Positions 1 through 64,000 of a DNA stretch of 64,000 bases are shown in pieces. The stretch lies in IMG/VR virus record IMGVR_UViG_3300037010_001838; one strand, written 5' to 3'. The position numbers and the translations under genes are program-made. How positions within the stretch are numbered: the first letter of the stretch is position 1; each line of letters starts with the position of its first letter. The notes beneath the pieces are model-generated. The model was given only the letters and a program-made list of their open reading frames with translations. It did not search any database and was not told the DNA's origin. This DNA is from a virus. Taxonomy: Duplodnaviria; Caudoviricetes.

Positions 1-19
1 AGTCCCATCGGCGGTGCCA
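1..19 (+). tRNA. 3' end of a tRNA truncated by the window edge
   Basis: agtcccatcggcggtgCCA resembles T-arm 3' half + acceptor 3' strand + CCA. Confidence 0.5.
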
Positions 20-26
20 AAACAGA

Positions 27-103
27 TGCCCCGTTCATCTGGTGATGACGCAAGGTTTTGACCCTTGTTGATTTTTCGAGTCCGATTCTCGACGGGGTTG
101 CCA
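27..103 (+). tRNA. tRNA-Gln(TTG)
   Basis: Anticodon arm caagg-ttTTGac-ccttg; T arm tcgag-tccgatt-ctcga; acceptor (t)gccccg/cggggt(t); G73; CCA. Confidence 0.85.
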
Positions 104-303
104 AAAAGGACGAAGTAAAATGAGCAAAGAAGATAAAAAGTAGCAAAAAATGCGTGGGCAGTTGAATAGATTAGAAACAGAATTAAAAAAGGCCCTAATA
201 AAAAGTCTTCCAACGTTGCTGAAATTGACGTTTCTGAGTATAATAGGTATAATAGAAGGATTCAAGATTTAAGAAAGAAATTGGGGATGTAATGATTTGA
301 TAT

Positions 304-380
304 GCCCTTGTATATCAGTGGACTAGATTGTCTCGCTTCGAACGAGAAGGTCGGGAGTTCGAATCTCTCCAAGGGTACCA
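304..380 (+). tRNA. tRNA-Arg(TCG)
   Basis: tctcg-ctTCGaa-cgaga; GTTCGAATC T loop; acceptor gcccttg/caagggt; CCA. Confidence 0.92.
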
Positions 381-436
381 GTATTGTAATAACAGAACTC
401 TAATATGAGTTAAACGATTTTTTAACCACAAAGGAA

Positions 437-799
437 ATGATGATGAAACAATACTTTTTAGGAAATTTTGGTGATGTAGAAGACGTTGAACACAAATTTC
501 AGATAGCACTGAATGATGGTGAAAAGATCTTATTAGCTTGGTATTCGTACGAAGATTATAGTGGATCCGCGTTTGTGTTGTATGAGCAAAACGGTAAACT
601 GTATGAGGTTAATGGATCACACTGTTCGTGTTATGGTTTGGAGGAACAGTTCCAACCAGAAGAAACGTCAGTAGAAGCGTTGGAATATAGAATGAATAAA
701 GGTACTTTGGGTCGTCGTGTATATTACAGCGAAGAAGGTTCCTTCAAAAATGAATTGTGTGATGTGTTGCAATTATATAAACAAAGACACAGAAAGTAA
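437..799 (+). CDS. hypothetical phage protein
   Basis: 120-aa ORF with SD (aagga); YSYEDYSG and GSHCSCYGLE motifs. Confidence 0.7.
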   Translation: MMMKQYFLGNFGDVEDVEHKFQIALNDGEKILLAWYSYEDYSGSAFVLYEQNGKLYEVNGSHCSCYGLEEQFQPEETSVEALEYRMNKGTLGRRVYYSEEGSFKNELCDVLQLYKQRHRK

Positions 800-823
800 C
801 AAACGGACAAAAAATCGTTCAAT

Positions 824-899
824 GGGACCATAACTCAGTTGGTAGAGTATCTGCCCTACAAGCAGACTGTCATCGGTTCGAACCCGGTTGGTCCTACCA
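824..899 (+). tRNA. tRNA-Val(TAC)
   Basis: tctgc-ccTACaa-gcaga; canonical D and T arms; CCA. Confidence 0.93.
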
Positions 900-905
900 A
901 ACAAC

Positions 906-990
906 ACCACTGTGGCCGATAGGTTAGGCACAGGACCGATAATCCTGGAGGGAAACCTCGAAGTTGGTTCGATTCCAACCGGTGGTACCA
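906..990 (+). tRNA. tRNA-Ile(GAT) with long variable arm
   Basis: cagga-ccGATaa-tcctg; 15-nt variable region gagg-gaaa-cctc-gaa; acceptor accactg/cggtggt; A73; CCA. Confidence 0.85.
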
Positions 991-1084
991 AATCAACACC
1001 GTCAAATAGCATTCGGTCTGCTATACCGAAGATGACGAAAGGGTGTGTACAACCTGACAGTAGTAGCGTGTTGTTTTAACTTTT

Positions 1085-1164
1085 GGGTGTGGGGACTGCA
1101 TGGCGTGGTCACCGGACTGTCACTTCGGAAAATCAGGAGGGTTCAATTCCCTTCACACCCGCCA
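1085..1164 (+). tRNA. tRNA-Asp(GTC)
   Basis: ccgga-ctGTCac-ttcgg; acceptor gggtgtg/cacaccc; G73; CCA. Confidence 0.88.
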
Positions 1165-1172
1165 AAAATTAT

Positions 1173-1244
1173 CTCTCATCTAGGGGAACTAGCTTATTGA
1201 CTACGAATCAATTCTGGATCGTTCAACTCGGTCATGGGGGGCCA
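1173..1244 (+). tRNA. atypical tRNA-Arg(ACG)
   Basis: attga-ctACGaa-tcaat; T arm gatcg-ttcaact-cggtc; acceptor ctctcat/atggggg; short D region; CCA. Confidence 0.6.
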
Positions 1245-1324
1245 ACATCATAAACAAATGTTGATATTAGTCTTTGTATTCAATACAATACAATGAGAGA
1301 ACAAACTTTTAAAGATTATTAACT

Positions 1325-1594
1325 ATGTCTAACACATTAAGACACAAAGAGAAGAATAAATCCAAAAGAGCAATACGTCAATATCGGGAAGATACAGATT
1401 GCTCTACCGAACACCCGTTTTGGATAGGTAAAGAAGAATTGGAAAACCCTGAACTGTTAAACATATTATACGATTTTTTGAATAAACCAGGGACTCGGCA
1501 TGGAAACAAAAGACGCTTTGAAGCATACATGAAGTGGAAAAAACGAAAGAAACAAAGAATTAAGTTAAACAAATTAGTTGATGAAATAGAATAA
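1325..1594 (+). CDS. hypothetical basic protein
   Basis: 89-aa K/R-rich ORF between tRNAs. Confidence 0.55.
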   Translation: MSNTLRHKEKNKSKRAIRQYREDTDCSTEHPFWIGKEELENPELLNILYDFLNKPGTRHGNKRRFEAYMKWKKRKKQRIKLNKLVDEIE

Positions 1595-1599
1595 TTATT

Positions 1600-1683
1600 G
1601 GAAGATGAACTGTTCTGGTGTTCAGGTTCGTTTGCTAAACGAAACGCTCCGCAAGGGGTGGGGTCCGATTCCTCCGTCTTCCG
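1600..1683 (+). tRNA. tRNA-Ser(GCT), no encoded CCA
   Basis: ttcgt-ttGCTaa-acgaa; long variable arm ctcc-gcaa-gggg; acceptor ggaagat/gtcttcc; followed by CCT. Confidence 0.88.
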
Positions 1684-1840
1684 CCTGGCACGCAAGATAG
1701 ATATACCGGTTGTCTCTAGTTGGAAATGATGTGAAAAATATTTGTGCACAAATATTGTAGCACGTTTTCATTAACTTTTATGCCGCCAAATTATAAATAT
1801 TCGTTTAATTAAAACACTTTAAAGTAATGCACCTTTATTC

Positions 1841-1912
1841 CCCCTTGCCAATGGAGTGGTGGGACGCCTTCTAAGCGACCTTATGCCTGTTCGATTCAGG
1901 CCAAGGGGACCA
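1841..1912 (+). tRNA. tRNA-Arg(TCT)
   Basis: cgc-ctTCTaa-gcg; T arm gcctg-ttcgatt-caggc; acceptor ccccttg/caagggg; CCA. Confidence 0.8.
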
Positions 1913-2246
1913 ATACACAATTCTGTGTATTTCTGTAGTACAAATACAACAATGGGGTTTTAGTGTAAACGTGAAAGCACGAGTCAACAGACGAAGAAAA
2001 AAGTCCACAACTTTTTATATCCCACCCCAAAAAAGGAATTTTATCATGAACGTTAAAGAGTTAGTGAAAGACCAAACTGTACATTTTCAGTTTTGAATTA
2101 TGGTATAAAACAAATAATGGATTTGAATTTCCTGTTCCAGTATCAGACACAGGGGATGGAGTATTTAACGATTCCGACAAAGCAATATTGTTTATGCGTT
2201 ACATTAGAAAACATTTAGATAATATTGAACAAGGGAAAATTAACAA

Positions 2247-2678
2247 TTAACCTTTTGTAAAATAATATAGTTCTTTGGTTTTAAACGTTTCCTTATACAT
2301 TTTCCACCCTGGAACTTTAATAGATTGAGCCATTCGGTTGTATAATTTTACTCTGGATGGTTCATCTAATTTTGCAGAAAAGAAGAACGTAACAACTTTT
2401 GGATATAATTCAATCCATTTTTTAATACACTGGATAACAGCAGCCATAACTTGAGAAGCATTTCCGGAACCCGTTATTCCGTGTGACGTTTGATTTCCTT
2501 TTTGAGCACGGAATGCAACGTTCCAAACCTGATTTCCTTTGTCATCATTCGTTTGTGTCTCATAAGCATGGAAAACATATTCCATCTCCCCAACCACGAA
2601 AAACATTTTACATTCCTCATATGTTTTAACGTCAACATGTATTTCTACACTCGAATTAAAAATCTCATTCAATCTCAT
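2247..2678 (-). CDS. hypothetical protein with MRLNEIF N-terminus (possible head-internal protein)
   Basis: Start at second Met; late-type cATAAATA at 2709-2702 on - strand. Confidence 0.65.
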   Translation of the reverse strand: MRLNEIFNSSVEIHVDVKTYEECKMFFVVGEMEYVFHAYETQTNDDKGNQVWNVAFRAQKGNQTSHGITGSGNASQVMAAVIQCIKKWIELYPKVVTFFFSAKLDEPSRVKLYNRMAQSIKVPGWKMYKETFKTKELYYFTKG

Positions 2679-3035
2679 TTCATGTCCCAATCGTTATATA
2701 ATATTTATGTTGTCTTTTAACATTAGTGTAAGTATGATGTCGATATAGCAATTTTAGGATAAATCATGAACCAAGGAACTAAAACGTGGGTTAGTACAAA
2801 GACAAAGATGCTGTCGGTGACCATTACGTAATTATGGAATTTTCGTCGAGAACTATACCTGGACTGGTGTGATAAGTTTTTCTTTGGGATGGCTTGGACA
2901 TAACTTATATGTGTATAATACAACACTGAACACCATGGCGCGGTAGCTTCACAAGAATGTGATTCAGTGTGAAAAAGACCTTCCAAGGAACCAACACTGC
3001 ATTGCAACAATAATTATTACGCCAGGAAAAATCAA

Positions 3036-3395
3036 ATGAGAAAGAATGACTTGATTAAAATGTTAACAGAACTTGAAGGCAATCCTGAAGTCGTGTTGTG
3101 GAATGGTATGGTCGGCGATTATATGCACATCGATTCCAAATTCATTGAAGGAAGTTTAGTTAGAATGACATTCGAAAATTACATGAAACAGTGTCAATTT
3201 GAAGAAGGTAGACACCAAAATAACATGAACTTTCAATTTACACCTGAAGAGGTTAAAGAACTGAAAAATTCTTACAAAAGATATGTTGATTGGGAAGACG
3301 ATGCATACGTTACTGACAAGGATATTGCTGAAAAACGATATAGCAGCAAACGAGTTGTATATATCAATTCAAAGCCTCGAGGTATTACATCTTGA
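3036..3395 (+). CDS. hypothetical protein (TGA stop possibly premature)
   Basis: 119-aa ORF with SD; frame stays open for 8 more codons (DRLGSIEY) after TGA. Confidence 0.6.
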   Translation: MRKNDLIKMLTELEGNPEVVLWNGMVGDYMHIDSKFIEGSLVRMTFENYMKQCQFEEGRHQNNMNFQFTPEEVKELKNSYKRYVDWEDDAYVTDKDIAEKRYSSKRVVYINSKPRGITS

Positions 3396-3495
3396 GACCG
3401 CCTTGGAAGTATAGAGTATTAATATACACTTAAAGAAAATTTAAATGGTGCTCAAAAGTATACAACCGATATGTAACTATAACAGGTGACCCAGA

Positions 3496-3783
3496 ATGAA
3501 CATTTTTGATAAACGTTGGTTAAATGCACGCAAATTCACTGAAAAGGTTAATTCTATTATTTCTGAAAATGAAGACTGCTTTGTGTTTTTTGATGGAGAA
3601 TCGTTTGATGAAATTAAGATCGATGAAGAACATCGGGAAATTTTATTAGTCTCAACTAATTGTGTTGTGTGCATTTACAATGGCGATAAAGATTGCGATG
3701 AAGGTGCTCATACTACATCAAAAGAATGGTTAACGGACACAAAACAACGATTACAAATTTTCAAAGAAATTCAGATTGAGTAA
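3496..3783 (+). CDS. hypothetical protein
   Basis: 95-aa ORF in + strand run. Confidence 0.6.
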   Translation: MNIFDKRWLNARKFTEKVNSIISENEDCFVFFDGESFDEIKIDEEHREILLVSTNCVVCIYNGDKDCDEGAHTTSKEWLTDTKQRLQIFKEIQIE

Positions 3784-3794
3784 GGAATTTTAAC

Positions 3795-4204
3795 ATGACA
3801 CACAAAATAGCCATAATACACGTCGTTGGTGGGCATTGTAGAGACTACAATGATTATGACAATAAAATTGTTTCAAGTATTTCTGAATGGGAAGATGTAG
3901 ACGATGATACGTTTAATCTATTAGTTAACTCTACCAATCACTTAACAAATAATTATCAAATCATAGAACACGTTAAGACAGACGATATTTTTGTTATAAA
4001 AAATGTTAAACAGTATATTAAGATGGTTGAAGAACAAAAACGTCGAGAAGATGAGGCAGAAGTAGAACGGGCAAAAAAGCACAACTTCGAGCTCAAAAGG
4101 CAAAAGAACGAAAGTTACAAAAACTTAGAAAAGATAAAGAATCTAGGCGTTTATTGTTAGAACAACTTCAAAAAGAATTTAAAGTTGACACCAAAAAGGA
4201 ATAA
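3795..4204 (+). CDS. hypothetical protein; C-terminal coiled coil lies in the -1 frame after A_AAA_AAG
   Basis: 0 frame ends at 4160; -1 frame from 4079 reads AQLRAQKAKERKLQKLRKDKESRRLLLEQLQKEF and stops at 4204, just before the next ATG. Confidence 0.6.
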
Positions 4205-4206
4205 AA

Positions 4207-4413
4207 ATGGATAAGCGAAAAGTAAAACAAGCAGTAAAACCAGCACCAGTTCCAGGGATTTTTGAAAACCCGATAAATCAGGAGCGGTGGGAATGCAACG
4301 ACATCTATGACATTCGTTCAATCGACGGAGTTGAGTTTCTTCAAGTTCATAAGTATGGAAATGATAGAACAGTGTTAATGCGCAAAGATGCTTTAAAAAA
4401 GGTTAAGAAGTAA
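4207..4413 (+). CDS. hypothetical protein
   Basis: 68-aa ORF with SD. Confidence 0.65.
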   Translation: MDKRKVKQAVKPAPVPGIFENPINQERWECNDIYDIRSIDGVEFLQVHKYGNDRTVLMRKDALKKVKK

Positions 4414-4421
4414 GACTCTTT

Positions 4422-4497
4422 CTCGTCGAAGCCAAAGGGAAAGGCAATAGTTTCCTAAACTATTATTTTGTCAGTTCGAATCTGACCGACGGGACCA
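4422..4497 (+). tRNA. tRNA-Arg(CCT)
   Basis: atagt-ttCCTaa-actat; T arm gtcag-ttcgaat-ctgac; acceptor ctcgtcg/cgacggg; CCA. Confidence 0.9.
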
Positions 4498-4514
4498 ATT
4501 TATGGAGATGAAAA

Positions 4515-4802
4515 ATGAACAACGATATCAGATATACGACGTGTAAAAAATGTGGACAAGTTCATTTTAGTGTATCATTAGCATATGTTCAAAATATTGT
4601 TAACACTTTTAATGAATATTTCGATACACTATCGATTGAAGATCAACAAACATTATATAATGGACAAAGATCTTCAATAACTCCATATACAAAATGTGTT
4701 GTTTGTGGTAACCCATACACAAATTTTAAACTTTTTGAAAATAACGATTGCCCTTCTGGTGTAACTATTAATCCAATCTTGGAAAGGAATGAAAAACTAT
4801 GA
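4515..4802 (+). CDS. hypothetical protein with two CxxC motifs
   Basis: CKKC and CVVC; SD ggag. Confidence 0.6.
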   Translation: MNNDIRYTTCKKCGQVHFSVSLAYVQNIVNTFNEYFDTLSIEDQQTLYNGQRSSITPYTKCVVCGNPYTNFKLFENNDCPSGVTINPILERNEKL

Positions 4803-5017
4803 CTGAACAATTTATTATCAATGATAAAGAAGTAAATGTTAATTCGTTGGAGGTTGATGGAGTTGATTCTTTAGATTATCCTGATTTCTGTGATGCTTAT
4901 TTCTGTTCAGGTACGTTTGAAGATGGGTCAAATATGTCTGATGATGAATTGAATGAGTTTTCCGATAAATATGGGTATATTTTAAATGAAAAGGCCCATG
5001 AAAGCCTTCAAGGATAA
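4799..5017 (+). CDS. hypothetical acidic protein
   Basis: 72 aa; ATGA overlap; DYPDFCDAY motif. Confidence 0.65.
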   Translation: MTEQFIINDKEVNVNSLEVDGVDSLDYPDFCDAYFCSGTFEDGSNMSDDELNEFSDKYGYILNEKAHESLQG

Positions 5018-5166
5018 GTCAAATGGTAATTAAAACAACGTCTTTAAAAGCAATGGCAACCGTGATTCGGTTTTTACGTGGTAAAAATCATGTTTTATAT
5101 AATCACTTTATGATTATTGGAAACCAACACGCTTAATAATAAATACTCGAATAACCGAGAAAAATA

Positions 5167-5406
5167 ATGAAATTAAAACAATTGTTTGAAACTGAATTAT
5201 ATAAGTTTTATTGTTCAAAGTCCAATGGATTTATCACGAGTGCTGCTAGTCTTACACCAGAAGTGATTTCGACAATGAAGAAACATTCTGAAAAGACGGG
5301 ATACCCTGTCGAAGTAAAGAAAGATGGAAAGGTTGTTGGAAAGATTACGAAGAGTGGTATGGAAAAGTTGAATGAAAGTGAAATCACAAAAGGTAAGACA
5401 AAATAG
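5167..5406 (+). CDS. hypothetical protein with MKLKQLFE N-terminus
   Basis: Late-type ATAAATA at 5139-5145. Confidence 0.65.
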   Translation: MKLKQLFETELYKFYCSKSNGFITSAASLTPEVISTMKKHSEKTGYPVEVKKDGKVVGKITKSGMEKLNESEITKGKTK

Positions 5407-5638
5407 TTGTGTGAAGCTGCAACCCATTTAATGTCCGAAAGAGTGGAAGATACACAAGCGGATTTAGTAGACGAGTTTACTGAACTATCAAAAAAACATA
5501 GGAACCACGCCGACTTCGTACGCTTGAAAAACAATTTGACAGAGGTATGAGGGATTTCAAAAAGGATATGAAAAAGATGACGAAGATTTGAAAAAATCTA
5601 AAGATTATGAAGTTGCAACAGTTATCTGTAAACTTTTG

Positions 5639-5667
5639 TTGACTTTCATAAATAAGTCATATATACT
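5639..5667 (+). promoter_or_regulatory. sigma70-type promoter of the leader/tRNA operon
   Basis: TTGACT-17 nt-TATACT. Confidence 0.85.
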
Positions 5668-5703
5668 TATAACACTAACTTAACAAACTTAAAGAATTTA
5701 CAA

Positions 5704-5805
5704 ATGTTCGATTCAACAAAACCAATTTTTATCAATAATGTAAACGTTAATAATAAACGTTCACACGCTGAGGCATTGACTGTTGAAATCAAACTAATCA
5801 TCTGA
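5704..5805 (+). CDS. putative attenuator leader peptide (33 aa, MFDSTKPIFINNVNVNNKRSHAEALTVEIKLII)
   Basis: Short ORF between promoter and terminator; codon run atc aat aat gta aac gtt aat aat aaa; too short for the ORF track. Confidence 0.7.
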   Translation: MFDSTKPIFINNVNVNNKRSHAEALTVEIKLII

Positions 5806-5833
5806 AAGTAAACAAAAGTTAATAGGCCTCGGC
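5767..5833 (+). promoter_or_regulatory. antiterminator helix
   Basis: gctgaggc-attgact (5767-5781) pairs with agttaat (5817-5823) + gcctcggc (5826-5833); 15 bp, 2-nt bulge; competes with the terminator 5' strand. Confidence 0.75.
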
Positions 5834-5858
5834 AGAGAAATCTCCCGAGGCTTTTTTT
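5826..5858 (+). terminator. rho-independent terminator (attenuator)
   Basis: gcctcgg-c-aga-gaaa-tct-c-ccgaggc followed by T7. Confidence 0.9.
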
Positions 5859-5878
5859 ATGTTCTTTAAAAATTTAAT

Positions 5879-5952
5879 AGTCCCTTAACTCAATGGTAGA
5901 GTGCTGTCGTGACATGGCAGATACAGAAGTTCAATTCTTCTAGGGACTACCA
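5879..5952 (+). tRNA. tRNA-Val(GAC)
   Basis: ctgtc-gtGACat-ggcag; acceptor agtccct/agggact; CCA. Confidence 0.85.
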
Positions 5953-5965
5953 AAGTTTCACTTGC

Positions 5966-6050
5966 TCCGGTCGGACTGGCTTGGTGAAGGTCTCGCACTG
6001 TTAATGCGAAGGCTCCGAAAGGAGGCGAGGTTCGATTCCTCGGACCGGAG
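5966..6050 (+). tRNA. tRNA-Asn(GTT) with long variable arm, no encoded CCA
   Basis: tcgca-ctGTTaa-tgcga; 16-nt variable region with ctcc-gaaa-ggag; acceptor tccggtc/gaccgga; G73. Confidence 0.85.
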
Positions 6051-6065
6051 CAAGTGGAATTTAAT

Positions 6066-6140
6066 GGGGTGTTAGTGTCAGCGGAAGCACAGAAGACTTT
6101 TAATCTTTTAGGCTGGATTCGAATTCCAGGCGCCCTACCA
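6066..6140 (+). tRNA. tRNA-Lys(TTT)
   Basis: gaaga-ctTTTaa-tcttt; acceptor ggggtgt/gcgccct; CCA. Confidence 0.88.
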
Positions 6141-6149
6141 AAATATAAT

Positions 6150-6223
6150 GCACCGCAAGCATTAAGGTGATGCAATAGGCTCTTACCCTGTAGAACACGG
6201 CTCAATACCGTGGCGGTGTACCA
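6150..6223 (+). tRNA. tRNA-Lys(CTT)
   Basis: atagg-ctCTTac-cctgt; T arm cacgg-ctcaata-ccgtg; acceptor gcaccgc/gcggtgt; CCA. Confidence 0.8.
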
Positions 6224-6228
6224 TATTT

Positions 6229-6312
6229 CCATCCGACACCGAACTGGTACGGTACGAGACTTTTAATCTCGCGTCTTTGACTATGAGGGTTCGAATCCCT
6301 CCGGGTGGACCA
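6229..6312 (+). tRNA. tRNA-Lys(TTT) with long variable arm
   Basis: cgaga-ctTTTaa-tctcg; 13-nt variable region c-gtc-ttt-gac-tat; A73; CCA. Confidence 0.85.
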
Positions 6313-6338
6313 ACATATATAACAAGGAAACGAGGTAG

Positions 6339-6367
6339 TTGACTATCAAAACGATTCTAACTATAAT
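6339..6367 (+). promoter_or_regulatory. sigma70-type promoter
   Basis: TTGACT-17-TATAAT; late-type ATAAATA also at 6408-6414. Confidence 0.75.
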
Positions 6368-6433
6368 ATTTTAAGAAGCATTTGGGGTTTTCTTAGTTGA
6401 GAGATTGATAAATACTCAAAATTGGAGTATTGT

Positions 6434-7072
6434 ATGAAGTTATTTGAAATTATTGGAGGAGAAGCTCTTCGAAAATCTGATAGTGTTAAAGTTAGAAATG
6501 GTTACACAGACACAGATTCATTAAAACGCCTTGGGGTTGGCCTTCAGGCTGTTGTAGTCGATAGAATAAAGAAGCCTGGAGTGGTAACAAAAGTCTTTGG
6601 TTTTAACACAGAAGAAGATGGGTATCTTCAATTCCTGCGGTTTATTCAAAAACACCAAAATAACCCCTTTTTACCTCGAATTTATAAAATTCGTCTGTAT
6701 CGGAAAGAGTTTGATATATACATCAATAGAACAGATTCTGTTTATGATAATACAGGAGTTGTTGACATGGAAAAATTATTACCATTAAATTCTCCTAAAA
6801 TTAAAGATGCTATTTCTCATCAACTTCAGGCACTCGGAATGAATGAACAGTTTGCCGAAAGTCTTGCAACGAGCCAATTGATTAATTATTATCATGATGC
6901 TGTTGTTAACAAAAAAATTGAGCGCAACGCTCAATTTGAAGAAGTTGTTAATTTCTTACGCACGTATGGTGCTATAGCAGATTTAGACTTACATTCAGGA
7001 AACATTATGGCAAGGTTAACTTCTGTTGGTCCCCAGTTAGTTCTAATTGACCCTATTTGGAAACCTGATTAA
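6434..7072 (+). CDS. protein-kinase-like (Ser/Thr or APH fold) protein
   Basis: LGVGLQAVV, VVTKVF, NPFLPRIYKI, DLHSGNIM (catalytic loop), LVLIDP; start MKLFEII after SD ggag. Confidence 0.7.
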   Translation: MKLFEIIGGEALRKSDSVKVRNGYTDTDSLKRLGVGLQAVVVDRIKKPGVVTKVFGFNTEEDGYLQFLRFIQKHQNNPFLPRIYKIRLYRKEFDIYINRTDSVYDNTGVVDMEKLLPLNSPKIKDAISHQLQALGMNEQFAESLATSQLINYYHDAVVNKKIERNAQFEEVVNFLRTYGAIADLDLHSGNIMARLTSVGPQLVLIDPIWKPD

Positions 7073-7081
7073 AAATATCTG

Positions 7082-7110
7082 TTGACCCTTTAATCGTTTC
7101 TGTATATAAT
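7082..7110 (+). promoter_or_regulatory. sigma70-type promoter of second tRNA cluster
   Basis: TTGACC-17-TATAAT. Confidence 0.85.
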
Positions 7111-7121
7111 ATTCCTTAATA

Positions 7122-7198
7122 TGTCCCGTTAGCTCAGTTGGATAGAGCACTTGTGTGACATGCAATATACGGCAGTTCAATTCTGCCGGGGACTACCA
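7122..7198 (+). tRNA. tRNA-Val(GAC), imperfect acceptor
   Basis: ttgt-gtGACat-gcaa; canonical D/T arms; two acceptor mismatches; CCA. Confidence 0.65.
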
Positions 7199-7211
7199 AA
7201 GTTTCAAGTGT

Positions 7212-7324
7212 TCCAGTTGAGCCGCGGGGTGTGGCAGCGGACTGATGCAAAAGCCCCTTCTAACGAGGAGGCTTTGATTAATCCGTGACGAAAGTCTAGT
7301 TTGGTTCGACACCAAAAACTGGAG
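7212..7324 (+). tRNA. tRNA-Asn(GTT)-like gene with a 33-nt hairpin insertion (7245-7277) in the anticodon
   Basis: Acceptor tccagtt/aactgga+G73; D stem gcc/ggc; anticodon stem gcgga/tccgt; ctg[insert]ttaa = ctGTTaa; variable arm gac-gaaa-gtc; T arm tttgg-ttcgaca-ccaaa. Confidence 0.7.
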
Positions 7325-7341
7325 CAGTTGGAATTTTATAT

Positions 7342-7455
7342 GGAGGTCTAGCCTAGTGGATAGGCACCGGACTTATTCGAGCATCTGCGAAATCGGGTGT
7401 TCCTGTTAATCCGGACCGTAATGGTATAGCGTGAGTTCGAATCTCCGGGCCTCTA
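7342..7455 (+). tRNA. tRNA-Lys(TTT)-like gene with a 31-nt hairpin insertion (7375-7405) in the anticodon
   Basis: Acceptor ggaggtc/ggcctct+A73; D stem gcct/aggc; anticodon stem ccgga/tccgg; ctt[insert]ttaa = ctTTTaa; variable arm acc-gtaat-ggt; TTCGAAT T loop. Confidence 0.7.
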
Positions 7456-7466
7456 CCGAATTATTT

Positions 7467-7540
7467 GGATTGCAAGCATTAAGATGGTGCAGTGAGCTTT
7501 CACCTCACAGAACACGGATTGTTGTTGTGGAAGTATACCA
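7467..7540 (+). pseudogene. degenerate tRNA (TTC, Glu anticodon), paralogue of tRNA-Lys(CTT) at 6150
   Basis: Shares gcaagcattaag and agaacacgg with the 6150 tRNA; same 74-nt length; gtgag-ctTTCac-ctcac intact; T loop and acceptor decayed. Confidence 0.55.
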
Positions 7541-7568
7541 GTGTAACGGATAACACACTCGTCTTTCG

Positions 7569-7576
7569 TATAAATA
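7569..7576 (+). promoter_or_regulatory. T4-type late promoter for the endonuclease gene
   Basis: TATAAATA about 25 nt upstream of the ORF. Confidence 0.6.
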
Positions 7577-7601
7577 AATAAATACAAATCGGAAGATCGT
7601 A

Positions 7602-8426
7602 TTGGTGAGAAGAAACAAGCAGTGTGATAAGTGTGGAGATTTAATCTCACTATCGAATATATCAAAACACGAGAAATCGTGTAATGGGACGGGTAAAACA
7701 AATAAACCAAAATTGTTATGTTGTCCGTATTGTAACATAAACTTGGCCGAACACTACCTAACTACACCCAGTCGCCGAGCAAATCACGTTAGGTGGTGTA
7801 TTGATAACCCAAAGCATGATGAATATATAGATAACCTTAACATTCACCTTGATAACGCACGTCGCACAGTAATATCCACCCCAGAAGAAGTTAAACGCCG
7901 GGCTTTACTTGTATCACAAAGACACAAAGAAGGTCGATATGAGCAAGCACACAAAGATAGAATAGGTAAAACAGGTAAAAAACATACCCCTGAGACAAAA
8001 GCAAGATTATCAAACATCAGAAAAGAATGGCTTAAAAACAATCCAGACAAACATCCGTGGAAACGTCCTGGAAAAAATATATCAAAACCTTGTGAAGATT
8101 TTAAACAGTTGTTAACAAATAATGAATATGAATATACGTCAGAATTTCAACCGTTGCAAACAAGATATTTCTCTATTGATATTGTATTCCCTCAGTATAA
8201 AGTAGGAATAGAAATAAACGGAAACCAGCACTACAACAGAGATGGTACACTGAAGACATATTACCAAAACAGGCATGATCTAATAGTAACTGATGGTTGG
8301 GTGTTGTTTGAATTGCCATATTATGAAGTATACAGTCAGGATTCAGTTGACATTATGATGTGTTTACTGGATAATCTACTTATATTAAATGGAAATAACC
8401 AGGCTCTTCTAAAGCCTCATTCGTGA
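7602..8426 (+). CDS. free-standing homing-type endonuclease (Zn fingers + NUMOD3-like motif + DUF559/Vsr-like nuclease)
   Basis: CDKC...HEKSC, CPYC; KKHTPETKARLS; IDIVFPQYKVGIEINGNQHY; GWVLFEL. Confidence 0.75.
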   Translation: MVRRNKQCDKCGDLISLSNISKHEKSCNGTGKTNKPKLLCCPYCNINLAEHYLTTPSRRANHVRWCIDNPKHDEYIDNLNIHLDNARRTVISTPEEVKRRALLVSQRHKEGRYEQAHKDRIGKTGKKHTPETKARLSNIRKEWLKNNPDKHPWKRPGKNISKPCEDFKQLLTNNEYEYTSEFQPLQTRYFSIDIVFPQYKVGIEINGNQHYNRDGTLKTYYQNRHDLIVTDGWVLFELPYYEVYSQDSVDIMMCLLDNLLILNGNNQALLKPHS

Positions 8427-8447
8427 TTCGATTCCACGGCGGGGCCA
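8374..8447 (+). pseudogene. tRNA-Arg(TCT) remnant overlapping the endonuclease 3' end
   Basis: aggct-ctTCTaa-agcct, TTCGATT loop, ggcgggg-CCA; 5' acceptor strand does not pair. Confidence 0.45.
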
Positions 8448-8457
8448 CTTACAACAC

Positions 8458-8585
8458 ATGAAGGTCACACGAAACACACTACTATTCCAGCAGGTTATCG
8501 GTTGACAGTCAAATCTTGGGAAAACGATGGAGACCACAACAAAACTACAGTAACAGCAGGTCTCTCAAATGGACGAAATTGTTGA
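8458..8585 (+). pseudogene. frameshifted remnant of a hypothetical protein
   Basis: TIPAGYRLTVKSWENDGDHNKT is out of frame with the nearest ATG. Confidence 0.3.
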
Positions 8586-8766
8586 TCTAACACTAAGATA
8601 CTACGACCAGATCGCTATAAGGTCAGCAGTGAAACTGTTTTGAGATATAGGTAAAAATCAACAACTACTAACTAATTTTGTAGTTCTAGTAGTTGGTCTT
8701 CTTTTGATTCGGATTCCAGTAGTGCGTCATTTGACTGACGGTGGTGGTTCTTCAGAAGGATGGTAA

Positions 8767-9339
8767 TTAAGACGGTTTTGTAATTGATAAAAACACCTTC
8801 ATTATTTCAGGATCGAATTTAGTTCCAGTTTCTGTTTTTAAGGTTTCAATTGCTTCTTCGTGTGTCAATGAACAATGGTACGTTCTATGAGATACTAAAG
8901 CATCATATGCGTCAACAATACTAACAATTCGGGAATTTAGCGGGATATCCTTACCAACGAGTTGGTCGGGGTATCCTTCCCCGTTAAACCATTCGTGATG
9001 ATGCCGAACAATTGTTCCTGCTTCAATACACCCTTCAACACCCAAAGCATTGACAATCTGTTGACCAATAACTGTATGGGTTTTCATCTTCTCCCACTCT
9101 TTTTCAGTTAATGAAGATGTTTTTAATAAAATACTATCAGGTATCCCTATTTTTCCAATGTCATGAAAACATGCCCCCATTTTAAGAACATGAAAATCCT
9201 TTTCTGTAATCTTAAGTTCTTGTGCTAATAATCTCGCAAGTTCACACACTCGTTCAGAATGAAGTCCTGTAACGATGTCCCGTTCCTTTAATGCTAATGA
9301 TAAACTGTGGACAGTCGTGTCCAAAACTGTTTTCTTCAT
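8767..9339 (-). CDS. stand-alone HD-GYP phosphodiesterase
   Basis: HSERV, HDIGKIGIPDSILLK, HTVIG, HHEWFNGEGYP, SIVDAYDAL...R.Y. Confidence 0.92.
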   Translation of the reverse strand: MKKTVLDTTVHSLSLALKERDIVTGLHSERVCELARLLAQELKITEKDFHVLKMGACFHDIGKIGIPDSILLKTSSLTEKEWEKMKTHTVIGQQIVNALGVEGCIEAGTIVRHHHEWFNGEGYPDQLVGKDIPLNSRIVSIVDAYDALVSHRTYHCSLTHEEAIETLKTETGTKFDPEIMKVFLSITKPS

Positions 9340-9342
9340 AAG

Positions 9343-9371
9343 TTGACTTTAATGTTTAAATAGTGTATAAT
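9343..9371 (+). promoter_or_regulatory. sigma70-type promoter
   Basis: TTGACT-17-TATAAT. Confidence 0.75.
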
Positions 9372-9472
9372 ATTTATTGAATTGTAACAAAATAATTTAT
9401 ATGTAAGGAGTGTTAAGTGTTAGTAATATTCACGAGAGGATGTTAAATTGACAAATTATAAACTCAACAACT

Positions 9473-9682
9473 TTATAAAATCTTAAGGAAACAAAAAATG
9501 ATTATTTTTTCACTTGTAACATTTATTATTTTATATGTTTTTGTAAGTGTTGGTTGGTTCATTACAACCAACAGTAAGACACTTGCTAATGCCCCTTTGT
9601 GGTGGGAACGGATTTTAGCCGCACCTGTTTTCGCTATTCTGCGGGCAGCAAGTAAACTCATGGGTGATGAATAATATGACAA
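9473..9682 (-). CDS. possible small membrane protein
   Basis: 69-aa ORF with hydrophobic stretches; antisense to local gene flow. Confidence 0.3.
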   Translation of the reverse strand: MSYYSSPMSLLAARRIAKTGAAKIRSHHKGALASVLLLVVMNQPTLTKTYKIINVTSEKIIIFCFLKIL

Positions 9683-9942
9683 TATTTTGGGTTATATTAG
9701 GAATTTTAATATACACAGGATTAAACATTTGGTGGTTTTTAAGTATGATGGGATATAAATTTCGTAAAGGTGAATGTACAGATTGGATTTTTGGTTTTCC
9801 AACATATGTAATCGCATGCTGTTTTGGTCTTTATTATAAGATAAGAGAGAAAAATAATATGTTACTTAATTTGTTCCCTTTTGATCCAGCGAAACAAGCT
9901 GGAAGATATGCTGGAACACCAAAACCAACAGGATGTGTATAG
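9676..9942 (+). CDS. small membrane protein
   Basis: Two hydrophobic segments. Confidence 0.45.
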   Translation: MTIFWVILGILIYTGLNIWWFLSMMGYKFRKGECTDWIFGFPTYVIACCFGLYYKIREKNNMLLNLFPFDPAKQAGRYAGTPKPTGCV

Positions 9943-10131
9943 ATGAAACAACCAAAATACCTTTTCTATTTTTCAGGATATGTTACGACTTCCGACAAAA
10001 CTCGAGGAACAGAAATTGGTGAAGATGATATACAAGCTGTGATATCAACAGACACAGAAGACCCAAGAAATTCATGTTCTTTAAATTCTCCTGTGTTTAT
10101 CAGTAAACTGTTGCTTAACAGCGATTGGTGA
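9943..10131 (+). CDS. hypothetical protein
   Basis: 62-aa ORF. Confidence 0.4.
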   Translation: MKQPKYLFYFSGYVTTSDKTRGTEIGEDDIQAVISTDTEDPRNSCSLNSPVFISKLLLNSDW

Positions 10132-10146
10132 ACAAGGAGAATTAAT

Positions 10147-10368
10147 ATGGGGTGGTGTGGCGGAACAATCGTGTTTGATAAGGTTTGTGACATTTTAATA
10201 GGTGAAAATCCTGTTACAGACAAAAAACAGTTTTTACGACATTTAATTAGCGAACTTGAAGATATGGATTGGGACTGTGAAAGTGACAGCAATTATTGGG
10301 AAAATCCACTAGTTCGAGAAGTGTTCAAAGAATTACACCCAAATTGGTTCGAAGAGGATGAAGAATGA
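10147..10368 (+). CDS. hypothetical protein
   Basis: SD aagga; LEDMDWDCESDS motif. Confidence 0.7.
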   Translation: MGWCGGTIVFDKVCDILIGENPVTDKKQFLRHLISELEDMDWDCESDSNYWENPLVREVFKELHPNWFEEDEE

Positions 10369-10613
10369 TGTTTACGCTTGATGAAAAACAACTAGAAAGA
10401 CTTTACGTGTGGCAGGATGAAATATACGAAAAAGCTTTTAACTCTCAATCAGACCTACCTCCTGGACTTTCAATGAAAGGAGCTCCATATTATGGGGTGA
10501 TTGGAGGTGGGTTAACTTACAAGTTTACTCCAACCAGTCTTGGGATAATTGTGAAAGTTCAAGAGGCAGTAACTGGAGAAGAAATTGATCTCACAGATTA
10601 CGATTCGTGGTAA
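10365..10613 (+). CDS. hypothetical protein
   Basis: ATGA overlap; YYGVIGGGLTYKFTPTSLG...DLTDYDSW. Confidence 0.75.
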   Translation: MMFTLDEKQLERLYVWQDEIYEKAFNSQSDLPPGLSMKGAPYYGVIGGGLTYKFTPTSLGIIVKVQEAVTGEEIDLTDYDSW

Positions 10614-10646
10614 GATAAATATATTATCCATACAAAGGAAACTACC

Positions 10647-10934
10647 ATGAAACTAAAACAACTTTTTGAAAATAACAGAGCAGAAACTGTACCAGTTGAA
10701 ATTGATTACACCCACGAAACTGAAAATGAAAACGATAAGATTACTTTTGAACTTGAAGTAACAATTACCCCCGATGGTTATGGTACTGGTGATAGTCCCA
10801 CAGATTATCAAGTCCACATTACAGACGCTTTTTATAAAAACGACCACGCAAAAAAATTCAATTGGAAAAAAGAATTGAACAGCAAAGAAGTTACATGGAT
10901 TGAAGATAAAGCTATTAGGAAAGCTCAATCATAA
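10647..10934 (+). CDS. hypothetical protein with MKLKQLFE N-terminus
   Basis: Late-type ATAAATA at 10615-10621; SD aagga. Confidence 0.7.
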   Translation: MKLKQLFENNRAETVPVEIDYTHETENENDKITFELEVTITPDGYGTGDSPTDYQVHITDAFYKNDHAKKFNWKKELNSKEVTWIEDKAIRKAQS

Positions 10935-11504
10935 ATGTCACAAATCATATTTATAGACATCGACGGACCACTACTTCCACGTAGAGCTTGGTGTCTACCT
11001 GAAAATATTCAACTTTTAAATGAATCCCGAAAATCTGGAAATCATCCCTTTAGACACAAGGATTTACACAACATTGTTAAATTTGACCCAATTGCCGTCA
11101 GTTTCTTTAACACGTGGACAGAGAACAATGATGTTGTTGGAGTTATTTCATCAAACTGGTTTCATTATGCGTCTCGAGAACAAATTGAACTGACGTTCAA
11201 AAACAACAATTTGAAAATTCAGTTACACCAAAATTGGCACACACCAAGAGCCGGTGATGGTGGGAGAACTGAAGAAATAAAACGTTGGTTGGATGTTCAT
11301 TATGTTGACAATTTCATCATCGTTGATGATGACCCTGACTTAATAAGTCCGTCTGCTTCCATATTAATACCTGATATTGAATCACATCTACTTTATATAC
11401 AGTATGAGATTGGCTTGACATTGGAACACCACGCTCGGGCTTGTAACCTACTAAACGTGGATTTTTCCCATCAAGGATTACCGAAATTAACATATCAAAT
11501 ATAA
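10935..11504 (+). CDS. HAD-superfamily phosphatase (RNA-repair-associated type)
   Basis: IFIDIDGPL (DxD motif I), VISSNW (motif II), IIVDDD (motif IV). Confidence 0.75.
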   Translation: MSQIIFIDIDGPLLPRRAWCLPENIQLLNESRKSGNHPFRHKDLHNIVKFDPIAVSFFNTWTENNDVVGVISSNWFHYASREQIELTFKNNNLKIQLHQNWHTPRAGDGGRTEEIKRWLDVHYVDNFIIVDDDPDLISPSASILIPDIESHLLYIQYEIGLTLEHHARACNLLNVDFSHQGLPKLTYQI

Positions 11505-11511
11505 ATTAAAA

Positions 11512-12633
11512 GTGGAACATTTACACGATATTTATACCAAAAAAGGTGACACCTATTTGGATAATCTTTTGAATGATACTGTGGTTATCAACGTGAAGAT
11601 TGACCAGTGTGCATTTGTAATTAAGAAGAATGATGGAATATTTTCTTACCACGGAAGAGAAGGTCGTGGGGAAATTAATAACATAAAACGTTCAACGATG
11701 GACATTTATGAAGATTGCATTCATCATGTTGAGCCTCTTTTATCCAACAAAATTCCAGATAATTCTGAAATATATTTGGAATTGTTTAACGAAAAACTAA
11801 AAACTAAAGTCCAATATTCAACTAAACCCAAAAACAACTTAATATTGTCATATATTAATCAGAGTGGTTCTACACTATTACCAACTAACCCTGAAAATAA
11901 ACGTATTGCATCTCTATTAGACATTTCTGAACCTCCTGTGTTGTTCAGTGGAAAATTATCAGAAAACCAGAAAAAACAAATTAAATCATTTGTTATAACG
12001 TCAGCAGAAGAACGAAAACACAAATATGGTGGAAAAGAGTTTATAGAATATATTATGTCTATATTCAAAACACCAGAACATTTAAGTTGGTTACACGAAG
12101 GGGGATATGAGGGGCTTGTATTTTACTTTGAAAACAATAAATGTTCTGCAAAACTTGTGGACCCACTGTTTACTTCAGATAAACAAGAAGAACGATATAA
12201 TGAAATGAGTGACTTTAAGAAACTGTTAACGGATATTATATTTCAACATTTAGAAGAGGACGTGGATCTATGTATAAAACATACTACATTCTCACTAGAC
12301 GAAACCACAGATGACACTTTTATTTACTTTATATCAAGATTAACGTTGTTAATGTGTATGATACACAGTGAAGAACTTAAAAACCTTAACCAATTTATGT
12401 TAGTTCAAAAGGAGCAACGTTTTTCTAACATAACGTATTCACTTCTTCCGTTGTTTATGGGTCCATTAATTAATAATTATCATTGGTGGGCTGAAGAATT
12501 ATACATCACTCTTGCCAATCTTTTACAAAAAGAAAAGAAAAGAATAAATATAAAACAAGGGTTAACACAAGAGCGAAAAGAAACTATTAATAGAATAGTT
12601 TCAGTGCTTCGTGAACAAGGAATAGTGAAATGA
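11512..12633 (+). CDS. ATP-dependent ligase-fold protein (divergent, RNA-ligase-like)
   Basis: VKIDQ (KxDx, motif I), IYLELF (III), EGLVF (IV), AKLVD (V). Confidence 0.5.
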   Translation: MEHLHDIYTKKGDTYLDNLLNDTVVINVKIDQCAFVIKKNDGIFSYHGREGRGEINNIKRSTMDIYEDCIHHVEPLLSNKIPDNSEIYLELFNEKLKTKVQYSTKPKNNLILSYINQSGSTLLPTNPENKRIASLLDISEPPVLFSGKLSENQKKQIKSFVITSAEERKHKYGGKEFIEYIMSIFKTPEHLSWLHEGGYEGLVFYFENNKCSAKLVDPLFTSDKQEERYNEMSDFKKLLTDIIFQHLEEDVDLCIKHTTFSLDETTDDTFIYFISRLTLLMCMIHSEELKNLNQFMLVQKEQRFSNITYSLLPLFMGPLINNYHWWAEELYITLANLLQKEKKRINIKQGLTQERKETINRIVSVLREQGIVK

Positions 12634-13415
12634 TAAAGACGTTTAAACAGTATCTCATTGAAGAAGGACAAGAATATGATTTATTTGTGGGACGATTCCA
12701 ACCGTTCCACAAAGGGCACACTTCTATAATTGAATCTATGAAGAATCCTATAATCGCAGTTATTAGAGGCAAAAAATCTTCAGAAGATAAAGTTAACAAT
12801 CCATTATCGTTTAAACAACAAAAATCGTTAATACATGAAGTATTTCCTTCTGCAATTGTAATCGAAGTAATGAACGCTAACTTAAATGGAATGTTGTTTC
12901 ATTTAAAAAACGAAGGAAAACAAATTCGTGCAATTTATGCTGGTGAAGATAGAATTAAGCGATATAGAGAAATTGTTGAAGAAAGTAACAAAAAGACAGG
13001 ATTGAATATTCAAGTAAAACAAACACCCCGAATTACATCCGCAACAGATGTAAGAGAAGCAATTCGGTCGAATAATTTCGAAGAATATATACAGTTAATG
13101 CCTATGCAATTAGCTAATGAAGACACATTTATGAAATTACAATCATCTATGCTAATCGAACAACGAAATTCAGAATATCGTGCTTGGTCTGATATGAACG
13201 ATAGAGTAAAACTACGCCGGAAAGAATCAAGAGAAGAAGTAGAACAACGTGTAATTAAACAAATGCAAGACAGTAGAAGAGCGGCGGAACAAGAACGACT
13301 TAAAAGGGAATTAGAAGTTCACAAAACGGCTTTATCAAAAACAAAGCCTGGAACTCCTGCTCACGAAATAATCAAAAAGAAAATTGCACAACATGAACAA
13401 AAAATGAATAGTTAA
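12630..13415 (+). CDS. cytidyltransferase-like HIGH nucleotidyltransferase
   Basis: GRFQPFHKGH, NPLSF, YAGEDR, TSATDVR; N-terminal KTFKQYLIEE. Confidence 0.8.
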   Translation: MIKTFKQYLIEEGQEYDLFVGRFQPFHKGHTSIIESMKNPIIAVIRGKKSSEDKVNNPLSFKQQKSLIHEVFPSAIVIEVMNANLNGMLFHLKNEGKQIRAIYAGEDRIKRYREIVEESNKKTGLNIQVKQTPRITSATDVREAIRSNNFEEYIQLMPMQLANEDTFMKLQSSMLIEQRNSEYRAWSDMNDRVKLRRKESREEVEQRVIKQMQDSRRAAEQERLKRELEVHKTALSKTKPGTPAHEIIKKKIAQHEQKMNS

Positions 13416-13463
13416 CTGTTCATTTTTTGTTTGTAAATACAATCAACGACAAACAAAGCAAAC

Positions 13464-13712
13464 ATGAACACACGCCTATTAACAGACTTAATCACAGACT
13501 TAATTGAGTCTATCAAGAACAACGACGATTATATGTCAAAATCACGAAAGTTCAATGAACTGGCACGATATATTGGTCCAGTTGAGTTAAATGGTCTTCG
13601 TGAAGCATGGGGATACTTTGAAGCTCCAAGTTCTATGGTATATTCATATGCGTTTGACGACACTTTCGATTATCTCCTCCAAAAATATAAGGGTATACAA
13701 ATTAGCAGTTGA
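13464..13712 (+). CDS. hypothetical protein
   Basis: 82-aa ORF. Confidence 0.5.
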   Translation: MNTRLLTDLITDLIESIKNNDDYMSKSRKFNELARYIGPVELNGLREAWGYFEAPSSMVYSYAFDDTFDYLLQKYKGIQISS

Positions 13713-13755
13713 CATTTCTTCGTTTGAGGGGTAAGGTATTATCGCATTATTAACT

Positions 13756-14097
13756 ATGATAATACTCTCTATGAAAACCCACACATTACGAAAATCAAAA
13801 ACACCAGGGCGTAAAATTCTTACGTTCACGCCCGGTTTTGTAGAAACAATCGTTGAAGCCCATCCTTGGGCAGCGCGGGCCTTTATTGGTTGTGTTCTCG
13901 AAGAGATTGACGCGTCTCTTGATATGGATCAACAACTTTTATTAACAGAACGAATTAAACCAATACCCACAACATCTTACGAACAACACACGACACTACA
14001 CTGGTTACAACAAGGTATACGTGTTCTTGATACTACATTACCAGTTTTATTATCAACACTGGATTTTGCTGCAAAAAGGATCTTTGGTGAAAATTGA
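13756..14097 (+). CDS. hypothetical protein
   Basis: 113-aa ORF after TTGACA-type promoter at about 13709. Confidence 0.55.
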   Translation: MIILSMKTHTLRKSKTPGRKILTFTPGFVETIVEAHPWAARAFIGCVLEEIDASLDMDQQLLLTERIKPIPTTSYEQHTTLHWLQQGIRVLDTTLPVLLSTLDFAAKRIFGEN

Positions 14098-14731
14098 TTT
14101 TAAAAGAACGTGCCCAATTAAGTTATTCCCAATTATTACAGTACTAAACGCATTTTCTGACAACAATTACGTTGTGGGGGGAGCGACTCGTGATTTGTTG
14201 ATGGGAAAAACTCCAAATGATTACGACATCGTTACGGATATCCCAATGAAACGGTTAATCGAACTGTTTGAAGACGGTGGATTTGAAGTGTCTTTGACTG
14301 GTGTCGCACACTTTGTGCTTAACGTCCATTTCAGTAGTTATACCGTTGAAGTCAGCAATTTCCGAAAAGATGTGGTATGTGATGGTCGCCACGCGGAAGT
14401 TGAATTGGGAACAATCGATGATGATGCTCACCGTCGCGATTTTACCGTAAACGCGTTATACATTAACACCAAAACGATGGAGCTTATTGACCCAACTGGT
14501 ATGGGGATGGACGATATTAAAACGAGAACGTTACGTTTTGTTGGAAAACCCAAAGACCGTATCAAAGAAGACTACTTGAGGGTAATCCGTTTTTACAGAT
14601 TTGTTGGCCGTGGATTTACTCCAGACCCGAAATCTTTAAAGGCTTGTCGAGAAATGTTCAACGAAGCATACACCAGTGTCGCAGCCGAACGCGTTCGGGT
14701 TGAAATTGAAAAAATCGTTGGGATTGATTAG
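14087..14731 (+). CDS. cca: tRNA nucleotidyltransferase (CCA-adding/poly(A) polymerase family), compact
   Basis: VVGGATRDLL, DYDIVT, RRDFTVNAL, EDYLRVIRFYRF; GTG start after SD aagga. Confidence 0.85.
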   Translation: MKIDFKRTCPIKLFPIITVLNAFSDNNYVVGGATRDLLMGKTPNDYDIVTDIPMKRLIELFEDGGFEVSLTGVAHFVLNVHFSSYTVEVSNFRKDVVCDGRHAEVELGTIDDDAHRRDFTVNALYINTKTMELIDPTGMGMDDIKTRTLRFVGKPKDRIKEDYLRVIRFYRFVGRGFTPDPKSLKACREMFNEAYTSVAAERVRVEIEKIVGID

Positions 14732-14775
14732 GAAGAATAATGAAAAAAACACAAATTTAGTATTAACCGAATAAA

Positions 14776-14952
14776 ATGAAATGTCCTAATTGTGGAGCTG
14801 CGTTTGTTTTTAGGAACAAAAACTTAACAGTTAATACGTATACAACAGATGAACAATCTATTAATGTTATCATTAAATGTACAATCTGTTATCACAGATA
14901 TCAAATACCTATTTCAATTGACGACGGTATTGATTTAGATGAAGGGAAATAA
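14776..14952 (+). CDS. small zinc-ribbon protein
   Basis: MKCPNCG...KCTICYH, 58 aa (below ORF-track cutoff). Confidence 0.55.
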   Translation: MKCPNCGAAFVFRNKNLTVNTYTTDEQSINVIIKCTICYHRYQIPISIDDGIDLDEGK

Positions 14953-14953
14953 A

Positions 14954-15166
14954 ATGGAATGTGAAGAACACCGAGAACAAGTATCAAAGTTTTTTGAACA
15001 AGATGACCCCGAGTTAGTCGGTAATCTCTCCGAAGCGTTATATGCGATGGATGAATTTGGTCTGTGGCCTGATGATGTAACTGTAAGTGAAGAACAAGCT
15101 ATTACATGTTGGGCGGTCGTGGAAAAATTACGAAAAAAGAAGTTTCCAAAAAAACTAGTAATGTAG
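14954..15166 (+). CDS. hypothetical protein
   Basis: 70-aa ORF. Confidence 0.5.
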   Translation: MECEEHREQVSKFFEQDDPELVGNLSEALYAMDEFGLWPDDVTVSEEQAITCWAVVEKLRKKKFPKKLVM

Positions 15167-15169
15167 TCG

Positions 15170-15198
15170 TTGACCCTTATGTCTTCATGATGTATAAT
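15170..15198 (+). promoter_or_regulatory. sigma70-type promoter
   Basis: TTGACC-17-TATAAT. Confidence 0.8.
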
Positions 15199-15229
15199 TT
15201 TATTTGATATAAAATTTGGGGTTTACATC

Positions 15230-15643
15230 ATGACGACTAATTGGGTTAAAGCAACAGGGAAACTTGTATATGAACCAAAACGTCCAGAACTTCGGAAAAC
15301 TCGCCAAAACGATGATTGGTGGTTAATCGTCGAAACGGACCCCCGTATTGCAAATTATTACAATTGGTGGGTTGAAAGAATGTGGGGGCTTCGACTTCAA
15401 CTTCCAGCGTGGAAAGCTCATGTCACAGTTCTTGATGGACGGTATCCAGTTAAGCCTGAATTTCGAAACATGTGGAAAGCTCATGCTGGTGAAATCATCA
15501 CGTTCGAATACAATGTTGAATTTGAACAACATTGGAAGTTCTTCGCACTTCCTGTTCGTAGCAAAAAATTAAACGACTATAGAAAAGAACTTGGATTCAA
15601 ACCAATTAACAATATGCATATTACTTTTGGGAGAATGGTGTGA
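15230..15643 (+). CDS. 2H phosphoesterase-like protein
   Basis: Two HxT motifs: AHVTVL and MHITFG. Confidence 0.65.
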   Translation: MTTNWVKATGKLVYEPKRPELRKTRQNDDWWLIVETDPRIANYYNWWVERMWGLRLQLPAWKAHVTVLDGRYPVKPEFRNMWKAHAGEIITFEYNVEFEQHWKFFALPVRSKKLNDYRKELGFKPINNMHITFGRMV

Positions 15644-15793
15644 ACGACACAAAAGTTGACTTTATTACGGAAAAAGACGAAAATAGGTGGAGGGTCGTAT
15701 TATCTACAAAGAACGATATTACGCTTTACCTATAGATGTTGTGCTTGACTACAAAAGGTTGAAAGATAAAGAACTTAAAGAATTGGAGAATAA

Positions 15794-17938
15794 ATGAAAC
15801 AGGAAGTAATTCAGAAAACTGTTGAACGTGGTGGCAATTTTACTGAAAAAGCTTTTACTATTAAAGCTGACGCTAAAATGTTTAACCTTTTATCAGATAA
15901 AATATATGCCGATAAAACAGGAGCTGTAATACGAGAGCTTGCAAGTAACGCAAAAGATGCTCATACAGTAGCAGGAAAAGAAAATATTCCTTTTGACATT
16001 CATGTTCCGAATGAAATGTATCCTCACTTCTCTGTTCGTGATTATGGAAAAGGTTTAACTCACACGGAAATGTTTGACATCTATACTACATATTCGGAGA
16101 GTACTAAAAATTTATCCAACAGAGAAATTGGAGCTTTTGGGGTTGGTGCGAAGAGTCCGTTTGCGTATACAGATAATTTTACAATCGTGTCCCGAATCGA
16201 ACAATTTAAACGAACATACACTGCTTATATTGGCGAAGAAGGAATCCCAGTTCTTGCTCTAATAAACGAAGAACCGAGTGACGAACCTTCTGGTTTGGAA
16301 GTAATCGTTCCAATTAAACAATACGATTTTAAAGTATTTCAACTCAAGGTTTTTTCTGTATTACAATATTTTACTCCTTTACCAAACATAAAGGGACTTG
16401 CACCTGAACGAGTTGTGTTCGACAGTCATGAATATCTTATAAGAGGAACAAACTGGGGATTGAGAACAAAACGATTTGGAGGTCCACGAGTAATTCAAGG
16501 TGGGGTTTTTTACCCAGTTAATTTTAATTCAGTATACAAACAAGATATTCCAGACTGTGTTAGCTCACTGATAAATTCTCCAATAGATTTCTATTTTGAT
16601 ATGTTTGATGATAACAATGAACGTGGAAATCTAGACGTTGCATTGTCACGTGAAGCACTTTCTTATGATGCTTACACGTGTGAACAATTAAAAAAGACTC
16701 TCGTTTCAACTCGAAATGAAATTATCGACAAAATGGTTAAAGATTTAGACACTCTACCCACCTATTGGGAAGCCTGCAAACAGTTCACTACACTTTTCCG
16801 TTCGTTTGGAAGCATTCTCCCCCACGACTTAAAATGGAAAAATGGTAAAGCATTAGATGTTCAGTTTGATTTTAAACAATCTTTAACTATAAAGACACAT
16901 ATTACAATAAAAGTGTTTGCAAACCGACGAGGACACCGAACTGGAAAATATTTATCAAATGAAGTACGCGGAGAATATTCCAATTCTCACTTTTTTCTTA
17001 ATAATAGTTCAAAGGGTGCGGGAATTCGAATTAAAGAACACGCAAAGAAACAACCAGGAGAACTGTATCTAATTTCTCTGGATTCGAATTCAGACGAGGC
17101 AAAACGAGCATATGATGAATTAATTGATTTACTAGGAAACCCTCCAATAAAAAACGTTGAAGAGTTGCCGCTCCCCGTTGTCACACAAACGACGAAGGTT
17201 AGAGTTGTTAATCAGCCAGGAACGATAAATTGTTATGAACGGAATGACAGAACGTGGGTTAACAAACGGGACATGTGGAATTCTGTTTCTGTTGATATAA
17301 AGGATGGTGGGCATTATGTTGAACTAGATAGGTTTGGTGTTGTAATCAAAGATTCTGGTTCAACAGCTAACATTGATGACCTAGTGCAATTAATGTCACG
17401 CCTTAACCTCATTAAACCAAACATAACAGTCTATGGTGTAGGGCCAAGAGTTTTGAAACAACTCAAGAAAGAAAAAAATTGGGTCAATTTAGTCGAATTA
17501 GCCCAACGATCTTGTGAAGATCCAAGTGCTAAAAAAATGATATACACCAAGATGGTGTATGATCAACTCAGGGCACAGTCACTTCCCCTACTCAAACTCT
17601 TTTTAAGACTTGGTCTTGTCGAAAAACGAAAATCTTTCAAACAGTTTTCAGTGGATATAAAGGATAAAGATGTAAAAGAATTCTTTACATCTTTATCACA
17701 AGAACATCAATATAACGATGATACAATATCTTATTGGAGCCGGTTGGGAAATATAGTTCAAGCAAAAACTGATTCAAAGGAAAATATTTATAAAGTGGGA
17801 AAATCCAAAGTAGACTTTTACCAAAAATTATGGGATAATATTATCATTAAATACCCAATATTAAAATATTTAGATTTTGAACAAATGATAGATGAGAATT
17901 TTGATACTGATTTCATACAATTCATTAACGGAGATTAA
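15794..17938 (+). CDS. rIIA: rIIA-like lysis-inhibition protein
   Basis: N-terminal GHKL ATPase motifs (IRELASNAKDA, VRDYGKG, GAFGVGAKSPFAY); directly upstream of rIIB. Confidence 0.88.
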   Translation: MKQEVIQKTVERGGNFTEKAFTIKADAKMFNLLSDKIYADKTGAVIRELASNAKDAHTVAGKENIPFDIHVPNEMYPHFSVRDYGKGLTHTEMFDIYTTYSESTKNLSNREIGAFGVGAKSPFAYTDNFTIVSRIEQFKRTYTAYIGEEGIPVLALINEEPSDEPSGLEVIVPIKQYDFKVFQLKVFSVLQYFTPLPNIKGLAPERVVFDSHEYLIRGTNWGLRTKRFGGPRVIQGGVFYPVNFNSVYKQDIPDCVSSLINSPIDFYFDMFDDNNERGNLDVALSREALSYDAYTCEQLKKTLVSTRNEIIDKMVKDLDTLPTYWEACKQFTTLFRSFGSILPHDLKWKNGKALDVQFDFKQSLTIKTHITIKVFANRRGHRTGKYLSNEVRGEYSNSHFFLNNSSKGAGIRIKEHAKKQPGELYLISLDSNSDEAKRAYDELIDLLGNPPIKNVEELPLPVVTQTTKVRVVNQPGTINCYERNDRTWVNKRDMWNSVSVDIKDGGHYVELDRFGVVIKDSGSTANIDDLVQLMSRLNLIKPNITVYGVGPRVLKQLKKEKNWVNLVELAQRSCEDPSAKKMIYTKMVYDQLRAQSLPLLKLFLRLGLVEKRKSFKQFSVDIKDKDVKEFFTSLSQEHQYNDDTISYWSRLGNIVQAKTDSKENIYKVGKSKVDFYQKLWDNIIIKYPILKYLDFEQMIDENFDTDFIQFINGD

Positions 17939-17940
17939 AA

Positions 17941-18927
17941 ATGGCTTACCCTTATATTATGACAGACACGTTTATATCAATTACGATTGATTCAAAAGCG
18001 TACACAATTGACCAGACTCACCGGAATTTCACTGAAGTCTATAACGCTATTCGCAACCAAGATTGGGAAAACATTGAATCACTTCTTAATATCAAACCTT
18101 GGTTTGATAGACAAATGAACCAACAACAAAATAATTTATTTGACATAGATTTTGACTACGAAGTCGTTACGTATGGTGGTAAAACGATTCACAATACACT
18201 CACTTCCCGAATTTTTAAAATGTGGAAAGATGGTTTTGATGTTAAACCAATGGTGGAGTTTTTAGCAAATTTATTACAAAATCCGAGTTCAACGGCCGTT
18301 AATGAATTATATGATTTTTTGGAATCTGGAAATATGCCAATTACTGAAGATGGTTGTTTTCTTGCTTACAAAAAAGTTGGATTAGATTATAAAGATATAT
18401 ACTCTGGAACTTTTGACAATTCTGTAGGAAGTATATGTGAGATGCCAAGGAACCAAGTTGACGACAATCGAAATAATACCTGCTCAAAAGGATTACACTT
18501 CTGTTCTCAATCATACCTCGAAAATTACGGTGGTAATCCTAATTATACAAGAGTTGTTTTAGTTAAAATCAACCCAGCAGATGTCGTATCTATTCCGAGG
18601 GACTACAACAACACTAAAGGACGTTGTTGGAAATATGAAGTTTATGGAGAAGTTGATTCTGTAACAGCCCACAAACAAGATGTTTTTGAACAAAGTGTGT
18701 ATCCAACTAAACAATCTGGAGACCGTATAGATATTAAACAAATTGAAAACAAACTGAATAATTTAACCAATGGTGAACTTGTTAAATTGTTCAACAACTT
18801 AACCTATTCACATTTGGTGAAATTTAGAGATAAAGCAACTGGTATTAAAAGAATACTGCGCTGGGTGGAACTTGAAAACGAATCTTCCTCGCGAGTTGAG
18901 ACGTTAAAGCAATATCTGGACTTATAA
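17941..18927 (+). CDS. rIIB: rIIB-like protein
   Basis: ITEDGCFLAYKKV, MPRNQVDDNRNNTCSKGLHFCS, VKINPADVVSIPRDYN. Confidence 0.92.
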   Translation: MAYPYIMTDTFISITIDSKAYTIDQTHRNFTEVYNAIRNQDWENIESLLNIKPWFDRQMNQQQNNLFDIDFDYEVVTYGGKTIHNTLTSRIFKMWKDGFDVKPMVEFLANLLQNPSSTAVNELYDFLESGNMPITEDGCFLAYKKVGLDYKDIYSGTFDNSVGSICEMPRNQVDDNRNNTCSKGLHFCSQSYLENYGGNPNYTRVVLVKINPADVVSIPRDYNNTKGRCWKYEVYGEVDSVTAHKQDVFEQSVYPTKQSGDRIDIKQIENKLNNLTNGELVKLFNNLTYSHLVKFRDKATGIKRILRWVELENESSSRVETLKQYLDL

Positions 18928-18998
18928 TTCGGTTGACTTTTTAAGGTAAAGTGAGATAATGGGGTTATTAACCCCATTTTCTATTAGGAGATTGAAAA

Positions 18999-19493
18999 AT
19001 GAAAAGTATTCTATTAAGCGTGTTGTTACTGTCGAGTAGTTTGTGTTATGCGGAAACAGAATACGTTCACGTTCTCGCCTCAAAACCTCAATTTGGAACT
19101 ACAGGTATGAGACAAGTATGCGTCAACGATTATCAAACAGGAAAAGCACCACAACAATACATCCAACAAAATTCAAATATTGGAGCAGTTCTTGGAGCAA
19201 TTGCTGGTGGTGTTATTGGACACTCAATTGGTGGAGGTAGTGGAAAATTGATTGCAACGGGTGTTGGTGCTGCCGTTGGAACAGTCACTGGGCAAGAACT
19301 GGCAAGTCCACAAACTCCTTACTCACCCCAACCAGTTGTTCATTGTAACATGATTCCTGGAGATACAGTTATTATTGGTTATGTGCTAACAGTTCGTTCA
19401 CATGGGAAATTAAATACAGTTACATCTACAGAAAATATTCCAGTTGGTTCTCTTATTCCCGTCGAAACCAGTCTTTCCTTATCAACAAATTAA
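18999..19493 (+). CDS. glycine-zipper 2TM secreted/membrane protein (YcfJ-like)
   Basis: Signal peptide; GAVLGAIAGGVIGHSIGGGSGKLIATGVGAAVG. Confidence 0.8.
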   Translation: MKSILLSVLLLSSSLCYAETEYVHVLASKPQFGTTGMRQVCVNDYQTGKAPQQYIQQNSNIGAVLGAIAGGVIGHSIGGGSGKLIATGVGAAVGTVTGQELASPQTPYSPQPVVHCNMIPGDTVIIGYVLTVRSHGKLNTVTSTENIPVGSLIPVETSLSLSTN

Positions 19494-19496
19494 TAG

Positions 19497-19525
19497 TTGA
19501 ATTTTTATTCAAAATCCCATATAAT
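19497..19525 (+). promoter_or_regulatory. sigma70-type promoter
   Basis: TTGAAT-17-TATAAT. Confidence 0.65.
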
Positions 19526-19548
19526 ATCTAAAATGTAAAGGATATTAT

Positions 19549-19953
19549 ATGGGAATAAAATCATTCATCTATGTAAAAACTCAAAAAGAAGGAATACACT
19601 GTTATCCAGCAGCGTTAACAGATCCTTTACTCAATACAAAGGATGACCCCGAGAATGCTTGGAAAGATGTAAGTTTTTTAGGACACTTACATAGGCACAT
19701 TTTCCATATTGAAGTAACCATAGAAGTTTACCACGCAGACAGAGATATCGAATTTATCCAATTTAAACGTTGGATTGAAAGACTTTATGACCAGAAAACA
19801 CTTGATTTGGATTATAAAAGTTGTGAGATGCTCGCCCACGAATTACTAAAACATATTCAAAATGAGTACGGATTTGATCGAACCGTGCATGTTAATGTAA
19901 GTGAAGATAACGAAAATGGGGCAATTATTAAATACGTTCGAGACTCCATATAA
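19549..19953 (+). CDS. QueD/PTPS-like T-fold protein
   Basis: EGIHCYP, HRHIFH, SCEMLA, VSEDNENGA. Confidence 0.65.
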   Translation: MGIKSFIYVKTQKEGIHCYPAALTDPLLNTKDDPENAWKDVSFLGHLHRHIFHIEVTIEVYHADRDIEFIQFKRWIERLYDQKTLDLDYKSCEMLAHELLKHIQNEYGFDRTVHVNVSEDNENGAIIKYVRDSI

Positions 19954-19962
19954 GGATTATAC

Positions 19963-20817
19963 ATGAAAAAACAATTAAAAGATTACACCCCATCATTCTG
20001 TTTTATAGCTCCAACTAATTATATTGAAATGTCAGCTTTGTCATCTACACATTTGGTGTTAGCTCATCTCGTAGAAAAAGACAAAACGTATGCATCAATC
20101 TACAAAAATTTCAGTGAATCAGACGACTTAATTATCATGGACAACTCAGCCTATGAACTCAAAGAACCATATTCACCTGAAAAATTAATTGAATTGGGAC
20201 ACGAGTGTGGGGCTGATGTTATAGTTCTTCCAGATTATCCTTTTCAACATTCATCGAAAACGATTGATGCTGCAAGAGAATTTATTCCATTATTCAAAGA
20301 TGCTGGATTTGGAACTTTCTTCGTTCCACAATCTGTAACCGGAGATACGGTGGATTGGATTGCCTCATACGATTGGGCTGCTAACAATTCCGATGTTGAC
20401 ATTATTGGAATGTCTATTCTTGGTGTTCCAAACGCTATTCCTTGGTGTGACCCATCTTACTCAAGAGTCGTAATGACTCAAATGTTGATTGACAGAGGGT
20501 TGTTTAATTTCAACAAACACCACCATTATCTTGGATTAAATTCTGGACCAGCATTGGAAATTCCCACACTAATGAGAATGCAAGCATTAGATACGATTGA
20601 TTCGTCTGGACCTGTGTGGGCTGCAATTCTCGGTCATGAATATACAACAAATTCCGATAGTTATATGGCAACAAAGAAGTTAAAGATGCCTGTTAAATTT
20701 GATTATCCTTTAACAAAAGACAAAGAAACTTTAAAAAGAATTGAACATAATGTAAAAATGACTATTGATTTATTTGATACAGTGCAAGACAGTGCAGTTT
20801 GGTATGCACAAGAATGA
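19963..20817 (+). CDS. TGT-fold (DpdA-like) base-exchange transglycosylase candidate
   Basis: IMDNSAYE, VIVLPDY, HYLGL, TIDSS; adjacent to QueD-like gene. Confidence 0.5.
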   Translation: MKKQLKDYTPSFCFIAPTNYIEMSALSSTHLVLAHLVEKDKTYASIYKNFSESDDLIIMDNSAYELKEPYSPEKLIELGHECGADVIVLPDYPFQHSSKTIDAAREFIPLFKDAGFGTFFVPQSVTGDTVDWIASYDWAANNSDVDIIGMSILGVPNAIPWCDPSYSRVVMTQMLIDRGLFNFNKHHHYLGLNSGPALEIPTLMRMQALDTIDSSGPVWAAILGHEYTTNSDSYMATKKLKMPVKFDYPLTKDKETLKRIEHNVKMTIDLFDTVQDSAVWYAQE

Positions 20818-20818
20818 T

Positions 20819-20983
20819 ATGTGTGGTTTAACTGCATTTGGTATTTCTTTGGTATTCGGGAGTGTGGGGTTCTTTGGGTTGTATGGTGGGCCGTTAAATG
20901 CAGAAACGTCAGTTGTGTATGCTTTAGGGGTCTTTCTTGGATCTATAAGTATGTGGACACTTATGACCTGGATTCGAGAATAA
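20819..20983 (+). CDS. small membrane protein
   Basis: Two hydrophobic helices. Confidence 0.4.
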   Translation: MCGLTAFGISLVFGSVGFFGLYGGPLNAETSVVYALGVFLGSISMWTLMTWIRE

Positions 20984-21047
20984 TAAGTACTAGAATAATA
21001 AAAAGGTTCACAGAAGTATAATAACAATAATAAAAAGGAGTTAAGTT

Positions 21048-21563
21048 ATGAGTATGGTTCATGCTGCATCATCAAAAAGTAAAACGGAATTAACAAATTT
21101 AGACGCAGATTGTATTCAACAAAACGCTGTTGATCTTCGATTGAAAACAGTTCGCCGAATCAAGCCGACGTTATTCGTAATTGACGAAGAATCAAAAATA
21201 CATCGTGAGACAGAAGAAGTAGCGTTGGATGAAGAAGGTTATTGGTTTCTTGAACCTGGAACTTACGAAATTACAACCAATCATATTATCAAAATGGGTG
21301 AAACAGAAGCCGGTTTTGTTATTACACGATCAACACTAAACCGTAATGGTGTATTCATTACATCAGGAAATTATGATAGTGGGTACAATGGTTCAATGGC
21401 TGGATGTTTACATGTTCATGGTGGACCAATGAAGATTAAACCGGGAACAAGAGTAGGTCAAATGCTATTATGGGAAGCAGAAGCACTATCTCAATATAAT
21501 GGAGATTACGGTTTCAACGAAGACGGAACTCCAAAAACCATGGAACAGAAATACCACAAATAA
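21048..21563 (+). CDS. dCTP deaminase/dUTPase family protein
   Basis: QQNAVDLR, RSTLNRNG, GNYDSGYNG, IKPGTRVGQ. Confidence 0.85.
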   Translation: MSMVHAASSKSKTELTNLDADCIQQNAVDLRLKTVRRIKPTLFVIDEESKIHRETEEVALDEEGYWFLEPGTYEITTNHIIKMGETEAGFVITRSTLNRNGVFITSGNYDSGYNGSMAGCLHVHGGPMKIKPGTRVGQMLLWEAEALSQYNGDYGFNEDGTPKTMEQKYHK

Positions 21564-21565
21564 AT

Positions 21566-21841
21566 ATGAAATATTCAACAGCCTCCCAAACGGAAATTTT
21601 TCTCATTGCAACTCAACTTCATGATGAACTTCAACAGTTGTTATCAAAAGCTTCTGATTATTATATAGATGGGTTCAATTCGGCATTCCGAAAAGCGAAC
21701 AAAAAGCCGAATCCCCCAGAAGCTTGTCCTGATGAAGATCAAAACAGACAAGAAGAATTCATGAAAGGCTTCACGTTTGGAGTCGCTTTAAGAGCAATTA
21801 TTCGACGAAAACACATTGGAATTGTTGATGAAGATGAATGA
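21566..21841 (+). CDS. hypothetical protein
   Basis: 91-aa ORF. Confidence 0.55.
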   Translation: MKYSTASQTEIFLIATQLHDELQQLLSKASDYYIDGFNSAFRKANKKPNPPEACPDEDQNRQEEFMKGFTFGVALRAIIRRKHIGIVDEDE

Positions 21842-21904
21842 GCGTTGATTTCAACAAACATATAGTGTAATATTTAAAATATACTGACATCTGAATGATA
21901 TTAA

Positions 21905-23065
21905 ATGAGCATCTCAATTAAAATTCCCGACCAATTTTATGTAGGTTTAAAACAACAACATAAAGCCGAATCGTCTTTGCCTCTTGGATTTGCTACTCCA
22001 TACGAACCAGGAACGAAAGCATACGAAAAAAGAAAAGAGACTGTTGACAGGTGGGCAAACTTCAATACCCGGGGAACCACACCTGATTCTATAAACCCCG
22101 TTATTATTAACAACACACCTGTAGCAGGTTTTAAGATTGCAGAAAGTGTTCGCCGTGTTTATTGGGGTGGAGGGAATGTTGTTTGGAGAATCGTCGACCC
22201 TCGTGGATTCGAATTAGAAATTTCTTCGTCAAACTTTGCAAAAATCATTGACTGCACGACCATAGAAAACGGTGAAATCAAGATGGAGTGTGTTTGGGGT
22301 AGAGATAAAGCTCAAAATGTTTTACTTCCAATTAATTCAGAACCATACGAACAAGCTATAGTGAACACAAAACGTGTTAAGACGCGAGTCCCAATTAAAG
22401 ATGTTAACATCGGTGATATTATTTTACTTCACAGTGGATTAGAATGTGAATACGTCGGTGCATATAATTTGGTTTCCACAGACGAGAAATCAAGCCATAT
22501 GTCCACCACAGATTTGTGTAACGTAAAACGAAAGTTCTGTATAAAACGAATCGTTGACCCAACTAACATATGGAACTATATTAACATTAAAGAGGGTGAT
22601 CCGGTTTTTGAATTTTATTCTGATTTAAGCGTTTCAGAAATTATTACAAAAATCCAAACACCAAAGCAGCCTCCCTTAAAAGAATTAAACCTTTTTATTG
22701 AAAAAGATCGTTATACACTTGTGTATTTTATCACGGATAAACCAGTTAAGCGAAATAATATAGAAGTTATATTCCAACCCGTTGGAAAGGAACGCGTTCA
22801 AGAATTTTATGAAAAATTCCGTATTCCTATTTTTATCACAAGGCAATATTACGCTATCAAACCAGCATTTGGGTATACAGGAGCCAGATTTCAATTAGTA
22901 TCAATAAACACCACGAATGTTGAAAAAACTAAACTGGTTGTTATATCACGAGGTGTCCAAAATTATTGGGATCACAGTGAATCAAAGGACTTAAGTGTAG
23001 AAGAAATTCATCAAATTAATGTAAAAATTGGTGGAGAAATATATACTCCACACATAGGTGTATAA
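21905..23065 (+). CDS. hypothetical phage protein
   Basis: 386 aa; PLGFATPY...YWGGGNVVWRIVDPRGFELEISSSNF. Confidence 0.75.
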   Translation: MSISIKIPDQFYVGLKQQHKAESSLPLGFATPYEPGTKAYEKRKETVDRWANFNTRGTTPDSINPVIINNTPVAGFKIAESVRRVYWGGGNVVWRIVDPRGFELEISSSNFAKIIDCTTIENGEIKMECVWGRDKAQNVLLPINSEPYEQAIVNTKRVKTRVPIKDVNIGDIILLHSGLECEYVGAYNLVSTDEKSSHMSTTDLCNVKRKFCIKRIVDPTNIWNYINIKEGDPVFEFYSDLSVSEIITKIQTPKQPPLKELNLFIEKDRYTLVYFITDKPVKRNNIEVIFQPVGKERVQEFYEKFRIPIFITRQYYAIKPAFGYTGARFQLVSINTTNVEKTKLVVISRGVQNYWDHSESKDLSVEEIHQINVKIGGEIYTPHIGV

Positions 23066-23083
23066 TTATAAAGGACACAAGGA

Positions 23084-23698
23084 ATGAGTAACGCATCAAC
23101 AAAAGGATATTTTGGAAAAGTTCTTGCAATGGACTGTGAAACAAGTGGGTTAGCTGTTAATAGCGATGACCCGTCAATAGGCTATCAAGCTGTGTCTTGG
23201 GGATTGGTAGTAGCAGATGCTTCCACGCTGAAACAAATTGACGAACTCTATGTTGAAATCAAGTGGAATGGTGAATCAAAGTGGGACAAAAAGGCGGAAG
23301 CCGTTCACGGTTTAACGAAACAACATTTAGATACTTTCGGACTATCCGAAGAAGATGCACTTGTTCAAATTGCAAATTTCGTTTATAAACATTGGGACCC
23401 CAAATCCGAATTCAGTTCTCAGCGATCTGTTAGATGTTTGGGGCATAATGTAGCTACATTTGATATTTGGTTTATGCGTCAACTATTCCGAAAATTTGAT
23501 CTTGAATTTAAAAGTGGAAACAGGTTTATTGATACCAGTACAGTGGGATGGACAGTATTTGATTGCTTTAATTCTGATGACGTGTTTGAACTTGTAGGTG
23601 TTCAAAGAGCAGCACACAACGCTCTTGAAGATGCAAAAGCTTCACTGGCTGTAGTGAGAACAGCAAAAACACTATGTAGATCATTTTTGGAAGATTAA
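23084..23698 (+). CDS. DEDDh 3'-5' exonuclease (DnaQ-like)
   Basis: AMDCETSG, GHNVATFD, HNALEDA. Confidence 0.88.
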   Translation: MSNASTKGYFGKVLAMDCETSGLAVNSDDPSIGYQAVSWGLVVADASTLKQIDELYVEIKWNGESKWDKKAEAVHGLTKQHLDTFGLSEEDALVQIANFVYKHWDPKSEFSSQRSVRCLGHNVATFDIWFMRQLFRKFDLEFKSGNRFIDTSTVGWTVFDCFNSDDVFELVGVQRAAHNALEDAKASLAVVRTAKTLCRSFLED

Positions 23699-23701
23699 CA
23701 A

Positions 23702-24277
23702 ATGGAAAAAATGTATCAAGATAAAAAAACTGGGAACTGTACTTTGGTTAATGATGGTAAGTATGAAGGTGCATTGGCATATCACAAAAGAAAACAGAAT
23801 GAAAATGTACCTTTAATTCTATCTCATCCAACATATGATTACATTCACGCATTAAGTATTAAAATATGGGATGATATTCAAACACAAAAAACGAATTTTG
23901 ATTTGATTGTTGGGTTATCAAGAGGAGGACTACTTCCAGGTGTTATAATTTCTCATCAATTTGATATCCCATTTAAACCATTGGAATACTCATCAAAAAA
24001 AGGACAAGGTGGAAAACAGTCGTTAAATAATATACCAAAATGGATATTACACAATAAATATAATCTCAAACCAACAAAAGTTCTTCTGGTTGATGATATT
24101 GTTGATAGTGGACACACGTTTAAAGAAATCGTTGATATTTTAAAGTCACAAAAATTTGAAGTTACTACAGCTGCTTTGTATCATAAAGAATCAGCAATAT
24201 TCGCCCCAGATTATGTAGGACACATAATCCCCAAAGATTTTGGATGGGTGGTATTTCCATTCGAAAAAGAAGTTTAA
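23702..24277 (+). CDS. purine phosphoribosyltransferase (type I PRT)
   Basis: VGLSRGGLLPG, VLLVDDIVDSGHT, WVVFPFE. Confidence 0.85.
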   Translation: MEKMYQDKKTGNCTLVNDGKYEGALAYHKRKQNENVPLILSHPTYDYIHALSIKIWDDIQTQKTNFDLIVGLSRGGLLPGVIISHQFDIPFKPLEYSSKKGQGGKQSLNNIPKWILHNKYNLKPTKVLLVDDIVDSGHTFKEIVDILKSQKFEVTTAALYHKESAIFAPDYVGHIIPKDFGWVVFPFEKEV

Positions 24278-24299
24278 CAACTAATAAAAAGGAAACAGT

Positions 24300-24509
24300 A
24301 TGAAAGTTTATGTAAAAGAAAATGAAAACATCGATCGCGCCATTCAACGTTTTAAGAGAGTTGTAGATCAATCTGGTTTACTCAAAGAACTTCGAGCGAG
24401 AGAATCTTATGAAAAACCAACAGTTGAACGTAAACGAAAAAAAGCGGCGGCGGTAAGCAGACAACTTCGTGAACTCCAAAAACACCAGTTAATCAAAAAA
24501 TTGTATTGA
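24300..24509 (+). CDS. rpsU: 30S ribosomal protein bS21
   Basis: [16 protein letters not shown]...[26 protein letters not shown]. Confidence 0.95.
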
Positions 24510-24519
24510 TGTTTCACAA

Positions 24520-24553
24520 AATAATGAAATCCCTGAAGGGATTTCATTATTTT
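24520..24553. terminator. inverted repeat / bidirectional terminator
   Basis: aataatgaaatccc-tgaa-gggatttcattatt. Confidence 0.75.
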
Positions 24554-24583
24554 CATAAATAATTTTAATATTGGGGTTATTAT

Positions 24584-24979
24584 ATGAAACATTATGGTAT
24601 TGAAATTGCTGAAGGGGCAGACGTCGTCAATTTAACGATTGACCACAATTCATCTTTCCCTGGAACACCAAATGTTGGGGAATTATTTTTCAAGACGGGA
24701 AGCGGTGCTGGATTATATTTACACGACGGAACAAACTGGAATCAAGTCGTTTCAGGAAATACTACTGGATTTGTGGGGACCGTAACAACACTTTCTTCTT
24801 CATGGTCTATTAATCATAATTTAAACAACTCAAACTTACAATTTACGGTATATGTAGACGATGGGGCTTCTCAAGTAATAATTTCCCCCTTATCAATTAC
24901 TGTAATAGACGCTAACAACATTCAAATTGATTTCACTAAAACTTATACAGGAAAAGTTGTTATTATTGCAGTTCTATAG
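24584..24979 (+). CDS. putative virion/fibre-associated protein
   Basis: Late-type ATAAATA at 24555; FPGTPNVGELFF; W.INHNLNN motif. Confidence 0.55.
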   Translation: MKHYGIEIAEGADVVNLTIDHNSSFPGTPNVGELFFKTGSGAGLYLHDGTNWNQVVSGNTTGFVGTVTTLSSSWSINHNLNNSNLQFTVYVDDGASQVIISPLSITVIDANNIQIDFTKTYTGKVVIIAVL

Positions 24980-24987
24980 GAAATATT

Positions 24988-25323
24988 ATGATAACAGAAA
25001 GCATAAAAAAGATGAACTTATTGAAACTTGCTGGAAGCATGTTAGTTTCAGTGGTGGGTATTTTCGTAGCTGTTAATACAGTGGATGATAGATATGCTCA
25101 TGCAACTGACGTCAACAAACAATTCCAACAAGAAGATCAAAAGCAGATCGAAATCCAAAAACAAGTAAGGTCCGTAGGAATTGAGATGAGACGGAAACAA
25201 CTTGACGACTACATTTTCACATATGAATATAAAGTTCAAACTAAACAAGCTACTCCACTTGACAAAGCATTGTTGGATAGATATAAACGTGAAATGCAAA
25301 CTCTTCCAATTCCTCAAAATTAA
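24988..25323 (+). CDS. single-TM coiled-coil protein
   Basis: N-terminal hydrophobic helix followed by Q/K-rich helix. Confidence 0.6.
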   Translation: MITESIKKMNLLKLAGSMLVSVVGIFVAVNTVDDRYAHATDVNKQFQQEDQKQIEIQKQVRSVGIEMRRKQLDDYIFTYEYKVQTKQATPLDKALLDRYKREMQTLPIPQN

Positions 25324-25352
25324 CTGTTGATCTTTCCCCCAAAAAGGGCTAC

Positions 25353-25360
25353 TATAAATA
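25353..25360 (+). promoter_or_regulatory. T4-type late promoter
   Basis: TATAAATA 8 nt upstream of tRNA-Ser. Confidence 0.7.
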
Positions 25361-25368
25361 GATATTAT

Positions 25369-25457
25369 GGTGAATAATCCCTTGTGGTCTTGGGGGGCTG
25401 TTTCGAAAACAGATCGATCTTGAAAAACAGGTTGGGGTTCAATTCCTCTATTCACCG
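25369..25457 (+). tRNA. tRNA-Ser(CGA), no encoded CCA
   Basis: ctgt-ttCGAaa-acag; long variable arm; acceptor ggtgaat/attcacc; G73. Confidence 0.85.
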
Positions 25458-25495
25458 CCCTCCGGAACAACTTTATTTAATATTGGAGAAGTAAA

Positions 25496-26071
25496 TTGAG
25501 CGCACCGTTGATCTTAACTTTAGACACATCAGGAATGCCGCGACAGTGGGTTACGTGGCAAGATGCAATTGTTTATCATGCAAAAGGTCTTGTTGCTTGG
25601 CAACATGGCCAGAGTGACTATACCTTTATGGGTGGAACTTCACGTATGACAGGAGAACGTTCCAAAATTTCAACACAAAGCATCATTGCTGTTGATGGTA
25701 TGGACGTTGGGAAAACATGGAAAAGAGTTGCAAAGGAACCACCATTGTCAAGTAAATTAATTTTTCGTCGAGATCGCCACATCTGTGCGTACTGTGGACG
25801 TCCTTTCTCGGAAGATAGTTTAACTCGTGACCACATCATCCCCCAACGGATGCATGGAAAAGACACGTGGATGAATTTGGTATCCGCTTGCAAAAGTTGT
25901 AATCATAGGAAGGCTGACAGAACTCCTCAAGGTGCAAACATGGAATTGTTGTATGTTCCATATGTCCCCGTAAAGAGTGAATTTTTGATTCTTGCAAACA
26001 GAAAGATTCTGGCTGACCAAATGGAATATTTAATGCAGAATGTTCCAGAAACCAGTAGACTGCATAGTTAA
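25496..26071 (+). CDS. HNH endonuclease
   Basis: RDRHICAYCG, TRDHIIP, WMNLVSACKSCNHRK; TTG start after SD ggag. Confidence 0.92.
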   Translation: MSAPLILTLDTSGMPRQWVTWQDAIVYHAKGLVAWQHGQSDYTFMGGTSRMTGERSKISTQSIIAVDGMDVGKTWKRVAKEPPLSSKLIFRRDRHICAYCGRPFSEDSLTRDHIIPQRMHGKDTWMNLVSACKSCNHRKADRTPQGANMELLYVPYVPVKSEFLILANRKILADQMEYLMQNVPETSRLHS

Positions 26072-26095
26072 AAGGGGGGCCTAGGCCCCCCTTTT
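26070..26095. terminator. bidirectional terminator between convergent genes
   Basis: Perfect palindrome aaaaggggggcct|aggcccccctttt. Confidence 0.9.
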
Positions 26096-26096
26096 A

Positions 26097-27089
26097 TTAA
26101 CTCAACCCAACACCTGACTTCAGAGATTTATTAATAAATCCTACCGCGAAGTTAGCATTCAGTGCTTCAAAGTGACATAATCCTACTGAAAAATCCACGA
26201 TTCTTGGTTCATCGTTGAGACCTTTCCAGAACTTTCTCAACAAATCTTCAATAAACCCGATTGCGTCATTACTACCAACCATTTGAGCCATACTAAATTC
26301 ACCAACACGAGTTACAATACCCGATAATACTTCTGATGGCTGAATTTTACGACAAAGATCAACAATATCTTCAATCCACAATAAATCATTACAATATGGA
26401 TCAAATTCAATCTTAATAGTTGCTTCACTTCGTTGTGAATGAGAAATTGCTGGTGTATCCAGTTGTTCACGAGAATAACGTGCCAATTCATATGAACACG
26501 GACAGGCACTGTTATATGTGTAAACGATAGTTATGTATGTTTTCAGTACACCGTCAACGTCTTGAATTTCGAATTCAGTTGGATAGTATAACCAACCGGA
26601 ATGTTCTTCACGCCAGTGTTTCTGTTTATATGGATAATCAAAGCGAACTTTCAAATATCCTTCAACTGCTGGTAACTTTTCCTTATAATCTTCGACGACT
26701 TTAATCAAATCAAGTAATTCAATACTTCCTTTCCCGTCTACGTGGTCATAAAAACAACGTGCTAACCGTGACATATTAATACCCCGAGCATGAACATCGT
26801 CTAATGATACGTAAGCACTTATATCACCCTTAACAGTAATAACATCTCCAGCACGACGCTTAACGTTTAGTGGAAGCACCAAACTCTTAATTCCAACTTT
26901 TGGAATCCTAACTTGGGCGTGTTCATTAAAATGTAAATTTTGTGGATCTGGAATATCATCTTTTGTAACTTTTAAATCCCAATCAAACGATTTAAGTTGC
27001 GACTTTTGATGTTGAATATCTGAAAGATTGTTTTCAGTTGATGAATCCACACAATTACCACAGCATCCTGTTCCTTCGCTACATGACAT
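26097..27089 (-). CDS. folE2: GTP cyclohydrolase I type B (FolE2/MptA family)
   Basis: VGIKSL, RGINMSRL, SACPCS, HSQRS, FIEDLLR. Confidence 0.88.
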   Translation of the reverse strand: MSCSEGTGCCGNCVDSSTENNLSDIQHQKSQLKSFDWDLKVTKDDIPDPQNLHFNEHAQVRIPKVGIKSLVLPLNVKRRAGDVITVKGDISAYVSLDDVHARGINMSRLARCFYDHVDGKGSIELLDLIKVVEDYKEKLPAVEGYLKVRFDYPYKQKHWREEHSGWLYYPTEFEIQDVDGVLKTYITIVYTYNSACPCSYELARYSREQLDTPAISHSQRSEATIKIEFDPYCNDLLWIEDIVDLCRKIQPSEVLSGIVTRVGEFSMAQMVGSNDAIGFIEDLLRKFWKGLNDEPRIVDFSVGLCHFEALNANFAVGFINKSLKSGVGLS

Positions 27090-27102
27090 ATATTTCTCCT
27101 TA

Positions 27103-27714
27103 TTATTTTGTCTTATTTTTCCAATTATATTCACTTTGTGTTGCAATTATATTAATACGTTCTTCCAAATCTGGTGTTTGAATGGTGTTGATCTTACTAT
27201 TCATCGTCATCTGTTGAGTATAATCTAACATAACCAAATCAACCATTCGACTGTAATGTTTACCTGCCCCACGAACCCCATCGCTTACAACATTAAAATA
27301 TCCTGCACGTAAGTAATAAACATGCTCGTAATGTTGTTGAAATAACATACATCTTTTGTAATACTCATTTAACCAGTCTGAATATTTGTTGTCTTTTCCC
27401 AAAGAAATAAGCGCATATGTAAATAAATCCGCATACGTCCGTTCTCCATAATACAACTGGGAAGAATTAACTGCATCACATTCGTCGTTATATTTACGAA
27501 GAATAATCTCGTCTTGAAATTTAAGCGTAAGATCAGGGTTGTTATTAACTTCTTCTAGAGTGACATTCCATTCAGAGAGAATAGACCGCGAAGTTTTTCT
27601 ATCAATCGTTTTTGCGTGAACATATTCTTGTCCATCATGGAACTCTCGTTTCACTAACTCATTAATAATGGTAGATTTACCACTACCTTGACTCCCGGAA
27701 ATAGCAATTAGCAT
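27103..27714 (-). CDS. P-loop nucleoside-monophosphate-kinase-like protein
   Basis: GSQGSGKST Walker A; ERTYAD. Confidence 0.7.
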   Translation of the reverse strand: MLIAISGSQGSGKSTIINELVKREFHDGQEYVHAKTIDRKTSRSILSEWNVTLEEVNNNPDLTLKFQDEIILRKYNDECDAVNSSQLYYGERTYADLFTYALISLGKDNKYSDWLNEYYKRCMLFQQHYEHVYYLRAGYFNVVSDGVRGAGKHYSRMVDLVMLDYTQQMTMNSKINTIQTPDLEERINIIATQSEYNWKNKTK

Positions 27715-28052
27715 TATTCCACCTCTACTAATTCTTCTTTTATTTCAGCTAACTTTTTTTCAACAGCAGCTTGTTTTTGAACTCTGAATCGTTCATAGAA
27801 TGATAATGCTTGTTCGATTATTGGTGTAATGTGTTGAATTTTCTTTGAAAAATACTTTCGTTTAGCTGACGTCTTCGCTTCACTGAACTTTGATCTATAT
27901 TCGACAACTTGTTTAAGCATTGACATTATTTCAGTTTCAACTTGTTCTTCAACTGTTAACTTATCTGTTGTTTCCACAGATTCTTGAATGGAATCGCTTA
28001 TTAATTCATAGGAAAACTCATCATTTTCAATGATAGAAGGTTTATCATTCAT
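27714..28052 (-). CDS. hypothetical protein
   Basis: Helical ORF, start at MNDKP. Confidence 0.6.
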   Translation of the reverse strand: MNDKPSIIENDEFSYELISDSIQESVETTDKLTVEEQVETEIMSMLKQVVEYRSKFSEAKTSAKRKYFSKKIQHITPIIEQALSFYERFRVQKQAAVEKKLAEIKEELVEVE

Positions 28053-28111
28053 GTTTTGCCTCTTCAAAATATAACATATATTATACAATAAAGACAAAAA
28101 CAAATCTACGA

Positions 28112-28642
28112 TTAATTTGGTAATCCTTCAATTTTTATCATCTGAACGTTTCCAGAAGTCCACAAAGAATATGTTTGTGTTCCATCTTCTGATGCTGTAT
28201 TATCAATTGGAATATCTGTTCCGGCCAGTATATTTTTTCGAATTTTAAATTCATCTGTTCGTTGGTCACCAATCTTATATACCCACAATTCTGAAAAAGT
28301 TCCATCTTCTGACTCACGTTTATACACCAGGTGAGCACCTTTAACAACACGGATGGCTCCCTGTCTATTAGGATCTTGTTCATCTACTGTCGTTTGTTGT
28401 GGGTCCATCTGATCTTGATCTTCAGTATTTTCTACATCTAACTGTAATAAATCATCATCTTCTTCATTGTCTTCGTCTGGTAATGTTGAAGATATAGAAC
28501 CACCCACAACATCACCAATCTGTTGTTTATTGTGTGGATTATTATAACCAGCATAATAACCAGAACCAGCGTTTGCTTGATTTCGATTAATAGGATTAGT
28601 AATAGAATTTTTGCTCAAATAGTCTTTAAAGGTTAGAGGCAT
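28112..28642 (-). CDS. hypothetical protein with MPLTFKDYL N-terminus
   Basis: Late-type gATAAATA at 28675-28668; GAIRVVKGAHLVYKR. Confidence 0.7.
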   Translation of the reverse strand: MPLTFKDYLSKNSITNPINRNQANAGSGYYAGYNNPHNKQQIGDVVGGSISSTLPDEDNEEDDDLLQLDVENTEDQDQMDPQQTTVDEQDPNRQGAIRVVKGAHLVYKRESEDGTFSELWVYKIGDQRTDEFKIRKNILAGTDIPIDNTASEDGTQTYSLWTSGNVQMIKIEGLPN

Positions 28643-28730
28643 ATTTTTTCTTTTCAATTTATTATATTTATTTATCACTATTCGTTCCTACACTATAAAT
28701 AACCCGTGAAGAACAATTACAGAGAACAAC

Positions 28731-29132
28731 ATGATAGTAGAAACACATCCAGAAGAGTATAACGGTTATTCATTTATCACACTGATTCAGTTTAACGAAA
28801 AACATTTATTAACAATAATCGACAATTGTGACAAAAAAACAATAAAAGCATATGTATTGGACTTTTGTGAAGTAGCAAACGTAGATGAAATTGAAATTAT
28901 TAATGTTGCAAATGAGTGGTGGAATAGTAAAAATCCTCCATATCCAGTATCAATAGAGTTTGCAAAAAAAGGATTAACATCCGAAGCATCCAAAATATAT
29001 CGTTCGTATGCTGTGGATTCCGTGTCCCGGGTTATTGGCCCAATTCCTTCCTTTGATATGGATAATATTCAAAAGATTCGTAGGAAACGACGAGTTTCCC
29101 CAAGTAACATTATTACCTTTCGAGCAACATAA
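28731..29132 (+). CDS. hypothetical late protein
   Basis: TATAAATA at 28694-28701. Confidence 0.7.
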   Translation: MIVETHPEEYNGYSFITLIQFNEKHLLTIIDNCDKKTIKAYVLDFCEVANVDEIEIINVANEWWNSKNPPYPVSIEFAKKGLTSEASKIYRSYAVDSVSRVIGPIPSFDMDNIQKIRRKRRVSPSNIITFRAT

Positions 29133-29514
29133 GATAATTTTTAAACGAAATGTGAAAAGTTTCGTTTGACAGTTGTTGATTTTGAGGAGAAGCAGATTCT
29201 TTAGTGGTGGAAGGAGTTTCTCCTTTTGCATATTGTTTACCTATATCTGTAAGTTGTCCTGTTTCATCCAAAATGCCTTCCTCTTGCATTAGAACTATTG
29301 CTGTATCTGTAAGATTCATTAATTCGGTTTCTGTATCAAATGTAATTAAATTAAGTTTCAATAAAAATTCTTTTGCACTACTCAATTTATCACTATCAAT
29401 ATGAATTTTTTTTCCACCATTAGGGGATTCTGGTGCATTTGCTATTTTAGCAAGTAGCATTTTTTGGTGATTGGTTAAGTTAACCGTTGGCATGACACGC
29501 ATTATATTCTCCAA
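29113..29514 (-). CDS. hypothetical late protein
   Basis: TATAAATA at 29531-29524 (- strand). Confidence 0.65.
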   Translation of the reverse strand: MENIMRVMPTVNLTNHQKMLLAKIANAPESPNGGKKIHIDSDKLSSAKEFLLKLNLITFDTETELMNLTDTAIVLMQEEGILDETGQLTDIGKQYAKGETPSTTKESASPQNQQLSNETFHISFKNYLMLLER

Positions 29515-29536
29515 GATTTAATATATTTATACTGAA

Positions 29537-30736
29537 CTACCACTTGTCCAAAGAACAAGTGGGGTCACCCAATGGCAACGCAATTCCTGTTTCATTGATA
29601 TTAGAATCAATATCTCTGCAGGCGTAAATTCGGCTAGTTCCCAGCCTATATAATTCAGATAACCCAAATGAACGAATATTAACAGCTGCATTAATGTCTC
29701 TATCGTGTTTAACGCCACATTCACAATCCCACTCTCTATCGTTCAGAGTTAGATTGTTGTTAAGCGTTCCGCACGATGAACACATTTTAGAACTAGGGGA
29801 GTATCTATCAATTTCAACTAATATTCCACCGGTTTCAGCTAATTTATGTTGGAGTTTTGTTTTAAATAACCCCCAACTAGCGGAACTGATTGATTTAGCC
29901 AATTTCCTGTTCTGAACCATGCCTTTAATATTCAGGTCTTCCATGCAAACAACTTGATAGTTTTTGGTTATCGAACTAACAAGTTTCCATTGGAAGTCTT
30001 TTCTTTGATTTGCCACATGTCTATGTAGCTTATTTAATTTCTTCTTTGCTTTTGTTCTATTTGAGCTACCTTTCACCTTTTTTGAGAGCGATTTCTGTTT
30101 GTGTTTTAACAGCTTTTCGCTCTTTTGAAGGTGTTTTGGGTTTGAATATTTAACACCTGTGTTAAGAACAGCAAAATCTTTGATTCCGACATCAATGCCA
30201 ATAACTTCTTGTTCTGTAAAGATATTTCTAACTGGAACGTCGGGTAATTCGCAGGTAATATATCCAAACCACTTATCATCGACGCATTTAACTACTATTC
30301 GTTTTGCTTTTCCCTCAAATTCTCGCTGTTTGTTGTATTTAATTCGACCAATTTTAGGTAATTTAATGCTTCTATTGCAAATATTAAAGTGTTGTGGCAC
30401 CGCAAATGTAGCAACTGATGTGTGTTTGCTTTTAAATTTAGGAAATCCCACTGCTTTCTTATTTTTAATTTTTCTGGTGATTGCGTTGTTTAAATTAATC
30501 ACTTGTTCTTGTAGAGATTGGCTGTTTGTCTCACTTAGCCAAGGATATGTTGCCTTCAGCTCAGGCAATAACTTGCTCATTTCAAAACGAAACACAAACT
30601 GCTTGTCAGCCTCATATTTCTTAATATTTAAATCAAGCATTTGGTTCCATAACCAACGAACAGAACCACAGTGTTGTTTGAACAACACAATTTGATCTTC
30701 ATTTGGTAACAATTGAACCTCAAAGGTTTTGATCAT
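29537..30736 (-). CDS. tnpB: TnpB RNA-guided endonuclease
   Basis: HTH N-terminus; RuvC GIDVGIKDF, CMEDL, DRDINAAVNI; Zn finger CSSC...CEC. Confidence 0.95.
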   Translation of the reverse strand: MIKTFEVQLLPNEDQIVLFKQHCGSVRWLWNQMLDLNIKKYEADKQFVFRFEMSKLLPELKATYPWLSETNSQSLQEQVINLNNAITRKIKNKKAVGFPKFKSKHTSVATFAVPQHFNICNRSIKLPKIGRIKYNKQREFEGKAKRIVVKCVDDKWFGYITCELPDVPVRNIFTEQEVIGIDVGIKDFAVLNTGVKYSNPKHLQKSEKLLKHKQKSLSKKVKGSSNRTKAKKKLNKLHRHVANQRKDFQWKLVSSITKNYQVVCMEDLNIKGMVQNRKLAKSISSASWGLFKTKLQHKLAETGGILVEIDRYSPSSKMCSSCGTLNNNLTLNDREWDCECGVKHDRDINAAVNIRSFGLSELYRLGTSRIYACRDIDSNINETGIALPLGDPTCSLDKW

Positions 30737-30796
30737 AAATATTTAGCACAAGTGAATTAATTTCATATAGAGGTATTTACGCTAGATCATTCGAAG

Positions 30797-31207
30797 TTGT
30801 CCAGTAACTACAAAAGAGGTAGTCATTACAAGCATCATTTATCTATCCACTTGATTTTAACAGTAAAATATAGAAGGGATATCTTGAAGCACGTTGGTGC
30901 TGAGTTGATTGAAAAGATAAATGATATAGCAACAACGCAAAACTTTAAGGTAAAACAAGCACAACATGATAACAACCACATTCATCTACTGATTGATTTT
31001 GACCCAAAAGTATCTGTCTCCTCAATTTGTCGCAAAATCAAAGCAGAAACCACAATATGGGTTTGGGCTACACATGAGGGAACTTGTCGTAAATATTTTT
31101 GGAAACCAGGTAGAAAATTATTGTGGGCAGATGGGTATTTTGTCTGCACGACTGGAGATGCAAGTCGCGAAAAGCTGGTTGAATATGTTGCAAATCAGGG
31201 CAAATAG
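30797..31207 (+). CDS. tnpA: IS200-type Y1 (HUH) transposase
   Basis: HLILTVKYRR, NHIHLLI, LWADGYF, EYVANQ. Confidence 0.95.
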   Translation: MSSNYKRGSHYKHHLSIHLILTVKYRRDILKHVGAELIEKINDIATTQNFKVKQAQHDNNHIHLLIDFDPKVSVSSICRKIKAETTIWVWATHEGTCRKYFWKPGRKLLWADGYFVCTTGDASREKLVEYVANQGK

Positions 31208-31257
31208 CTCCTTTTCATCCATTTGTCTAAAGAACAAGTGGGATTCAGTAGATCTAA

Positions 31258-31842
31258 CTAAATTTCAATTCCTACGTTTATTAAATGGAGTTGGAGTACA
31301 ATATTGTGGGCGTAAGCAACAGAATGACTTCTTTTAAACCAAATGGCATTCTTTTTGGTTGGTGTTTTATACAACTCATCGCGAACAATATCTCTGTCTT
31401 TAATATAATCTTCTAACAAGTATTTTTTCCCAGGACGAATTAAAGCGAGAACGTCAGCCAACTCTTGGATGGACCTTGGGGCAATTCTAGAAACAACATC
31501 ATAGTGGTTCGATAAGTGAAACAGTTTACTAACAACAGATGGAATCTTCAATAAATCCCAATTTGGTTCTTTTTTCAATAACACTCTAATTTCATTCTTG
31601 TTTTCAAAATAATCAAGTAATGACAGGTGCAAGAAATCAACTTTAAAATATCCCAAGTCTTCAGCATCTTTATATGGTATAGCTGATAAACCTGTTACTT
31701 TATCTTTCGGAATTTCTTGGAAATACGTTCCAACTGGATGTCGTACAAGTTCTTCATTTTTTACCATAGAAGCAGCAACAGAAGTTTTAAAAACACTCTG
31801 TGCGTCGAATGAGGTTTGAGTATCAATATCAATATCAGGCAT
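31258..31842 (-). CDS. DnaE (Pol III alpha)-like fragment, second half of the palm
   Basis: Starts MPDIDID; RHPVG; YFKVDFLHL; ELADVLALIRPG; FKRSHSVAYA. Confidence 0.8.
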   Translation of the reverse strand: MPDIDIDTQTSFDAQSVFKTSVAASMVKNEELVRHPVGTYFQEIPKDKVTGLSAIPYKDAEDLGYFKVDFLHLSLLDYFENKNEIRVLLKKEPNWDLLKIPSVVSKLFHLSNHYDVVSRIAPRSIQELADVLALIRPGKKYLLEDYIKDRDIVRDELYKTPTKKNAIWFKRSHSVAYAHNIVLQLHLINVGIEI

Positions 31843-31873
31843 ATTTTAATTATACCTAATATTGAAAAAATTG

Positions 31874-32413
31874 TCAAGAAAGACTATCTAATTGTAAAAA
31901 TATGTTTTGTATAACATTATCGACACATTCTTTAGTTTCACAAACAAAAATTTTGCTATACGCTTGTTTTCTAATTTTTTCTGTTTGTGCAGCTATATTT
32001 AACCACTGTTTTCGTTTAGTTAAAATATTCTGTGTTACCTCTTTTCCTGTTTTACCTGTTAATTCGATATCAACGGCAATAAATGGATAATTTGAGATAT
32101 CTTCAGGGAACCCCAACGATGCATAATCTATTGCTTCCTGTGTTTTTTCCCAATAAACATCATTTTGACTCGAAATAACAGAGGCAAATAAAGAACGCAA
32201 CTCATCTATTCTGGTTTGTATAAGTTCAAATTGTTCATGTTGATACTGCTGTATTTTAAATTCTTTTATTTTAATTTGATTGTCTTCAACGAATAAACTT
32301 TCATCAAGTTCGCTTCCATTATAAACTAAACAAGTTGTGGTGGATGGAATAAACAACGGTTCTTTTTGAAGGATTTGTAGGATAGTATTATTTTTTGTTA
32401 TTATATATCGCAT
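31874..32413 (-). CDS. tail-fibre-associated protein
   Basis: In fibre operon; YWEKTQEA...AAQTEKIRK. Confidence 0.5.
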   Translation of the reverse strand: MRYIITKNNTILQILQKEPLFIPSTTTCLVYNGSELDESLFVEDNQIKIKEFKIQQYQHEQFELIQTRIDELRSLFASVISSQNDVYWEKTQEAIDYASLGFPEDISNYPFIAVDIELTGKTGKEVTQNILTKRKQWLNIAAQTEKIRKQAYSKIFVCETKECVDNVIQNIFLQLDSLS

Positions 32414-32775
32414 TATAATACTCCAGAAATAGTAAACCAAATTCCTGAATTTGTTGATTCGTATAATACAGGAGCAACAACAGATAAAATGTCACCAATT
32501 TCAAAACTCACGGGTATACCTTCAAACACCCCCGCTTGTGAATTGGAATTAAAGGTAATTGTTGCAAATTGATAACCATTCTTCTGAAGGCTAACGACAA
32601 AAGGGGACGTGGTTAATTCATCAATAATAGCCATTGAACCATCCACATTATTCAACAAAGAAAATTTTCGAACACACACAAATTTAAATATAATATCATT
32701 TGAGTTAATTCTAGTGGAACCACCAAACATATCATAGAATTTCAAATTTTGAATTTCGTTTTCAACAAACATCAA
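32413..32775 (-). CDS. tail-fibre-associated beta-rich protein
   Basis: GDILSV motif; operon context. Confidence 0.5.
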   Translation of the reverse strand: MMFVENEIQNLKFYDMFGGSTRINSNDIIFKFVCVRKFSLLNNVDGSMAIIDELTTSPFVVSLQKNGYQFATITFNSNSQAGVFEGIPVSFEIGDILSVVAPVLYESTNSGIWFTISGVL

Positions 32776-32790
32776 CTTTTCTCCAGGTTA

Positions 32791-33429
32791 TTAGATCCAA
32801 ATAGCTCCAACCAAATTTCTAGTATGAGTAGATCCAGTTCCACTTGCTGTTACAACATTACCTGTTGGCATGATTCCGTTTGTTGTAGCCGCTGCATGAG
32901 AACTGAATCCCGTCCCATCTGTTAAAAGATGTTCATATTGTTCTGTTACGTTTGGTGTCCAATTAATGGTTTCTGCTAGATCTGCCGAGGTGGAGAAAAA
33001 TACTCCAACACCAGACGCAGAAGTTGTTAAAGAAGCAGAAGTTCCTGGTGTTATATTAGAACCTGTAAACACTGGAACATCACTGTTGTTATTAGACAAT
33101 AAAAATATTCCTACGGAAGACCTAACACCTGTTACGGGAACAGTTCCTGTAACAGTAACTGAACCACCAGATATTATTCTTCTAGTAAATATTGCTGTTG
33201 GTTCTGTGCTTGAAAAATTCACCAAGGGGGTAACTGGAACACCACCGATAGTCGTTTGTGTAAACTCTTGTGAACCATCTCCTGTCAATATCCCAATTGC
33301 CATTGTGGCTATTACCAATCCACCATACGGAATCACAAATGTAAATGAATATGTAGATAAATCACTTAATGTTGAATCCGTTCCAATATAAATTAATCTT
33401 CTCGAGGAATGAAGTAATAATTTTCTCAT
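32791..33429 (-). CDS. putative fibre tip/receptor-binding subunit (Z2)
   Basis: T/G/S-rich; N-terminus MRKLLLH resembles that of 36407. Confidence 0.5.
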   Translation of the reverse strand: MRKLLLHSSRRLIYIGTDSTLSDLSTYSFTFVIPYGGLVIATMAIGILTGDGSQEFTQTTIGGVPVTPLVNFSSTEPTAIFTRRIISGGSVTVTGTVPVTGVRSSVGIFLLSNNNSDVPVFTGSNITPGTSASLTTSASGVGVFFSTSADLAETINWTPNVTEQYEHLLTDGTGFSSHAAATTNGIMPTGNVVTASGTGSTHTRNLVGAIWI

Positions 33430-33899
33430 ACTAAATTCAAGCTTTCAAGAATGCTAACTGATGTTGCGTTTGTAATATTAGTTTCATTGTTATTTAAGGT
33501 TATTCGAATATTGTTTCGTTGATTAGATATATCACTCGGAATAGATGTTCCCATTTCAACAAATCTAGTAACATACCAATCAGTAGAACGCAAATCAGTG
33601 TTTGCTTTATTTTTTACAATTTCAGTTAACTGTTGTTGTAACGTTACCAGATCTTTATCTGTTGTTTGCCACACACGCGTTGGAACTCCTCCAATTAATT
33701 GAACTGATCCTGATACATCATAGAAAAAGGTGTTAGGTTGAGTAACTTCATTGACAAGAACAATTCCCAGATCTGTTTTTTCAAGATCAGTTGAAAGTTC
33801 AAGCCAGTTGCTTGGGTACTGAATACCGTGAAGTGTAAACGGAACACCACTAATAAGTTCCATTACAATAACACCATTTTCAATTACGACATAATTCAT
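33426..33899 (-). CDS. tail-fibre assembly/chaperone-like protein (Y2)
   Basis: Paralogue of 36404-36892 (YP.NWL.LST, TDWYVTRF.E.GT.IP). Confidence 0.6.
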   Translation of the reverse strand: MNYVVIENGVIVMELISGVPFTLHGIQYPSNWLELSTDLEKTDLGIVLVNEVTQPNTFFYDVSGSVQLIGGVPTRVWQTTDKDLVTLQQQLTEIVKNKANTDLRSTDWYVTRFVEMGTSIPSDISNQRNNIRITLNNNETNITNATSVSILESLNLV

Positions 33900-33900
33900 A

Positions 33901-34296
33901 TTAACCTCCAACCCTTCTTAACAGCGTTGCTACTACTCTGGTAGTAGTGTAAACTTCATATACTAATACGTCGACTACACCAGGAAGTGTTGACAACGTG
34001 GGTGCAACCCCCTCCTCAAAACTCCAAAAACTACTAAATGCCACAGAATGACTTCCAACTCCATCTTGAACAATATAAATTACTCCCGACTGTCCAGGGG
34101 TAACATTTAATGGATTACCAAATGTTGTATTTCCTGTCAATGTTACGATAAAGTTGCGTGACAATGTGAAATCAGGAACCAATAAAGTTGAATACGGTAA
34201 TGTTAACATATTCCAAGGAACTCGAGAGTTAAACGTTGGAACATCAACTATTTCATTTGTGTCTACTTGAAATGCTTTTATTGTTGCAATAGTCAT
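33901..34296 (-). CDS. stand-alone fibre adaptor domain (X2)
   Basis: Matches the C-terminus of 36894-38420 (GQSGVIYI.QDG.GS, PTLST, DVLVYEVY). Confidence 0.6.
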   Translation of the reverse strand: MTIATIKAFQVDTNEIVDVPTFNSRVPWNMLTLPYSTLLVPDFTLSRNFIVTLTGNTTFGNPLNVTPGQSGVIYIVQDGVGSHSVAFSSFWSFEEGVAPTLSTLPGVVDVLVYEVYTTTRVVATLLRRVGG

Positions 34297-34312
34297 TTAT
34301 TAAAACTCCTTA

Positions 34313-35953
34313 TTATATTCCAAAAACCAGGAACTCAACTTTTACTCCCACAGGAACGGTATAAGTAAACGTTACTGAAGTCGTTGATGTTTCTATATAT
34401 GAATCTGTTATGTATGCTTTAATTCCATTAACAAAGACCCACAAATTGTTTGAACCAACAACATATGATATGTTAGGTGATGATGTAGTAAAATCAAATA
34501 CCGTTTGTCCAGTTGAAGTTATAAGAGTTCGTTGAATCGTCGTTTTGTTGTCGGTATATTGCTTTGTAGCAGGCTGTAGTGCACTTACGGGATTCCCAAC
34601 TAAATCAAAAAATCCTGTCATTTGGATTCCACCAGATAACGGCAAATATTGAGATAAAGCAGTTGTTAAAGAAGTATCAACATATTGTTTCGTAGCTGCT
34701 TCAAGAGGTAAAACTGGATCTTGACCAAGAGTAACTGTACCTGAGAATGTAGGTGATATTGTGCTTGCTGCATATCGATCAAAGCTCGACAAAGCATCCA
34801 AAACCGTTATGTTTGGATAATTCGGCGAAACACTGTAAGAATAGTTTAAAATTCCCGTATTTGATAAAATAACATATGAAACATCGGATGCAGTGTGTGT
34901 ATGAGTAAAGGCAGCAATATTATTTATTAAAACATTTCCACCAACACTACGTGATAGAGTAAGAACACCCGTTAGTGGATTCATTGAACCTCCTGTAACA
35001 ACACCATCTGCCCCTCCTCCCCCTCCTCCAGCAACAGCGTCTACATATTGCTTTGTAGCAGGCTGTAGTGCACTTACGGGATTCCCAACTAAATCAAAAA
35101 ATCCTGTCATTTGGATTCCACCAGATAACGGCAAATATTGAGATAAAGCAGTTGTTAAAGAAGTATCAACATATTGTTTAGGCGCCGCACCCAAATTGTC
35201 AACAGGATTACCCGACAAGACTAATAATCCCGTCATTGTGTCTCCTGTTTTTGCAACTTTTTGATTTAACTGAAATTGAATGTTGCTTGTTGACCCCGAT
35301 AAGTAATTTACTTCTGCTGATGTTGCAGTAATCGAATCGATCCACACGTTCTCGGTTGGTGTTAAATGTAACGCAAGATCGCTCTCGTGAGATATCAAAC
35401 TATTATCAACATATTGTTTCGTAGCTGCCTGTAAGTTTGTTGTTGGATCACCACTTAACGTTAAAAGACCTGTCATTGAATTTGTTCCATCCAACAAAAC
35501 ATATAAAGAGGCGAGATTGTCCACATATTTTTTATTAACTGCTTGGTCATCAGTAACAGGAGAACCTGATAAATGTAAGGGCCCTGTCATAATTCCACCC
35601 GACAAACTCAATATTCCATCCCAAACATTCGTATTTTTATAAAGAGAAAGTTCTTTTGTTTGATAATTATACCACAATTGTCCAATTGTGGGATACACAG
35701 GAGGTACTCCATTACTTGCAAAATTCTCAAGAAGATGAACTAAATTATTTTGAATGATTTCACCGTAGTTAGGAACACCTTTACCGACTAACAATAGTGT
35801 CGTAGATGCCTTTGCAGAATTAAACGGAGGTGTTCCTGAATTTGGCGTTGAGTTAAGTGGAGAGGTAGGACCTTCCGTTTTATATTCTGGTATGGCGAAG
35901 GCTGATTTTTCCGGAGCAATAGACGAATCCGTGAAATTAATTAAATGTGCCAT
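34313..35953 (-). CDS. tail fibre protein
   Basis: YGEIIQNNLVHLLENFAS...PTIGQLWY; repeated GGxMTG.L.L.GDP....AATKQYVD units. Confidence 0.75.
   Translation of the reverse strand: MAHLINFTDSSIAPEKSAFAIPEYKTEGPTSPLNSTPNSGTPPFNSAKASTTLLLVGKGVPNYGEIIQNNLVHLLENFASNGVPPVYPTIGQLWYNYQTKELSLYKNTNVWDGILSLSGGIMTGPLHLSGSPVTDDQAVNKKYVDNLASLYVLLDGTNSMTGLLTLSGDPTTNLQAATKQYVDNSLISHESDLALHLTPTENVWIDSITATSAEVNYLSGSTSNIQFQLNQKVAKTGDTMTGLLVLSGNPVDNLGAAPKQYVDTSLTTALSQYLPLSGGIQMTGFFDLVGNPVSALQPATKQYVDAVAGGGGGGADGVVTGGSMNPLTGVLTLSRSVGGNVLINNIAAFTHTHTASDVSYVILSNTGILNYSYSVSPNYPNITVLDALSSFDRYAASTISPTFSGTVTLGQDPVLPLEAATKQYVDTSLTTALSQYLPLSGGIQMTGFFDLVGNPVSALQPATKQYTDNKTTIQRTLITSTGQTVFDFTTSSPNISYVVGSNNLWVFVNGIKAYITDSYIETSTTSVTFTYTVPVGVKVEFLVFGI
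34556..35179. repeat. exact 135-bp direct repeat (34556-34690 and 35045-35179)
   Basis: Identical copies, in-frame offset of 489 bp. Confidence 0.92.
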
Positions 35954-36005
35954 AAAATCGTTCCTTTTTTGTATTAATTTAAAGTATTTATGGGAACTAT
36001 TTTAA

Positions 36006-36407
36006 TTAGTGAGCGTTTATGTTAAATATTCCAGAACCGATATGATCTGAATTATAAGCTCCCCATAAGTATACCTGAAGAACAACAACACTCGTGTCCA
36101 ATACAGGAACATCTTGGTTGAATGGCCAAGTACCGGCACTACAGCCCCCGCTGTTATATACTAAAGAAGCACCTTGAGATACACCATCAACTAATATCTG
36201 CCAATAAACAACCTTTTCGCATGTAGCTGAAGTAAAAGTTCCATTTACATTCACGCGCCCCGATAAACCAGTCGAATTCGTCCAAGAAGCAACGGTTCTA
36301 TAAAACCCCTCACCTGTTCCCCCAGCGTTATTGGGGATTGTATATGTATAAATCAATGGTCCTCCAGCAATTAACGTGGAATGACGACGAAGTAATAATT
36401 TTTTCAT
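36006..36407 (-). CDS. putative fibre tip/receptor-binding subunit (Z1)
   Basis: ATGA-coupled to Y1; MKKLLLRR N-terminus; beta-rich. Confidence 0.5.
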   Translation of the reverse strand: MKKLLLRRHSTLIAGGPLIYTYTIPNNAGGTGEGFYRTVASWTNSTGLSGRVNVNGTFTSATCEKVVYWQILVDGVSQGASLVYNSGGCSAGTWPFNQDVPVLDTSVVVLQVYLWGAYNSDHIGSGIFNINAH

Positions 36408-36892
36408 AATATTGTAGGTAAATTTACACAAACGGTTTCAAGGTCAGATATAGTTACTGAAGAAGCGATTTGCTGTTTAAGTGAAGCATACTCAGAACGA
36501 ATAGCACCTCGATTTGCAGTTATCTCTGGTGGGATCGCGGTTCCAACTTCAGTAAATCTAGTTACATACCAATCTGTTGGTGATAGTAAATTAAACATCA
36601 TTTTATCTACACTATTCGTTAATTCTGTTTTTAATGTGGTAACATCCAAATCAGTACACACCCACACCGAAGAAGGAACTCCATTTACTATGTCAAAACT
36701 CTCTGAACAAGAATGGTATGTTGGATTAGGACGAACTGATTCTGTAAGTTCAACTAAACCAATTTCTGTTTTTTCCGAATGTGTAGATAAATCTAACCAA
36801 TTAGGTGGATAGCTAAAACCATTTAACGTGAATGCCTGACCAGTCTCAAATACCTGGGTAATTTTGTTGTTTTCAATAAAAGCATATCTCAT
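36404..36892 (-). CDS. tail-fibre assembly/chaperone-like protein (Y1)
   Basis: Paralogue of 33426-33899. Confidence 0.6.
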   Translation of the reverse strand: MRYAFIENNKITQVFETGQAFTLNGFSYPPNWLDLSTHSEKTEIGLVELTESVRPNPTYHSCSESFDIVNGVPSSVWVCTDLDVTTLKTELTNSVDKMMFNLLSPTDWYVTRFTEVGTAIPPEITANRGAIRSEYASLKQQIASSVTISDLETVCVNLPTIL

Positions 36893-36893
36893 A

Positions 36894-38420
36894 TTAACTA
36901 ACCTTTTTAAGTAATGAAGCTACAATTGTGTTAGTGTTGTAGACTTCATACACTAACACATCAATTGATCCAGCCGCTGTTGAAAGTGTTGGAACTGTTC
37001 CGTTTTCAAACTTCCATGTGCTTGTTGAAAAAGAAGCCATTCTACTTCCAGTTCCATCTTGAATAATATAAATGACCCCAGATTGTCCTGTTATTAGGTT
37101 TGTTGGACTGAGAATAGATACTTGTCCTGTTAAAGTTATAGAAAAGTTTCTTGAAGTTGCAAAGTCGAAAGAAATCGAAGAAGAATAAGGAACTACTAAC
37201 AAATCGTAAGGCACCCGAGATGTAATCTCTGTTGTTATTAAATTTGTAACTGATTGTAAAGCTACAGGGGTTATAGCTTTTTGTGTGTTTGTTCCGGCTA
37301 TGGCTTCACTTCCTGTCGCTAATACAACTCCACCTATCGTAGAAGTCGTTGCTTGGGGTAAAGAATAAAGTCGACTATCGACATATTGTTTTGTTGCAGC
37401 TTCCAATGGTGAAGAAGGATCTTGGCCGAGTGTCAATATAGAACCAACTGAAAAGGAAACGCTGCCATTATTACTAACAGCCAAACTACCACCAATCAAA
37501 TTAATATTCGTTGCATTGTTTAAACTAATTCCACCAGAAGAAAACACCAAAGTCCCCGTCATAGTATCACCTGTTTTGGTAACCTTTTGATCTATTTGAG
37601 ATTGAAGTCCCAGATTGCTAGATGAAAGTGAAGATGATAATGTTGATATTTGTGTATCAACATAATTCTTGTTAGCAGCATCATCGGTATTTGTTGGATC
37701 TGGAAGGTTGATAACTTTGTGTGTGTTTAACATATCAATATCACCAGTTGCATTTCCTGAAAAAATCTTAGACCAGGCAGCTCCTGTATATACATACAAC
37801 GAACCTTCAATCACGTTGAACCAAAGTTGGCCTGGAACTGGAGATGTTGGAGAGGGTGCAGAAACGATCGTTCCACCACCAGCAGAAGAAGGAACTGTTG
37901 AGGTTACAACAATCGCTGTTTGATCTGTCACCGAGCTATATGTTACCGACCCCATAGCAGATGAAATAGTGTACGTTCCAGCATTTGCTCCGCCTTGAAC
38001 TATAAACTGGCCTCCAGCTGTTAAATACGGTGTTGCGTCACCGCTTACGTAGAATGTAGACGTTCCAGTGTTTGCACCAACAATAAGGAATGTTTTAGGA
38101 GGAGGAACACCACCGGCGACAACACTCCAACTATGACTCATGTCAAAAACTTTTAATAAATTTACACTTGTGTCAAACCAAAGTTGTCCGATAGTGGGAT
38201 TTGGTGGCCAATCTGGACTTGCAAAATTTTCCAAAAGCCACAAAAAATTCTCATTTGCTCGTTGCCCATATTGAAGGAAGCCTTCGCCAAACAAATTAAG
38301 AGATGTATGAGTATTTGTGCCTGCTGGTCCATCAAAGCCACCAGGGTTTATTTGAAACGGTGCTTTTGTTGGGTCTACAGATGAATTAGTAAAATCGATT
38401 GTGTAAATAGTTCCAGCCAT
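36894..38420 (-). CDS. tail fibre protein with C-terminal adaptor domain X
   Basis: NENFLWLLENFAS...PTIGQLWF; AATKQYVD; ATTSTIGGVVLAT. Confidence 0.75.
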   Translation of the reverse strand: MAGTIYTIDFTNSSVDPTKAPFQINPGGFDGPAGTNTHTSLNLFGEGFLQYGQRANENFLWLLENFASPDWPPNPTIGQLWFDTSVNLLKVFDMSHSWSVVAGGVPPPKTFLIVGANTGTSTFYVSGDATPYLTAGGQFIVQGGANAGTYTISSAMGSVTYSSVTDQTAIVVTSTVPSSAGGGTIVSAPSPTSPVPGQLWFNVIEGSLYVYTGAAWSKIFSGNATGDIDMLNTHKVINLPDPTNTDDAANKNYVDTQISTLSSSLSSSNLGLQSQIDQKVTKTGDTMTGTLVFSSGGISLNNATNINLIGGSLAVSNNGSVSFSVGSILTLGQDPSSPLEAATKQYVDSRLYSLPQATTSTIGGVVLATGSEAIAGTNTQKAITPVALQSVTNLITTEITSRVPYDLLVVPYSSSISFDFATSRNFSITLTGQVSILSPTNLITGQSGVIYIIQDGTGSRMASFSTSTWKFENGTVPTLSTAAGSIDVLVYEVYNTNTIVASLLKKVS

Positions 38421-38461
38421 TTGAATTCCTCACATTAATTGCTGCATAACATATTTACTAT

Positions 38462-39139
38462 TTATAAGTCTAACTCCTTAACTAATTTATCCATATAAGC
38501 TTTTTCGGGTTGTCTGTTTTGAAACTTTTGTTTCCAATAATCCACACGAATTAGGCTTTCGATAATTTGTTGTTCTTCTTTAGACATCAATTCAACCTTA
38601 ACCATAAACTTCCTACTTCTCAATAAAACCCAAGGAGATAATTTCCGTTCTCTGATTAATTGGATAATATCCGAACCAGTTAATACGTCAAATATTTGAT
38701 ATATTTCACATTCTGCAGCATCCGCAACTTTTTCCATAGTTCGGATAGTAATACCAGCTTGTTTTTTGGGAGATAATTTCCGGTCAAGAAATTCAAGAAA
38801 CTGTCCATACATCTCGTTCATAGTCCACATGGAAGGTGATACACCGTTTTCATTCATTAATTTAATGTATAATTCGGGTTCAGGTAAACGAACACGTTTT
38901 ACGAACTCTGCAAATCTCACGAATGGTTTGTAATACCTTGAATTTATAAAAGACTCAATAGATGGGGCAGTTTTCTTTTTTGTTGTAAACCATATTTGAT
39001 AAAGCATGTATGCACTTTGCCCGATTGTACTTTTAATATCTTCATGACGTTGCATCTTCTCACACTTGTGTTTCAGATACCTTGTCTCATGAACGAATGA
39101 AGCTCCACAAAACGAACATTCAAAGGGTTTTTCTTTCAT
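38462..39139 (-). CDS. hypothetical protein with N-terminal Zn finger
   Basis: FECSFCG...YLKHKC. Confidence 0.7.
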   Translation of the reverse strand: MKEKPFECSFCGASFVHETRYLKHKCEKMQRHEDIKSTIGQSAYMLYQIWFTTKKKTAPSIESFINSRYYKPFVRFAEFVKRVRLPEPELYIKLMNENGVSPSMWTMNEMYGQFLEFLDRKLSPKKQAGITIRTMEKVADAAECEIYQIFDVLTGSDIIQLIRERKLSPWVLLRSRKFMVKVELMSKEEQQIIESLIRVDYWKQKFQNRQPEKAYMDKLVKELDL

Positions 39140-39603
39140 CGCGTCTTTAGTTCTGCTTTTAGTTTAACTAATTCTTCTTTTTGTAATCCTTGAGTTTCGG
39201 CCATATCGAGGATATCTTCCGTTGAAAACAATGGAAATGCCTCTTTAGCCTGTGTAGAACTGTAGCCATATTGTTTACTTATAAGACTCAAGCTCTGTTT
39301 ATATTTGTGTTGTTTATCTTGCATCTTTAACCAACTGTAATGTTGTGGTTTGGTTGCACAGATGGTCATTAATTTATACAACAACTCTTTATGATTAGAT
39401 AATGAAAACACGAAAGGATTAACCAATTCATTCAACAGAATAATCTGGAACGAAGACTTCGTTCCAGACATCCACCTCATTGTTACTAATGGTTGAAATC
39501 CTTTTCGTTCTTCATCAGTTAAATCATTATAAAAGAATACTCGTTTAAGATTTATCTGTTGTAACGTAGTAAAGATATCAAGTTTATACTTTTTTGGTTC
39601 CAT
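39136..39603 (-). CDS. clamp loader small subunit (gp62-like)
   Basis: RWMSG, LNELVN, HKELLYKL, YGYSSTQAKE; near gp44-like gene. Confidence 0.7.
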   Translation of the reverse strand: MEPKKYKLDIFTTLQQINLKRVFFYNDLTDEERKGFQPLVTMRWMSGTKSSFQIILLNELVNPFVFSLSNHKELLYKLMTICATKPQHYSWLKMQDKQHKYKQSLSLISKQYGYSSTQAKEAFPLFSTEDILDMAETQGLQKEELVKLKAELKTR

Positions 39604-39973
39604 TTGGAATATCCAATGCTGTTTCGGTTATTCGTTCGGTTGTTTCTGTCGGTTTTAACAATTTCTCACAAAATTTACAACGAATAGTTTGGTCATCATT
39701 ATACAGCAACATATCAAACGGATGAATACACTCTTCAACCATTAACGTTCGAAGTTCAGCAATTTCATCATATATGGGTTCCATTTTTGCCCGTATCTCC
39801 ATAATCTTGTCTTCCAGTGGACTCAATTGTTTAATTAACTTATCCATGTTGGTCCGTTTGCGCTCCCAAGCGGTTTTCTCGCTACGAGTCGCGTGATTGG
39901 AAACAGATTCAAAAATATGTCGAATCTTAACTTGTTCTTCTGTCTCATTTTCGGGTTTTTTCATTCTTGACAT
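39584..39973 (-). CDS. hypothetical protein
   Basis: Coiled coil + CIH...CKFC. Confidence 0.65.
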   Translation of the reverse strand: MSRMKKPENETEEQVKIRHIFESVSNHATRSEKTAWERKRTNMDKLIKQLSPLEDKIMEIRAKMEPIYDEIAELRTLMVEECIHPFDMLLYNDDQTIRCKFCEKLLKPTETTERITETALDIPNGTKKV

Positions 39974-39984
39974 TATATTTCCTA

Positions 39985-40620
39985 TTAAAAAGTTTTCATT
40001 ATTGAAGAAATAATTTCAGGATCAGAACGTAGTTTTTCGTAATCTGGACAAAATTTTTCTTTTATAAAAGAAACTACAGACTCACCATGTGGGATGTTTA
40101 GCATAGTTCGCAATTCATCCAATTCTTGTGCTGCTTCACTTTTAATATGAATAGTGTTATCATCTTTAGTTTGACCCTTTGGAAGAGTTTCTACTTGTGA
40201 ACCCCAACTATTAGAATGAGAAGTAATGAAAAAGTCTTTTGATGTTGGTGGTGGAACATACGATATTTCAAAAGGATTAAAGTTATCAATATACTTAACA
40301 TCTTGTTTAACATCTTGTTGAAAATCTTCATACGAAAAACTACCTGTTGCACTTGTTCCACTGGTCACCATCGGATGAGATGATGTAGTATTTTGTTTTG
40401 TTATCGGTCTAGCAGCAGTTTTAGGTCTTGATGCGGTACAATCTCTAAAAGATTGTTTGCTTATTTGTTCACACATTTCTCGTTTTTTGTCAACTGTAAT
40501 ATCAGACCACTCATTATAAAAACCGTTAAATTCACGATTTTCAATATTGGCAGTTATCTCGTCAAGACTAGACGTAGACATTAGACTTTTAAGATCTTTT
40601 ATTGTTAATGTTTTATTCAT
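39985..40620 (-). CDS. hypothetical protein
   Basis: 211-aa ORF with SD. Confidence 0.6.
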   Translation of the reverse strand: MNKTLTIKDLKSLMSTSSLDEITANIENREFNGFYNEWSDITVDKKREMCEQISKQSFRDCTASRPKTAARPITKQNTTSSHPMVTSGTSATGSFSYEDFQQDVKQDVKYIDNFNPFEISYVPPPTSKDFFITSHSNSWGSQVETLPKGQTKDDNTIHIKSEAAQELDELRTMLNIPHGESVVSFIKEKFCPDYEKLRSDPEIISSIMKTF

Positions 40621-40631
40621 TTTTACTCTCC

Positions 40632-41564
40632 TTATAATTGTCCAAGTTTTATAAACATTGCAGCTGCATTTATTTCCGGGTCTGCAGACAATGTGTGTTT
40701 GTATAAATGGTCAGCTACAATAATAATCCCTTCTTCCCACCTTTGTGTGTTTTCAAATTTTGGCGCTCTATAAAGATTCTCGTATAAAAATCTATATAAG
40801 TCTTCCCATTCTTCTCCTGAAACATTTCCACATATAATTTCTCTCATTTTGACCCATTTATCTAATTGTATCAAATCCAACAACTCATATTTGTAATCAC
40901 CATCTTCTCCCTGGGGACTGGGGATTGTTAAAACACCACCATGAGTGTGTTGCTGCATTGTGTTAACAATTTTTCGAATGTCTGGATATCCAATTGAAAT
41001 GAATTTGTCAAGGGTTTGTAGGTCGAATTTTACTTTTTCGCGTATTAAAATTGTTGCTACATATTCAGAAATGTCATCCCTATCTCCGGCTTTAAATCTA
41101 AAATGTTGACACCTGGAACGAATAGCTGGAATAATTTTGTTTTCATAATTGCATGTTAAAATAAATCTAGCTTCATTTGAATATTCTTCCATTAAAACAC
41201 GAAGAACAGCTTGTCCGTTTGGAGTAATATAGTCCGCTTCTTCAAGAAGAATAACTTTAAAATCCCCCAAAGCGTAAGTTGTAATAAATCCTTTAATCTT
41301 GTCTCGAATAACATCTACACTGTTTTCATCAGATGCATTAATAATAAGAATATCTGTTTCTTCTACATCACATTCGTTTATTAAAATTCGGGCAATAGTA
41401 GTTTTACCTGTTCCTTGAACTCCAGACAAAAGCAGATGTGGGATTGATTTTTGTTCCACCATCTTTGAAAAGGCTTGTTGTTGTTTTTCGTCATGAAAAA
41501 CATATTCTTTAAGAACTTGAGGTCTGTATTTTTCAACCCACAATTTTTCCAGTGCCATAAACAT
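40632..41564 (-). CDS. clamp loader large subunit (gp44/RFC-like AAA+)
   Basis: WVEKYRP, GVQGTGKTT, INASDE, LEEAD, FILTCNY, AIRSRC. Confidence 0.93.
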   Translation of the reverse strand: MFMALEKLWVEKYRPQVLKEYVFHDEKQQQAFSKMVEQKSIPHLLLSGVQGTGKTTIARILINECDVEETDILIINASDENSVDVIRDKIKGFITTYALGDFKVILLEEADYITPNGQAVLRVLMEEYSNEARFILTCNYENKIIPAIRSRCQHFRFKAGDRDDISEYVATILIREKVKFDLQTLDKFISIGYPDIRKIVNTMQQHTHGGVLTIPSPQGEDGDYKYELLDLIQLDKWVKMREIICGNVSGEEWEDLYRFLYENLYRAPKFENTQRWEEGIIIVADHLYKHTLSADPEINAAAMFIKLGQL

Positions 41565-41585
41565 TATTCCTGTAATTATTCTATA

Positions 41586-41614
41586 ATTATACTCATAGAA
41601 TTAAATAATGACAA
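41586..41614 (-). promoter_or_regulatory. sigma70-type promoter
   Basis: TTGTCA-17-TATAAT on - strand. Confidence 0.7.
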
Positions 41615-41618
41615 GAAA

Positions 41619-42506
41619 TTAAGAAAATGACCTTAAATCAGAAACTATTTGTTGTTTTTTGGCAAGAGAGTCAAGGTGATGATTGGTGGGTTGTTCTTGA
41701 TGGGATTTTTTAATTTCATCTTCAACCAACAACCTAATTTCATCAGAAGTTAACCCATTATAAGTTGGTGATGATTTAGTTGCAGTTTCAATAATCTGGT
41801 CTTCGATTTTTTCTTCAAGTTTTTCTTCTTTTCGAATTCTAATTGCCACGTTAACACCGATTGTTAATGCAACTGCAAGTGGATCAAACACAATAATAAT
41901 TAATAAAATTACATACTTAGTAGCATCATCAACGTCTTGACCAAACGCCTCAGCAATGTATATGATGGGACCAACGTGTGCTTGTGTTGTTAACAATTGT
42001 GTGTTTAATTTTTGTGTTTCGGTTGTAATTTCTGGTAACCGATTGTTAATTCTAGTTAATTCAGGGGCAAACGTTTTCATCAATTTCTGGCGACCTTTTA
42101 CATAATCTGCCGGAAGTGCTTCGATTTGTTTATCAATCTCTTGTTTACGAGTTGCTAGTTGAATTTGCTCTTCATTCAATAATTTAATTTGTGAATTGAC
42201 TTGTTTTAACGGAAGAGTATCAGCTTGATATCCCAACGATAACATCCCAAATATACCCATCGAAGTAACAGCCATTAACACTATAACAGCTGTTACAAGA
42301 TATACCCGAAATCCAATCTTTAGTTTATTCCAATACCTATATAAAAAAGAAGCAGTTACAAGTTTACCTGCTTCTAGTGATGCCCCCATAATCATAACTG
42401 GGATCATCATACCCTGGAATAACTGTGCTAATCCATATACACTGAAAAACGCTGCGGTCCCAGCTATAGATAACGTAGTAATAAACAAAATTGCGATAAA
42501 AAACAT
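41619..42506 (-). CDS. membrane protein with coiled coil
   Basis: N-terminal TM helices (AAFFSVYGL, LEAGKLV), coiled coil, IVFDPLAV. Confidence 0.75.
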   Translation of the reverse strand: MFFIAILFITTLSIAGTAAFFSVYGLAQLFQGMMIPVMIMGASLEAGKLVTASFLYRYWNKLKIGFRVYLVTAVIVLMAVTSMGIFGMLSLGYQADTLPLKQVNSQIKLLNEEQIQLATRKQEIDKQIEALPADYVKGRQKLMKTFAPELTRINNRLPEITTETQKLNTQLLTTQAHVGPIIYIAEAFGQDVDDATKYVILLIIIVFDPLAVALTIGVNVAIRIRKEEKLEEKIEDQIIETATKSSPTYNGLTSDEIRLLVEDEIKKSHQEQPTNHHLDSLAKKQQIVSDLRSFS

Positions 42507-42507
42507 A

Positions 42508-42771
42508 TTATTCCATATATTCAGTATTTAAAGTATCTATATTGTCTTTGATGTACTGAGTCAATCCAATAAAACCTTCTGTTTCACTCTTTTCAGTAAA
42601 CCCACGGGAGTCGACTCGAGCAGGAAACACTGATAAAAGTTGACCGTCCGAATCAAAATCATATACAATAGCCCAACCGAAAGTATGTAACAAACGATTT
42701 ATCCACCACAGTAGTTTGGTTTCTCTGAATTCTTCCCAAGTTCGTTGGTTAACCATATTTAAATTTTCCAT
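42508..42771 (-). CDS. hypothetical protein
   Basis: WEEFRETKLLWWINRLLHTFGWAI. Confidence 0.7.
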   Translation of the reverse strand: MENLNMVNQRTWEEFRETKLLWWINRLLHTFGWAIVYDFDSDGQLLSVFPARVDSRGFTEKSETEGFIGLTQYIKDNIDTLNTEYME

Positions 42772-42772
42772 G

Positions 42773-43060
42773 TTAATCTTCTCTTATAGCCATAATCTCT
42801 TTTTCTACTGTCTTCCAATATTTAACATCTTCATGTTTAAACCCGTCAGTCCAACGTAGTGGTTCAATCAAAACAGTCATCCCTGGTTGAATTTCTTCAA
42901 CTTTATCTCCAACTGAAATTACTTTCCCCCAACGAGGTGATTTAACATCCACATCAAACGACTTATAAATGAGTCCACCAGCTGTCTTATTGGTAAAACC
43001 TTTTTCATCTACATCATCTTCAAATATAAAAATAATTGAATCTCCAATTGGTCGTAACAT
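42773..43060 (-). CDS. groES: GroES-like co-chaperonin
   Basis: MLRPIGDSII, TAGGL, GKVISVG, EKEIMA. Confidence 0.85.
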   Translation of the reverse strand: MLRPIGDSIIFIFEDDVDEKGFTNKTAGGLIYKSFDVDVKSPRWGKVISVGDKVEEIQPGMTVLIEPLRWTDGFKHEDVKYWKTVEKEIMAIRED

Positions 43061-43070
43061 ATTTTCTCTC

Positions 43071-43292
43071 CTATTCAGTTGTTGGTTCGGTTTCTGTAAC
43101 ATCATCAGGTTGTTTATTAACAACCTTCGCAATGCGACGTTTGTTTCTCTTATCAATAAAATTCTCTTGTCTCTTTACTTCAACAACTGGTTCAACGACA
43201 GCTTTACTTTTCCCAGCAGCAATCTGCTGTTTAATTGTTAAAATATCAAAATCAACCATTTCTCCTTTTGCACTTCTAATACGCTTTGCCAT
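43071..43292 (-). CDS. hypothetical protein
   Basis: RSAKGEMVDFD; SD ggag. Confidence 0.7.
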   Translation of the reverse strand: MAKRIRSAKGEMVDFDILTIKQQIAAGKSKAVVEPVVEVKRQENFIDKRNKRRIAKVVNKQPDDVTETEPTTE

Positions 43293-43325
43293 AACTTATC
43301 TCCTCTGTTAACAGTTTATTTATAA

Positions 43326-43895
43326 TTAGTGATAATGGAAAAAATCTTCAATTGGAAGATTATATTCTACACTATCTATATCGTGAACACCAATTAAATA
43401 TAAAACATATGATGATACACTACTTCCTCGTCCAACTCCCCACACAATATTTTGTTGTTCAAATACATCGATTATAAAAACCATCAATTTCAAAACAGTC
43501 ATAAACGAGTGTTGTTTAAACAGTTCTAACTCTTCTATCGTTCGTTTAATACGAACACTTTGTTCACTTTTTGAAAAATGTTGAATCTCTTGTTCTAAAC
43601 ACTCTAAAACAAAGTCTTCTATATCGATTTGTTGATATGATTTACCGAAATTCCACTCAAAGTTTAACGAATTAATTCCTTCCTTAACTGATATTTGTCT
43701 AGTTGCAAGATTGTTATATTGACGAATATCTGGTGTAATCTCTGTTGTAAACAGAGAATTTATATCGATTCCTTTCATTAACATAGATACAAGCAATTCG
43801 GGAGACACGGAAATGTCTCCATCAAACCACAAATCTCTATCTTTTAATCTTGTTTTACAGGTAGCCTGTTTGATAACTGCCATCTGAAGTATCAA
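43326..43895 (-). CDS. DnaE (Pol III alpha)-like fragment, first half of the palm
   Basis: RTIEEL, WGVGRGSSVSSYVLYLIGVHDID..YNLPIEDF. Confidence 0.8.
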   Translation of the reverse strand: MILQMAVIKQATCKTRLKDRDLWFDGDISVSPELLVSMLMKGIDINSLFTTEITPDIRQYNNLATRQISVKEGINSLNFEWNFGKSYQQIDIEDFVLECLEQEIQHFSKSEQSVRIKRTIEELELFKQHSFMTVLKLMVFIIDVFEQQNIVWGVGRGSSVSSYVLYLIGVHDIDSVEYNLPIEDFFHYH

Positions 43896-44214
43896 TATCT
43901 GGAGTTTTGGGTGATGCTAAAATCGAAGGACCTGCAGGTGGTGGAATATACGTATCAAAAGCACTACTGAATCCCTGTGAGGGGGATGGCATAGGTATAG
44001 GCATGGGACTCATATATTGGGGGGTATTCACAACAGGTGAGTTGTTTTGTCTATATGGTGCTTGTTGCGCATCATCAAGTAAATTAATTTTCGATCTTAT
44101 TTTTTTCCACTGTACTGCATTAGGAATCCAATCATCCTCTTGCATATCCTCAACTCCCTGGAGCCAAGACTTAAAATCCTTTAATGAAATGGTATCTTCT
44201 TTTTGTTCCGACAT
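43855..44214 (-). CDS. hypothetical protein
   Basis: LKDFKSWLQGVEDMQ...W.P..QWKKIR. Confidence 0.65.
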   Translation of the reverse strand: MSEQKEDTISLKDFKSWLQGVEDMQEDDWIPNAVQWKKIRSKINLLDDAQQAPYRQNNSPVVNTPQYMSPMPIPMPSPSQGFSSAFDTYIPPPAGPSILASPKTPDIDTSDGSYQTGYL

Positions 44215-44224
44215 AATGTGTTCC

Positions 44225-44734
44225 TTAAACTATTGTGAAAAGTTCGTGTCTGTTGTGGGTTGAGGAGAAACTAACATGAACCCAACCAGAATGAGGATCA
44301 TTCGGTTTTGGAAATTCACGAATTAATTGGTCATATTCAATATTATCTGCAATCCATTTTAACAAATCATCATTTTTTATTCCTGGAATTTTTATGTCTA
44401 CAGCTTCACCCCTTGGATGACTTTTTAAAACAAAATATTGTTGCCACGAGTCTTTGTTGACACTTAATCCTTTTCTATTACACCACTGTTTGTATGGAAT
44501 CTCATTAATAAACTTTTCCAACAATTCACCTCTATACCAAGAATTTGGTGAAAATGGGATTCCGAAGTAATTCCGAATTGGTTCAAGTACATTTTTTGCA
44601 GTTAAAGTAGCAGCTTCCAAAATTGGTGAAGTTGGAATGTTGTCGATATTATTCCTAGAAGCAACGCTCGATTGCGTTACCTCATACATTTTAAAATGTT
44701 CAGAAATATTAGAATTTGGATCATAAATTAGCAT
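44225..44734 (-). CDS. peptidase M15 family endolysin
   Basis: SHPRGEAVDI, YDQLIRE, GWVHVS. Confidence 0.85.
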   Translation of the reverse strand: MLIYDPNSNISEHFKMYEVTQSSVASRNNIDNIPTSPILEAATLTAKNVLEPIRNYFGIPFSPNSWYRGELLEKFINEIPYKQWCNRKGLSVNKDSWQQYFVLKSHPRGEAVDIKIPGIKNDDLLKWIADNIEYDQLIREFPKPNDPHSGWVHVSFSSTHNRHELFTIV

Positions 44735-44746
44735 TTGTTTGTCTCC

Positions 44747-45232
44747 TTAATACAAATCACCCACAATAGATTCTTTTAGATATTTACTATATGTATCAAT
44801 GGGGGATACATTAATCCAACACCCAGGAGCAACTGGGTGACACAACAGTTGGTGTTTATTGAGAGATGGACCAACGTGTTTATATAATGGTTTATAATCA
44901 ACAGGAGTGGCATAAACCGGGACAGCTCTTGTTATGTTTGGTCCACCACCTAAAATTGTGTGAACTTGACCTGTTAACTCTGAAATCTGTACAACGTCTA
45001 ATTGTGTTGTTTCTAAATCGTAAACTACTACAAACCAATTTGATGGGAGAGTAAATTGAAAACCCAACACATCAAGAGTTATTGCTGGTGAATAAATTTC
45101 CTCAAGCATTAAAATTGGTGCTAATGTATAATCATATAACTCCACATCTAAAACCCACATGTGTGTTGAATCGAGAGGAGTGTGAATACTTTCAATAAAC
45201 ATTGGTTCTGTTTGGTCATTATATATTAACAT
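44747..45232 (-). CDS. hypothetical protein
   Basis: 161-aa ORF. Confidence 0.65.
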   Translation of the reverse strand: MLIYNDQTEPMFIESIHTPLDSTHMWVLDVELYDYTLAPILMLEEIYSPAITLDVLGFQFTLPSNWFVVVYDLETTQLDVVQISELTGQVHTILGGGPNITRAVPVYATPVDYKPLYKHVGPSLNKHQLLCHPVAPGCWINVSPIDTYSKYLKESIVGDLY

Positions 45233-45279
45233 AATTTTCCTTATTATAATTGTTAATACAAATTATAACTCAATAATGG

Positions 45280-46791
45280 TCAAACATCAACAAGTTCATT
45301 GTAATTTACAACAATTTTTTTGTGTTTATATTTAGCTTCTTTGTAATATTTTATTCGAGCTGACAAATGCCGTCGAGAATATTCGAGGTTTCCACATATA
45401 TCAATTATGTCCACACTGTCCTTATCTTTTCCTATACGAAGCCCCCTTCCTATTGCTTGGATAACACGAACGAAAGATTTTCCACCATCAATGAATATTA
45501 AATTAAAGATTCTATCAATACTTAACCCTACCCCTGCAATTTGCACTGTAGCAATTACTATAAGGTCATTAAACGTCTCAAATAAATCATAAACTGCTTG
45601 TCTAACTTTTTGTTTATCTTTACCATACAAAAACTTCGACTTTGGAATAATCTTCGATAATTTTTTTCCTATCTTAATGGAATTAACCAAACACAAGACA
45701 TTTCCTTTATAAGCAGAACCTTTTTCGATAACAAAATCTGCAATCCACTGCAATCGAACTTTATCTTGTTGGAGAAACGTAGTTTCGTTATCGTAAGTAA
45801 ATTTTTCCGTATCATTGTTAGGTTTGCTTGTTTCTCGTAATAATTGATTGAAACGATCTTGGTCATCAAGCTGAATTATAGTAATATTGGGTGTCGCCAA
45901 CCATCCATCTTTTATTAACACTTCTGCTGGAATAGTATACTTTATAGATCCAAGACTTGTGTTAATGGTCATTGCATCAGCTTTATTTTTTGGAAATGTT
46001 CCTGTTAAACCGAACCGATGAGCAATATTTTTGCCATATTCTTTAATTAAAGTTCCAATAACATTTGCTTTAGCACCTTGACATTCATCTATTACAAGGA
46101 CATCAAACTCACTTACCATTTTTGGATTATATTGTAACGCTTGCCACGTTGACACAACGTGGAGGTGATTGGTGTCTTTTAAATCACCACTATATTCTCC
46201 CACGTCTAACTCAAAAGCTCGGAACGCTTTGGTTGTTTGAGATACAAGAGAAATATTGGGAACTACCGTAATTGAACGTAAACCCTTTTTACCGTACAAG
46301 TCAACAAGGGCTGCATTTATTGTAGTTTTTCCTGCCGAAGTTGCTGCAACAACGATCCCTCCACCATCAGCTGTTAATTTATTAACAGCTTCTATCTGAT
46401 ACGGTCTAATCTGATATGGTTCATTGGTCTTTGGATTTGTAATGTGTTGAAAATAGTCTTTGTCTATAGGATCAACTTCCTCAAATACACCAATACGTTT
46501 ATCATTTAATTTGATTTTATATCCAAATGATTTTATTGTTGGAATTATTTGATCTAATAAATGATTATAGGTGTTACCAGCTGATGTAAAGAAACGAACT
46601 TTGCCATCCCACACACCTAGCTTGTATTTTGGTTTAAAAAAATACCCTTCAGACAAATAGGCGAATTGATCCTCAAAATATTTTGAATCGTCAGGATGAA
46701 GACCAGACACAATACACTGAACTTCGTTTTTTAGTGTTATCGTGACTGACTTGGCGTATGTTTGCTCAACAAAGTTTTTTATATCCATCAA
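45280..46791 (-). CDS. uvsW: UvsW-like SF2 DNA helicase
   Basis: RPYQIEAV, ATSAGKT, IDECQ, GLTGT, QAIGRGLR. Confidence 0.9.
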   Translation of the reverse strand: MMDIKNFVEQTYAKSVTITLKNEVQCIVSGLHPDDSKYFEDQFAYLSEGYFFKPKYKLGVWDGKVRFFTSAGNTYNHLLDQIIPTIKSFGYKIKLNDKRIGVFEEVDPIDKDYFQHITNPKTNEPYQIRPYQIEAVNKLTADGGGIVVAATSAGKTTINAALVDLYGKKGLRSITVVPNISLVSQTTKAFRAFELDVGEYSGDLKDTNHLHVVSTWQALQYNPKMVSEFDVLVIDECQGAKANVIGTLIKEYGKNIAHRFGLTGTFPKNKADAMTINTSLGSIKYTIPAEVLIKDGWLATPNITIIQLDDQDRFNQLLRETSKPNNDTEKFTYDNETTFLQQDKVRLQWIADFVIEKGSAYKGNVLCLVNSIKIGKKLSKIIPKSKFLYGKDKQKVRQAVYDLFETFNDLIVIATVQIAGVGLSIDRIFNLIFIDGGKSFVRVIQAIGRGLRIGKDKDSVDIIDICGNLEYSRRHLSARIKYYKEAKYKHKKIVVNYNELVDV

Positions 46792-47252
46792 TCTATCATA
46801 TAATCAGCCATGTCTGAACTGACTATTCTTGTAATGTTATTTAATGCATATCCCCGAGCCTTAAATGCATCGACTACAGAAACGTATTGTTCGTATAAGT
46901 CTTTTAGTTCGAGATATAATTCATACGTATCAAGGTATGTTGGTTCATGGTTTATGTATTGTTCTTTGTCTTTTGCTTGAAGTTCTCTGGAGTAATTTTC
47001 TGTGTAATCTTTCCATAATTTCCCTCGAACTTTCTGAACTTGAACTTCCATATATTCTAAAGCAGATTTTAATTCTGAACGTCTGGAATCATAATAAACT
47101 AACCACCCAGGTTGTTCATTATTTGCTACAACTAAATTTTTACCTTGAAGTCGAAGGTGATCTTTGTAATTATCTAGGTATTGTTCATACACATCAAGTA
47201 TGCGGACAATGTTTGTAACGTTTTCGTGTAATAATTCTAATGGTCGTTGCAT
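46788..47252 (-). CDS. uvsY: UvsY-like recombination mediator
   Basis: Helical; ENYSREL, VDAFKARGYAL; between UvsW and UvsX. Confidence 0.65.
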   Translation of the reverse strand: MQRPLELLHENVTNIVRILDVYEQYLDNYKDHLRLQGKNLVVANNEQPGWLVYYDSRRSELKSALEYMEVQVQKVRGKLWKDYTENYSRELQAKDKEQYINHEPTYLDTYELYLELKDLYEQYVSVVDAFKARGYALNNITRIVSSDMADYMID

Positions 47253-47253
47253 T

Positions 47254-47739
47254 TCAGTGTAATGTTCGTTTGGGAACAGATTTTTTCTCTATTTCCATAT
47301 CATTATCACTGCCTTCTTCTAAATTGTCAACATCACCAAAAGAATCATAAACCATTGAAATGTCTTCTGTAGAATTCTTAATAAGTTCCATTAATTCTTT
47401 TTCTCTTACCACTCTTAAAGCTTCAGCTTGTACAAAAAACTCTAAAACTTTTTCCTTTGATTGTGTTTTTATAACTTCAAGAGGAACTCCAACAGACAAC
47501 ACGTTTTGTTGTTTGGCTGTTTCACCTGGAATTTTTGCGACGATGACAAGTAAATCATCAGACACTTCAATGCTTTCCCATTCCATCTCATGGGCGTTCT
47601 GATTTAAATGTTCAATGATTGCTTCAAAAACAAAATCTATTTTTTTAGCGATACCGTTTGTAACACGTTGATATACAAAATTACGTTTGTTTAACGTATC
47701 TATGATTTCAATTAAAAAATCTTTAGATGTTTCGACCAT
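47254..47739 (-). CDS. hypothetical protein
   Basis: Acidic ORF, start MVETSK. Confidence 0.55.
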   Translation of the reverse strand: MVETSKDFLIEIIDTLNKRNFVYQRVTNGIAKKIDFVFEAIIEHLNQNAHEMEWESIEVSDDLLVIVAKIPGETAKQQNVLSVGVPLEVIKTQSKEKVLEFFVQAEALRVVREKELMELIKNSTEDISMVYDSFGDVDNLEEGSDNDMEIEKKSVPKRTLH

Positions 47740-47797
47740 AAAAGTAATTCCTTGTTCTTCAAAGTTATTTATAAAAAGAACAAGGAAGCTACACATT

Positions 47798-48862
47798 TTA
47801 CCAGACCGAATTTTGCACATCCATAATCAGCTTTGTAACTTGAATTAAATCTACATCATTTCGAAGTTGCGATGTTTTCAGCGCTTTATCCACTTCTGCG
47901 TTCATATGTTCTGCATATTCCACGACTTGCTCATATGTCCAAGCGCCAGCTCGAATTGATAGTAATTCTTGAGCATCAGGGCGGCGAACTCTAATCACAC
48001 CTTCTGTTAATGCTTCATGACCCATCCGCAACAAACGCACAAGATGCATTGCATGTTTAGTATCGTATCCAAATTGTTCCTCTAATGCTGATCGAGTTAC
48101 GTTTCGTTTTTTCTTCCACTCCCAATAATTTTCCCAATTTGTGTGTGCTTCGTCAAATTGGGAAAAATTAACTTTTACAACAATATCAGGTGTTCGTCCC
48201 TTTCCAGTAATTTTTTTCAGGATTGTGGAACTCCGCATATCATCAAAATACTGTTTTTCTCTTGTGGTAGGATTTCCTCTACTATCTCTCCATGAGTTTC
48301 CGGTATCTTTATAAAGAGCAAAGTGTCGATCTCCCAATTCGAGAGCAGAAAAATTAGCAAAAGGAACAACTTTATTCCAAGTTCTATCCCCTGTAAAGTT
48401 ATAAACCACACTTACAAAATCCAGTTGTTCTGGTTCTTGTTCCGGTTGTGGAGAATTAATCCATTTATTATGACCTTTGATCCTCTTTAATTGAGCTAAT
48501 ACATGTCCAGTAATTGAAAAAGCAATCTTTTTAGTCAGTAAACTTCCACGGGCTTGACGAAGCATCTCATACGCTGGTGAAGACACAATTAAATCTGGAC
48601 CTGCTGTCCACAACAATTCAACAACATTTGGATTTTGGTCTACAACTAACTTTATAAATTTATTTAACTCAAAAAATTTAATATCATTTTCTGGAAGTTC
48701 CACTTCATCTACATGAAAGAAAGGTGTTCGAATACTCACAGGATCCCCAACAAAAATTCCTCGAATGTCAATATCAGACGTAGGAAGACATGTTCCGTAT
48801 GCTCGTGAGCCTGCATACATTTCAACAATTTTATTTCGTTCTAAAACTTTTCTTTGATCCAT
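47798..48862 (-). CDS. predicted nucleotidyltransferase (Pol-beta superfamily, RlaP/YcgL-like)
   Basis: YAGSRAYGT...SDIDIRG, NPNVVELL, GYDTKHAMHLVRLL. Confidence 0.85.
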   Translation of the reverse strand: MDQRKVLERNKIVEMYAGSRAYGTCLPTSDIDIRGIFVGDPVSIRTPFFHVDEVELPENDIKFFELNKFIKLVVDQNPNVVELLWTAGPDLIVSSPAYEMLRQARGSLLTKKIAFSITGHVLAQLKRIKGHNKWINSPQPEQEPEQLDFVSVVYNFTGDRTWNKVVPFANFSALELGDRHFALYKDTGNSWRDSRGNPTTREKQYFDDMRSSTILKKITGKGRTPDIVVKVNFSQFDEAHTNWENYWEWKKKRNVTRSALEEQFGYDTKHAMHLVRLLRMGHEALTEGVIRVRRPDAQELLSIRAGAWTYEQVVEYAEHMNAEVDKALKTSQLRNDVDLIQVTKLIMDVQNSVW

Positions 48863-49175
48863 TATTTTACCTTTAAAAGATTTAGTGTTATTCTTTGATA
48901 GGCCCAGTGGTGTGCTGTTGTTTGCACGTGTCCCTTCCGGACAAATTTCCCAACATTGTTGCGAAAGTTTCCATAAGAGAAACCATCTGCTATTCTAATA
49001 ACATAACCTTCATGGCTAGACCAGTCATTATCAGCTACAACAGAACGAACACTTTTTCGTTGTATATTCCATCGTATATCGCTGGAACGTGTTGAATTTC
49101 AAGTAGGTTGAACCATTCAATTGTATCGTTCCAACTTAAACAATTATTTTTATCATCCCAAACTGAGAATCCCAT
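48862..49175 (-). pseudogene. C-terminal fragment of an RNA ligase, frameshifted near 49050
   Basis: GFSVWDDKNNCLSW...VPAIYDG // HEGYVIRIADGF...VGKFVRKGHVQT (motifs IV/V); no motif I; stop TAATG-coupled to next gene. Confidence 0.65.
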
Positions 49176-49207
49176 AAAATATATCACCTCTACTTGATTT
49201 ATTCGAT

Positions 49208-50293
49208 TTATTCATTTTGTTCTCCTAGTGCTTTTGCGACTCTTTTACTCTTTGATGATTTACCACTCAGATCTTCCTTTTCACCTTCCTTGAGTTCTAC
49301 CTGAAGGAACGCATCAGACTTTGCTTCACAAGCCATTAATACATCAACGGCTACACTACCAAAATCTTTTGATTGAAAATTTTTCTCTCCAAAGTAATAC
49401 CAAGCACCTTTTTTCGTGAGAACCCCCAATGCTTCTGCGGCATCCATTAAACCATTGAATGGGTCCATTCCAGTTTCATAAGGAACTTCAATTGTTACTG
49501 TCTGAAATGGTTGTGTAAAACGAGTTTTATAACCTTCACACTTCATCCTAATTCCACGGACCTCACCAGCAACATCGCCCTTAAGTTTCAATTTGGTCAA
49601 CAGCGTAATTTGTGATAATGAATACTTAACAGCTTCATTCACAATCCACACCCCTTCACCGTTCGTTATATCCTGATTTCTGTACACTTGGTGAGTCACT
49701 ACAATGCTTACATTTTGGTGTTTAATGGCGTGAACAAATTGCCTTAACACAGATTTTATCTGTTTGCTACGTTGACCTTGGTCACCTTTTAATACACCTC
49801 TATCAAAGTTTTCTTCTTCTGTTTCTGTCATTAACATATCCAAACTGTCAACAACTATGAGAACTTTGGGTGCATCTGGATTACCAATACCATATTCTTT
49901 TTCGTACGATTTAAGGAAAGATGAGATATATTTCTGCATTTGTGGGATTGTATCTAATTCACCATACAAATATGAGTCTTCGCCTACATCAACTCCAATT
50001 TTTGAAACAAAACTGTTATCCAATGCGTGTTCACTGTCCCCAACAACTACAAAAATATCTTCTTTCTGTGCTTCTCTCATACAATTACACAAAGTAAATG
50101 TTTTTCCAGAACCAGAAGGACCAGCAAAACACACAACTCTTCCTTGTGGAATTCCTCTAAAAAAACTTCCTGATATTGTTTTGTTTAAAGCATAATTTCC
50201 TGTTGAAAACCAATAGCGGGGAGGATCGGAATCTCCTAAATCTATTCCAGCCTTCTCCATATCTTTTTCAAATTCTTTTCTAAATTTTAACAT
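49208..50293 (-). CDS. uvsX: UvsX/RecA-like recombinase
   Basis: FSTGNYALN, GPSGSGKT, VVDSL, THQVY. Confidence 0.92.
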   Translation of the reverse strand: MLKFRKEFEKDMEKAGIDLGDSDPPRYWFSTGNYALNKTISGSFFRGIPQGRVVCFAGPSGSGKTFTLCNCMREAQKEDIFVVVGDSEHALDNSFVSKIGVDVGEDSYLYGELDTIPQMQKYISSFLKSYEKEYGIGNPDAPKVLIVVDSLDMLMTETEEENFDRGVLKGDQGQRSKQIKSVLRQFVHAIKHQNVSIVVTHQVYRNQDITNGEGVWIVNEAVKYSLSQITLLTKLKLKGDVAGEVRGIRMKCEGYKTRFTQPFQTVTIEVPYETGMDPFNGLMDAAEALGVLTKKGAWYYFGEKNFQSKDFGSVAVDVLMACEAKSDAFLQVELKEGEKEDLSGKSSKSKRVAKALGEQNE

Positions 50294-50314
50294 AAAAATC
50301 TCCAGTAGTGAATT

Positions 50315-50335
50315 GGGGTGCCTAAAAAGCACCCC
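50315..50335. other. GC-rich intergenic hairpin between gp32 and uvsX
   Basis: ggggtgc-ctaaaaa-gcacccc; no U-tract on the coding strand. Confidence 0.55.
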
Positions 50336-50347
50336 GTAACTCAAAAA

Positions 50348-51292
50348 TTATTCTGCTTTTGTTTTACGACGAGCGCGCAAACGTGCTAGAATAGCTTCTG
50401 GATCTTCTTCAGAATCACCATCAGAACTGCTTACTGGTTCTTCTTTTGTTTGAACTGGTTCTGGAGTCTTTGCTTTCGTTGACTTTGACGCAGCTTCTTT
50501 TACAGAGCCAACTTTTTCAGTAGGAACGTCATCTTCGTCACTAGAGTCGTATCTATCACTATCCGAACTATCACCAATGTTATATTCCTCGCCTGTCATT
50601 GCAGCCTTTAACATAGCCTCAACTTTATCAACACCTGGGTGTTTTGGAAGAAGAGTTGAAAGATCGATGATAGACGACGACACATGTTCAACTGTGTCTT
50701 CATCCAAATCGCTTGGATTTTTTGCAAACGAACTGCGCGAATAATCAGCATAATCACCAGACTGGCGTTTCTTAATTATAAAGTTTGTTCCATTTTCGTA
50801 TAGATAAGGAGGATATTCAAGATCACCACTTTCAAACGCATCCTTAATAGATTCATAAAGTTTGTTACCAAGAGCCAGATAACGAACCTTCCCTTCGTGT
50901 GTTTCTCCGGTATCTTTATCGACCGGAAGTGGATCACTAATTATGAGAGCCTGAGCGAGATACTGTTTCTTGCGATAGTATTTCTTTCCATTATCTTTAT
51001 CGTCCTTCTTATAAAATGCTGCAGAAACCTTACAAATCGGACAATCTTCTCCATACATTTTTAAACATGGGACGGATTTCTTTTCTCCATTAATTTCTAA
51101 TGAATGCATCATTTTTTCAACTAAAAATCCTCTTGGATTGTCTTCATTCTTATCTGGGAGAATACGAACTGTTGATTGTTCACCAATTTCCATATTCCAG
51201 AATGGGTAATAATTATTTTGACCACTACCACCTTCGTTTGTATCTGCTTTTTTGAATTGTGCCCGTAGGGCCTCCATTGAGAGTTGAGCCAT
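50348..51292 (-). CDS. single-stranded DNA-binding protein (gp32-like)
   Basis: YYPFW, VRILP, CLKMYGEDCPIC, YYRKKQY, acidic C-terminus. Confidence 0.85.
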   Translation of the reverse strand: MAQLSMEALRAQFKKADTNEGGSGQNNYYPFWNMEIGEQSTVRILPDKNEDNPRGFLVEKMMHSLEINGEKKSVPCLKMYGEDCPICKVSAAFYKKDDKDNGKKYYRKKQYLAQALIISDPLPVDKDTGETHEGKVRYLALGNKLYESIKDAFESGDLEYPPYLYENGTNFIIKKRQSGDYADYSRSSFAKNPSDLDEDTVEHVSSSIIDLSTLLPKHPGVDKVEAMLKAAMTGEEYNIGDSSDSDRYDSSDEDDVPTEKVGSVKEAASKSTKAKTPEPVQTKEEPVSSSDGDSEEDPEAILARLRARRKTKAE

Positions 51293-51472
51293 TGTTGTTC
51301 TCCTTTTCGCTTTTCTCGTTATATCTACATTTAAGTAGTTTTTCTTCTTTTTAGTTTTCACTTCTAATATAATACAAATTATTTTAATTCACATCAAGGG
51401 TTGTGATAAAATATATTTCAATATCTTATCACATGAGTATTTATGATGTGACCCTCAACAGACACCAATAAA

Positions 51473-52123
51473 TTAATGTCTTTTTTCCCAAACCACTTCA
51501 AAGTCTGGACATTCTAAAAACATTTGTGGGTCCAAATTTCCGTCTGCTGAAATCATTGCTTCAAAGTTTGCAAAGTTTGTTAAATAATCTGGGTCACCTT
51601 TCAAAGCATCACGAACCAACTCCACACAAGAAAGAGCGTTGTCATCTGCAAGATTGAATAAAGTATCATAAGGACGTCCTAGATATGTTTTCGATGCGTC
51701 TAAAACTGCTGTCCAGTCTGATAAAGGCATATATTTAGGTTTTAATAATGCAACTGAACTAGTCTGATTATCAAATACAGCACTAAATCCTGAATAATGA
51801 ACACCAGTTCCCGTAGCTTCGATAAACCTATAACTATCATCCGATTCTACTGTATCTTCAAGGTTCATGAATACATGACCGTAATACCCTCTTTTTCCAG
51901 TTAACACACAATGAGCAATTTCTATGGCGTAAGTGGACAAATGTCCATTGTGTCTTGAAGCGATTATGTAATAGTTATCTACTAACAATTTTCGAATTTC
52001 GTCAAATTCTTCTGGAGTTAACGTTTTTTTAGTAACCCAATTAATTTTTCCAATTGTAGCCGAAATGAAATTTTTTATATTATTACACGTCGTTGTTAAC
52101 ACACCTTTTGCTTTTGTCCACAT
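51473..52123 (-). CDS. permuted papain-like amidase (YiiX/YaeF-like)
   Basis: YGHV, IEATG.GV, YLGRPYD, LSCVELV. Confidence 0.6.
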   Translation of the reverse strand: MWTKAKGVLTTTCNNIKNFISATIGKINWVTKKTLTPEEFDEIRKLLVDNYYIIASRHNGHLSTYAIEIAHCVLTGKRGYYGHVFMNLEDTVESDDSYRFIEATGTGVHYSGFSAVFDNQTSSVALLKPKYMPLSDWTAVLDASKTYLGRPYDTLFNLADDNALSCVELVRDALKGDPDYLTNFANFEAMISADGNLDPQMFLECPDFEVVWEKRH

Positions 52124-52138
52124 TACGTTCTCCTTATA

Positions 52139-52600
52139 TTATGCCATCGGAACTTCTTCTGGTTGAATTGGAGCAGTTAAAATAGTATTTGCTCTACCCG
52201 GTCCAATTAATCCATACGTTTCAAGAGCCTGAACTCCAGCAATCGTGTCTGGACGTGCAAGATTTATATTTGACGCAGTTGATATATCTGTAGCCATTAC
52301 CCGAAGGGCTGCAGATAATTGTCTTGTTGCTGCTGGCGCTGTGGGGTTGTCTATTGACGCTAAATCAATTGTAACTTTTTCTGTTTGTGTGAAACGATTT
52401 CTAAATGCTAGCTTTGTGATTATTGTGTTATTTACTGTAACATCTGGGTTAGCACCAATCCATGCATCTAGTGTTGCTTGATCGGGAATTGGAGAACCTG
52501 CATCCCAAACGAGATCAGAATACACAGAACCATCACCAAGTGCGTGACACTGAACTGCTGGGAAACCGATTCCAATTGCTTGTATGTACGTCATTGCCAT
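52139..52600 (-). CDS. fibre-associated protein
   Basis: ITKLAFRNRFT.TEK motif; fibre operon. Confidence 0.55.
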   Translation of the reverse strand: MAMTYIQAIGIGFPAVQCHALGDGSVYSDLVWDAGSPIPDQATLDAWIGANPDVTVNNTIITKLAFRNRFTQTEKVTIDLASIDNPTAPAATRQLSAALRVMATDISTASNINLARPDTIAGVQALETYGLIGPGRANTILTAPIQPEEVPMA

Positions 52601-52656
52601 TTTTTATCTCCTAATTTTGTGTATTTATGGGTAAATGTTAATTTATTGTTTAAATT

Positions 52657-53460
52657 TTACTTAAATTCAATAATTATATAATTGCTGTCTCCACTTCCTC
52701 CTAGACTTGCAGTTGAACCTCTATTAACGTAAGATGTCCCTGAACCATTGGCTCCAAGTCTTGCGGAATAAGTAACTGTTGAAACTGAACCAGGGTTGTC
52801 TGTTCTTGATATTGTTGTATTAATTGGTCTTCCTGCAGTTCCAACGTTAGCAGAGGTAGCTCCAATTAACGTGGTATTACGAAATACAGTAGTTGTTATT
52901 GTTCTATTGGACGTTGAATTATCCAACATTAAACTAAACAATATCATCACGGTAGAATCAGGGAGAAGTGGCGTAAATGGTTGACTCCAAATTTGAAAAC
53001 CTCCAGAAGAACTTGGAGTTGTATTATCATAAGGAATTTGTGCTGTTCCTGTTTGATTAGGAATATTTCCTGTAATTAACTGGACAACCTGACCGAAAGG
53101 AATCCATTGTGTTGTATATCGTTCATAATTTCCTAAATCTGTATTTCCTCTAATCATTCCGAATGTAGGAGATGCTGGACGTTGTGCAGTTGTTCCCACA
53201 GGAACAGTAATTGAACCTGTTCCTGAAAACACTTGATTTGGACCAACACCGCCAATTAATATCCAACTTGTGCCTGTATCTTGATACATTGCTGCTGCAT
53301 CTGTTGCAATGTAAATATTCCCTGTATTGCCAAATGAAGGACGAGCTGATAAAAGTCCAGAAGACATTTGAGGATTCCCACCACCATTTAATAATACAAG
53401 TTTTCCGTTAACGTCTGGTGTATTTGAAAAACTATATGAACCTAAAACTGGAGTTGACAT
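52657..53460 (-). CDS. tail fibre-like protein
   Basis: VPVGTTAQRPASPTFGMIR.NTD...ERY. Confidence 0.65.
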   Translation of the reverse strand: MSTPVLGSYSFSNTPDVNGKLVLLNGGGNPQMSSGLLSARPSFGNTGNIYIATDAAAMYQDTGTSWILIGGVGPNQVFSGTGSITVPVGTTAQRPASPTFGMIRGNTDLGNYERYTTQWIPFGQVVQLITGNIPNQTGTAQIPYDNTTPSSSGGFQIWSQPFTPLLPDSTVMILFSLMLDNSTSNRTITTTVFRNTTLIGATSANVGTAGRPINTTISRTDNPGSVSTVTYSARLGANGSGTSYVNRGSTASLGGSGDSNYIIIEFK

Positions 53461-53492
53461 TTAAAATTCCTTTTAACAAATGTATTTATATT

Positions 53493-54560
53493 TTATCCAA
53501 GTAAAAATCTTGTATCACACTGAGCATAATCTTGAACATACGTTGAAGACACATATCCTGTTCCTGTAGTTGTAAGTGACATAACGTTCCCATTTCCACT
53601 ATAATCAACACATGAAGTTACAATTGCGTCAACTGGATTTTCATTAAAATCGTATCTTCCAACTAATCCGTATGTTATTCCATCACTCATTCCTTCAGTA
53701 GTATAAATTGTTTGAATTTCTTCAGAAGACAACAAACGATTAAAATAATAAACATCATCAACTTTAGTATTATTTGATTCAGCACCTGTAGAACCAGGTA
53801 TTACAGGGTATCCATTTACATAAATCATCGTAGGCGATCCTGCTATCTGAATCGCATTTGAAGCAGTGTTGTTGAGAAGTCCATTGATATAAATACTATG
53901 AATTTGAGTCCCGGCTGTTCCTACTCCATTTGATGAAACTGTGCAACTGTATGCATAATGAACCCATGTATCGATGGGAGAAATATATCTTCCATTTATT
54001 GTACCAGAAGCTGCAGTTTGGGCAGGTTGAACTACATATGTTCCTGTTCCTCCTGAACCAGTCAATTGTGCAACAATCTGAGTTCCATTTTGAATATTAG
54101 TTCCGGATATCCCCTTCCCCACAACAACTGTTCCAGATGTTACACCAGTCACTGTTAAAGTATTACCAGAAATGGAACCAGTAACAACAAAAGTAGGAGA
54201 AATTGTCCCTGTCAATCCAACACCATTTGAAGTTACTAAGTTTGCTCCTCCCCATGTCCAACATGTTAACGTTCCTGGAGCAGTTGAACCTGTGCCACCT
54301 TGATTCATGCCCATCTGCATACCAGTTGTAGTTGTTCCATTTTGTTGTTGATTGGAACCATTGTATACTCCAACCATACTTGATGCTGTACCACCACCTC
54401 CACTTGTTGCGGCAATAGAAGCCGTATTCATCCAAAACATCATGGTATATGCTCCCGTTGTATCAACAGGAATATTAGGAACTCCGGTGGTTTTTAAAGG
54501 ATATGCAGATAAAAATGAAGCGTTTCCTGAGGATGTTGCTCTATAATTTTGAAGTGCCAT
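53493..54560 (-). CDS. LamG/concanavalin-A-like lectin domain virion protein
   Basis: YTMMFWM, WVHYA, IYING, VDDVYYFNRLLS.EEI. Confidence 0.75.
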   Translation of the reverse strand: MALQNYRATSSGNASFLSAYPLKTTGVPNIPVDTTGAYTMMFWMNTASIAATSGGGGTASSMVGVYNGSNQQQNGTTTTGMQMGMNQGGTGSTAPGTLTCWTWGGANLVTSNGVGLTGTISPTFVVTGSISGNTLTVTGVTSGTVVVGKGISGTNIQNGTQIVAQLTGSGGTGTYVVQPAQTAASGTINGRYISPIDTWVHYAYSCTVSSNGVGTAGTQIHSIYINGLLNNTASNAIQIAGSPTMIYVNGYPVIPGSTGAESNNTKVDDVYYFNRLLSSEEIQTIYTTEGMSDGITYGLVGRYDFNENPVDAIVTSCVDYSGNGNVMSLTTTGTGYVSSTYVQDYAQCDTRFLLG

Positions 54561-54571
54561 ATTTTATCCTA

Positions 54572-55660
54572 TTAAGTAAACGCTAAACTAATTTCAGATA
54601 ATAACCAATTACTTGCAAGATTTCCTGAAACACTATTGTTTCTTGTAAACTCAAATTGATAAAGAGTTCCAGGTGTAAGCGATAAAGACGCTAGTGTTAC
54701 CGTTTGCGAATAATACTGAAAATAGTTGTTTGTTGGAACAGATAACACTCCAAGCGTAGAGATTAAATTCCAGGAACTAATAGGTCCATTATTTGGAAGA
54801 CTTCTAACATAAAGTTTGGGTTGTATGGATGCCGTTGTTCCTGGAGCGGTTTGTGCCCTCCCCTTATAATAAAACGTTAAATTTGTTGCGCCTAATGGAA
54901 TTGATACATAACACCCAACTCCCTGTTCAACAGTATTTGAAAATTGGCGAACATTTAAACCAATATTATTCGGATCGGTTACAGTAGGAGCAAGAGCATT
55001 AACAGCCCAATCTGCATTATTTGGTGAATCTAAACTAGCTGGGAAATACGTAAATGTTCTGAGAGGTGGAATAATTGAAGTTAATCCAGTAATATCTGAA
55101 GGAACAAGAGTAACTGCACCCGTTTTCCCCGCAACAGATGTTACGGCTCCAGAACCAACGACAGTTAAACCATTTGCAACGATAACGATTCTGATCTGTC
55201 TTGTATTTCCTGCAACCTTAACAGTTACTGTATTTGTAGAAGTCAACACAACACTATCCGCCTGAATTAAAGTGTTTGTGGAATTATCGAACAAAGAAAC
55301 AACAACGTTTTGTGTTCCAAGATTATGAGTTACATCTGCAGAATATATGTTTCCCGAAACGAGTGTCCATGATGAAATTACAGTAGAATAAGAGCTTGGA
55401 GTAGTGGCATTATTAACCCACACGCTTCCATTGTAATACAAGACCTGTCCAGTTGTGGGTGATGTTAGATTAACATCTGTTAATCCAGATAATGCTTCTG
55501 GTGGTCCAACTTGAACAACAGAATCGGTTCCATTGTTCTTTTTAATATACATCTTACCATCATACGTATTAATGGCAATTTCACCCAACTGCAAATCAGT
55601 AGTAGATGGAACCTTCGCTGCAACTGCTGATCTTTTAATTAAAATTGTATTTGTAGCCAT
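54572..55660 (-). CDS. tail fibre-like protein
   Basis: ILIKRS...P...LQLGEIAINTYDGKMY; LSGLTDV repeat; THNLGT. Confidence 0.7.
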   Translation of the reverse strand: MATNTILIKRSAVAAKVPSTTDLQLGEIAINTYDGKMYIKKNNGTDSVVQVGPPEALSGLTDVNLTSPTTGQVLYYNGSVWVNNATTPSSYSTVISSWTLVSGNIYSADVTHNLGTQNVVVSLFDNSTNTLIQADSVVLTSTNTVTVKVAGNTRQIRIVIVANGLTVVGSGAVTSVAGKTGAVTLVPSDITGLTSIIPPLRTFTYFPASLDSPNNADWAVNALAPTVTDPNNIGLNVRQFSNTVEQGVGCYVSIPLGATNLTFYYKGRAQTAPGTTASIQPKLYVRSLPNNGPISSWNLISTLGVLSVPTNNYFQYYSQTVTLASLSLTPGTLYQFEFTRNNSVSGNLASNWLLSEISLAFT

Positions 55661-55745
55661 ATGGCCCTCCTATATAGGGAAATACCTTGTATATACAAGG
55701 TTTTATTACTTAATATACCTTTTATGATCATACGGTTTATGTCTT

Positions 55746-55780
55746 CTATGAATACTTCTCCATAAAAGAAGTATTCATAG
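55746..55780. terminator. inverted repeat / terminator
   Basis: ctatgaatacttc-9 nt-gaagtattcatag. Confidence 0.65.
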
Positions 55781-55791
55781 TATTAAAATGT

Positions 55792-58700
55792 CTAAAAAGT
55801 TCCTCCGTCAATAACCTGTCCAACGATCATTGCATCTGTAATTCCATAACCAACAGTAGTTGTTGGAGTTGTGGTAACTTGTGAGAATGGAACTGTAAGA
55901 TTCACTGCAGTTCCAATTGAAGTTATTAAACCTTTAGCATTAACTGTAATTGGATAGTGTTTTGAACCATCTGTGTTATACGTTCCAGCAACAACACCAC
56001 TATTTGCAAGTGTTAACGGAATGCTTGTTGTTCCAGAACCAGTCGCATCACCTGTACAAGTAATTGTTTGATTTCCAGTTAAATATGCAGTTGTGGACGC
56101 AGCAGTTACCTGACCTTGGGCGTTCACACTAAATGTATTATACCCAGAACCTGCAGTAACTGCAGTGTTTGTAATACTAAATGTGTTTCCAGTTAACGTT
56201 AAACCTGTTCCAGCAGTATATGTATTAGCTCCAGTAAACTGTGAGAACGTAAGGTTTGTTGTTCCTACTATAATTGGGCCAGAAACTGACTCTGTCCAAC
56301 CAGTACTATTTAAAGTTGTTCCTTGATCGACATAAACTGCCATACCAGCAACTTGAGCAGAAGTTGTTGCATCTGTAGCACGACCCCAAGCACCAGCAGC
56401 AACAACGTAGATACCATTTTGGGAGGCTGTTGTTTGATTCTTAACGAGAACGCGGTCTCCAGCTATAACTGCAACACCATCAATTGTTTGTGTTCCAGAA
56501 AGGGTAATATTTGCTGTAGTTGCAACCTTAACAGATTCTTTCCAAGATAAGCCGGCAACTGCATTATCAACGTATTGTTTTGTGGCAGCTCCAAGAGCAA
56601 CTGTTGGATCTCCAGAAAGAACCAATAAACCAGTCATTGTGTCTCCAGCCTTGTTGACTGGAGAGAAACCCAAAGCTGTTGTTACGTCTGTTGAAGTCAA
56701 TGTTACTACACCAGTTCTTGTATTAAATGAAAGCACACCAGTGTTACCAAATGTTATGTTTCCTGTTGCACTTGAAACACTAATTCCCGAACCTGCAACA
56801 GCTGACAACACACCAGTGTTTGAAATTGTTACTGTTCCAGTTGCACTAGACACTCCAATACCGGAACCTGCAACGTTTGATGTTACACCAGTATTTGTTA
56901 TTGTTAATGTCCCTGTTCCGTTTGTTACACTAACACCGGAACCTGCTGAAACTGTTTTATATTCAAGTCCAGTAGCTCCAGAGTTAACTCCAAGAATTTG
57001 GTAAGCAGAACCAATTGAGGATAAACCAGTTCCACCATAACCAGTAGCAACTGTTGAACCATTCCAGGTACCAGAAGTGATTGTTCCAACTGTTACGATT
57101 GAACTACTACCTGCAACAGGAGCACGAGAAGTGTCTGTTGGGTGAATGTGGTCTTGACGTGAATATAAATAAGAAGTTCCAACTGCAACTGTCCCATCCA
57201 TAATTGGATTTGATGTGCCTGCTTGACCAAGGACAAATGCTGTTGTGGCAATTTGTGTTGTATTAGTATTTGAAGGCGCAGTGGGGGCAGTAGGAGTTCC
57301 CGTAAAAGACGGAGAAGCAAGTAACGCATAAGACGCTGCTGGTGTTCCACCTAAACTTGTTGCATTTGCAGCAGTCCCAGTAATGCTAATTCCCCAAGTG
57401 CCAGAAGCTCCTGTACCAGTTAATGTAGGAGCATATACAGAGTTTATGTCTGTAATACCATATCCCGCAACCGTTGTTGGTTTGCTTGTAATTGAACTAA
57501 AGGATGGAGTAATTGTGACTGCAGCACCAGTTGCTGTTACACGTCCTTTTGCATCAACCGTAAATGGTGTAACTGCTGTTGCACTATTATTATACGTGCC
57601 TGCTGTAACTCCAGAGTTTGCAAGAGTTAACGTAATAGCAGTTGTACCTGAACCTGTGGCATCCCCTGAACACGTAATCGTTTGATTTCCAGTTAAATAT
57701 GCTGTCGTAGAAGCTAGTGTGACCTGACCCTGGGCATTAACACTGAAAGTATTGTAACCGGAACCGGCTGTTACTGTAGTGTTTGTAATACTAAAAGCGT
57801 TTCCAGTTAATGTTAAACCTGTTCCGGCAGTATATGTTCCAGCACCTGTAAATTGTGAAAACACAATATTTGTAGTTCCAACTACAATTGCACCTGACGT
57901 TGTTTGTGTCCAACCCGTATTTGCTTGAGTTGTTCCTTGGTCAACGTATACTGTCAACCCTTGGAATTCAGCATTTGCATCTGCATCTATTGAACGTGTC
58001 CAAGTACCTGTCCCAGCAACATAAATACCATTTTGAGTTGCATTTGTTTGATTTTTAACAAGAACGCGTTCACCATCAACTGTTGTGTGGCCATCAATAG
58101 ATTGGAGACCCGAAAGGGTAATATTTGCTGTAGTTGCACACGTAACGGCTTCTTTCCAAGACAAACCAGCAATAGCATTATCAACATATTGTTTTGTTGC
58201 AGCACCAAGAGCCACAGAAGGATCTCCAGAAAGAATCAACAAACCAGTCATTGTGTCTCCAGCCTTGTTGACTGGTGTATATCCTAACGCTGTTGTAATA
58301 TCACTAGAACCAACTGCTGTGGTTCCAGTAACTAAACCTTTGGAACTTCTTGTAAATTTTAAGAATGTTCCCGAACCACCATCAACAATAGTTGCAAGTG
58401 TTGTTGTAATTGCTGTTGTACCCGAACCAGAGACGTCTCCAGATAATGTAATTGTTTCGTTTCCAGAAAGAGGAGTATACCCAAGAGCTGTACTAATATC
58501 AGACGATAATAATGTTATGGCACCTGTTCTCCCAAATACTGAAGTGACTGGGAATGTAATTGCAACTGAAGAGGCTGCTGTAACTAAACCTTTTCCGTTT
58601 ACTGTAAATGCTCCAACATGAGTACTATCTCCAAAAGAACCTGTATTTGAATTAACTGTTGCTAACGTAAGAGTAACAGCGTCACCACTTACTGAACCGG

Positions 58701-58878
58701 ATACGTCACCAGAGTAAGTATATGCTCCAACCTGAATAATACTATCAACACCGTTGTTGATGTGCATATACATTTTGCCGTCATACGTATTTAATCCAAC
58801 TTCACCAATCGCGATATCGGATGTTGTTGGAACTTTACCTTGTGTTGCTGTTCTTTTTAAGAGAATTTGATTTGACAT
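55792..58878 (-). CDS. long repetitive tail fibre protein
   Basis: 1028 aa, G/T/A-rich; two WKE.V..ATTANITLSG.Q.IDG domains; repeated VNAQGQVT and ANSGVTAGTY units. Confidence 0.8.
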   Translation of the reverse strand: MSNQILLKRTATQGKVPTTSDIAIGEVGLNTYDGKMYMHINNGVDSIIQVGAYTYSGDVSGSVSGDAVTLTLATVNSNTGSFGDSTHVGAFTVNGKGLVTAASSVAITFPVTSVFGRTGAITLLSSDISTALGYTPLSGNETITLSGDVSGSGTTAITTTLATIVDGGSGTFLKFTRSSKGLVTGTTAVGSSDITTALGYTPVNKAGDTMTGLLILSGDPSVALGAATKQYVDNAIAGLSWKEAVTCATTANITLSGLQSIDGHTTVDGERVLVKNQTNATQNGIYVAGTGTWTRSIDADANAEFQGLTVYVDQGTTQANTGWTQTTSGAIVVGTTNIVFSQFTGAGTYTAGTGLTLTGNAFSITNTTVTAGSGYNTFSVNAQGQVTLASTTAYLTGNQTITCSGDATGSGTTAITLTLANSGVTAGTYNNSATAVTPFTVDAKGRVTATGAAVTITPSFSSITSKPTTVAGYGITDINSVYAPTLTGTGASGTWGISITGTAANATSLGGTPAASYALLASPSFTGTPTAPTAPSNTNTTQIATTAFVLGQAGTSNPIMDGTVAVGTSYLYSRQDHIHPTDTSRAPVAGSSSIVTVGTITSGTWNGSTVATGYGGTGLSSIGSAYQILGVNSGATGLEYKTVSAGSGVSVTNGTGTLTITNTGVTSNVAGSGIGVSSATGTVTISNTGVLSAVAGSGISVSSATGNITFGNTGVLSFNTRTGVVTLTSTDVTTALGFSPVNKAGDTMTGLLVLSGDPTVALGAATKQYVDNAVAGLSWKESVKVATTANITLSGTQTIDGVAVIAGDRVLVKNQTTASQNGIYVVAAGAWGRATDATTSAQVAGMAVYVDQGTTLNSTGWTESVSGPIIVGTTNLTFSQFTGANTYTAGTGLTLTGNTFSITNTAVTAGSGYNTFSVNAQGQVTAASTTAYLTGNQTITCTGDATGSGTTSIPLTLANSGVVAGTYNTDGSKHYPITVNAKGLITSIGTAVNLTVPFSQVTTTPTTTVGYGITDAMIVGQVIDGGTF

Positions 58879-58899
58879 ATATTTTTCCTGTTGTTATGA

Positions 58900-59451
58900 T
58901 CAAAATGTTCCTGCATCTAATGATATTTCTAAATCTTGTGCTGATGTTACTCTTCCAGTACTGTCTACGGTAAACTGTCCAACTGAACTTACAGTTCCAT
59001 AAATTCCTGGAGTTACTCCGTTGTCCTTTAACGTTGTATTTATACTAACATTAGTAGAACCATCAAATGATGTGTTACCTATTACATCATTAGTAAGTGA
59101 AATATTGACAGGAGTTGCAAGCTTTACAGCTTCTGCAACTGATCCAGTTGAAATTGCATTATTAATCTGTGTAGATGACCACAGAATATTGGTTCCAGTA
59201 GATGAATCGTCTACAACTGTCTCGTTTGACGATATGTCTGTAACAACAGGGCAAACAAACGTAGATAGTAAATTTTCGAATGCTGTTTGTTGTTCTGTAT
59301 CTAATGTGGTTTCAAAATAAAATTGAAGTTGTGGAGAACCATCATCCACAATCTGTTCGAGTAATATACCAATTGTTGGTGTATTATTGATTGCATCAAG
59401 TAATGCCCCAACGCACGTTGTATAATATGTTGGACTATATATTGTTGACAT
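58900..59451 (-). CDS. fibre-associated protein
   Basis: KLATP.NISL; NGVTPG.YG...VDSTGRVT. Confidence 0.6.
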   Translation of the reverse strand: MSTIYSPTYYTTCVGALLDAINNTPTIGILLEQIVDDGSPQLQFYFETTLDTEQQTAFENLLSTFVCPVVTDISSNETVVDDSSTGTNILWSSTQINNAISTGSVAEAVKLATPVNISLTNDVIGNTSFDGSTNVSINTTLKDNGVTPGIYGTVSSVGQFTVDSTGRVTSAQDLEISLDAGTF

Positions 59452-59456
59452 TTAAT

Positions 59457-60080
59457 TTACCTTTCCATCACAATATTTAGCCTACACCCATTTACTTGTG
59501 TTACAAGAGAGCCACTCCCGCTAAACCGAGAACTCGCAACCTTTATCGTGTCTCCAGAAGAAGCAGGAACCATAATAGAAGAAGAAACAGTAAAAACTCC
59601 ATTAGATGAAGCTGAATGATTACTATATGATAAAGAACCAGGAACAATAACATTATTTTTGTAAATCCCTGTTTGACTTGCTGTTACGTTGTTGGTTGTT
59701 GATGCAAATGAAACATCAAAATTGATTAAATAATTTCCTGTATTGTTAATAGTTATAACACCAGAATTATATGTATAATTGCTGTCAGTACGAACATTTG
59801 TCCCAAACAACAATGTTGTTAGTGTTGTTGAAAATGTTTGTGAAACGTTTCCATTATGTCTTGATAAAATAACAGATGTTGTTGTTAATAACATCCAATT
59901 AGTATCCAACGGGCCAGTTTTTACATATACCCCACTGTTCGTTCCTGAAGAACGAAGAAAAAGAGAACCTTCTGGGGCTTCAAACCCTACCCCAGAAGGA
60001 TCAATCGTGCCTTGTGTAATTAAAGTAGCATCAGAAAGTGATAATGTACTAATTCTAAATGCTTTGTCTATATGAGCCAA
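59457..60080 (-). CDS. virion protein with C1q/BclA-like C-terminus
   Basis: APEGSLFLR; YNSGVITINNTGNYLINF, GDTIKV. Confidence 0.55.
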   Translation of the reverse strand: MAHIDKAFRISTLSLSDATLITQGTIDPSGVGFEAPEGSLFLRSSGTNSGVYVKTGPLDTNWMLLTTTSVILSRHNGNVSQTFSTTLTTLLFGTNVRTDSNYTYNSGVITINNTGNYLINFDVSFASTTNNVTASQTGIYKNNVIVPGSLSYSNHSASSNGVFTVSSSIMVPASSGDTIKVASSRFSGSGSLVTQVNGCRLNIVMER

Positions 60081-60102
60081 GACTAACTTCTCCTTTTATA
60101 TA

Positions 60103-61203
60103 TTAAATTGCTGTTAAACGTTTAATTTTAATCGTTGTTGCGTTTGTCGTACTAACAGAAAGAACTAAATCTGCAGTTGATAACGAAACATCAACTGTAA
60201 GTCCATCAATTGCAGCACCAAGACTTAAAATGCCGTATTGGTTAAAATCAATGTCTGTTCCATTTGTTGCTGCAAACACTTCAAAAGCAGACACATCAGC
60301 AGCTGTTGTATTATCTTGTACATAAACTAACCACTTTACCATAACAGCGGCGACGGTGTCAGTTACAGCAGATGTTCCACCTGTACCAGAAGTTGTTTGT
60401 GTTAATGATTCAACATAAGTAGAAATTGCTTGAATGTTTGCATCAGCCGAATTTGTAGAAGTAATAATAGAATTAGTTGTAACACCAGAACCAATAGCAC
60501 TATCCAACTGAGTTAATACGTTTGTTATGCTAGTTGGGCTTGTGACGTTGTGAAATGTTGCCCCTGCTACATCAAATGTACCATCAGACTTAACTAATGG
60601 ACCCGCTGATGCTTCAATATTATTAACTTCTGTTTGCAAATTTCCAGTAGAAGTTTCAAGATCAGAAACACGAGTTACAAAAGCAGAGTCAATCCCAATT
60701 GTATAACCTGTATCTGTAGAACCTAAAACAGAAATTTCATTTGCAGTACCGGTAACTGTTGAATTTGTGTTGTCTATAATATCAACACCGCTTGCTGTGT
60801 TAAATACTAAACCATCATTGACGTTTGCATAGAATGGTGTTCCTGTTCCTACTTGAAACCATCCAGCAGTTGAGACTTTATAATAGTCACCGGCGTGTGT
60901 ATTTGAAAGAGTTGTTACATCTAAAGCGTGTGTATTATCTACTCCACCTACAACTGTCCCATAATAAACAAAAGCATTACCCAAACTAGTAATATCTGAC
61001 GATTTTGCTAATTTGGACCATTTATTTGTACCAACACCAGATAAAATCTTTGTATATGAATCCCCGTTTGTATTATCTAAATAAAACGAACCTACAGGTG
61101 CGAGACTTGGATCACCTGAAGCTCCTGGAGCTCCCGCTCCTTCTAAGATTTGAATATCGTCTAATTGAAGACCTTTTGTAATTTTAAACATTGATAATGC
61201 CAT
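60103..61203 (-). CDS. virion structural protein
   Basis: APVGSFYLD; AGDYY; late promoter upstream. Confidence 0.6.
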   Translation of the reverse strand: MALSMFKITKGLQLDDIQILEGAGAPGASGDPSLAPVGSFYLDNTNGDSYTKILSGVGTNKWSKLAKSSDITSLGNAFVYYGTVVGGVDNTHALDVTTLSNTHAGDYYKVSTAGWFQVGTGTPFYANVNDGLVFNTASGVDIIDNTNSTVTGTANEISVLGSTDTGYTIGIDSAFVTRVSDLETSTGNLQTEVNNIEASAGPLVKSDGTFDVAGATFHNVTSPTSITNVLTQLDSAIGSGVTTNSIITSTNSADANIQAISTYVESLTQTTSGTGGTSAVTDTVAAVMVKWLVYVQDNTTAADVSAFEVFAATNGTDIDFNQYGILSLGAAIDGLTVDVSLSTADLVLSVSTTNATTIKIKRLTAI

Positions 61204-61272
61204 GATATGTTCCTAAAATGTAGTTAAAAGTTGAAATTCTATTCATAATATTATTTATTATAATTTTATAAT

Positions 61273-61635
61273 TTATAACCCTATGTGAACAATCGTGACA
61301 AAAAAATCAAAAGTATCAAGGTTAATTACGTTCAATACAATTTCATCATTTATGATGCTTATGTCTAAATCAAATTGAATGTTATCACCAACTTGACCAT
61401 AAATTGAGTAAATTGCTTCAGTTCCTTTTTTAATTGCCATTATTTCTGTAGCCGAGACAATAGAAGAATCTGCATTACTTATCGTTATAATCCATTTAAT
61501 TGATACACCTTTTGCAGTGTCAACAAACAAATTTTGGGTAACAGGAATTGTAATGTTATTAGCAATTGTTTGTACAGTACTGCTGGTTATACTCGGATTG
61601 GTTAAAACAAGGGCCATGACATCCTTTCCAGTCAA
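61273..61635 (-). CDS. virion protein paralogous to the C-terminus of 60103-61203
   Basis: KWIITI...EI.A...YG..G pattern shared with VKWLVYV...EVFA...YGIL. Confidence 0.5.
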   Translation of the reverse strand: MTGKDVMALVLTNPSITSSTVQTIANNITIPVTQNLFVDTAKGVSIKWIITISNADSSIVSATEIMAIKKGTEAIYSIYGQVGDNIQFDLDISIINDEIVLNVINLDTFDFFVTIVHIGL

Positions 61636-61738
61636 CTCAAAGTTAGATTTATAAATATTTAGAGGTATTTATGAAATTAAAATCTTTGAATCAAACAAAA
61701 CAATAAATAAACATATAATAACAAAGGTAATTACAACA

Positions 61739-62473
61739 ATGAACGTAATCATAACTTCATTCTTTACACAAAGTGGGAACCCAGCAACAGGATTAACCCC
61801 CACAATTCGCATTTGGAACGTTGAAGATACATCAAACACTTTAATAGTTCCATCATCTGGACCAGATCCAATAATGAGTGAAGTGGGTGATGGTTTTTAT
61901 AACTTTGTATTTACTACAACTCTGGGTTTTGATCCATTAAAAACATATGTAACAAGAACAGATGGTGGTTCCTCCTTATCTATAACCGATGGTAGATATC
62001 AAACCTCTTCGATTGATTTAACTGAAAACACAAGTAATACTACAACAATAACTACAGCTGATATTACTGCTATTGTTGATGGAGTTTGGAATGAACCAAC
62101 TGCTTCTCACACATCTAGTGGAACTATGGGATTAGCTCAAGTTGTTAACATTGGTGCATATCCCACACTATCACAAATTGCATCAGCTGTATGGGATGAA
62201 CCGGCTTCTACACACTTAATACCAGGGAGTGTGGGTGTTTTTCAAAATGAAACCCACGCCGACGCACAACAATTACGAATAGATGTTACAACAGCATTGA
62301 GTTTACTTGCTACATTATTGAAATATGAAACGAATAGAACTAAAATTGATAAAATAGCAATGACACTCACAGTGTATGACGATGATGGAGTAACACCCTT
62401 GAAAGTTTTTAGTTTAAAAGATAGCACTGGTGCTTCTAGTGTTACAGAAGTTTGTGAACGACGCCCAATATAA
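61739..62473 (+). CDS. putative virion protein
   Basis: Late-type ATAAATA upstream; repeated VW.EP...H; LTVYDDDGVTPL. Confidence 0.65.
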   Translation: MNVIITSFFTQSGNPATGLTPTIRIWNVEDTSNTLIVPSSGPDPIMSEVGDGFYNFVFTTTLGFDPLKTYVTRTDGGSSLSITDGRYQTSSIDLTENTSNTTTITTADITAIVDGVWNEPTASHTSSGTMGLAQVVNIGAYPTLSQIASAVWDEPASTHLIPGSVGVFQNETHADAQQLRIDVTTALSLLATLLKYETNRTKIDKIAMTLTVYDDDGVTPLKVFSLKDSTGASSVTEVCERRPI

Positions 62474-62484
62474 AGGATTATTAA

Positions 62485-62952
62485 ATGGATTATATGGGTG
62501 GTATTTTAACAAAAGGTTTGGGTGGACCGGCTTGTTGTGGATTGATTATTGCTCAATTCAATTTAGCTAAATGTTGTCAATATACAGTAACTGTAACACC
62601 AGCACAATATGATGGTGGTTCTCTACCATTAGCTCCTGGACAAATTCAGAATTTTTATTCACCTGTTAATCCTGATGGAACATCATCAAACAAATTAACA
62701 CCATTACCTTATCTTACTCCAGTTGCAGCCCCAAGAGAAATTGAAAAAATATCAATAACGCTCAAGGTAAAAGATAGAGATGAACCATTATTAAAAGAAT
62801 ATTTTGTTCCAAAATATAAATCAAAGGTGCTAATAAATATTACAAGATTCGTAGCAAGTTCATTTGGAATAGTAAGTGTTACCACATCCAACCTGAAAAC
62901 TAAAACCGAAAACAGAATTCGTGTGTTCGCCGAGAAGTTACGAAAGAGATAA
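62485..62952 (+). CDS. hypothetical protein
   Basis: 155-aa ORF, SD aagga. Confidence 0.6.
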   Translation: MDYMGGILTKGLGGPACCGLIIAQFNLAKCCQYTVTVTPAQYDGGSLPLAPGQIQNFYSPVNPDGTSSNKLTPLPYLTPVAAPREIEKISITLKVKDRDEPLLKEYFVPKYKSKVLINITRFVASSFGIVSVTTSNLKTKTENRIRVFAEKLRKR

Positions 62953-62974
62953 ATACACAAAAAGGCTTATTATA

Positions 62975-63547
62975 ATGGATACAATTACAGTTAATCGCTC
63001 TAAACCAACAGAAGTGGAATTCGATATGAGAATTGATGGTGCATCAATAGATGAAGCTGATGCAAAATTTGTTATTCATTGTGACGAATTTGATATTCGT
63101 TTTGATTGTAAACACACATCTCAATATACGTTTGCAGCGCAGATTCCAGCAATTACTTTTTTACAAAAAGGTGTTCATGATTGTTCAGTAGAAGTTGTCG
63201 TTAATGGACAATTATTTAAACCATTAAAGGGAAACGCAACGATTGTGGATAATATTAAAGTGGAAGTTTCGACAGAAAAACCCAAAGATAAATCTGAAGA
63301 AGCAGAAGAAATAAAACAAGTTCCTCCTTTTGATAGAGAACCCAAATCGTCATTAAGTCCTTTTGCACTTGCAAATTATTTGCAAAATAGAGATGTTGCT
63401 GATGAACACGAAGAAGTATCAGAAAATGTAAAAGATAAAAAGGTTCGTGAAATCCTCAAGGAAATGCAAATTGTTCCAATTAAAAAGCCTAGAACAAAAC
63501 CACGCTCTCTTAAAAATATAACAGAAAGTAAAAGATTAGCGAAGTAA
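62975..63547 (+). CDS. hypothetical late protein
   Basis: gATAAATA at about 62948; start MDTITV. Confidence 0.65.
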   Translation: MDTITVNRSKPTEVEFDMRIDGASIDEADAKFVIHCDEFDIRFDCKHTSQYTFAAQIPAITFLQKGVHDCSVEVVVNGQLFKPLKGNATIVDNIKVEVSTEKPKDKSEEAEEIKQVPPFDREPKSSLSPFALANYLQNRDVADEHEEVSENVKDKKVREILKEMQIVPIKKPRTKPRSLKNITESKRLAK

Positions 63548-64000
63548 TCCGACCGTCTCTAGTTGTTCTTCAAGTTTATGTAAGTGTTTACACATTCCAG
63601 GGGCATTCGTTGGATTGACAGAAGGTCTATCCGTTTTCTTTACATATGGTGGAGGTGGTTCACCATCTAATCCATCATTTTGATAATTCGCTTGTGCAAA
63701 CCTATAATAAAAATCCATACACGAACACTTAACTTTAACATCATTCACTTTTGTATTTAACGGGTGAATGTTATGTTCAACTCCATCAACTCCCTCAAAC
63801 GTCACTAATTGATTAGAAGGTGCTTGCTCGTAATATACATCTTCAAATAACATAGAACATTCGTATCTCTTTGGACCACTGACTGCTGTTGCATTAACTT
63901 TTAACAAATTTGAATCTTGATACGGAACATATTTGATATTCGATATCCCGATTGTAGTTACCGCATGTTGACGTTTTTCAGTATCAGGAAATGAACTTTG
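63536..64000 (-). CDS. SWIM-type Zn-finger protein (5' end outside window)
   Basis: VKCSCMDF...GMCKHL; frame open to position 64000. Confidence 0.7.
   Translation of the reverse strand, partial: QSSFPDTEKRQHAVTTIGISNIKYVPYQDSNLLKVNATAVSGPKRYECSMLFEDVYYEQAPSNQLVTFEGVDGVEHNIHPLNTKVNDVKVKCSCMDFYYRFAQANYQNDGLDGEPPPPYVKKTDRPSVNPTNAPGMCKHLHKLEEQLETVGLLR

Follow-up and report, generated by a model that had tools for sequence, protein, structure and literature searches.

How does an IS605-group element persist in a jumbo phage, and what would its TnpB do with a guide that begins with a phage late promoter? The element lies in the window, as we call the whole stretch of 64,000 nucleotides that was analysed, which is part of a Rak2/XacN1-like jumbo phage. 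We consider it on balance probable that this element, crippled in transposition, spreads between phages infecting the same cell by RNA-guided homing with late expression, a reading in which we infer the cleavage, the TAM and the expression.

Ends, target and phage setting of the element

The first-pass annotation had assigned the element to the IS605 group, and we support this assignment: both transposon genes, two hairpins, the guides and an empty allele without target duplication were found (Table 1). On the minus strand, the locus reads GAAAT-TTAG, TTAGATCTACTG, AATC, a 23-nt hairpin, tnpA (encoded on the plus strand), a 42-nt gap and tnpB, followed by GACC, a near-identical perfect hairpin, TAGT-TCAG and the flank TATAAATATATTAAAT. 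The sibling phage L001 carries the empty allele, in which GAAAT-TTAG is joined directly to TATAAATATATTAAATCTTGG; at the same site, exactly 1,726 nt are missing from contigs of the public runs X3 and X4. Since these empty alleles fix the ends, the element runs from 31257 to 29532 and its target is the first TTAG; a second TTAG, the start of the left 12-nt spacer, lies inside the element, whose first bases from 31257 are TTAGATCT.

The left junction initially proposed (TTAG followed by atctactg) was wrong by 4 nt, the true one lying further out, and the empty allele predicted from it, tagttagtataaatat, is absent, L001, X3 and X4 reading otherwise. The extent first given (29516-31257) takes in the 16-nt guide at 29516. 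The right end had been read correctly as GACC, hairpin and TCAG, with a perfect hairpin and the flank starting at 29531. A search for the empty allele in relatives found TTAG joined to TATAAATATATTAAAT in L001, X3 and X4, which is the site that had been expected in siblings free of the element.

The IS608 rule of pairing between guide and cleavage site, applied earlier to this sequence alone, holds among relatives, in which guide and target covary. On the left, AATC occurs with TTAG (window, L006 and L198) and AATG with TTAC, located 15 nt upstream (L011 and L243); L006 also has a 12-nt left spacer of similar sequence (TTAG, then TTTGATCTCACG-AATC). On the right, GACC occurs with TCAG, and GATG or GAAG with TCAC (L002 and L093), the exception being L186, where GACC stands with TCAA. 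The right guide occupies positions -35 to -32 from the element end (29566-29563), which we take to be the IS608 spacing.

Table 1. Features of the locus (positions in the window)
Feature	Position	Strand	Evidence or remark
Whole IS605-group element, 1,726 bp, without target duplication	29532..31257	-	empty alleles
Target and TAM candidate TTAG, outside the element	31258..31261	-	holds the TAG stop of the dnaE-like ORF
Left end: 12-nt spacer, guide AATC (31245-31242), 23-nt hairpin (31241-31219)	31219..31257	-	one C-A mismatch in the hairpin
Right end: guide GACC, perfect 23-nt hairpin, TAGT, end motif TCAG	29532..29566	-	
Right flank, predicted 16-nt guide	29516..29531	-	A/T only
tnpA, Y1 HUH transposase, 142 codons	30779..31207	+	HUH and catalytic Tyr kept
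tnpB, 399 aa	29537..30736	-	RuvC D182, E266, D347 and zinc-finger cysteines, invariant in the clade
Predicted omegaRNA scaffold, overlapping the tnpB 3' end	29532..29647	-	covariation
TAAATA late-promoter core, 37 nt before tnpB	30774..30779	-	complement of the tnpA start region
Second TAAATA core, 3 nt upstream of the ATG of tnpB	30740..30745	-	
ATAAATA late-promoter core, 37 nt before tnpA	30735..30741	+	overlaps the tnpB start codon
dnaE-like ORF (phrog_11778), upstream of the element	31258..31842	-	
Sigma-70 promoter TTGACA-17-TATAAT, before the dnaE-like ORF	31877-31849	-	12/12
Downstream gene, 129 aa	29113..29502	-	promoter left intact by the insertion

The best isolate-phage matches of the dnaE-like ORF are Xanthomonas phage Xoo-sp13, Ralstonia phage RsoM2USA and XacN1 (50-53%), followed by Atu_ph07 and Rak2-like phages; the downstream gene was assigned to no family. 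The window also encodes 14 tRNA genes and a T4-like ssDNA-binding protein. Its closest record is a 179-kb IMG/VR contig from a sibling phage, 98.5-98.9% identical around the locus, which encodes a gp55-like late sigma factor adjoining an SbcD-like gene. A blastn comparison of the element with isolate phages gave no match. Elsewhere, the phage carries genes for ribosomal protein S21 (24300-24509, plus strand; phrog_21469, E 6e-20), for an HNH endonuclease adjoining tRNA-Ser (25496-26071, plus strand) and for a FolE2-type GTP cyclohydrolase (PF02649; 26097-27089, minus strand); phage DNA modification, if any, could affect TAM reading.

Transposase lesions, the TnpB module and its late-promoter cores

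The element had been called intact, which is right for the tnpB motifs and the RNA scaffold but not for the tnpA start and the left hairpin. The tnpA product matches Y1_Tnp (PF01797, E 9e-29) and keeps H67, H69 and Y136. Its start codon in the window, however, is ACG, in general a very poor start codon, where all six tnpA-bearing relatives have GGTATTT-ATG; the sole in-frame alternative, a TTG six codons on (30797), has no ribosome-binding site. The position of the C-A mismatch in the left hairpin is paired in L005, L006 and L187, and the left end alone folds no better than shuffled sequences (z 0.48). A second filled copy, L012, whose element has two differences from that of the window, carries both lesions, and the ACG start is common to the filled copies L012 and X2 and to an X3 piece. 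From these lesions we infer that the window copy has largely lost transposase synthesis; given the ACG start, excision and insertion catalysed by its own TnpA are doubtful. A tnpA scan of IMG/VR returned none, and none is present in the sibling and G003 records, both of which are fragments.

TnpB comprises the OrfB_IS605, TNB and HTH domains and matches the ISDra2 TnpB structure entries with an E value of 4e-62. The predicted scaffold (the last ~116 nt) is conserved in 12 relatives with 94.6% of cells paired, compared with 27-42% in slid controls, a comparison that favours this structure because it was derived from the same alignment that scores its pairing. Two-sided changes affect 14 of 28 pairs, an invariant GAAC/GTTC pairing is pseudoknot-like, and a search of Rfam gave no match at E 5. 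Both tnpB and its RNA scaffold look intact. By analogy with ISDra2 and the ISGst elements, the TAM would be TTAG, equal to the TnpA target. Likewise, ISDra2 (PMC8612924), the ISGst elements and a plasmid gene drive (PMC11870625) suggest that the omegaRNA would carry a 16-nt guide from the flank and direct cleavage.

The ATAAATA motif, reported as a late motif for Rak2-like phages and phage CBB (PMC5259590), occurs upstream of ORFs 18 times in sense and twice in antisense orientation among 90 (shuffled mean 4.2); its distance to the ATG is mostly 18-31 nt. Inside the element, the tnpA start region read on the tnpB strand is CATAAATA in relatives and CGTAAATA in the window, and CATAAATA lies on that strand 36-41 nt before tnpB in all five relatives with both genes. 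Reciprocally, the tnpB start TATTT-ATG is CATAAATA on the tnpA strand (window, L005, L007 and L009). Besides altering the tnpA start, the ATG-to-ACG change weakens that tnpB promoter which is better placed, the other core being only 3 nt from the ATG. These motifs suggest that tnpB and the omegaRNA may be expressed from late promoters. The early sigma-70 promoter before the dnaE-like ORF could read through into the element and so drive tnpB; a transcript from it would run antisense to tnpA.

Of 14 clade copies, 13 have a TAAATA core no more than 50 nt from the start of tnpB, compared with 18 of 88 AT-matched outside TnpBs (shuffled mean 1.7); the p value of 3e-7 is overstated, the 14 copies being related rather than independent events; the controls are outside TnpBs, the only kind that the metagenome scan returned. 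Five more clade proteins were called with N-terminal extensions carrying I-N-K/N/I just before the true Met, the translation of ATAAATA. In outside TnpBs, the ATG often directly follows a box of host type instead (TATAAT or the Bacteroidetes TAnnTTTG). TAAATA is also found with a few other viral TnpBs (L107, L111, L150 and L153), two of them in the sister group.

The clade comprises ~30 metagenomic TnpB clusters at 52-100% identity, after which identity drops to 44-47% (Methanosarcinales); no TnpB match from isolate phages or plasmids reaches 60%. A quick tree gave a clade of 32 rows (SH-aLRT 99) with a TCAG subclade of 9 (SH-aLRT 100). The contexts inspected are phage-like, several contigs being too short to tell; copies with longer flanks appear to lie in large phages, next to DenV, ribonucleotide reductase together with baseplate, or PhoH, or on IMG/VR contigs. 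One copy (L242:1-10914), filed under a 'Candidatus Dojkabacteria' MAG, adjoins a T4-type portal and prohead protease and is probably a phage contig binned into the MAG. A search of genome contigs for the right-end pattern gave 11 matches, none of the five inspected having this TnpB, although a search by pattern says little about absence. What is new, as judged from the sequences compared, is a TnpB clade confined to phage-like contigs with phage late-promoter cores before tnpB. Such clade-wide late promoters suggest that these elements tune their expression to the resident replicon, as T4 homing endonucleases do. A broader picture is plausible, if somewhat short of probable: a jumbo-phage IS605 lineage would have swapped host promoters for late ones, each divergent start doubling as the other's promoter (CATAAATA), TnpB would act as a reprogrammable late homing endonuclease, and the window would hold a tnpA-silenced copy in a two-allele population.

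Several related copies are incomplete or rearranged. L008:250-985 has tnpA, a CATAAATA core and the omegaRNA scaffold without tnpB, the promoter lying ~35 nt before the scaffold. L093:3890-5223, in a sibling empty at the window's site, is a clade member with a 60% TnpB, a TCAC end and a TTG start; it lacks tnpA and adjoins tRNA-Gly. The right flank of another tnpA-less relative (L094:5201-5237) resembles a tRNA 3' half, so that its predicted guide would be tRNA-like, and ARAGORN calls no tRNA there. L188:1-224 appears to be a chimera in which an L093-type left end and what is left of a decayed tnpA are combined with a tnpB and a right end of the TCAG type. The 244-kb phage G003 (L198, L203, L204, L233-L241) contains 26 GGTAGTTCA right-end motifs, compared with 4 in the control; these comprise gene-less minis of two types and ~50-nt relics with a left guide, one hairpin and a right end, the product expected from recombination between near-identical hairpins. 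In the sibling G002 (9828-9860 and 37027-37062; L213-L222), short palindromes consist of two inverted right ends (GTGAACTAC...GTAGTTCAC), one of them directly after a left end resembling that of L093.

Filled and empty alleles and their possible explanations

Run X1, which may be the source, contains the filled allele only, and X2 the filled allele linked to the left flank. In X3 and X4, long empty contigs (depths 53 and 9) occur together with short element pieces, nearly all identical to the window and not bridging the junction. The empty and filled depths are 53 versus 3-4 in X3 and 9 versus 2-3 in X4, depth not being equal to the share of cells; because the empty contig is much deeper where both alleles occur, no allele sweep is evident. 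In siblings that are 98.5-98.9% identical, the empty site has TTAG and 0/16 guide mismatches. Within 600 nt of the site, six SNPs common to the two empty strains set them apart from the filled haplotype, and the two strains are also distinct from one another, so the empty alleles of X3 and X4 do not stem from recent excision. At SNPs near the element, L012 and X2 agree with the window, but from 31720 on they agree with the empty strains (4/4 positions in L012 and 6/7 in X2). A crossover is thus placed in the interval 31409-31720, at 150-460 nt from the left end of the element; on the other side, L012 is window-like except at one site. Filled copies are seen on two flank backgrounds. The one-sided crossover is compatible with co-conversion and also with ordinary phage recombination giving mosaics.

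We propose that an IS605-group element from a Rak2/XacN1-like jumbo-phage lineage would have inserted once, by TnpA strand transfer, after the stop-overlapping TTAG, a harmless site just before the late promoter of the next gene, and that the window copy would then have largely lost transposase synthesis through the ACG start and the hairpin mismatch. A phage late promoter within the element would drive transcription of the tnpB gene and its overlapping omegaRNA. During mixed infection, the first ~16 nt of the right flank would direct TnpB to cut sibling genomes at TTAG plus TATAAATATATTAAAT, and phage recombination would copy the element in from the filled genome, which would itself escape cutting, its guide sequence being preceded by TCAG instead of TTAG. 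The cutting and copying steps are modelled on Karvelis 2021 (PMC8612924), Meers 2023 and Mears 2025 (PMC11870625). Late expression may be timed to recombination-dependent replication, by analogy with T4, whose homing endonucleases are late-promoter driven and co-convert flanks (PMC2988022). The main biochemical doubt is the 16-nt guide, whose all-A/T composition may make targeting weaker; in assays of this kind, the IS608 protein HpyTnpB showed no activity (10.1101/2023.03.14.532601).

The element may instead be a decaying passenger at a harmless site, carried by drift, whose TnpB does little owing to the poor all-A/T guide and weak expression. We regard this as unlikely but deserving serious consideration: two lesions are already fixed in the filled copies, the filled allele has the lower depth in both X3 and X4, the distal tnpB promoter is weakened, and related phages hold many tnpA-less or gene-less relics. 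Yet the lesions fall in tnpA and the left end, while tnpB retains every catalytic residue and the RNA scaffold every helix, and the two flank backgrounds also speak against mere decay; the insertion being young, tnpB intactness is weak evidence either way. The six SNPs shared by the empty strains, and the differences between these strains, speak against a purely restorative role, in which low-level TnpA (from ACG or TTG) would excise the element during replication and TnpB would re-install it, the empty alleles being partly excision products. Such a role appears improbable, although the HUH motif and Tyr of TnpA are intact, the frame is open from the TTG at 30797, ATAAATA lies 37 nt before tnpA, and a precise joint between TTAG and the flank is what excision yields. 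X1, where no empty joint was found at depth 200, speaks against it too, with the reservation that contigs drop rare variants.

The first 8 nt of the flank, TATAAATA, were rightly recognized as a late promoter, that of the next gene: the motif is enriched in the phage, and the core lies 21 nt before the ATG of ORF 29502, inside the 18-31 nt band. A function for the promoter-like guide had also been suggested, and TnpB might bind TTAG-flanked late promoters and modulate late transcription or cut them. This is very improbable, even if the guide begins with the exact late consensus and I-TevI represses its own late promoter (PMC2988022). None of the eight other TCAG/TCAA-type right flanks (L003, L008, L009, L011, L186, L187, L189 and L243) starts with TATAAATA, two starting with TATA only. 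Among the other TATAAATA sites in the window, 14 of 15 have no TTAG, and the remaining one is an 8-nt match inside a coding region with 7/16 mismatches to the guide. A scan for TTAG plus the guide, covering the 64-kb window and a 179-kb sibling fragment, gave besides the empty site only this match and one genuine TTAG-flanked late promoter in the sibling (G002:53397; 8-nt match, 4/16 mismatches). TnpB binding at the latter is possible, since dead TnpB (dTnpB) needs little seed to bind at TAM sites (10.1101/2023.03.14.532601). TTAG plus 12 nt of the guide had more than 118 matches in IMG/VR, mostly unrelated, A/T-rich and uninformative. The nuclease is intact, unlike in TldR, and the element's own promoters lack the TAM. 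Nothing suggests selection for off-target promoter binding, and a guide beginning with a promoter looks like an accident or by-product of the intergenic site, the insertion having left unharmed both the stop codon on its one side and the late promoter of the next gene on its other. Two other ideas were discarded. A preference for TATA 3' of the target fitted the first three of three tnpA-bearing flanks and was broken by ATGC, TTGC, GAGC, CGCG, GACC, TTCT and TAGT, and I-TevI-like autorepression was rejected, the element's own promoter cores having no TTAG in front.

Comparison with known systems

The element is a standard IS605-group member; its novelty is the phage-late-promoter wiring, and the promoter-guide idea adds little. 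It shares with IS608, ISDra2 and ISGst1-5 a Y1 TnpA and a TnpB, subterminal hairpins with a tetranucleotide guide 5' of each, the spacing of the right guide, insertion 3' of a 4-nt target without duplication, and an omegaRNA over the tnpB 3' end. Unlike these elements, it has a TTAG target, a TCAG end, near-identical left and right hairpins, a phage-resident clade, and a tnpA-tnpB gap that carries phage late-promoter cores in place of host sigma boxes, with a tnpA that starts with ACG in the window. The best named cellular and plasmid matches are IS605 TnpBs of Methanosarcinales (e.g., Methanomethylovorans hollandica; 44-47% identity), which have a related right-end motif, TAGTTCA, but form a separate branch in the tree and show no TAAATA enrichment.

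With its ends known, its empty allele sequenced and both alleles in the same samples, the locus is a base-exact natural test case, in which the transposase lesion separates homing from transposition. It also offers a compact TnpB with a predicted 4-nt TTAG TAM, of which the literature searched gave no description; likewise, that literature, partial in coverage, had nothing on point about a TnpB with TTAG, a late promoter or homing between co-infecting phages. The spread of TnpB into homologous replicons was shown for plasmids, phages being a theoretical case (PMC13565253). In the plasmid IS605 TnpB gene drive (Mears et al. 2025, PMC11870625; 'transposon non-restorative homing', PMC13565253), empty homologous replicons are cut, TnpA is not needed, and filled and empty copies share a cell. 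Our element may work in the same way, with a presumed cutting step, but differs from the plasmid system (PMC11870625) in residing in lytic jumbo phages with natural alleles.

Like I-TevI/II/III, SegB and MobE of T4 (PMC2988022), the element is a selfish nuclease carrier in a T4-like phage with a late promoter before the nuclease gene. The T4 homing endonucleases cleave the empty allele in co-infection and co-convert flanks (PMC2988022), and we suggest the same working here, although TnpB does not belong to their number: those enzymes are protein-guided and intron-borne or free-standing, whereas TnpB would be RNA-guided and lies inside a transposon. The TldR nuclease-dead TnpB repressors (PMC10705468) are similar in combining a TnpB-family protein with a guide matching a promoter; unlike them, the element retains an intact RuvC site (D182, E266 and D347), a guide from the cis flank and its transposon ends, and its promoter match is not conserved.
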